DNA of 32,000 nt from Zestosphaera tikiterensis. Lineage in GTDB: Archaea > Thermoproteota > Thermoprotei_A > Sulfolobales > NBVN01. The notes below the pieces were generated by a model, which worked only from the letters and a program-made list of their open reading frames with translations, did no database searches and was not told the DNA's origin. This document shows, piece after piece, positions 1-32,000 of the stretch. The stretch spans positions 510,001 to 542,000 of the forward strand of contig NBVN01000002.1 in assembly GCA_003056265.1 (NCBI GenBank), read 5' to 3'. How positions within the stretch are numbered: position 1 is the first letter of the stretch; each line of letters starts with the position of its first letter. A program made the translations under genes and the position numbers.

Positions 1-1143
1 AACAATCGTCTCAACAGCCCAAGTAACTTCCGGAGCTCCATAACCTCTAATAGCGCATCCAGGGACTTTATTAGTGTATACAGCCCTACCTACGTACCTT
101 ATATTTCTCCATTTATATAGTGAGACAAACCAACCGAGTGAGGTTCCCAGGAGTGGATATGGCTGTACTTGATGTGCGCCTATATCTATAATGTTTTCAA
201 ACTCGCCACCTATTAAAAACCCTTCCTTCGTAGCCCCTGCTTTAATTCTGAAGTGCATTGAGAACCCTACGTGATCATACATATCCTCCTCCCTAGTTAA
301 CGCTATCTTAACAGGTTTCCTGGCTTTCAAGCAAAGGGCTACTGCTATAGGCACTATAACGTTTGTTTGTATGCTTGAGCCGAAACTACCGCCTATAGGG
401 ACTTTAACTACGTTGACTTTACTCTCCGGCAAGTCGAAGATCTGGCTAACTAATATCCTAGTGTTATGTATTGTCTGCGTTGTTGTGTATATAGTTATGC
501 TACCGTCCGTGTGGGGCACGCATAAAACCGCTTTAGGCTCTAACTGCATGTGATATCTTCTACCTGTCTTAAAGAACCTCTCGATAACTACGTCAGCTTT
601 TTTAAACGCTTCATCAACATCTCCTTCGGAATACGTTAATTCAGCACCTACGTTATTCTTAACCTCAACCCATTTATCACCTTTCATAATTCTTTCATGT
701 ATTGGAGGGGCGTCAGGTGACATAGCTTCGAAAGGATCTAATATAGGTTTACGTATGTTTTCGAACTCCACCTCCAATAACTCTAGAGCTCGTTGAGCCA
801 GTTCTTCACTTGAAGCCGCTACAGCAGCTATGGGATCACCAACGAACCTAGGTCTCTTAGTCAAGACTTGATGATCTTTAAACGTTACTTCATGAACGCT
901 TACTAACCTAGGGTTGTAGAGTTTTTGAGGTACGTCATCTGGAGTTATAACAACAGCGCCTAACCTCTCCGCTCTCTCTTTATTTATCCTTTTAACATCT
1001 GCGAAAGCGTAAGGACTTCTGAAGATCCTGCCGATTAACATGCCTGGGACTTCTAAGTCGTTAGTAAATTTAAGCGCTCCAGAAACCTTCGCTAAAGAGT
1101 CTTTCCTTAAAGTCTTTGAACCTAGGAAGCTCCAAGCAGTCAT
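1..1143 (-). CDS. Xanthine dehydrogenase/aldehyde oxidase-family molybdopterin-binding large subunit. Partial: the N-terminal 381 codons are in the window and the 3' end runs off the left edge.
   Basis: Not in the ORF track because no stop lies in the window. The reverse-complement ATG at 1141-1143 opens a frame that stays open to position 1. It begins MTAWSFLGSKTLRKDSLAKVSGALKFTNDLEVPGMLIGRIFRSPYAFADVKRI... and reaches ...CAIRGYGAPEVTWAVE at the edge. It is paralogous to the 777-aa subunit at 2618-4951 (compare FRGFGNPG). Confidence 0.8.
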   Translation of the reverse strand, partial: MTAWSFLGSKTLRKDSLAKVSGALKFTNDLEVPGMLIGRIFRSPYAFADVKRINKERAERLGAVVITPDDVPQKLYNPRLVSVHEVTFKDHQVLTKRPRFVGDPIAAVAASSEELAQRALELLEVEFENIRKPILDPFEAMSPDAPPIHERIMKGDKWVEVKNNVGAELTYSEGDVDEAFKKADVVIERFFKTGRRYHMQLEPKAVLCVPHTDGSITIYTTTQTIHNTRILVSQIFDLPESKVNVVKVPIGGSFGSSIQTNVIVPIAVALCLKARKPVKIALTREEDMYDHVGFSMHFRIKAGATKEGFLIGGEFENIIDIGAHQVQPYPLLGTSLGWFVSLYKWRNIRYVGRAVYTNKVPGCAIRGYGAPEVTWAVETIV

Positions 1144-1161
1144 AAACTCCAACCTCTCACG

Positions 1162-1187
1162 TTAACTCCTTAGATATTTGGAGTTAA
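1162..1187. promoter_or_regulatory. Inverted repeat TTAACTCC-N10-GGAGTTAA in the divergent promoter between the Mo-enzyme paralogue and the amidohydrolase. Candidate operator.
   Basis: Arms of 8 bp at 1162-1169 and 1180-1187 flank an A/T-rich 10-nt spacer (ttagatattt) that could be the TATA box of the minus-strand gene. An AAAAAATATTATTA box for the plus-strand gene follows at about 1191-1204. Confidence 0.35.
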
Positions 1188-1227
1188 GGGAAAAAATATT
1201 ATTATGTTTAATCCGTAATTAAATTCG

Positions 1228-2583
1228 GTGTGTTTAATGCGTGGTGGGAACTTATTAGTTAGGAATGGTTTAATCGTAACTTCAGAAGCTATGTTTAAAG
1301 CTGACGTGAAGGTGGTTGACGGCAAGATAGTCTCAATAGGTGAGGGCTTAAGTAATGAAGGCGTTGACGAGGTAATAGACGCTAAAGGTATGTTGGTTTT
1401 ACCAGGTGTTGTTGATGAACACGTACATATGCGTGAGCCGGGGCTTGAGTTTAAAGACGATTTCACGCACGGCACTAAAGCAGCTGCTTTAGGTGGTGTA
1501 ACTACAGTTATTGAGCAACCCAATACGTTACCGCCTGTAGAGGATTCTAATACCTTACTAGCTAAGGCGAAGTTATTAGAGGGTAAGGCATTCGTTGATT
1601 TCGCGCTTTACGGCGTTTTATACGACTCTAACGTACATAACTTTGAAGACATGATTTCATCCGGTGCCGTAGGTTTTAAGGTGTTCTTAGGGCCGACGAC
1701 AGGTAATATACCGCCGCCTTCTACGGGGTCGTTATACCATATATTAAGTCTTTCAGCAAAGCATAACGTCACGATAGCCTTCCACGCAGAAGATAATGAC
1801 TTAGTTAACTACTTCACGAATAAAGTAAGGAGTGAGGGACGTGTAGACGCTAAAGCGCATGAAGACGCACGACCTCCGATATGTGAGGAGTTAGCTGTGA
1901 TTAAGTTAGCTACCATAGCTAAAAGAACGGGCGGTCATGCCCACATCTTACATCTATCCTCTAAAGAAGCTGTTGAAGTCATTAAAGAGGGTAAGGTGAG
2001 GGGTGTGAAGTTAACTGGTGAAACATGCCCTCACTACCTCCTACTAAGTAATGAGGACTACGTTAAGTACGGAACTTTAATGAAGGTAAACCCGCCGATT
2101 AGAGGCTTAACGCATCAGCAAGCTTTATGGGAAGGGATTAAAGAAGGGGTGATAGAAACGATAGGTTCGGATCACGCCCCACATACGGTTGAGGAGAAAA
2201 AGAAAAGTGTGTGGGAGGCTTCTTCAGGTTTTATAGGTGTGCAGACTTTACTACCTTTAACCTTAGATGCCGCTTTGAAAGGTAAGCTACAGTTGACGTT
2301 ACTGCCTAAGCTACTTAGTGAGAATCCAGCTAAGCTCTTTAAACTGTGGCCTAGGAAAGGCGTTATAAACGTGGGAAGTGATGGCGACTTAGTTATAGTT
2401 GATCCAAACGAGGAATTTACGATAACGCAGGAATGGCTTATATCTAAAAACCCGGTGACGCCGTTTATCGGATGGAAAGTTAGAGGAAGGATTAAACACA
2501 CGATCTTAAGGGGCGTTCCTATAGTTAGGGACGGCATACTTCAGAACGTCTCGCAGGGATCTTGGTTAAAAGCCATTTTTTAA
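1228..2583 (+). CDS. Cyclic amidohydrolase of the dihydroorotase/allantoinase/hydantoinase family
   Basis: Metal-ligand and family motifs are present: DEHVHMREPG, GGVTTV..QPNT, GFKVFLG (candidate carboxylated Lys), FHAED, HILHLSS, CPHYL, KVNPPIR, GSDHAPH. The start is probably the ATG at 1237 rather than the GTG at 1228. Confidence 0.8.
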   Translation: MCLMRGGNLLVRNGLIVTSEAMFKADVKVVDGKIVSIGEGLSNEGVDEVIDAKGMLVLPGVVDEHVHMREPGLEFKDDFTHGTKAAALGGVTTVIEQPNTLPPVEDSNTLLAKAKLLEGKAFVDFALYGVLYDSNVHNFEDMISSGAVGFKVFLGPTTGNIPPPSTGSLYHILSLSAKHNVTIAFHAEDNDLVNYFTNKVRSEGRVDAKAHEDARPPICEELAVIKLATIAKRTGGHAHILHLSSKEAVEVIKEGKVRGVKLTGETCPHYLLLSNEDYVKYGTLMKVNPPIRGLTHQQALWEGIKEGVIETIGSDHAPHTVEEKKKSVWEASSGFIGVQTLLPLTLDAALKGKLQLTLLPKLLSENPAKLFKLWPRKGVINVGSDGDLVIVDPNEEFTITQEWLISKNPVTPFIGWKVRGRIKHTILRGVPIVRDGILQNVSQGSWLKAIF

Positions 2584-2617
2584 ACTTTACGTATAAATTA
2601 TTTGTTGGTGATTTACA

Positions 2618-4951
2618 ATGAGCGTTGAAGACCCTTACGCACTCTTAGATAAGTGGCTAAACGCTCAGGAACTTCTTGTTGTAGGTAAAGACGTTACCAG
2701 AGTCGACGCTTTTCAGAAGGCTGTAGGTAAGGCTTACTTTACTGAGGATTACCTCCTTAAAGAGGCGTTGTTCGTTAAGCAGGTGTTAAGCCCGTACCCA
2801 CATGCTAGGATATTAAGTTATGACGTACGTAAAGCCTTAGATATTCCAGGCGTTAAAGCCGTAATAACTGCTAAGGATATCCCAGGCGTTAATCAAGTTG
2901 GTTATGCGTTACCCGACCAACCATTGCTAGCTGAGGGTAAGGTTAGATACGTAGGTGAAGTCGTTGCGTTAGTTGTTGCTGAGGACTACGATACAGCTTT
3001 CAAAGGTGTTGAGTCCGTTGAGGTTAAGTATGAGGAACTACCTTACCTGCTAGACCCCTTAGAAGCTATGAACAGAAACGACATTTTAATACATGAGGAA
3101 ATAGGAAGTAATATAGCCTTCAAAACCAAGGTTGTTAAAGGCGACGTTAACGAAGGTTTTGCTAAATCCGACGTAATTGTTGAGAACGAGTATAGAACGC
3201 ATCATCAGGACCATATCTACCTAGAGCCTGAAGCAGCCTTAGCTATACCGGACATGGAGGGTAGGATAACGATTATTTGCTCAACGCAGTACCCACACCT
3301 AACTAGAGATATTGCATCTAAAGTTTTAGGTCTCCCGTCAAGCTACGTAAAGATAATAACACCATACGTAGGCGGAGGCTTCGGAGGTAAGGACGATGAG
3401 GGGCCGCTCGTAGCTGCTAAAGCAGCTTTAGCTGCTTATTTAACGGGAAGACCTTCCTTCCTCATGTATAGTAGGGAGGAGTCCATAGCTATACATCCGA
3501 AGAGGGAAGCTACGGTAATTAAGTATAAGAGCGGAGCCTCTAAAGACGGTAGGCTTCAAGCCATAGACGTTAAAATAATACACGATACTGGCGCTTACGC
3601 GAATAGAGGGCCTTTCATTTTGTGGAGAGCTACGGTACATGCTTCAGGACCTTATGAAGTTCCTAACGCTAGAGTCGAAGGCTTCGCAGTATATACCAAT
3701 AAAGTTTATCAAGGGTCATTTAGAGGTTTCGGCAACCCTGGAATTCAATTCGCCGCCGAATCTCAAATGGATTTACTTGCTGAGAAGTTGGGTTTAGACC
3801 CCATAGACTTCAGGCTTAAGAACATACTTAAGGAAGGCAGTACCACCATAACAAGTCAAAAACTTGATCATTCAGTAGGCGTTGGTGAAGCACTACGTAA
3901 AGTCGCTGAAGCCTCTGATTGGTGGCGTAAAAGAAGGGAATATAGCTTAGATACTGGGAGGTTTAGGCGGGGCATAGGCGTTGGGGTGGCGTGGCATGGA
4001 ATAAGCACTTCCAGAGGTGTTCCAGACTGGTCTAACGCGTATGTGAAGATAGAGAAGGACGGTTCAGTAACGGCGTATACGGGCATTGTTGAGATGGGTC
4101 AGGGAGCGCCTACAAGCGCGCACGTTCAAATAATCTCAGAGTTGCTTGGGATCCCACCAACTAAAGTTAAGGTTATATTCGGCACTACAGACGCTCCGGA
4201 CACGGGAGCTACCCACGCATCAAGGGGTAGTAGCATAGGTGGTATAGGTGTTTTAATAGCTGCGGCTAAGTTAAGGGAGAGGTTAGCTAAGCTAGCTTCG
4301 GAAATACTTAACGTAACCCCTGAGGAGATAATGTTTAAAGACGGTAGAGTATACTCTAAGAAGGATCCCAACCTCTATATAGAGTGGAAGGACTTAATTA
4401 AAGAGGCTATCTCTAAAGGTGTTGAGTTAAGCGCTACAGGCTACTTCTTCCTACCGAAGGGTAAGTTCGACGACGTGAGGGGTCAGGGGTTTGCCTACCC
4501 AGCGTTCAGCTATATGGTCGTGATCTCCGAGGTTGAAGTCGATGTTGAGACAGGTGTGGTTAAGGTGCTTAAGGTTTGGCCTGCTTTAGCTGCTGGAAGG
4601 ATATTAAACCCACAGCAAGTTGAGGGTCAGTTGGAAGGGGCTGCAGTTCAAGGTCTAGGGTATGCGTTAATGGAGAACTTAGTTTTCGACGGTAAGGGTA
4701 GGGTAGTGAATCCAGACTTGACGGATTACGTAATACCTACCATTAGAGACGTGCCTGAAATTCAAAAACCGATATACGTTGAAGACTTGTTTAAATACGG
4801 GCCTTTTGGCGCTAAAGGTGTCGGTGAGTTGGCTTTAATACCCATGCCTGCCTCAGTAGCTAACGCCGTATCGCATGCGTTGAAAACTAGAGTTACTTCA
4901 CTTCCGTTAACCCCTGAGAGGGTTTTAGAATTAATACGTAGTTCGAGGTGA
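2618..4951 (+). CDS. Xanthine dehydrogenase/aldehyde oxidoreductase-family molybdopterin-binding large subunit (CoxL/CutA-like)
   Basis: A 777-aa ORF with the motifs GGGFGGK, FRGFGNPG and a C-terminal GAKGVGE (catalytic Glu region). It is followed by medium and small subunit genes with a 4-nt gap and a 4-nt overlap. Confidence 0.9.
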   Translation: MSVEDPYALLDKWLNAQELLVVGKDVTRVDAFQKAVGKAYFTEDYLLKEALFVKQVLSPYPHARILSYDVRKALDIPGVKAVITAKDIPGVNQVGYALPDQPLLAEGKVRYVGEVVALVVAEDYDTAFKGVESVEVKYEELPYLLDPLEAMNRNDILIHEEIGSNIAFKTKVVKGDVNEGFAKSDVIVENEYRTHHQDHIYLEPEAALAIPDMEGRITIICSTQYPHLTRDIASKVLGLPSSYVKIITPYVGGGFGGKDDEGPLVAAKAALAAYLTGRPSFLMYSREESIAIHPKREATVIKYKSGASKDGRLQAIDVKIIHDTGAYANRGPFILWRATVHASGPYEVPNARVEGFAVYTNKVYQGSFRGFGNPGIQFAAESQMDLLAEKLGLDPIDFRLKNILKEGSTTITSQKLDHSVGVGEALRKVAEASDWWRKRREYSLDTGRFRRGIGVGVAWHGISTSRGVPDWSNAYVKIEKDGSVTAYTGIVEMGQGAPTSAHVQIISELLGIPPTKVKVIFGTTDAPDTGATHASRGSSIGGIGVLIAAAKLRERLAKLASEILNVTPEEIMFKDGRVYSKKDPNLYIEWKDLIKEAISKGVELSATGYFFLPKGKFDDVRGQGFAYPAFSYMVVISEVEVDVETGVVKVLKVWPALAAGRILNPQQVEGQLEGAAVQGLGYALMENLVFDGKGRVVNPDLTDYVIPTIRDVPEIQKPIYVEDLFKYGPFGAKGVGELALIPMPASVANAVSHALKTRVTSLPLTPERVLELIRSSR

Positions 4952-4955
4952 GAAC

Positions 4956-5837
4956 ATGCTTACTAAAATACCTGAGTTTAACTTCTTAAAAGCGACTTCC
5001 GTGGATGAAGCCCTACGTCTCATAGCAACTCACAGCAACTATAAGTTGTTGGCCGGCGGGACAGACCTCTTAATGGATTTAAGGATAGGTAGGTATAAAC
5101 CTGAAGTCGTCATAGACATTAGTAAGGTTATGGAGTTGAAATACATTAAAGACTTAGGTGATAAGATAGCCATCGGGTCTTTAACAACCCTTCAGGAGGT
5201 TCTGGAAAGCCCTGTGGTGAGGGGTAAAGCCCCCGTCTTAGTTGAAGCCGTCTCCAACATGGCTTCTTGGCAGATAAGGAATATGGCTACGTTAGGAGGT
5301 AATCTATGTAACGCCTCACCAGCCGCCGATACAGCACCACCTCTTATGGTTTTAAACGCGTCGTTAAAGTTAAGAAGCTTAAGTAAAGGTGAGAGGGTAG
5401 TCAACGTTAATGAGTTTTTCTTAGGACCTAGACAGACAGTGCTTGAGAAGGGGGAGATGCTAACGGAGGTTGAGATACCTTACGTTAAAGACGCCGGTCA
5501 ATCCTACCTTAAGTTAGGTAGGAGGAACGCGTTCACGTTATCTATAGTTTCAGTAGCTTCCTTAGTTAAGGTGGAGGACGGCAGGTTTAAAGAGGTTAGA
5601 GTAGCTTTAAACTCTGTAGCCCCCACCCCAGTTAGAGCTAGGAGTGTTGAGCAGGCTTTAATAGGTAAGGAGGTGTCGTATGAGGCCGTAGTTAAGGCCT
5701 CTAACGAGGTAATTCACGATATATCGCCTATAAGCGACGTTAGAGCTTCAGCAGAGTATAGGAGGAAGGTTTCAATAGTTTTAGTTCGTGATTCCATACT
5801 AAAGTCCTTAAGTGGTTTAGGAATTAACGTGAGGTGA
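4956..5837 (+). CDS. FAD-binding medium subunit of the molybdenum hydroxylase (CoxM/CutB-like)
   Basis: It has LLAGGTDLL and ATLGGNL motifs, is 293 aa, and sits between the large and small subunit genes. Confidence 0.88.
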   Translation: MLTKIPEFNFLKATSVDEALRLIATHSNYKLLAGGTDLLMDLRIGRYKPEVVIDISKVMELKYIKDLGDKIAIGSLTTLQEVLESPVVRGKAPVLVEAVSNMASWQIRNMATLGGNLCNASPAADTAPPLMVLNASLKLRSLSKGERVVNVNEFFLGPRQTVLEKGEMLTEVEIPYVKDAGQSYLKLGRRNAFTLSIVSVASLVKVEDGRFKEVRVALNSVAPTPVRARSVEQALIGKEVSYEAVVKASNEVIHDISPISDVRASAEYRRKVSIVLVRDSILKSLSGLGINVR

Positions 5838-6310
5838 TGTATGTGAAAGTAAGCTTTAAATTAAATGGAAAGAACGTCGTTATAGACGTCAACCCAAACG
5901 AGGTGTTGTTAGATACTTTAAGGCTTAAGCTAGGGGTTAAAAGCGTTAAGAGAGGTTGTGAAAGAGGGGAATGCGGCGTCTGCACAGTTTTAATGAATGG
6001 TAAACCTGTTTACTCATGCATGGTCTTAACACCTCAAGCGGATGGGGCAGAGATTGAGACTGTTGAATACTTACAGGGGAAGGAGGAAGTTAAGGCTTTA
6101 ATTGATTCTTTCGTAAAGCATGGAGCGATTCAATGCGGTTACTGCACACCAGGCTTTATAGTAACTGCTTACGCACTTATTAAAGCTAAGCAAAACGGCT
6201 TAACGAAGGAAGACGTTATCAAAGGGCTTGAGGGCAACCTCTGCAGGTGTACGGGCTATAAAAAAATCTTAGAAGCAGTTATCAACGCTTTAAACCAGTT
6301 AGAGACGTAG
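5834..6310 (+). CDS. [2Fe-2S]-binding small subunit of the molybdenum hydroxylase (CoxS/CutC-like)
   Basis: Two cluster motifs are present: CERGECGVCTV...C and QCGYCTPG...CRCTGY. The ORF is 158 aa and overlaps the upstream gene by 4 nt. Confidence 0.9.
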   Translation: MMYVKVSFKLNGKNVVIDVNPNEVLLDTLRLKLGVKSVKRGCERGECGVCTVLMNGKPVYSCMVLTPQADGAEIETVEYLQGKEEVKALIDSFVKHGAIQCGYCTPGFIVTAYALIKAKQNGLTKEDVIKGLEGNLCRCTGYKKILEAVINALNQLET

Positions 6311-6391
6311 TTAAGCCTACGCTTTTGGCAACGAATTCGTAGCTTTCTCTACGTTTTAGCAATCATAGAACCTTTATCAACATTGAAGACA

Positions 6392-6859
6392 TTAAGCATA
6401 TACAACGCTTAGTATGTGTTTTACGGTGGTTGGGTTTTCCAGGTTGTCATTCATTAAAATGTTTATTAACTCTCGCGTTGTGTCGGTTACGTCCATTTTT
6501 AAAGCTTCGTTTAACGTGAAGAAACCTATATCTAGGGATTCTTCACTAGCTTTAACCTCACCTATTGCGTCGAGAATTAGGTAGTCTAGAATCACGTAGT
6601 GGTATCTAATGCTTAAGTCTTTATTTAATCTGATAAACTCCGTTATCGCGTAGAGCTTTACTTTAGAAGCTTTTAAGGAAGTTTCCTCCTCAAGTTCTCT
6701 AATTACGGCTTTCTCGATAGGTTCGCCGGGCTCTACATGACCTCCAGGTATGGACCAGTAGTTAGCTGATGGTGGGTACTTACGCTTAACTAGGAGTAGC
6801 TTGCCCTCCCTTAGGACTATAGCTCCTACAGCAAGCTTAGGCCAGTACTCCACTACCAA
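6392..6859 (-). CDS. NUDIX hydrolase
   Basis: A Nudix box is present: GGHVEPGEPIEKAVIRELEEETSL (GX5EX7REUXEEXGU pattern). Confidence 0.85.
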   Translation of the reverse strand: MVVEYWPKLAVGAIVLREGKLLLVKRKYPPSANYWSIPGGHVEPGEPIEKAVIRELEEETSLKASKVKLYAITEFIRLNKDLSIRYHYVILDYLILDAIGEVKASEESLDIGFFTLNEALKMDVTDTTRELINILMNDNLENPTTVKHILSVVYA

Positions 6860-6953
6860 CCCTCTAACAATATTTAACGCTGTCCTGTTTTTATTTTAAA
6901 CATTCAACCGGTATTTATTTAAGGGGCGCTCTCCTTGAAAAGGGCTTAAGTGC

Positions 6954-8279
6954 GTGGTCTGTGGTTACGTAGAGAATAGGGATGTATACGCAGTTAAATG
7001 CCCTGAATGCGGCGGTCCTTTAATCCCAGTAAGTGAGGTTTCTAAACTTGTTAAGTCTAGGGATTCCTCCGGCGTTTGGGTTTGGAGTGAGGCGTTGGTT
7101 ACAGGTTCTTACAAACCCAAGATAACTATATTTGAGGGTAATACACCGCTTATTAAGCCACGTATCTTAAGCACCTTCTTAAAGATACGTAGGTTCTTCC
7201 TTAAAGACGAGTCTAAAAACCCGACAGGAGTTTACATAGATAGGGGTTCAGCAACTTTAATCACTACGTTAAGGCATTTCAAATTTAGTGAGGTTATAGT
7301 TGCTTCAACAGGTGATTTAACAATCTCAATATCTGCTTATGCTAAGCAAGCAAGAATGAAGGTTAAAACGTTCATGCCTTCTAATGTGTCGTTAAGTAAA
7401 GCTTATAAAGCTATGTTATTAACCGACAGCTGTAGGTTTGTTGAGACTTACGATGAAGCCGTAGCTAAAGCACTTAAGCAGGAGTTGAGGGGTTATCAAG
7501 CAGCGGTTTTAGCTACGAACCCATACCTTATGGACGGGTATAAAACCATAGTTTACGAGGTTGTTAACGAGTTAAGCGAGTTAGACAATAAACCTAATTA
7601 CATAGTGGTTCCTATAGGTGACGGTGTTTTACTGGCGAGTATAAAACAGGCTTTCGAGGATTTGAAGTTAGGTAATGTTAAGTTCTTAGGCGTTAAAGCT
7701 CGTAGGGAAACCCCCCTCTTAAGGGAGATATATGTTGAAACGCCGTTGTTTAAAGACTTTATTGAAGGGTTGAGGTCTTCAGGAAAGCTTGAGATAGTTG
7801 AGGTTGAAGAGGATGAAGCTCTTGAAGCTAGTGAACTTATGATTAAAAAAGAAGGTTTGATGGTGGGACCTGTCGGTTCTTCATGTGTAGCGTCACTAAC
7901 TAAGGCATTGAATTATGGTGAGAAAGCCTTAAAAGAAGCTGTGGTTGTGGCTGTAGTTACTGGAGATTCACTTCAAGACCCTTACTTAATGAGGGCTTTA
8001 CTTGAGAGAACGTTAAAGCCTAAGGAAATCCCGTTGCTTGGGTTTACGAAGCTTAAGATACTTGAGATACTTGCTTACGAAGGTCCTAAACACCCTTACG
8101 AGATTTGGAAGTCTTTAAAAGTTAAACACGCCATAGATATAAGTAAGAGAGCTGTCTATCAACACTTAGACGAGTTAGTTGAGAGCGGGTTAGCCGTAGT
8201 TAAAGACTATGTAAAAGTAAGCGGCAGGCTTAGGAAGGTATATGGGATAACGGACTTAGGGCTTAAAGAACTTAAGTGA
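6954..8279 (+). CDS. Threonine-synthase-like (PLP fold type II) domain lacking the Schiff-base lysine, fused to a C-terminal winged-helix DNA-binding domain. Putative regulator or pseudoenzyme.
   Basis: The N-terminus is a ThrC-type zinc ribbon (KCPECGGPL). EGNTPL is present. Where ThrC has NPTGSFKDRG, this protein has NPTGVYIDRG (K to I). ASTGD replaces ASTGN and PIGDG replaces PVGNAGN. The last ~80 aa (LKILEILAYEGPKHPYEIWKSL...RAVYQHLDELVESGLAV) resemble a PadR/ArsR-type wHTH. Confidence 0.65.
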   Translation: MVCGYVENRDVYAVKCPECGGPLIPVSEVSKLVKSRDSSGVWVWSEALVTGSYKPKITIFEGNTPLIKPRILSTFLKIRRFFLKDESKNPTGVYIDRGSATLITTLRHFKFSEVIVASTGDLTISISAYAKQARMKVKTFMPSNVSLSKAYKAMLLTDSCRFVETYDEAVAKALKQELRGYQAAVLATNPYLMDGYKTIVYEVVNELSELDNKPNYIVVPIGDGVLLASIKQAFEDLKLGNVKFLGVKARRETPLLREIYVETPLFKDFIEGLRSSGKLEIVEVEEDEALEASELMIKKEGLMVGPVGSSCVASLTKALNYGEKALKEAVVVAVVTGDSLQDPYLMRALLERTLKPKEIPLLGFTKLKILEILAYEGPKHPYEIWKSLKVKHAIDISKRAVYQHLDELVESGLAVVKDYVKVSGRLRKVYGITDLGLKELK

Positions 8280-8460
8280 CTCCCTCACTTTTCAGTTTTC
8301 AATAGTTTCCTCAAGTATTAAAGACTTTAATCACCTACCACCCAATCTTAAGGATTTCAAGGCTTTTAAGCTGAATCATGCGAACTAAATAGCTTAAGAA
8401 CAGTAGTGAATCATAGATCTTTTCATCCCGCCTTAAAGACGCACTCAGAAGAGGAGGTCG

Positions 8461-9564
8461 TCATCTAGTAACTGAAGCTTTAATCTCCTCAAGTAACGCT
8501 TTAACTTCTGGATCGCTTAAGACGTTATTCCTTATTGGAGTTATGAACTTAATTAGATATTCGGCGACGGCTTTTTTAAGATCTAACGGATGTATCTTAC
8601 CTTCACTGTAGGTTTTTATCAGCTCCTCCTGAGTGTGTATTTCTATAGGCCCTCCGTATTTAGCAGGTCTTTCGATGATGAATTCCCTCTCCTCACCCCT
8701 GAATATTAAGTGCTTAGCTAACTCTATGACTGGGTTACCTTCAACTATTTTAGGGGGGCAGTAAGCCTTCATAACTTTACTCCTGATCTCTTCATCCGTA
8801 TCTGTTATGAATATAGTGGATTCAGGCTTAGATTTACTCATTTTATACTCAGCTAAAAACTCGTCTATATCTTCCTTACTTACTTTACTGAAGTCCATCT
8901 TACCGTAACCTTGAAGGGAAGGTATTAAAGGCGTATGTATAGCTATGACTTTCTTCAAACCCAACTTCTCAGCAACGTCTCTTTGAAGCATATGCGCCTT
9001 TCTTTGATCTGTACCGCCTAAAGCTACGTCAACACCCAACTTAAAAATGTCTGTGACCTGCATTAACGGATATATGAGTTTAGAGAAGTCTGACTCGCCT
9101 TCGTCAGCCTTCCTACCCATTATAGTTAAAGCTCTTTTAACTCTAGCTAGACTTACAGCCTTACCCGATTTTAAGAGCGTGGCCCAGTAATCTGGATCGC
9201 TTACTAACTCTTCAGCGTATACGACTTTATAACGGCCTTCAATACCTAAGGAGTCAAGCACTTTAAACACGTGTTTAGCTGCGACGTTAATTAACCTTAA
9301 ATCACCGCCTAACTTATCGTTTATCCACGCATGCCAAGTAGCGGCAAGTAAATTCATTTTAATGCCGACATCAACTAAGTCTTTAAATTTAAGCGCCCAA
9401 ACAAACCAACCTACGTGGAATATACCGCTTGGTTCAAAACCTAAATAACCTGAACCCCCGCCGGTCTCCAATAAGGTTTTAAGCTCATCTAAAGTTATAA
9501 CTTCCTCAACATCTCGTGTAGCTATACGTAACTTACTCTCTAAATCCATATACCACACCGTCAA
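8461..9564 (-). CDS. tyrS: Tyrosine--tRNA ligase (archaeal type)
   Basis: It aligns by eye with M. jannaschii TyrRS: GFEPSG.FHVG (HIGH region), YPLMQVTDI, LGVDVALGGTDQRK, KMSKS, KAYCPP..VEGNPV, HPLDLKKAVAEYL. The likely true start is the ATG at 9549 (MDLESK...), about 35 nt from a TATATATA box at 9581-9588. The track start at 9564 is a TTG. Confidence 0.92.
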   Translation of the reverse strand: MTVWYMDLESKLRIATRDVEEVITLDELKTLLETGGGSGYLGFEPSGIFHVGWFVWALKFKDLVDVGIKMNLLAATWHAWINDKLGGDLRLINVAAKHVFKVLDSLGIEGRYKVVYAEELVSDPDYWATLLKSGKAVSLARVKRALTIMGRKADEGESDFSKLIYPLMQVTDIFKLGVDVALGGTDQRKAHMLQRDVAEKLGLKKVIAIHTPLIPSLQGYGKMDFSKVSKEDIDEFLAEYKMSKSKPESTIFITDTDEEIRSKVMKAYCPPKIVEGNPVIELAKHLIFRGEEREFIIERPAKYGGPIEIHTQEELIKTYSEGKIHPLDLKKAVAEYLIKFITPIRNNVLSDPEVKALLEEIKASVTR

Positions 9565-9648
9565 CCTAATTTAAAACGTTATATATAGTTTAAAAATTGA
9601 GATTTGCATGAGAAAGCATGTGGATATTATCCCTACGGTAAATCGACG

Positions 9649-10071
9649 TCAGCGTTTTAACTTATTTAAGAATTTTTCTTTGTCGACTACGAACCTTTCG
9701 TGTGTACCGTAACCGATTAACTTATTCTCCCATAAAACCTCAACCCAATACGTAAGTCTTCTTTCATCAACGTTTAGTAAGGTAGCTTTAACTTCTACTT
9801 CAGCTCCTACAGGAGCTGCTTTAACGTGGTAAACGTTTACGTGAGTACCTACTGTAGTTAAGTTCTGCGGTAGGTTTTCATCCGCTAATATCCTACAGGT
9901 TTCCTCCATAAATAAAATCATTGACGGCGTAGCTAACACTTCAACACCGCCTGAACCTAAGTGCTTAGCTGTGTGTTGTTCAGTGACTACATACTTCCTA
10001 CTTAACTTCATCCCTGCCTGAAGAGCCATTAAGCCACCCACAGATACTACTGAAGTGAGTCTTAAAAACAT
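9649..10071 (-). CDS. Hotdog-fold thioesterase (FlK/YbgC-like superfamily)
   Basis: The sequence VTEQHTAKHLGSGGVEVLATPSMILFMEETC is typical of this small thioesterase family. The start may be internal (MALQAG.. or MKLSRK..). It overlaps the upstream ECF T gene. Confidence 0.6.
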   Translation of the reverse strand: MFLRLTSVVSVGGLMALQAGMKLSRKYVVTEQHTAKHLGSGGVEVLATPSMILFMEETCRILADENLPQNLTTVGTHVNVYHVKAAPVGAEVEVKATLLNVDERRLTYWVEVLWENKLIGYGTHERFVVDKEKFLNKLKR

Positions 10072-10766
10072 AGCTTAAGCAGGTATATAGCTGTTAAGTT
10101 AATCATAACTAAGCAAGCGGTAATTGCGGTGTCTCTCCAACTGTACCAATACTTGGGTTGGAAGACTCCTTTAGCATGCTGAGCTTCCTCATAGAATTGA
10201 GAGTATTCCTCAACGGTAACTACAGTTATTGCTAGCCCCCTCCACAACTCAACATTCTTCATAGACGCTATAGTTAAAGCTGTTTTCAAGTCTTTAAGTA
10301 TGTGTGGAACCGCTTTCCACGTAAGTACGGGATACAGCGATACCTCCTTCAGCTTTAAACGATTCATTAAGTAAGCTAACTCGATAGGGTTGATGAAGTA
10401 GAGGAAGGCTAAAGTAGCTAAGCTTAAAGTAAATACGTTGACGGTAATGGCTAACGACTTAACGACGCTTAAGGTAAACGGTAGGGAAGTGATGAAGTAC
10501 CATATAGTAGGTATCGAAGCTAATATCGAAGCATACTTTAAAACCTTCGAAGCTCCTCTAAAGACATATGTAAGAAGGGTTGAAAACAACGCGATGAGAG
10601 AACCTACAGCACTTAAATTAACTAAAACTACCTGAGTTAACAGAAGCGTTAGGTTTAAAATTACGGGGACATGCCTTGACTCCATATCCCCATAGATAAA
10701 TAAAGACCTAATGATTAACTCACTAGCGTATTTCACTAACGAGGAAAGCTTACCGCCAATCCTCAA
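10062..10766 (-). CDS. ECF transporter transmembrane (T) component (EcfT/CbiQ-like)
   Basis: A polytopic 234-aa membrane protein immediately downstream of, and overlapping, the fused ABC ATPase gene. Its position in the S-A-T gene order supports the call. Confidence 0.65.
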   Translation of the reverse strand: MRIGGKLSSLVKYASELIIRSLFIYGDMESRHVPVILNLTLLLTQVVLVNLSAVGSLIALFSTLLTYVFRGASKVLKYASILASIPTIWYFITSLPFTLSVVKSLAITVNVFTLSLATLAFLYFINPIELAYLMNRLKLKEVSLYPVLTWKAVPHILKDLKTALTIASMKNVELWRGLAITVVTVEEYSQFYEEAQHAKGVFQPKYWYSWRDTAITACLVMINLTAIYLLKLCF

Positions 10767-12000
10767 GGTTGATCACCTCGTTAGCTATTTTTAGAAGGTC
10801 TTCGTCGTGAGACGCTATAACAAATCCCGTACCTAACTCAGCAACTTTCTTAATGCCCTTCAAGACAAGGTATTTATTCCAAGGGTCTAAACCTATTGTT
10901 GGTTCGTCCATGAAGACTAACTCATACCCCCTAGCTAGGGCTGAAGCTAAAGCAAGCCTTCTACGTTCGCCAGTACTTAACTTAACAACCGGTATATTTG
11001 ATTTACTGCTTAATCCGAAGTCCTGCAGGAATTTACTGCTAAGTTGAGGGTTCGCTAGGTTTAACTCCTCCGCAGGTGTTGAGCCTGAGAAATATAGAAG
11101 TGGGTTATCAGGTATTAAAACGCTTTTGATCCTTCCATCCTTAACTGATTTTTCAGCTAGGGTTTTTAAAAGTGTTGTTTTCCCAACTCCTGAGTAGCCT
11201 TTAATAAGCACTACCTCACCAGAACATACCTCCAACTTAAAATCCTTAAGTAGGGGTTCCTCAGCATCCGGGAACTTAATCTCATCCACTTCAAAAATGA
11301 AGTGTTTTAAGCAGTCCCTGCTTTCTGAAGGATCTAAATCGTTAAGTGCTTCGTAAGCTTTGCTATAGTATTCAGGCTCGTCCTCAACTAGTTTGCCGTC
11401 AACCATATAGTAAACCTTATCAACAACGTCTAACCACACACTTACGTCGTGATCTACGATTATGAATGATTTACCGAATCCCTTAAGTTCCTTAACATAT
11501 TTAATTAGGTTATCGGCGTTAGGCCTATCTAAGTATGCGGTCGGCTCATCCAGAAGTATTAAGTCTTTACTTGAGTGCGTAGCTATTATGAAAGCCAGCC
11601 TTTGAACCTCCCCAGCACTTAACGTGTAGGTAGACCTCATTAAATGACGGCTTAGTTTAAAATGATTTAAAACCTCCTGAACATCGCTTAACCTCTTAAA
11701 ATCCGTGAAACTCAATACTTCAGACCAGACGTACGGTGTGGTTATGAAGAACCAAGGCTCTTGATGTAGATATATGGAGCTACGGTGTAGAAAATCTAGA
11801 GAAGGTTTAACAAAACCTGAGACGGAACCTCTAACCACCTTAGGTATCACACCACATAAACTCTTTAGAAGCGTTGATTTACCGGCGCCTGAAGGACCGG
11901 CGATTAAAACGGCCTCGCCCCTACTTAAAGATAGGTCGACCTCATTAACTATTAAAGCCCCGTCGAGACGTACAGTAAAACCATTTAATTCGAAAGTCAT
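10750..12000 (-). CDS. Fused tandem ABC ATPase of an ECF transporter (EcfA1-EcfA2-like)
   Basis: There are two complete motif sets. Set 1: GPSGAGKST, LSAGEVQRLAFI, LILLDEPTAYLD, VDHD. Set 2: GYSGVGKTT, LSTGERRRLALA, LVFMDEPTIGLD, ASHD. At 416 aa it is compact for two ABC domains. Confidence 0.85.
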   Translation of the reverse strand: MTFELNGFTVRLDGALIVNEVDLSLSRGEAVLIAGPSGAGKSTLLKSLCGVIPKVVRGSVSGFVKPSLDFLHRSSIYLHQEPWFFITTPYVWSEVLSFTDFKRLSDVQEVLNHFKLSRHLMRSTYTLSAGEVQRLAFIIATHSSKDLILLDEPTAYLDRPNADNLIKYVKELKGFGKSFIIVDHDVSVWLDVVDKVYYMVDGKLVEDEPEYYSKAYEALNDLDPSESRDCLKHFIFEVDEIKFPDAEEPLLKDFKLEVCSGEVVLIKGYSGVGKTTLLKTLAEKSVKDGRIKSVLIPDNPLLYFSGSTPAEELNLANPQLSSKFLQDFGLSSKSNIPVVKLSTGERRRLALASALARGYELVFMDEPTIGLDPWNKYLVLKGIKKVAELGTGFVIASHDEDLLKIANEVINLEDWR

Positions 12001-12746
12001 TCCCTACCCACAGCCTTCCTAGTAAATGTTATAGCTGGCGACGCCAACGCTAAGCCAACCAACGCCTGCCCTAGGTTAACCGGCACTTCAAGAATAGCTT
12101 GCTCGGGAGGTATCCCTTGTAGGGGGTTGGAGATGAAGAACTCGTAGAGGAAGTAGCCTAAAACCATGATCAAACCTCCGGTGAGTATCGCAGGCACGAA
12201 GCTAACGTTTTCAGAGTTTCTAGTAAGTATGAAATAAATCATCACTAAAACTATAGCTACGCTTAAAACAATCCATAAAACCTCAGGTAGGGTTAGACTC
12301 CATTCCAGAAGCGTTAACTGCAGACCTCCTAAACTTATAGGTACTGAAGTAACTATAACCTCGCCTGAGAGTGTGTTCACACCTACGTACGCTAAAATCA
12401 ACCCGATAACTAAAGCTAAAACTATGGAGAGAACCCTAGCGAATTTAAACGTAGCCCTCTTCGACATCAACCCTATAAGCGTTGATACGGTAAAACCTTC
12501 TAAAAACTTAATTGCTAAAGTCCCTGGAGCGAAGATACCGTAACCTGTGGCTAGGTCGGCTATAGCTGAACCAACCCCTCCAGCAAACCCAGCCGTTAAA
12601 GGCGAGCTTAAGGAAGCGATTATATATATAGCGACCTCACCTAAGTTGAAATACCCTCTAGTGGCTGGCGTGTATACCTGAAGCACTATAGTAGCTACGA
12701 AAACCAACGCGGTATACATAGCTAGCCTAACGACCTTCATCCTCAA
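11997..12746 (-). CDS. ECF transporter substrate-capture (S) component-like membrane protein; substrate unknown
   Basis: A hydrophobic 249-aa protein with an S-component-like N-terminal pattern (YFNLGEVAIYIIASL..PLTAGFAGGVGSAIADL). It is first in the operon and overlaps the ATPase gene by 4 nt. Confidence 0.6.
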   Translation of the reverse strand: MRMKVVRLAMYTALVFVATIVLQVYTPATRGYFNLGEVAIYIIASLSSPLTAGFAGGVGSAIADLATGYGIFAPGTLAIKFLEGFTVSTLIGLMSKRATFKFARVLSIVLALVIGLILAYVGVNTLSGEVIVTSVPISLGGLQLTLLEWSLTLPEVLWIVLSVAIVLVMIYFILTRNSENVSFVPAILTGGLIMVLGYFLYEFFISNPLQGIPPEQAILEVPVNLGQALVGLALASPAITFTRKAVGRE

Positions 12747-12950
12747 TCACCGAAGAATTGACGTTACTTAGCTTTTAGGTGTGAGCTTCACTATCTACTT
12801 CACTATTAGCTTAAGCTTACGTTTGATGTTGGAAAAGACAGGATCTCGCATTCAGTGCGGACACTACATTCATCATATTTCAGAGATCGAGGACTTCATC
12901 AACCTACTTAATTTAACTGCATGCGAGTTAATATTTAAATGGTGTTTTGA

Positions 12951-13682
12951 ATGGGTGGGGTAAGCGATGAGGTCTTCACAGCTAGGAAAGCCGCCGCTAT
13001 GGAGGCGTTGAAGTTCCTCGTAGACGTTAATTCCGTAGGTGTGGGCACCGGATCGACTACAGCCCTAGTGATCGAGTTAGCGCATAAACACGGTCTTTTA
13101 AAGGGTAAGGCTTTAGTTCCTTCCTCGATGGATACAGCTCAGATACTTAGCGACTTAGGCTATTTAGTGGTTGATTCATCAACAGTAGATTTCCTCGACG
13201 TTTACATAGACTCAGCAGATGAGGTGGACTTAAACGGCCGCATGATTAAAGGTGGGGGAGCAGCTCACTTAATGGAGAAGTTATTAGCGCGTCATTCTAA
13301 GTTGAGGGTCTTCGTAGTGGATGAGTTTAAAGTAGTTGAGAAACTCGGCAGCAAACATTTAATACCTGTGGAGGTGATCCCTAAAGCCTTAAAGATGGTT
13401 TTAAACGATATGAGACGATTGGGGTTTAACGCCGTGTTAAGAACTTCATCGGGTAAGCGAGGTCCTACAGTAAGCGATACTCTAGGGGTTATAGTCGATG
13501 TAAAACCACCTGAAGGCATGGCCTTAGAGGAAATCTATAAAACGCTTAAATCAATCACTGGAGTTGTTGAGGTAGGGCTTTTCCTAGATGAAGCGGATGT
13601 GATAGTCGTAGGGACCTCCAGAGGTGATGTGAGGAGGATCGTGAGGAATTCTGAACGTATCCGCGGGCTAGAAGGATGGTAA
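12951..13682 (+). CDS. rpiA: Ribose-5-phosphate isomerase A
   Basis: Motifs GVGTGSTT, DSADEVD and KGGGAAHLMEK are present, and the length of 243 aa fits. Confidence 0.9.
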   Translation: MGGVSDEVFTARKAAAMEALKFLVDVNSVGVGTGSTTALVIELAHKHGLLKGKALVPSSMDTAQILSDLGYLVVDSSTVDFLDVYIDSADEVDLNGRMIKGGGAAHLMEKLLARHSKLRVFVVDEFKVVEKLGSKHLIPVEVIPKALKMVLNDMRRLGFNAVLRTSSGKRGPTVSDTLGVIVDVKPPEGMALEEIYKTLKSITGVVEVGLFLDEADVIVVGTSRGDVRRIVRNSERIRGLEGW

Positions 13683-13737
13683 GTTACTATTCTTTTCTTA
13701 AAATTCTGTGTTGTTTTAGAAGGAGCTTCTTAAACCT

Positions 13738-14730
13738 TTAATAACCTACTTCAACAGCTGCCTGCAGTTGAGTTATGTATTCGTAAGCAGACGATGCTGC
13801 TAAAGCCCCTTCGGCAGCGGCGATTACTATCTGATCGAATTTCTTCTTGTAAGGTCCGCCCGTGCAGTCGCCGGCGGCGAATATGCCTTCAATGTTTGTT
13901 TTCTGACCTGGCTTAACGACTACGTAGCCATAGCTGTCTAACTCAAGACCTATTTTACTTAAGAACTCCTTAGGAGGTTCGGAACCTATCTCGACTAAGA
14001 CGCCCTCAACGTCGAGTTTTCTAGTCTCGCCTGTTACTACGTCTTCCACCTCAACCCATTTAACGCTTTTATCCCCTCCAATGCTTTTAACTCTAGCGTT
14101 AAGCACTAACTCGATCTTCGGGTTTGACTTAACCAGCTTCACGTAAACTTCGTAAGCTCTGAACTGAGTTCTCCTATGTATTAAGTAAACTTTAGAAGCG
14201 TAGACAGCCATCAATAAAGCGGACTGTAGTGCTGCATTACCTCCACCAACTACGGCAACGACCTTACCTCTAAATAGGGGGGCGTCGCAAGCAGCGCAGT
14301 ATGAAACCCCCCTACCGGCGAACTCTGTTTCTCCAGGCACGCCTAACTTCCTTCTCTTCGAACCTACGGCGATGATCACCGCCTTAGCTTTAAAGACATT
14401 CCCACCTCTAGTTTTAACTTCAAATAAATCATCTGAAGACTTACTTACCTCAGTAACCGAATCTCTAATCAACGGCACTCCATACTTTCTAACATGTTCT
14501 TCAAATTTTTTAGCTAGTTCAGGACCGTTGATGGACGGTATGCCTGGATAGTCGTCGATCTCTCCAGCCTCGTTTAAAGTACCTCCGAAGTCTTCACTAA
14601 TGCATACAGTCTTCAACCCAAACCTAACTGAGTATAGGGTAGCGGTTAAGCCCGCTGGACCTCCCCCAACTACCACTACATCATATAGCTCCACAGGAGC
14701 TTTCCTCGGGGCACCCAACCTAAAAGTCAA
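13738..14730 (-). CDS. trxB: Thioredoxin-disulfide reductase
   Basis: It has GGGPAG (FAD), the redox CAAC motif (SYCAACDAP), GGGNAA (NADPH) and a C-terminal AAGDC. Confidence 0.88.
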   Translation of the reverse strand: MTFRLGAPRKAPVELYDVVVVGGGPAGLTATLYSVRFGLKTVCISEDFGGTLNEAGEIDDYPGIPSINGPELAKKFEEHVRKYGVPLIRDSVTEVSKSSDDLFEVKTRGGNVFKAKAVIIAVGSKRRKLGVPGETEFAGRGVSYCAACDAPLFRGKVVAVVGGGNAALQSALLMAVYASKVYLIHRRTQFRAYEVYVKLVKSNPKIELVLNARVKSIGGDKSVKWVEVEDVVTGETRKLDVEGVLVEIGSEPPKEFLSKIGLELDSYGYVVVKPGQKTNIEGIFAAGDCTGGPYKKKFDQIVIAAAEGALAASSAYEYITQLQAAVEVGY

Positions 14731-14853
14731 CTACCACCACCTCACTCACTTAACCTTTAACTGCAACGTCAGTTTAATTAAATGCTTAACTAAGCTTAAC
14801 GATATCCCGTTTTAAACCTTAAGTAAGGTATTATTTAGGTAACGTGGTAGTGT

Positions 14854-15552
14854 ATGCCTAGATGCTGTTCTGGGAGGGTTGGCATCCTACTATACGACTA
14901 CGTCGAGGGTTTAGTGTGTGAGAACGTTACAGTTACTAAGTCAAGGCCTGACGTGAGGGTCGAGCTTTTAAAGGCTTCAAAGCTTTTCATAAACGATTTC
15001 AGAAGTCAATACACTTTAATCTCAAGCGCTTATAAAAACTTCATAAAAAGCTGTTTAGGAGCTCACTACGTTAAGACGGGTTACTCGCCTGAGTATTTAG
15101 TTAAGGCGATCTTAAAATATGGTAAAGTTAGCTCTAAAAACAGCGTTGTAGATTTAATTAACATCATACAGTTAAGAACTAGCATACCGTTAGCTGTTTT
15201 CGACTTAAGTAAGGTTGTGTTGCCTTTAGCTATTAGATGTTCGAAGCCTGCGGAGAGATTTGTTGAGCGGAGGGGTAAGGCAACCATGTTAACAGGTTCT
15301 GAAGCTGTTTTAACGGATGCTGCTAACAACTTACTTTACGTGTTGTTTTCTAAGGTAAGTATGTTCTACAGAATTAATAACGGTGTTAAACGCGTTTTAA
15401 CCTTAGCTGTGGGGGTACCTACACTGCCTAAGTATTTAGTAATTAACGCAGTAACCCAACTTAAGAACTTATTTGAAGGATTTTATCCTGAGGTGCGGTG
15501 TTACGTTGTCGAGAAGGGTAGGCTCCTAACCTCGCAAGCACGACGTACTTAA
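14854..15552 (+). CDS. Stand-alone B3/B4 (PheRS beta-subunit-like) tRNA-binding domain protein
   Basis: The core pattern ...SPEYLVKAILKYGKV.SKNSVVDLINIIQLRTSIPLAVFDLSKV..PLAIR...AERF...G.....GSEAVLTD resembles the COG3382/B3_4 family. Assigned by eye only. Confidence 0.5.
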   Translation: MPRCCSGRVGILLYDYVEGLVCENVTVTKSRPDVRVELLKASKLFINDFRSQYTLISSAYKNFIKSCLGAHYVKTGYSPEYLVKAILKYGKVSSKNSVVDLINIIQLRTSIPLAVFDLSKVVLPLAIRCSKPAERFVERRGKATMLTGSEAVLTDAANNLLYVLFSKVSMFYRINNGVKRVLTLAVGVPTLPKYLVINAVTQLKNLFEGFYPEVRCYVVEKGRLLTSQARRT

Positions 15553-15587
15553 ACGAGTAAGACTATGAAGTTGAGGTTAATTAACTG

Positions 15588-16628
15588 TTGAGACCTACGT
15601 TTAACGGGGTAGTGCTGACGATCCCACCATATTTCGGGTTCGGCAGGGATTACTTCCTAGATCATGACTTAGTGATAGATAAGGACGGTAGGATATACGT
15701 GGTCGTAGGTAATAAACACCCTCCAGACGCTTTAATAGCTTACCTTAAATACGTGCCTACAACCTCGAAAACCCTTTGGAAAGGTGTTTTCACATACTAC
15801 GAGAGGGTTTTAAGGGAGTATAGTGCGGCAGATCTACAGAGGGTTATGTTCGCCTACGGCGGTTATAGATATGACTCAACATTGAATACTTTAGTTCCGT
15901 ACGTTAAGAAAGACCATATAGGTCTTTGGTTAAAACCTGAGGAAAAGCTTATGGAGTTACGTAGGAGGGTTAAGGACTTAATTGAAGAAACGGCTGTGGA
16001 AGCCGCTGAATTTGTTGCCTCTAGATCCGGTGTTAACCCACGTAAGTTAGGTATCGGCGGTTCTATCCTAGCTGGGATTCACGGACCTCATTCAGACATA
16101 GACTTAATAGTTTACGGATGTAAAGAAGCTATAGACGTAGTTGAAACCAGGGACTTAGGCTTAAGTGAGGTGTCTGAAAGTGTGTATAAGGAGAAAATAG
16201 TTAAGGAACTTAAGCTTGCGGGTTTAAACCCAGGACTTTACGAGGTGTTTAAACCTTTCCGTAAATATTATATGTTTAGAGGCTTTAACGTAACTATCTC
16301 TTTTGTTAACGAGTTTAGCGGGAGGTATGGCGATGAGGTTTTAACCCCTTTAAAACCTGTTGAAGCCGTTATTGAAGTAGTTGAGAATGACTGCAGGGCT
16401 TTATTCTATCCTTCATATGCGTCGGTAGTTAAGGTTAAAACCTCAAGCTTAGGTGATGTAGGAATAGATGGGATAGTATGCTATAACGGTTTCTTCAACT
16501 CCCTCCTGTATAGGGGCGGGGTTCTTAAAGTGAAGGGTTTGCTGGAGGTTTCAAAGCCTAGTGGTAAGCATTACGTCGTGGTTGGGGTTAAGGAGGGGCA
16601 GAGCTATATACTACCTCAACATCTTTAG
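15588..16628 (+). CDS. Predicted Pol-beta-superfamily nucleotidyltransferase with a C-terminal beta-barrel (OB-like) region; conserved archaeal protein of unknown function
   Basis: An NTase signature is present: GIGGSILAGIHGPHSDIDLIVYG (G[GS]...DxD). The start is a TTG. The C-terminal ~100 aa are beta-rich. Confidence 0.5.
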   Translation: MRPTFNGVVLTIPPYFGFGRDYFLDHDLVIDKDGRIYVVVGNKHPPDALIAYLKYVPTTSKTLWKGVFTYYERVLREYSAADLQRVMFAYGGYRYDSTLNTLVPYVKKDHIGLWLKPEEKLMELRRRVKDLIEETAVEAAEFVASRSGVNPRKLGIGGSILAGIHGPHSDIDLIVYGCKEAIDVVETRDLGLSEVSESVYKEKIVKELKLAGLNPGLYEVFKPFRKYYMFRGFNVTISFVNEFSGRYGDEVLTPLKPVEAVIEVVENDCRALFYPSYASVVKVKTSSLGDVGIDGIVCYNGFFNSLLYRGGVLKVKGLLEVSKPSGKHYVVVGVKEGQSYILPQHL

Positions 16629-16642
16629 GGAACTTTAGAAAT

Positions 16643-18103
16643 TCACTTCTTAACCATCGGGAACGGTATGACTTCTTTAATCGATGTTTGACCCGTTAAT
16701 ATCATTACCAACCTATCTATTCCTAACCCTAAACCACCGGTTGGCGGCATCCCATACTCCAACGCTTCTATGAAGTCCCAATCGTATGGGTGAGCTTCAA
16801 GATCGCCTAACCTCCTCCTCTCCTCCTCCTCTCTGAAGTATTTCTCTTGAAGTACGGGATCGTTTAACTCCGTATATGCGTTAGCTAACTCCATACCGGC
16901 GATGTAGAGTTCAAATCTTTCAGCGTATCTTTGATCGGATCTATGGGGTTTCGTTAAAGGTGATGAGGATGTTGGGAAGTCTATAACGAATGTGGGCTGT
17001 ATTAAGTTCTCCCTACCAACTAACTTATCGAAGATCTTGACGATAGCCCTCCCCCTATCGAACCCTCCAGGGAGTGTTAAGTTTAACTCACTTAACTTAC
17101 TCTTTATTTGATCGTCGGTCATACTCTCTACGTCAAGACCTGCGAACTCTCTCAAACCGTCTACGAGCCTTACCCTCCTATACGGAGGCCTTAAGTCAAT
17201 CTCAACTTCAGAGTCTCCTATCGGGTAAAGTACTTTAGTAGTTCCCAAGACTTTCTCAGCTATCGTGCTAATCAACTCTTCAGTAAGTTTCATTATGTCG
17301 TTGTAATCGGCGTAGGCTTGATACGCTTCCATCATAGTGAATTCTGGGTTGTGCATGACGTCAATGTCTTCGTTTCTAAAGTTCTTACCTATCTCGAAGA
17401 CTTTATTGAAGCCGCCAACTAAAAACCTCTTGAGGTAGAGTTCAAGCGATATTCTAAGGTACCATTCCTCACCTAAGGCTAGGATCTTAGTTGTGAATGG
17501 TTTAGCCGCTGCGCCACCGTAGACAGGCTGTAGAACAGGCGTTTCCACTTCGATGAAGCCCTTACCCCACATAAACTTCCTGATCTCAGCTATGGTGTTA
17601 AACCTAACCTCAAATATCCTCCTCACTTGAGGAGTCATCATTAAATCTAAGTACCTCTTCCTATACCTAACTTCAGCGTCGAGGATTTTATGACCCCATT
17701 TAACGGGTGGCGACCTTAAAGCCTTAGTTATTAGTTGATATGCTTCAACGTTTATGGTGAGTTCACCTTTCTTTGTGTAGAAAAGCTCGCCGAAGACGTT
17801 TATGAAGTCCCCTAAATCAACGTATTTAGTGAACCACTCAAACTTCTCCTCACCTACGACGCCTGCGTTTAACGCGCATTGAATTCTAACGGCGTCGTCC
17901 ACTAAGTCTACGAATAGAAGCTTACCATGCCTCCTCACCCCAACGACCCTACCTGCGGTGGCTACTTTAACCCCTACCTTAGGGTTAGCGACTATATCCC
18001 TTACTGGGGTGTAGCCATAGCTTAACACGTGTGGATATGGGTTAATACCTAGCTTAAGCAGCTCTTCCCTAACGTTTTTCCTCAGTTCTTTCTCCACGCT
18101 CAT
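16643..18103 (-). CDS. lysS: Lysine--tRNA ligase, class II
   Basis: Features seen: N-terminal NPYPH; an OB region GRVVGVRRHGKLLFVDLVD..RIQ; RYRKRYLDLMM; NPEFTMMEAYQAYADY (motif 2 region); a C-terminal GLGLGIDRLVM (motif 3). Confidence 0.9.
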   Translation of the reverse strand: MSVEKELRKNVREELLKLGINPYPHVLSYGYTPVRDIVANPKVGVKVATAGRVVGVRRHGKLLFVDLVDDAVRIQCALNAGVVGEEKFEWFTKYVDLGDFINVFGELFYTKKGELTINVEAYQLITKALRSPPVKWGHKILDAEVRYRKRYLDLMMTPQVRRIFEVRFNTIAEIRKFMWGKGFIEVETPVLQPVYGGAAAKPFTTKILALGEEWYLRISLELYLKRFLVGGFNKVFEIGKNFRNEDIDVMHNPEFTMMEAYQAYADYNDIMKLTEELISTIAEKVLGTTKVLYPIGDSEVEIDLRPPYRRVRLVDGLREFAGLDVESMTDDQIKSKLSELNLTLPGGFDRGRAIVKIFDKLVGRENLIQPTFVIDFPTSSSPLTKPHRSDQRYAERFELYIAGMELANAYTELNDPVLQEKYFREEEERRRLGDLEAHPYDWDFIEALEYGMPPTGGLGLGIDRLVMILTGQTSIKEVIPFPMVKK

Positions 18104-18211
18104 GAACGTTACCTAAGCTATTCAGTAATTAAAGGATTTAAGGTTTACCCGCTGTAGTTAAGTATTTTTAACCTCACGACCTCAAATATTTTCTTAGGAT
18201 GGTGACGGCGG

Positions 18212-25920: not shown

Positions 25921-26871
25921 ATGGTTGAATCCGCGGTTTCGGCGTCGATGTTTTTAATTTTAGTTATGCTTTCACTTTCTTCCGGTTTAGCCTTACTTTC
26001 TGAAAGGCTTGAAGTTAATGTTAGTGTTGAGACCGGCTTTACAGAGCTTTCTTTTGTTTCTGCTGACTGTCACTACTGTTCGTGTAGGGCTTCATGTCAA
26101 GCTAACGTGGTTAACGGTGGTGATGAAGTTCAAGTTTCTTTAAATAACGTATACTTCTCTTTTAAAGCTTTTGTTTATATGAAGTTAAGAAATACTGGAA
26201 CCATACCCGTTAAGGTTTTTGGGATTTACTTAAATGACTTGCTTATAGAGCCTTATAAGCTATATAAAATCGACTTAAATAACGACGGTTTTAAAGATGT
26301 TGAGGTAGTTTTAATTGATGGCATGCCCTTTAAATGTGATTATATGGGTTTAGACGATGAAGTAAGTGATGAAGGTAGTTTAAATGAGTTAAACACTACC
26401 TACGTTAACGAAAGCTTAAATGTCACGACAGCTAAAGAAGATTTAAAGAAGGATAGGGGTCCCACACCACCTACGGTAACTGACGTTGAAGTTAACGGTT
26501 GTTACGTTACGTTGCGATGGACTGAAGTCGAGGGCAGCGATTTATACCACGTTACTTGGGAGTACGACAGCGTGGTTGTCTGGGGTTCGCCTAAAGGTAC
26601 TCCACCACCTACTTCAGTAACTGTAGGTCCTTTACCTACGGGGTATTACTGCTTTAGAGTTAGTGCTCAAAACTTAGGTCGTGATGGGTGGCGTACTAAA
26701 TGGTCTTCACCGACTTGTGTTTTCGTGTCGTGCTTCCCTCAACCTAAGGTTATTCAGTTAGAACCCGGTGAATCTAAAACGTATTACTTAATAGTACATG
26801 CTCTAAATAGAGGTGATTATGAATTCGTAGTTAAACCGGCTTACGTTAGGTGGAATGAGTATAGGGGTTAA
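25921..26871 (+). CDS. Secreted TasA-like protein (paralogue 3) carrying a Cys cluster, an acidic glycosylation-sequon-rich insert and an FN3-like domain
   Basis: The signal region is MVESAVSASMFLILVMLSLSSGLA | LLSERLEVNVSVETG. Further elements are CHYCSCRASC, LNNVYFSFKAFVYMKLRNTGTIPVKVF, and an FN3-like PPTVTDVEVNGCYVTLRWTEVEGSDLYHVTWEY...LPTGYYCFRVSAQN. The C-terminus is YEFVVKPAYVRWNEYRG. GAGGTGGTG lies 7 nt upstream of the ATG at 25921. The track start is 25888. Confidence 0.6.
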   Translation: MVESAVSASMFLILVMLSLSSGLALLSERLEVNVSVETGFTELSFVSADCHYCSCRASCQANVVNGGDEVQVSLNNVYFSFKAFVYMKLRNTGTIPVKVFGIYLNDLLIEPYKLYKIDLNNDGFKDVEVVLIDGMPFKCDYMGLDDEVSDEGSLNELNTTYVNESLNVTTAKEDLKKDRGPTPPTVTDVEVNGCYVTLRWTEVEGSDLYHVTWEYDSVVVWGSPKGTPPPTSVTVGPLPTGYYCFRVSAQNLGRDGWRTKWSSPTCVFVSCFPQPKVIQLEPGESKTYYLIVHALNRGDYEFVVKPAYVRWNEYRG

Positions 26872-28120
26872 TAAAGTGTTTTTACGTTCTTTAAGTAATG
26901 AGTTGCGGGGGCTGCGTTTTAAGTTTCTAGCTTACGTAGCTTTAGCTCTTTTCATATTTATTTACTTCTACCCATTGATAATAACGCCTAAAGGCCTCAT
27001 ACCCTACGTAATACCCCCCACAACATCTTTAATTGTTTTCAGCATTCTCTACGGCGTAGTAGCTACGTTTAAACCTTACGAGGAGAGAGTGCTTAATTTA
27101 GTGATTCTCTTCTTCGTTATTAAGATCCTCACAGACCTAACGTTAGGTGTTGTTAAGGGGTTTGGGTTAAACATCTTAACCTTAACTTCATACGTAGGCA
27201 TAGCTATGAATTTAATGAGGGAGTTACCTACGGTGTTAGGTTTTGAAGTTGTTAGAGCTTACTTATTAAGTAAGGCGAGGGGAGGTAAGTCTGTAGTTGC
27301 TTTCCTATCGATATCTGCTGCCTTCGCTTTAATGAATGAACCTATAACTAGATACGTTAACATGCTTAACTCAAGTTATAATGAGGTAGTTAACTTCATG
27401 TTTAAGAACTACGTTCCCGCCTTAGCTCAAAACATGCTTTTAGGGATTCTCTACGTAAGCGGTGGGTTTAACGCCAACGCGCTTTACGCATTACTCGATA
27501 AACTCTACATATACACAACACCCCTACTCCCCAACATAAGTTTAGGGGTTAGATCCGTTATCGCCGTGATTCAAGCCTTCGTGTTCTTCTCCATCGTTGA
27601 AGCAACCTTAAAAGAGCAGGACGTCTTCAGTAAATACTCTTTCAAGCTATCTAAGAATTTCTTAAGCTATTTAATACCTGCTTTAATATTCCTTTTAGTA
27701 GGTGCTTTACTTCTAAGTAACGCTAGGCTCTTTGTAGTAAGCAGCGGTAGTATGGTACCAACTCTAAACGTTGGTGACGTAGTTTTAGTCGTTAAATCGA
27801 ATGAGGTGGGTGTTGGGGACATCATAGCTTTCTACGTAGGTTCTGAAGTAGTTATCCATAGGGTTTACGACGTAGTCGTTGATTCCGATGGCTCAACATA
27901 CTTCACAACTAAAGGCGATAATAACGACCACGTAGACCCGTTTAAGGTTGAGCCTCCGTACGTAGTGGGTAAGCTTGCTTTAGTTATTCCATACGTGGGT
28001 ATCATCTGGATTTACGTTATGAAGTTCTTCATAGAGTATTTAAACCTACTATCCTTCGTTTTCTTCTCTCTTATATTAACTCAATCATTAAGTTTTTCGA
28101 GGTGGTTATATGGTGAGTAA
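26855..28120 (+). CDS. Archaeal/eukaryal-type signal peptidase I (SipW/Sec11-like, S26) fused to an N-terminal ~265-aa polytopic membrane domain of unknown function
   Basis: The catalytic boxes lie in the C-terminal third: VVSSGSMVPTLNVGDVVLV (Ser), VVIHRV (His) and TKGDNNDHVD. About 7 hydrophobic helices precede them and about 2 follow. The gene overlaps the upstream gene by 17 nt and the downstream gene by 11 nt. Confidence 0.8.
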   Translation: MSIGVNKVFLRSLSNELRGLRFKFLAYVALALFIFIYFYPLIITPKGLIPYVIPPTTSLIVFSILYGVVATFKPYEERVLNLVILFFVIKILTDLTLGVVKGFGLNILTLTSYVGIAMNLMRELPTVLGFEVVRAYLLSKARGGKSVVAFLSISAAFALMNEPITRYVNMLNSSYNEVVNFMFKNYVPALAQNMLLGILYVSGGFNANALYALLDKLYIYTTPLLPNISLGVRSVIAVIQAFVFFSIVEATLKEQDVFSKYSFKLSKNFLSYLIPALIFLLVGALLLSNARLFVVSSGSMVPTLNVGDVVLVVKSNEVGVGDIIAFYVGSEVVIHRVYDVVVDSDGSTYFTTKGDNNDHVDPFKVEPPYVVGKLALVIPYVGIIWIYVMKFFIEYLNLLSFVFFSLILTQSLSFSRWLYGE

Positions 28121-29204
28121 ATTAAACCTTAAGTTAAAAGTATTTAAATCCCAGGGTTTTAGGATAGCGTTACTTATAGTTTTAACTACGGCTTTCGTGA
28201 TATCCACCGCTGGTTTAGTATATTCCTACAGCGTGCCTACAGCAACGCGTGAAGTATATACCTACGTTAAAGTAAGTCAGAAGTTTAGCGTGGATTACGT
28301 AGCTTACGTTAAGGAATCGCTAATCTACGATAATAGAACCGTCATAACCTCGCGAGAGCCTATATACTTTAAACTTTTGAAGGGGCTTAACGTAACTTAT
28401 ACTTACGTATTAACTTCAGAAACACCTATTAAAAACGTTAGAGGGTCGTACACCGTTACGTTAGCTTTAAACACTACATCGTGGAGTAAGACCTTCACCA
28501 TTGCGGGAGGTGATTTAAGTGAAGTGCTTAATAAGACGAACTACCTATATATAAACTTCACAGAGCTTTTCGACTACATAAGTAAGGTGGATAAGGAGGT
28601 AGGTGGGAGTAGCAAAACATACGACATCATCTACTACTTCAGCTTTAAACCAACTATCACCGCAGTAGTCAACAATTCTAAAACTCTCACATATCAATTA
28701 AGCCTAACCCCTAAAGTTAAGGTAAGCTATGAAGTAGGTAAGAGCGTTATAGACTTCACAGTTCAAGACACTGAGAAAGAGTTTAAAGACACCTACGAGT
28801 TAATTAACCCAACATACGTTAGGGTTTTCGGGCTTACGTTAGATTTAAGCGTATTTAGACTTGCTTCCATGACCTCTTCATTCATCTGCTCAGGTTTAAT
28901 AGCCTTCATCGCGATAACCTCAACGATATCCTCAAGTAGGGAGAAGCCTTTAGTCGATAAGTTAATTAATAAGTATAAAGACATCATAATAGCTTCAACA
29001 AGCGATGAGATTGGAACAACGCAAGCAAGCAGGAAGGTCGTGCTTACAGACTTTAAAGATATGGTGAAAGTAGCTACTATAAGGAAGAAACCAATAATAA
29101 AAGTCTCTAACGAAGCGGGGAGTAACGTAAGGTTTATACTAGTAGATGATGACGTAATTTACGAGTATATACCAAGCGAAGAAAGTTTTAAAATCCAAAA
29201 ATAG
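28110..29204 (+). CDS. Bitopic/bi-anchored membrane protein of unknown function: TM, ~210-aa extracellular beta-rich domain, TM, ~90-aa cytoplasmic tail. Putative fibre assembly or anchoring accessory.
   Basis: The TM segments are FRIALLIVLTTAFVISTAGLVY and SSFICSGLIAFIAITSTI. There are six N-X-S/T sequons in the predicted external segment (NRT, NVT, NTT, NKT, NFT, NNS). The gene is translationally coupled to the peptidase gene. Confidence 0.55.
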   Translation: MVSKLNLKLKVFKSQGFRIALLIVLTTAFVISTAGLVYSYSVPTATREVYTYVKVSQKFSVDYVAYVKESLIYDNRTVITSREPIYFKLLKGLNVTYTYVLTSETPIKNVRGSYTVTLALNTTSWSKTFTIAGGDLSEVLNKTNYLYINFTELFDYISKVDKEVGGSSKTYDIIYYFSFKPTITAVVNNSKTLTYQLSLTPKVKVSYEVGKSVIDFTVQDTEKEFKDTYELINPTYVRVFGLTLDLSVFRLASMTSSFICSGLIAFIAITSTISSSREKPLVDKLINKYKDIIIASTSDEIGTTQASRKVVLTDFKDMVKVATIRKKPIIKVSNEAGSNVRFILVDDDVIYEYIPSEESFKIQK

Positions 29205-29205
29205 T

Positions 29206-29829
29206 TTAAGTTGAATTTAACTCAAGTATTCTTTTAGCTAGAAACTCACTCATGCGGTCTAAATCATCGTATTCGTTGTAGGGAATTACATTCTCTTTAA
29301 AGAATGTATTGGCACCGCTTAAAAGCTCTGTAAGTTTGTCATATATCTTCGACGGTACGAAACACGTTACTTTCCGACCGGTAGCTTTCGAATGTACGTA
29401 AGATATGAAAACTTCGATAACACCGTTTTCAACGTCCTCCGAAGGCTCTATAATAACTACTTCAGAAAGCTCGGCTCCTGCGTTACCCTTTTTACTTAGA
29501 ACATTCACGCGAATTTTAATGCTATCAGCTAATCTCCTGTCTTTAGCATCTACAGCCTGCAGCAATTGCTCAAGCTTAAATAGGAAGTCCCTACCTTTAG
29601 ATGTTAAGGTGAAATACATGTGTCTGCCGTCGCTTATAGGTATTATAAGTTCGCTACTCATTAAGCCTCTTAAGTATTTATCTAAGGTGCGGGTGTTTAG
29701 TCCTGAAGCATATAGGACGTGAGTTTTTAAGGTATAGTTTTTAGAAGCTATGCATTTAAGTATTCTATGCAGAATCTCTAAATTAGAACGTTTTTGTTTG
29801 CTAGTGGACGAATGATATGTACTAATCAT
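29206..29829 (-). CDS. Winged-helix (HTH_45-like) transcriptional regulator with a C-terminal domain of unknown function
   Basis: The N-terminus RSNLEILHRILKCIASKNYTLKTHVLYASGLNTRTLDKYLRGLMSSELI....YFTLTSKGRDFL is a typical small archaeal wHTH. A GTTTATAAAAG TATA-like box lies about 35 nt upstream. Confidence 0.65.
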   Translation of the reverse strand: MISTYHSSTSKQKRSNLEILHRILKCIASKNYTLKTHVLYASGLNTRTLDKYLRGLMSSELIIPISDGRHMYFTLTSKGRDFLFKLEQLLQAVDAKDRRLADSIKIRVNVLSKKGNAGAELSEVVIIEPSEDVENGVIEVFISYVHSKATGRKVTCFVPSKIYDKLTELLSGANTFFKENVIPYNEYDDLDRMSEFLAKRILELNST

Positions 29830-29994
29830 ACTGTCACTTCTAAACAGAGAAGGGTTTCAACTTTTATAAACTTTATGGACTTTTAATACTTTCAGTTTAC
29901 TTAACTCTACGTAGGTAACTATTTTAGTAGCTATTGCTTGCGATACTTCACGCGTTGAGGTTTATGAAGAAATTGTTTTTGATTTTATCTTTGC

Positions 29995-30711
29995 TTATAT
30001 GAGTATTAGGTTTGTGCTTGATAGTATTAGAATTCCTAAAAACGTTGTTAACGTTATTAATATGTTGTCGTCTATGGGGTTGAATTCGTAGTGTTCTATT
30101 ATTGATGCTGCCGCAGCTATTGGCAATCCCCAAACGCCTAGGTAGTAAAGCGATATGGGCACACATACTAAGAACATGGCTAGGTTTCCATACCAGGACT
30201 TGGTTCTCCTTCTGTATATTAAGTTTCTAGTTATTCCTGTTGCTGCATCACCTATAGACATGAAGAGTATTGGAACTAAGCCGTAGATCGGTGTTCCGAA
30301 GATAAGCCATGAAGCGAATAGTACTATGCCCCAAGCAAGGCAGAAATTCACTTCATACATGTTTTCAGGTACTTGAAACCAATCCATTAGCTTCCCTGTT
30401 TTATGCGGTAACCAAGTAACTATAGCTAACACTAACGCAAGAATTAACGGGATGGTAGGTGAGGTGAAGAATATAGGAACTAAAAAAGCTACTACACCAC
30501 CTGCGAAGACGTGGATAAGTTTCCTGTTGAAGTAAACAGCCACGTTATGCGGGAATCTAAACTTAAGCATTAATCCGTAGGTGTATTTAGTACCGTAAAC
30601 AACACCTAAAACGTAGATAAACAGAGCTAAAGCGATTAACGTTTCGTAAACTGGGTTTTGAGGGGGGAGAACCTCAACATGCATCCTTAAATCCATACCT
30701 AACGCCTCCAC
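29995..30711 (-). CDS. Polytopic membrane protein of the CTP-dependent polyprenol (dolichol/phytol) kinase / cytidylyltransferase family
   Basis: The protein has about 7 TM helices. Motifs NRKLIHVFAGG and MSIGDAATGITRN...KSWYGNLAMF resemble the dolichol-kinase/CTP_transf_1 signature. Assigned by eye. Confidence 0.45.
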   Translation of the reverse strand: MEALGMDLRMHVEVLPPQNPVYETLIALALFIYVLGVVYGTKYTYGLMLKFRFPHNVAVYFNRKLIHVFAGGVVAFLVPIFFTSPTIPLILALVLAIVTWLPHKTGKLMDWFQVPENMYEVNFCLAWGIVLFASWLIFGTPIYGLVPILFMSIGDAATGITRNLIYRRRTKSWYGNLAMFLVCVPISLYYLGVWGLPIAAAASIIEHYEFNPIDDNILITLTTFLGILILSSTNLILI

Positions 30712-30787
30712 ACTTCATAATATACTTATTGAAAACCTTTTATTTTTTTCCGTCTTTTGATTAAGCATAACCTCCATTAAAAATTCT

Positions 30788-30885
30788 TTGGTGGGCCCGC
30801 GGGGACTCGAACCCCGGACCTCCGCCTCTCGCAGGCTTCCTAAGCTCGTAAGGGCGGCGTCCTAACCAGGCTAGACGACGGGCCC
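30788..30885 (-). tRNA. tRNA-Val (UAC) with a 20-nt intron at the canonical 37/38 position; CCA encoded
   Basis: Reverse-complement fold: GGGCCCG-TC-GTCT-AGCCTGGTTA-GGAC-G-CCGCC-CTTACG[AGCTTAAGGAAGCCTGCGAG]A-GGCGG-AGGTC-CGGGG-TTCGAGT-CCCCG-CGGGCCC-A-CCA. The intron lies at about 30827-30846. A TTTATAAG box is about 30 nt upstream (30913-30920). Confidence 0.85.
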
Positions 30886-30994
30886 ACACCGTTTAGTTAT
30901 TTCAACGACAAACTTATAAATGTTTTCAACTTTATTTCTAAGGCATTACGGCAAACTATAAAAACCCCATTAAGACAATTGCATAGGTGGTAAC

Positions 30995-31126
30995 TTGAGA
31001 AACTTCGATAAGGCTTTAAAATCTCTTAAGATTATGAGGAGGTTTTACGAAAGGCTTGAATGGAGTGAGGATGTCGAGGCTGTTGATGAGGTTGCTGTGA
31101 GGGTTTTAAAGGAGGGTGCCTACTAA
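30995..31126 (+). CDS. Possible small protein (43 aa), hypothetical
   Basis: The TTG start is preceded by AGGTGGT (SD-like) and, about 35 nt upstream, by CTATAAAAAC. The product is (M)RNFDKALKSLKIMRRFYERLEWSEDVEAVDEVAVRVLKEGAY, predicted helical. I recognise no family. Confidence 0.25.
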   Translation: MRNFDKALKSLKIMRRFYERLEWSEDVEAVDEVAVRVLKEGAY

Positions 31127-31692
31127 CTCTTGCTTAAGTCTTCCAACCCTAAGTTTATTAACGTTTTTATTAAGACTTCCTTACAAGGTTTTAACGCGTC
31201 CTTACTTAATAACTCTTTAATTGCTTTAACGTTGTTTTCCGATATTTCCTTAACCTCAACGTAACCTGCTTTTAAGTATTTAAGGCTTTGTAGGGTTGTT
31301 GACGTATAATCAGCTAATTTAACGATTAAAGCTTCGAGGCTCTCCCCCTTATTTAACTCCGTGATTAAAGGTGCGTATTTACTTAAGCCTAACTCGCTCA
31401 ACGCCTCCAACTCTAGGGACTCTATGTCTTTGCCTAACCTGCTTTTAACCCATTTAACCACGTCACCCATCACAGCCTCCGGGATGTCGTGAATTAAACT
31501 CATTTTTAAGATTTTCTCTACGTCTACCTTACCGCATGAGTTGCTTACCTCCTCAGCTATGATTAAAGCTATTAAAGACACTTCGAAGGTATGTGAGGCT
31601 ACCGTCTCAGCTAAGGCGTTTGGAACCCCCCTTAACATCCAGCCCGTTCTAGACACGTACTTAAGGTTCATAACCTTGCTTAAGTTCGTCAA
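31123..31692 (-). CDS. HD-domain phosphohydrolase (YfbR-like 5'-deoxynucleotidase family)
   Basis: The sequences RTGWMLRGVPNALAETVASHTFEVSLIA and LIHDIPEAVMGDV match the H...HD...D metal-ligand pattern. Confidence 0.8.
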   Translation of the reverse strand: MTNLSKVMNLKYVSRTGWMLRGVPNALAETVASHTFEVSLIALIIAEEVSNSCGKVDVEKILKMSLIHDIPEAVMGDVVKWVKSRLGKDIESLELEALSELGLSKYAPLITELNKGESLEALIVKLADYTSTTLQSLKYLKAGYVEVKEISENNVKAIKELLSKDALKPCKEVLIKTLINLGLEDLSKS

Positions 31693-31702
31693 TCAACACC
31701 AC

Positions 31703-32000
31703 CTACTCAGGATATACCTTATGTTCGTTACCGTTTATTAACGCGTAGACCTCAAAGTATTTTTCAATCCCGCTACTTAATATCTTAGGTCTTAAAACAG
31801 CCTCTATCTGGAAAAGCCCTGCGAAGTCATTCATATGCACTTCAATACGTGCTGGGCTGTTAACCCCCTTAGATATCTCAACTCTTTTAATCCCTATAGC
31901 GGAGACTGAATGCATGTCTAACTTACCCATCTTATAAGGTATTCTAGCCCTCCCCTCCGCCATGTCGGTACCGTCAGCTATTTTAACTATGCCTGCCTCT
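31703..32000 (-). CDS. Hypothetical protein, C-terminal part. The frame stays open to the right window edge, so the gene probably starts outside the window.
   Basis: The track lists 31703-31963, but the in-frame codons upstream of that ATG (..EAGIVKIADGTD-MAEGRA..) contain no stop up to position 32000. It ends 10 nt upstream of the HD gene on the same strand. Confidence 0.5.
   Translation of the reverse strand, partial: EAGIVKIADGTDMAEGRARIPYKMGKLDMHSVSAIGIKRVEISKGVNSPARIEVHMNDFAGLFQIEAVLRPKILSSGIEKYFEVYALINGNEHKVYPE

Follow-up and report, generated by a model that had tools for sequence, protein, structure and literature searches.

The window, a 32,000-nucleotide stretch of the Zestosphaera tikiterensis genome, contains an open reading frame whose predicted product combines a threonine synthase (ThrC)-like domain with a winged helix-turn-helix (wHTH) at the C-terminus and which we term the regulator, a designation that anticipates the reading favoured below. 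It is flanked by a divergent NUDIX hydrolase gene on one side and, on the other, by an inverted block of genes which includes a putative ECF importer. The features referred to in the following are:

6392-6859, minus strand: NUDIX hydrolase, divergent neighbour of the regulator, conserved in 18 loci
6936-6953, plus strand: in-frame TGA followed by AAA GGG CTT AAG TGC (K-G-L-K-C), preceding the GTG at 6954 and containing the first zinc-ribbon Cys codon
6954-8279, plus strand: ORF of the ThrC-like putative pseudoenzyme with PadR-type wHTH, 441 amino acids as called, GTG start
7236-7238, plus strand: codon of Ile95, the residue standing in place of the PLP Schiff-base lysine, within NPTGVYIDRG (7218-7247)
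8058-8276, plus strand: PadR-type winged helix-turn-helix, residues 369-441 (PF03551, 40.2 bits; AlphaFold2 model)
8461-12746, minus strand: inverted block reaching from the ECF S component to TyrRS, which in about 16 related loci directly follows the regulator in the same direction
9649-10071, minus strand: FlK-type hotdog thioesterase, last gene of the ECF block, conserved in 14 loci
10062-10766, minus strand: membrane protein occupying the place of the ECF T component within the block
10750-12000, minus strand: fused ECF A-A' ATPase with two ABC_tran domains, 416 amino acids
11997-12746, minus strand: ECF S component (PF07155, E 4.9e-22), whose sole PDB sequence match is 4hzu_S
12786-12806, minus strand: candidate operator consisting of a tandem direct repeat, ATAGTGAAG-TAG-ATAGTGAAG, top genome-wide score of 23.3 bits

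Within the regulator, a zinc-ribbon remnant (residues 1-21) is followed by the PALP fold (58-337), a linker (338-363) and the wHTH (364-441). Pfam assigns residues 58-337 to PALP (PF00291, E 5.9e-46) and residues 369-441 to PadR (PF03551, E 3.4e-10), the latter with a score well above the cut-off of 27 bits. The AlphaFold2 model, which was built on 35 homologues, reaches a mean pLDDT of 90.1 and consists of a ThrC fold followed by a winged helix composed of the elements H364-376, H381-390, H398-410, E414-422, E425-432 and H434-440. The best Foldseek matches of this model are threonine synthases (TM 0.74-0.77 on target; E about 1e-20). The initial annotation, made from the DNA sequence alone, had recognised a ThrC/fold-type-II pattern in the first ~360 residues and a wHTH at the C-terminus, and had suggested structure prediction as a check on the latter; both domains are recovered by the profile searches as well as by the model.

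Phmmer alignments to the solved threonine synthases 6cgq, 2zsj and 1uim place Ile95 of the regulator opposite the Schiff-base lysine (K61 of 1uim). The exchange of NPTGSFKDRG for NPTGVYIDRG, from which the loss of this lysine had initially been concluded, is thus corroborated by these alignments and by the translation of 7218-7247, and it is indeed an isoleucine and no lysine which stands at the PLP position. The same alignments reproduce the two further alterations pointed out at the outset, namely ASTGN to ASTGD (N87 to D121) and PVGNAGN to PIGDGVL. Moreover, residues T88, N154, S155, R160 and N188 of 1uim, which we take to constitute the binding site for the phosphate of O-phosphohomoserine in the Thermus thermophilus structure, correspond to L122, L186, A187, L192 and D223 in the regulator. 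O-Phosphohomoserine is accordingly unlikely as a ligand, all aligned phosphate-binding positions being replaced. D121 and D223 constitute new acidic residues at the position contacting O3' of PLP and in the phosphate-binding loop, which might disfavour phosphorylated B6 vitamers. Retained are the glycines G222 and G224 of the glycine-rich phosphate loop and the T336-G337 pair that contacts the pyridine N1. Within the closer clade D121, L122, L192 and L226 are invariant and I95 is nearly so. Since the pocket of a decaying enzyme would be expected to drift, the pocket of the regulator, assessed from sequence alignments, looks remodelled and selected, not decayed.

With threonine synthases (TIGR00260; 1uim, 6cgq, 2zsj) the regulator has in common the fold-type II fold, the N-terminal zinc ribbon found in archaeal ThrC and about 26-28% sequence identity. 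It differs from them by the missing Schiff-base lysine, the replaced phosphohomoserine-phosphate residues, the additional DNA-binding domain and its TIGR00260 score of 94 bits, which is below the cut-off of 167.1; the scores on all other ThrC equivalogs are likewise below the respective cut-off. The Z. tikiterensis genome encodes three other ThrC paralogues which have both the lysine and a zinc ribbon, and two of them pass TIGR00260 (a lysine-bearing ThrC of this genome, L003, scores 286.8). We therefore reject the assumption that the regulator is the threonine synthase of this organism. Dependence on the lysine that forms the internal aldimine is common to all known fold-type-II PLP enzymes, and this residue is replaced by I, L, M, R, S, A, V or T across the family of the regulator. 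Together with the loss of the substrate-phosphate site and the failure to reach any ThrC equivalog cut-off, this makes it very improbable that the protein is still an enzyme, be it bifunctional in the manner of RbkR or working with a non-covalently bound cofactor, to which the wHTH would merely add feedback control, even though the fold is intact, the G222/G224 loop and T336-G337 are retained and RbkR provides an archaeal precedent of a wHTH joined to an enzyme that is still active (PMC5397151).

The NCBIfam profile NF004170 (PRK05638, “threonine synthase”, 442 positions) is matched by the regulator at profile positions 2-422. As true ThrC sequences stop at position 358 while the match of the regulator extends beyond it, this “equivalog” profile itself seems to include the fused C-terminal region as well. 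Scoring 152-156 bits compared to a cut-off of 421, the regulator is not a member by the NCBI rule, and the name of the profile implies an enzymatic function which the fusion family most likely lacks.

The regulator is by no means a solitary fusion. A search of 5.8 billion proteins, a kind of check that the initial annotation had proposed together with an inspection of neighbouring genes, returned about 40 clusters of fused PALP and PadR domains from Desulfurococcales, Thorarchaeota, Lokiarchaeota and others. The architecture of this family, a zinc ribbon, a lysine-less PALP domain and a C-terminal PadR-like wHTH, is that of the regulator. In the alignment, the lysine position is occupied by I, L, M or R in every fused member (about 30, archaeal) and by K in both unfused ThrC sequences. 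A search of 1.84 billion representatives with the C-terminal 112 residues matched 92 clusters, 56 of which comprise proteins of 426-502 amino acids matched at their extreme C-terminus, counted by protein length and position of the match. In addition, there are shorter lysine-less paralogues (357-384 amino acids), in which S, A, V or T takes the place of the lysine; one of these paralogues aligns end to end with the regulator of the window, wHTH included (E 6e-17). Scans of metagenomes made for the analysis of the regulator returned nothing, and no paper on this family was found in the literature on ThrC-like/wHTH architectures.

To compare gene neighbourhoods, 29 loci around orthologues were fetched and their ORFs clustered; a locus search, dominated by true ThrC, added loci from Desulfurococcales, Nitrososphaeria and Heimdallarchaeota. 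About 16 Desulfurococcales loci share one gene order in which a divergent NUDIX gene is followed by the regulator and by genes for a 249-aa protein, a 416-aa protein, a 234-aa membrane protein, a 130-140-aa protein, in some cases a 240-aa protein, and TyrRS. The regulator thus lies directly upstream of, and co-directional with, an ECF importer (regulator, ECF-S, AA', T, thioesterase). In the window, owing to the inversion of the block, the regulator gene is convergent with TyrRS instead of heading the importer genes. Mediation of this inversion by inverted repeats was considered and dropped, as no convincing pair was found at its borders. The only PDB sequence match of the S protein is chain S of 4hzu, HmpT (E 2e-4); Glu41 of HmpT is conserved in it while His84 aligns with a lysine. 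PF07155, to which the S protein belongs, comprises the B6 importers PdxU and PdxU2/HmpT (PMC9997740), and HmpT (4hzu_S) has been shown to bind pyridoxamine (PMC4860826). For the membrane protein at the T position neither a Pfam nor a PDB match was obtained. A role in B6 metabolism is not obvious for the conserved thioesterase and NUDIX neighbours.

The candidate operator ends 39 nt upstream of the TTG at 12746 with which the ECF-S ORF starts (45 nt before the ATG at 12740), and a TATA-like CTAAAAG follows 6-7 nt downstream of it. The consensus ATAnTGAAG-N3-ATAnTGAnG, whose boxes are spaced by 12 bp, precedes the S gene in 12 loci. The distance from the end of the repeat to the S start is 38-46 nt in 11 of them, with 28 nt in one of these 11; in the twelfth locus the start of the S ORF was probably called too far upstream. 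In the relatives the repeat is situated in the short stretch which separates the S gene from the regulator gene, so that the importer possesses a promoter of its own there, and in the window the repeat has moved along with the inverted block. A weight matrix, derived from seven sites which all originate from other genomes, was scanned across the 1.8-Mb Z. tikiterensis genome. Rank 1 is the S promoter of the window (23.3 bits) and rank 2, with 22.7 bits, a site on contig 18 which is located 54 nt upstream of a pdxS-pdxT pair identified by Pfam (PF01680, 301.9 bits; PF01174, 177.5 bits). Rank 3 is intragenic (19.6 bits). Under a zero-order model, 0.05 matches of at least 22.7 bits are expected in the genome. 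The region upstream of the regulator itself is devoid of the motif, the best matrix score amounting to 0.4, and CTTAAG at the start codon as an operator half-site mediating autoregulation is rejected for the window on this basis. The motif precedes the regulator only in three loci of one genus, all of which are without ECF genes.

The link to pdxST extends beyond Z. tikiterensis. Among five other examined genomes which possess both a long-type regulator and PdxS, the motif is found immediately upstream of pdxS in four (G041, 22.9 bits; G011, 23.8 bits, with a pdxS pseudogene; G040, 16.2 bits; G056, 14.4 bits) and is absent at pdxS from the fifth (G043). G026, in which the 21-mer of G011 recurs next to an incomplete pdxS at the end of a contig, was therefore not counted separately. 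Ten PdxS-positive genomes without a long-type regulator yielded no match of at least 14 bits. In eight genomes without the long type, short lysine-less paralogues are located inside or next to pdxS-pdxT operons, and in one further genome a short paralogue adjoins an ECF-S gene. In the taxonomic family of 52 genomes, 32 have a long-type regulator, only five of which have PdxS, while PdxS is present in 15 of the 20 genomes without it; as the compared genomes are kin, these counts are descriptive and overstate independence. This is the pattern expected if importer and regulator replace de novo PLP synthesis. Unlike most regulator-bearing genomes, that of Z. tikiterensis has the importer as well as the PLP synthase, with the motif at both promoters.

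These observations also bear on the possibility that the regulator senses an effector other than B6, such as an amino acid or another small metabolite, with the pdxS motif being coincidental or serving FmdE/ABC neighbours. In Z. tikiterensis the orientation of the motif on the pdxS side is indeed opposite to that of pdxS, and the motif also faces, at a distance of 110 nt, a gene of the FmdE family. The pocket, with its two new acidic residues, is strongly remodelled, and the conserved neighbours include a thioesterase and a NUDIX hydrolase. Yet the motif upstream of pdxS recurs in four other genera, there in the orientation of pdxS, short-type paralogues reside within pdxST operons, regulator and importer are anti-correlated with PdxS, and the S component is a relative of PdxU and HmpT from the same family (PMC9997740). 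The phosphohomoserine-binding positions, replaced by L, L, A, L and D, further argue against the ancestral substrate. We thus consider a non-B6 effector unlikely.

A peculiarity of the Z. tikiterensis gene concerns its start. As already noticed in the initial annotation, the first CxxC of the zinc ribbon begins upstream of the first canonical start codon, with an in-frame TGA shortly before it, and this is exactly what the sequence from TGA (6936) to TGC GTG (6954) reads. Between this TGA and the first Cys codon there is no ATG, GTG or TTG. The six-frame match to NF004170 begins at the CTT at window position 6945, three codons upstream of the GTG; hence, by this alignment, the L-K-C codons are homologous coding sequence of the family left without a start. 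In all 19 orthologues examined, the first Cys of the zinc ribbon is preceded, at a distance of two to eight codons, by an ATG, GTG or TTG. It is possible that translation starts from the GTG at 6954 and produces a ribbon with three Cys residues, as in the family members P0010 and P0028 which are without the first knuckle. It is also conceivable, as an option added here to the two of the initial annotation, that the TTG at 6935 was the original start: it is one base out of frame, and dropping one base restores M-K-G-L-K-C, so that a gain of one nucleotide within the A4 or G3 run (6938-6944) may have shifted the frame. Use of a non-canonical start is a further possibility. Three database entries from different sources call a protein of 441 amino acids, which weakly argues against an assembly error. 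In the relative G022, a 19-nt string of nearly the same sequence precedes the GTG start of the gene, and a K-C-V-V / L-K-C stretch is duplicated, which hints at a repeat-mediated rearrangement of the start region.

The lost start could, together with the inversion of the importer block which breaks the operon, mean that the gene is decaying in Z. tikiterensis and that the function of the family is no longer exercised there. A database homologue of 83% identity is called as only 324 amino acids, with the N-terminal third missing, and the organism, in contrast to most carriers of the regulator, can make PLP de novo. Such decay appears rather improbable to us, though, as the frame is intact over 441 codons with all family-invariant residues present, the AlphaFold2 model is confident, and the 441-aa call is shared by all three entries. 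The motif of the S promoter travelled with the inverted block and is the best site in the genome, the pdxS site is intact, and the absence of the first zinc knuckle has its counterpart in P0010 and P0028.

We consider it probable, on the strength of sequence and genome comparisons, that the regulator is a non-catalytic, ligand-sensing regulator of vitamin B6 homeostasis with the importer and pdxST as its targets. The architecture, the loss of the lysine, the synteny, the motif with its genome-wide specificity and the phyletic pattern are observed; DNA binding to the motif, the identity of the ligand, for which the genomic context speaks, and the sign of regulation are what we infer from them. 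That an enzyme scaffold had been reused as the ligand-sensing part of a one-component regulator was already the view taken in the initial annotation, and it gains support from the family-wide loss of the lysine and the invariant replaced pocket as well as from the sub-cut-off ThrC score, the separate ThrC genes, the ECF synteny and the repeat linking the importer with pdxST. Neither a ligand nor a target gene had been named at that stage; both were added by the present analysis.

According to the mechanism we propose, the ThrC-fold domain, dead as an enzyme, would bind a B6 vitamer, probably non-covalently in the old cofactor pocket and without forming an aldimine. It would also provide the dimerisation; ThrC enzymes are dimers. 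The resulting pair of wHTH domains would contact both boxes, 12 bp apart and abutting BRE/TATA, at two promoters, namely that of the ECF B6-type importer operon (12786-12806) and that of pdxS-pdxT on another contig. When B6 is plentiful, the ligand-bound form would repress both promoters; alternatively, the apo form would activate them. Ligand-dependent repression is the most likely mode, if only moderately favoured over activation by the apo form. A site just upstream of the TATA element is also compatible with activation.

Compared to classical PadR proteins, which comprise about 110-180 amino acids, carry their wHTH at the N-terminus and bind palindromes, the regulator is not small, its wHTH is C-terminal to a sensor of 360 amino acids and its candidate operator is a direct and not an inverted repeat, even though the wHTH exceeds the gathering score and shows the helix-helix-helix-wing topology. 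As PadR proteins usually bind inverted repeats, a direct repeat is unusual. The arrangement is reminiscent of bacterial PdxR/MocR regulators, in which a sensor derived from a PLP enzyme is joined to a winged helix, whose regulon includes pdxST, salvage genes and the importer pdxU and whose operators consist of repeated boxes, sometimes direct repeats (PMC5320631). A regulon of this kind is predicted here as well, with the candidate operator at the ECF-S and pdxS promoters, while the domains are not those of MocR: the latter consists of a GntR-type wHTH at the N-terminus and an aminotransferase-like domain of fold-type I which keeps the PLP lysine (PMC5320631), whereas the archaeal family considered here combines a lysine-less, fold-type II ThrC sensor with a C-terminal PadR-type wHTH. 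MocR proteins are, furthermore, reported to be absent from Archaea (PMC5320631). The likeness to PdxR is analogy, not homology. RbkR, an archaeal one-component vitamin regulator found by comparative genomics, likewise unites an enzyme domain related to the pathway with a wHTH and controls biosynthesis and transport genes (PMC5397151). RbkR, however, is still enzymatically active, carries its wHTH at the N-terminus and responds to flavins; in the present case the domain is evidently dead and stems from an enzyme of amino acid biosynthesis which merely uses the vitamin as a cofactor.

A survey of PLP synthesis and salvage from 2023 lists no archaeal B6 regulator (PMC9997740), and if our reading is true the family fills this gap. 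We see about an even chance that it represents the missing master regulator of archaeal B6 homeostasis, a pseudoenzyme which reads the B6 pool without a Schiff base, possibly prefers a non-phosphorylated vitamer such as pyridoxamine, and switches the importer and the PLP synthase. It would then exemplify how an enzyme that depends on a cofactor has come to sense this very cofactor, and it comes with a candidate operator and a predicted regulon of two promoters. After RbkR and ThiR, it would be the third archaeal case of a vitamin regulator derived from an enzyme domain. Dozens of “threonine synthase” sequence clusters would, if this holds, actually be transcription factors. Their systematic naming as “threonine synthase” or “pyridoxal-phosphate dependent enzyme” would thereby be put right, a mis-annotation that would distort metabolic reconstructions of threonine biosynthesis in Desulfurococcales and in Asgard MAGs. 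What sets the Z. tikiterensis locus apart is that its importer block is inverted, that importer and PLP synthase occur together, each with the motif at its promoter, and that the start codon is missing. Across the family, the near-complementary distribution of importer plus regulator versus PLP synthase suggests that many such hot-spring archaea are probable B6 auxotrophs.

A second, shorter subfamily of lysine-less proteins (loci L148 to L157), 357 to 384 amino acids in length, carries serine, alanine, valine or threonine in place of the lysine and combines a compact wHTH with the same zinc ribbon as found in the longer regulator type. It adjoins pdxS-pdxT in eight genomes and an ECF S component gene in a ninth. 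Two examples are:

Locus L151, 3082-4197: member of the shorter subfamily
Locus L153, 1471-2544: member of the shorter subfamily

In the related genome G011, pdxT is truncated and pdxS is interrupted by three in-frame stops (two TAA, one TAG):

Locus L160 (G011, contig C30), about 4292-5127: pdxS with in-frame stops

The motif upstream of the broken pdxS is still intact (23.8 bits). It looks as if PLP synthesis has recently been lost in a lineage which possesses importer and regulator.

In the Z. tikiterensis genome itself, the following features outside the window accompany motif sites:

Contig 18, 23569-24258, (-) strand: protein with an FmdE domain and, at its C-terminus, a zinc finger
Contig 18, 22418-23572, (-) strand: likely ABC-system substrate-binding protein, following the FmdE-domain gene
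Contig 19, about 31145-31165, (+) strand: fourth-best motif match, 18.3 bits

The two contig 18 genes are divergent from pdxS, with which they share the intergenic region where the motif is located. The contig 19 site lies within the end of the gene for the first glycine-decarboxylase subunit, 66 nt upstream of that for the second, which in known systems is PLP-dependent. This placement could be due to chance since 1.5 matches of at least 18 bits are expected.

Two further genes are conserved next to regulator and importer:

Window 9649-10071, (-) strand: FlK-type hotdog thioesterase, terminal gene of the ECF block, conserved in 14 loci
Window 6392-6859, (-) strand: NUDIX hydrolase, divergent neighbour of the regulator, conserved in 18 loci

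Neither has an obvious part in B6 uptake.

The stop-to-stop frame in the start region of the orthologue at L038 (G022, contig C28) reads G-F-K-C-V-V-R-R-V-L-K-C-L-E-C. There, the real L-K-C codons are preceded by AAGGGTTTAAGTGCGTGGT, a string of 19 nt almost identical to window positions 6940-6958. This points to a slippage hotspot or a short duplication at the regulator gene's 5' end. The closest non-identical homologue of the window protein (database entries P0002/P0113, from a 92-kb and a 15-kb contig) is 83% identical to it across the 74% of the query that aligns. As it is called at only 324 amino acids, starting with M-V-A-S-T-G-D, the N-terminal third may be disrupted in a sister lineage.

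NCBIfam NF004170 (PRK05638) is an equivalog profile of 442 positions named “threonine synthase”. Matches of true ThrC end at position 358, whereas that of the window protein extends to position 422, so that the fused wHTH appears to be part of what the profile covers. Hence, NF004170 may spread the name of an enzyme onto regulators.

Follow-up and report, generated by a model that had tools for sequence, protein, structure and literature searches.

Fibres of the TasA superfamily (TasA, AbpA, AbpX, Tafi, threads and cannulae) are increasingly seen as a foundation of biofilm matrices in more than one domain of life, and to our knowledge they are usually described as requiring just a signal peptidase (SPase). 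In the window studied here, that is, the whole 32-kb stretch of DNA from Zestosphaera tikiterensis NZ3 that was analyzed, the SPase gene of such a fibre operon also encodes a large polytopic membrane domain, hereafter ND. This raises the question of whether the gene is a genuine single unit and, if so, what ND might do for the peptidase, for the pilins, or for both.

The gene corresponds to an uninterrupted ORF of 421 aa with an ATG start, which shares 17 nt with the preceding gene and 11 nt with the following one, and it is deposited as PUA33593.1 / A0A2R7Y7S8 with the annotation 'signal peptidase I'. It is a genuine single gene whose product combines a conserved ND with an ordinary archaeal-type SPase behind it: ND spans residues 1-262 and has eight membrane helices, after which come a signal-anchor helix, a Sec11/SipW-type SPase I domain and a C-terminal helix. 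The operon comprises, in order, the AbpX major pilin, a minor pilin, a tip protein, the SPase and a DUF5305 protein, and a sequence look-up matched its proteins exactly to the accessions of a preprint of January 2026, whose worked example is the Z. tikiterensis NZ3 abpX operon, including A0A2R7Y7S4 (bioRxiv 10.64898/2026.01.04.697558). The features of the operon are as follows:

24524..25132 (+): AbpX-type major pilin, A0A2R7Y7S4 (match to AbpX, PDB 9sj2, E=2.3e-7; exact-sequence look-up; motif scan)
25143..25832 (+): AbpX-like minor pilin, site ...SVGVA↓MWSETLRVNV (motif scan; minor subunit named in the preprint)
25888..26871 (+): predicted tip protein with a donor-strand-like N-terminus, ...SSGLA↓LLSERLEVNV (motif scan; preprint)
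26855..28120 (+): whole ND-SPase gene (ORF, Pfam, NCBIfam, sequence look-up)
26855..27640 (+): ND, residues 1-262, eight helices, predicted N-in (AF2 model; positive-inside counts; family search)
27245..27256 (+): E131-x-x-R134, in helix 4 of ND (111-sequence alignment)
27521..27532 (+): P223-L-L-P226, invariant Pro-x-x-Pro in the predicted outside loop 7-8 (alignment; AF2 model)
27653..27712 (+): helix 9, residues 267-286, the peptidase's own signal-anchor (AF2 model; alignment)
27716..28009 (+): Sec11/SipW-type SPase I catalytic domain, residues 288-385 (TIGR02228, profile matches, alignment, Foldseek)
27998..28108 (+): C-terminal helix, the tenth TM, residues 382-418 (AF2 model)
28110..29204 (+): DUF5305-family putative SPase accessory protein, A0A2R7Y7T3 (BLASTP; UniProt name)
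29206..29829 (-): winged-helix (HTH_45 / Sso10a-family) putative regulator, convergent with the operon (Pfam, NCBIfam)

The AbpX match of the first operon gene, called by NCBI as a 191-aa version, bears out the TasA-like character that the original prediction had assigned to the neighbours. In this pilin the motif scan placed the boundary between signal peptide and donor strand at ...GAALA↓MWSETLKVNV, and a small-x-small site followed by x-W-S/T-E-T-L was found in every neighbouring pilin at the window locus and at related loci. Regarding the gene downstream of the SPase, a Pfam scan of its product yielded no match at E<=0.1, and BLASTP against the Pfam-DUF5305 protein adjoining a homologue of the fused SPase (P0002) gave 5e-20.

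Judged from its sequence, the C-terminal part of the fused protein is a catalytically intact Sec11/SipW-type (S26B) SPase I with Ser299/His335/Asp361 as catalytic residues. The boxes S297-G-S299-M300, H335-R336, G354-D355-N-N357 and D361 are present, as the original prediction had it; across 111 family sequences no variation occurs at S299, H335, R336, G354 or D361, conservation reaches at least 96% at D355 and N357, and G283 in helix 9 is nearly invariant. The NCBIfam model TIGR02228 (archaeal signal peptidase I), whose cut-off is 51.85 bits, matched residues 266-388 with 76.8 bits, and the Pfam models S26 (24.1 vs 22.9) and S24 (28.1 vs 23.3) also scored above their cut-offs. Furthermore, profile matches to human SEC11C/A reached 2e-25, and among the 50 best PDB matches listed by Foldseek the top ones were 7p2q_A and 7p2p_A (SEC11C/A), followed by SipA, LexA and UmuD. 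The AF2 model used throughout was built on the 111-sequence alignment (pLDDT 89.8, pTM 0.81; local pLDDT 94-98 at residues 290-370); an earlier model from 7 sequences was poor for ND (pLDDT 63) and was set aside. Searched on its own, the catalytic part retrieved ordinary archaeal SPases of 154-242 aa with 30-50% identity, in line with the expectation that such enzymes are short.

The model comprises ten helices, namely eight in ND, the anchor at 267-286 and one long helix at 382-418, so that nine precede and one follows the SPase domain, instead of the approximately seven and two originally predicted. A tail of at least 30 aa at the position of the tenth occurs in only 20 of the 111 members, and most relatives lack a tenth TM. 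Based on the model, ND is predicted to have its N-terminus inside and loops 3-4 and 7-8 outside, and two of its helices are short (helix 5, 15 aa; helix 7, 17 aa). P223-L-L-P226 is modelled as a short strand, with a second one in the G102-F-G loop.

Residues 1-265 contain no Trp, nor the His and Cys whose absence had been pointed out before. The invariant positions of ND are E131, R134, P223 and P226, the first two being its only invariant polar residues across the 111 sequences, while N119 and Y211, both located in helices, are at least 92% conserved among sequences that are ~25% identical. An invariant Glu and Arg inside a helix could mean catalysis or ligand binding, and not scaffolding. 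Conservation otherwise clusters, largely at aromatic and proline positions, on the predicted outer-face loops (motifs GFGxSPY and SPILPxLxW; residues Y37, Y51, P55, W58 and N119), and the outer membrane face is the side where SPase I acts. The window protein lacks several of the family-consensus aromatics (W58, the SPY motif, W220 and W230); because of this, outer-face docking may be weaker in it than in the family.

Searches for relatives of ND agreed with the initial impression that it holds no recognized motif. Pfam and NCBIfam scans of ND alone, of six NDs and of the 111 full-length members returned nothing consistent beyond S24/S26; SPases were the sole credible matches of the profile among PDB sequences, with no PDB relative of ND; and Foldseek of the full model gave no ND match among the 50 best PDB entries listed (E up to 0.25). 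Weak and inconsistent matches of the ND region to an ABC transporter, cytochrome oxidase subunit 2 and YnaI were discarded as TM noise, and an internal 4+4 repeat was rejected (hhalign probability 0.35%).

One segment, GFEVVRAYL, had been said to recall, only vaguely, CPBP-type intramembrane proteases, which carry the motifs EExxxR, FxxxH and HxxxN/D with two catalytic His. The segment deserved attention, as it holds E131 and R134, but the suggested affiliation did not hold. ND resembles CPBP / Rce1-like proteins (PF02517) in being polytopic and in having a Glu...Arg motif in helix 4; however, the spacing is ExxR and not EExxxR, and both His motifs are missing. CPBP identity was rejected at the sequence level, since PF02517 was detected in 1 of the 111 members (E=0.02), which was not the window protein, and no 4CAD-like structure was among the 50 best PDB matches listed by Foldseek. 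No His, Cys or Asp is conserved in ND (top column frequencies H 0.40, C 0.09, D 0.41), and for this reason CPBP and the other known intramembrane-protease chemistries are unsupported. The catalytic residues of rhomboids (Ser/His), GxGD proteases (Asp/Asp), S2P (HExxH) and exo/archaeosortases (Cys/Arg/His) were likewise not conserved.

At the family level, the ND profile recovered 1,504 cluster representatives with a threshold of E<=1e-3, of which 1,151 also passed E<=1e-10 (a protein search by word index with the ND alignment returned 6 proteins). The fusion to an SPase is genuine and prevalent, being present in 134 of the 153 representatives examined (88%), from diverse archaea and bacteria. 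ND is nonetheless separable from the peptidase, as it occurs alone, split, fused to pilins and in triple fusions. A search for ND outside the fusion, proposed with the original prediction, was fruitful: it stands alone at one locus (L030), and at another (L028/L029) ND and SPase are separate ORFs with an in-frame TAA between them, which could be a nonsense pseudogene. Three proteins (P0028, P0065 and P0087), seen in several independent assemblies, consist of ND, a linker, a signal-like TM and an AbpX-like pilin; all ND motifs are kept in them, and no SPase or DUF5305 gene was called in the fetched flanks of their loci. Fusions such as P0028 and P0087 have an internal A-Y-S↓H-W site as a candidate for cleavage. 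ND-SPase-TM-pilin triple fusions accounted for 6 of 8 long representatives, and pilin fusions overall were a minority (9/153). At the informative loci, ND genes adjoin AbpX-type pilins only.

Part of this picture has a precedent. The preprint cited above reports ten TM helices, not two, for the SPases linked to AbpX (bioRxiv 10.64898/2026.01.04.697558), and its ten-TM class includes this very locus and protein, with the AbpX operon, the ten TM and the DUF5305 neighbour all in agreement. Hence, the ten-helix architecture at the Z. tikiterensis locus is already known; the preprint devotes one sentence to it, leaving the extra helices unanalyzed. What is added here is the size of the ND family, its invariant residues, its lack of relatives, its separability, and the ND-pilin and ND-SPase-pilin fusions.

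Among characterized systems, SipW from the Bacillus subtilis tapA-sipW-tasA operon is likewise a Ser-His SPase I of the archaeal/ER type that is encoded within a TasA-family fibre operon, but it lacks the eight-helix N-terminal module, and the SipW model NF046067 matched the window protein with E=2e-14 and 53.6 bits against a 190-bit cut-off, as expected for a related protein and not an equivalog. The P2' residue is aromatic in both cases (Phe in TasA, the SipW substrate; Trp in the window pilins), and Escherichia coli LepB is reported to be inefficient at cleaving a substrate with an aromatic P2' (PMC10269814). In the Tat-fimbriae of haloarchaea, a pilus-operon SPase (TafD) and a DUF5305 protein (TafG) are found together, as here (PMC11821415, PMC12337348), and deletion of tafD abolishes pilin processing and fibres (PMC11821415); conversely, TafD has four TM helices, an additional C-terminal outside domain and no ND, and serves substrates of the Tat pathway. 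By both profile and fold, the closest solved catalytic relative is the eukaryotic SPC (SEC11A/C with SPCS1, SPCS2 and SPCS3; 7p2p, 7p2q), where the catalytic unit also lies amid many TM helices and the Sec11 subunit works inside a multi-TM window (PMC13385932). The additional helices of the window protein are in cis and N-terminal, unlike the SPC accessory subunits, and no sequence or fold similarity was detected between ND and SPCS1/2/3. DUF5305, a beta-sandwich with 2 TM and a cytoplasmic domain, has itself been likened to SPC accessory subunits (bioRxiv 10.64898/2026.01.04.697558).

Taken together, the reading we favour, to which we assign about an even chance, is that the gene encodes the dedicated SPase of the AbpX fibre operon and that ND is a non-catalytic, AbpX-specific platform positioning pilin precursors. 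The three pilin-like proteins encoded upstream would be the substrates of the predicted catalytic domain, which, on the outer membrane face, would cut off their signal peptides at small-x-small sites of the canonical type (A-L-A↓M-W-S-E-T-L) and release an N-terminal donor strand that starts one residue past the cut. ND would hold the precursor beside the catalytic domain or the fibre base, with the signal peptide in the bilayer and the donor strand at the outer surface, so that cleavage would be coupled to donor-strand polymerization and possibly also to anchoring. Together with the DUF5305 protein encoded downstream, ND-SPase might build a peptidase assembly of many helices that resembles the eukaryotic SPC in function. 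A docking role may be considered more plausible because ND is naturally fused to pilins.

It could instead be that ND is only a structural scaffold of the peptidase, a fused equivalent of SPCS1/SPCS2 that shapes or thins the membrane and has no role towards the pilins. The predominance of the cis arrangement with SPase agrees with this explanation, as may two traits of the model: the short helices 5 and 7, compatible with SPC-like local thinning, and the pTM, which suggests that ND and peptidase helices pack as one unit. We nevertheless consider it unlikely, given that the invariant ND motifs are kept in peptidase-less proteins with no SPase or DUF5305 gene called nearby, and that ND genes at the informative loci lie beside AbpX-type pilins only.

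Those same pilin fusions at loci without a nearby SPase gene would suit an intramembrane enzyme of a new kind, for example a glutamate-based hydrolase that acts on the signal peptide of the pilin, clearing or cutting it either following SPase cleavage or in its place. The full invariance of E131 and R134, the conservation of N119 and Y211 in such divergent sequences, and the loose resemblance of ExxR in helix 4 to CPBP motif 1 point in the same direction. We regard this as rather improbable: no conserved His, Cys, Asp, Ser or Lys completes a known catalytic set, no consistent protease family emerged from Pfam or NCBIfam, nor any ND match from the 50 best PDB entries of Foldseek, and the predicted topology would place E131 and R134 close to the end of helix 4 that faces the cytoplasm, remote from the outer-face cleavage site.

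That ND is a transporter or channel, for instance for Ca2+ or a lipid-linked glycan, merely co-encoded with the peptidase, appears very unlikely. The presence of eight TM helices in which a Glu/Arg pair is buried, and the calcium requirement of AbpX polymerization (bioRxiv 10.64898/2026.01.04.697558), are consistent with it; against it are the lack of both an internal repeat and a transporter family match in Pfam and NCBIfam, the location of conserved residues in surface loops and not along a pore, and the direct fusions to pilin and peptidase, which fit a protein-protein function better. Finally, that the architecture is a mis-join, as the two ORFs parted by TAA in one relative could hint, or the housekeeping SPase of the lineage, as the absence of a second SPase within the 32-kb window might suggest, is scarcely credible, since the ORF is uninterrupted, the fusion recurs in archaea and bacteria, independent assemblies hold a 99%-identical copy of the protein, and the tie between the architecture and AbpX operons makes the housekeeping reading improbable, ordinary archaeal SPases being far shorter. 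As to a second SPase, no Zestosphaera paralogue was among the short archaeal SPases matched by the catalytic part, and a single-protein scan of genome contigs via one peptide pattern gave ordinary Clostridia SPases only.

Returning to the platform reading, ND travels with AbpX pilins, fused to the peptidase, the pilin or both, and because of these fusions it is a concrete candidate for a missing membrane step in fibre formation, whether docking, timing of cleavage or anchoring. More broadly, and only tentatively, ND may be an undescribed and widespread (>1,000 clusters) component of AbpX/TasA-like fibres, acting as an assembly or anchoring platform, or possibly as a Glu/Arg intramembrane enzyme, that binds the signal peptide and donor strand and gates cleavage for polymerization at the surface. 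If ND were such a platform or enzyme, fibres regarded as 'chaperone-free' would depend on a dedicated membrane machine with an usher- or sortase-like role. ND-SPase also offers a simple, single-chain prokaryotic model of how Sec11-type peptidases select substrates via surrounding TM helices. As a minor observation on the surroundings of these genes, HTH_45 genes like the one convergent with the window operon also flank three related loci (L024, L026 and L027).

The gene encoding the fused signal peptidase is a single unbroken ORF of 421 aa with an ATG start (PUA33593.1 / UniProt A0A2R7Y7S8 by exact-sequence look-up, annotated 'signal peptidase I'). It is the fourth of five tightly packed plus-strand genes (24524-29204), its start overlapping the end of the preceding gene by 17 nt, and the start of the following gene overlapping it by 11 nt. 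The genes discussed here are:

24524-25132, plus strand: AbpX-type major pilin, 202 aa (A0A2R7Y7S4), matching the solved AbpX structure 9sj2 (E=2.3e-7)
25888-26871, plus strand: predicted tip protein
26855-28120, plus strand: ND-SPase, i.e., an N-terminal membrane module (ND, residues 1-262) followed by a signal peptidase I domain (SPase)
28110-29204, plus strand: DUF5305-family protein, 364 aa (A0A2R7Y7T3, UniProt name 'DUF5305 domain-containing protein')
29206-29829, minus strand: winged-helix HTH_45 (Sso10a-family) gene, convergent with the operon

The DUF5305 assignment corresponds to a match of 5e-20 to a Pfam-DUF5305 protein that occupies the same position, adjoining the homologue P0002.

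All catalytic boxes named in the original prediction (SGSM, HR, GDNN.D) were located, at S297-G-S299-M300, H335-R336 and G354-D355-N-N357...D361. The NCBIfam archaeal signal peptidase I equivalog TIGR02228 matched residues 266-388 with 76.8 bits (cut-off 51.85), Pfam S24 and S26 both exceeded threshold, and the B. subtilis SipW model fell far under its cut-off (E=2e-14). The catalytic part used alone as query retrieved ordinary archaeal SPases, 154-242 aa long and 30-50% identical, and therefore ND constitutes an addition to a standard enzyme; no second ORF matching SPase or N-domain HMMs was found elsewhere in the 32-kb window. In the three proteins encoded upstream, the signal peptide ends in a small-x-small site, with the donor-strand signature one residue later (in operon order on the plus strand, GAALA/MWSETL, SVGVA/MWSETL and SSGLA/LLSERL, the slash marking cleavage), and the 9sj2 alignment of the major pilin begins exactly at W37 within AMWSETLKVNV. 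Because the strand begins one residue after the cleavage site, the SPase cut of an AbpX-type precursor would free the donor strand for polymerisation. As in TasA, the P2' residue of the operon pilins is aromatic; PMC10269814 describes inefficient cleavage of TasA, with Phe at P2', by LepB, and its processing by a dedicated archaeal-like SipW. We consider it highly probable from this analysis that the peptidase part is a dedicated processing enzyme of AbpX-type pilins, comparable to SipW in the TasA system and to TafD in Tafi; deletion of tafD abolishes pilin processing (PMC11821415).

The major pilin counts 202 aa from the first ATG versus 191 aa in the NCBI/UniProt record (start M12, MNTKKALG...), and with the later start the signal peptide has 25 residues, a more typical length. 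In the predicted tip protein, which had no Pfam match, Leu replaces the pilins' Trp in the donor-strand-like N-terminus (LLSERLEV), and the C-terminal region resembles a fibronectin-III/Ig-like insert (…VTLRWTEVEGSDLYHVTWEY…).

The ND-SPase architecture is already known. A preprint of January 2026 (bioRxiv 10.64898/2026.01.04.697558) uses these same Zestosphaera tikiterensis NZ3 operon accessions as its example locus, and lists as components of abpX loci, besides the major AbpX pilin, a minor AbpX-like subunit, a tip protein, an SPase I and an accessory protein of the DUF5305 type; as it stood, the finding is therefore not new. The preprint offers no function for the extra helices of the SPase, and a literature search retrieved no other paper mentioning them. 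The separability of ND and its tracking of pilins go beyond that account.

A word-indexed search yielded only five distant proteins with this architecture, whose N-domains served as profile seed. Against 1.84 billion cluster representatives, the profile gave 1,504 matches at E<=1e-3, 1,151 at E<=1e-10 and 262 at E<=1e-30. When 153 representatives (the matches listed plus the seed homologues) were classed by HMMs of the two halves, 134 carried N-domain and SPase in the same order, typically in 380-440 aa. The predicted fusion of a SPase to a polytopic domain thus stands, helix count apart, and a mis-join or frameshift of two genes is ruled out. ND constitutes a large family without a Pfam or NCBIfam model: no Pfam model matched residues 1-265 even at E<=10 and NCBIfam holds none.

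A first AF2 model from seven sequences was unconvincing (pLDDT 63); the model on a 111-sequence alignment reached pLDDT 89.8 and pTM 0.81, with ten TM helices, the same figure as in the preprint:

residues 7-42, 49-69, 77-101, 113-140, 146-160 (plus a short 164-171), 175-203, 205-221 and 230-255: helices of ND
residues 267-286: peptidase anchor helix
residues 290-378: beta-rich catalytic domain
residues 382-418: C-terminal helix

The polytopic layout originally proposed is thereby upheld, with its counts (about seven helices before the SPase domain and two after) corrected to nine and one; a tail of at least 30 aa, enough for the tenth helix, occurs in only 20 of 111 relatives. Lys+Arg counts for each loop, taken over the family, agree with the positive-inside rule, predicting the basic ND N-terminus, loops 2-3 and 4-5 and linker 8-9 to be inside, and the non-basic loops 1-2, 3-4, 5-6 and 7-8 outside. 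Foldseek of the full model against the PDB matched the catalytic domain only (SEC11C 7p2q, SEC11A 7p2p, SipA, LexA, UmuD), with no match to ND among the 50 listed (E up to 0.25); a profile search of PDB sequences found SEC11C at 2e-25 and no credible match for ND, and hhalign detected no internal repeat in it.

Over 111 sequences, about 25% identical, E131, R134, P223 and P226 of ND are invariant and G98, N119, P188, G204 and Y211 are conserved in at least 92%. The following motifs stand out in the consensus:

GLxxGFGxSPY: end of helix 3 and loop 3-4
NxxxxxxxLxGxExxRAxL: helix 4
LPxxAxNxLATYLAxxGGP: helices 6-7
FxWxSPILPxLxW: loop 7-8

The best-conserved residues map to the predicted outer face, the side where SPase I acts, as an aromatic/proline cluster (Y37, Y51, P55, W58, G98, GFGxSPY, N119, W220, PxxP, W230) whose two loops each hold a short beta-strand in the model (103-105 and 224-226). 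The Zestosphaera ND is a divergent member lacking W58, the SPY motif, W220 and W230.

ND also occurs apart from the peptidase, or joined to pilins:

L024:6336-7760: ND-pilin fusion (P0173/P0028)
L027:6001-7479: ND-pilin fusion (P0087)
L022:8001-9065: ND-pilin fusion (P0178/P0065)
L026:6001-8202: triple fusion (P0075)
L028:5001-6212 and L029:1197-2408: split ND and SPase ORFs

In P0028, P0065 and P0087, seen again in several independent assemblies, ND is followed by a linker rich in Pro/Thr and Lys, then by a helix resembling a signal peptide and by an AbpX-like pilin (…SLAYPYWTETLNI…, …TLAYSHWTDTIDI…); all ND motifs are retained, and dockerin or Ig-like domains are present. Their loci (L024, L022/L023, L027) have no called SPase or DUF5305 gene within the fetched flanks, and free AbpX-like pilin genes lie directly upstream, with an HTH_45 gene in L024 and L027; DUF5305 was found only in loci also having a SPase domain. 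Six of eight long representatives (P0075, P0098, P0106, P0116, P0131, P0147) are triple fusions, in which the enzyme is covalently joined to a substrate-like domain, in the order ND-SPase-TM10, Arg-rich loop, signal-like helix and …AYS/HWSETIYI… pilin modules; two include adhesin or carbohydrate-binding domains (SdrD_B in P0075, CBM96 in P0098). P0126 consists of ND alone. In L028/L029, two separate ORFs of the same frame encode ND (263 aa) and an SPase of 128 aa; one TAA lies between them, an ATG follows 18 nt downstream, and two independent assemblies (one ENA, one JGI) have identical DNA here. A functional split, a nonsense mutation/pseudogene or stop-codon read-through could account for this. 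At every informative locus, the genes beside an ND-containing gene are AbpX-like pilins that share this cleavage and donor-strand signature. The predicted P1 residue is mostly Ser (once Pro) in the fused pilin modules and Ala or Gly in free pilins, so that fusions might be cleaved inefficiently or not at all, i.e., serve as membrane anchors.

The way in which ND is fused is indicative of a membrane step in the assembly of TasA-like fibres. The data favour ND as a membrane platform that is directed at pilins and has no catalytic role, rather than as a scaffold for the peptidase only, because its conserved surface persists without an attached peptidase and natural ND-pilin fusions recur. We hold this platform or docking role tentatively, at an even chance or somewhat less, and a passive scaffold appears unlikely. 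The closest functional precedent is the eukaryotic signal peptidase complex, whose Sec11 operates in a 'TM window' of several helices, where the h-region is accommodated (PMC13385932); no homology of ND to its subunits was found.

A second conserved cluster lies toward the cytoplasmic end (E131, R134, Y198, G203-G204, Y211), and its invariant Glu/Arg pair leaves room for ligand binding or a novel enzyme, the latter being rather doubtful. Residues 1-265 lack Trp as well as the His and Cys already noted as missing, and no His, Cys or Asp column is conserved in the family (maxima 0.40, 0.09 and 0.41), which excludes the catalytic sets of CPBP/Rce1, rhomboid, GxGD, S2P and exo/archaeosortase; the Pfam Rce1-like model matched one of 111 members (E=0.02). 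The original interpretation is partly supported: docking is tentatively favoured, and the vague CPBP likeness is not borne out. That ND is a transporter is improbable.

HTH_45 genes accompany archaeal AbpX/module loci in four loci examined (the window, L024:3862-4152, L026:442-699, L027:3682-3876) and are candidate dedicated regulators. Downstream of a module-SPase gene, L025:7231-11750 (MAG contig) spans 4.5 kb without called genes, with an N-run and an apparent long tandem repeat in translation, a gap that could hide a DUF5305 gene. The gene at 23932-24435 (plus), which directly precedes the pilin operon and shares its orientation, encodes a zinc protease of archaemetzincin-like type (Pfam Peptidase_M54, E=5.7e-22). 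The gene at 22000-23871 (plus) encodes a 623-aa nucleotidyltransferase and CDP-alcohol phosphatidyltransferase fusion with extra C-terminal TM helices, named 'bifunctional IPC transferase and DIPP synthase' in UniProt (synthesis of the thermoprotectant di-myo-inositol phosphate).
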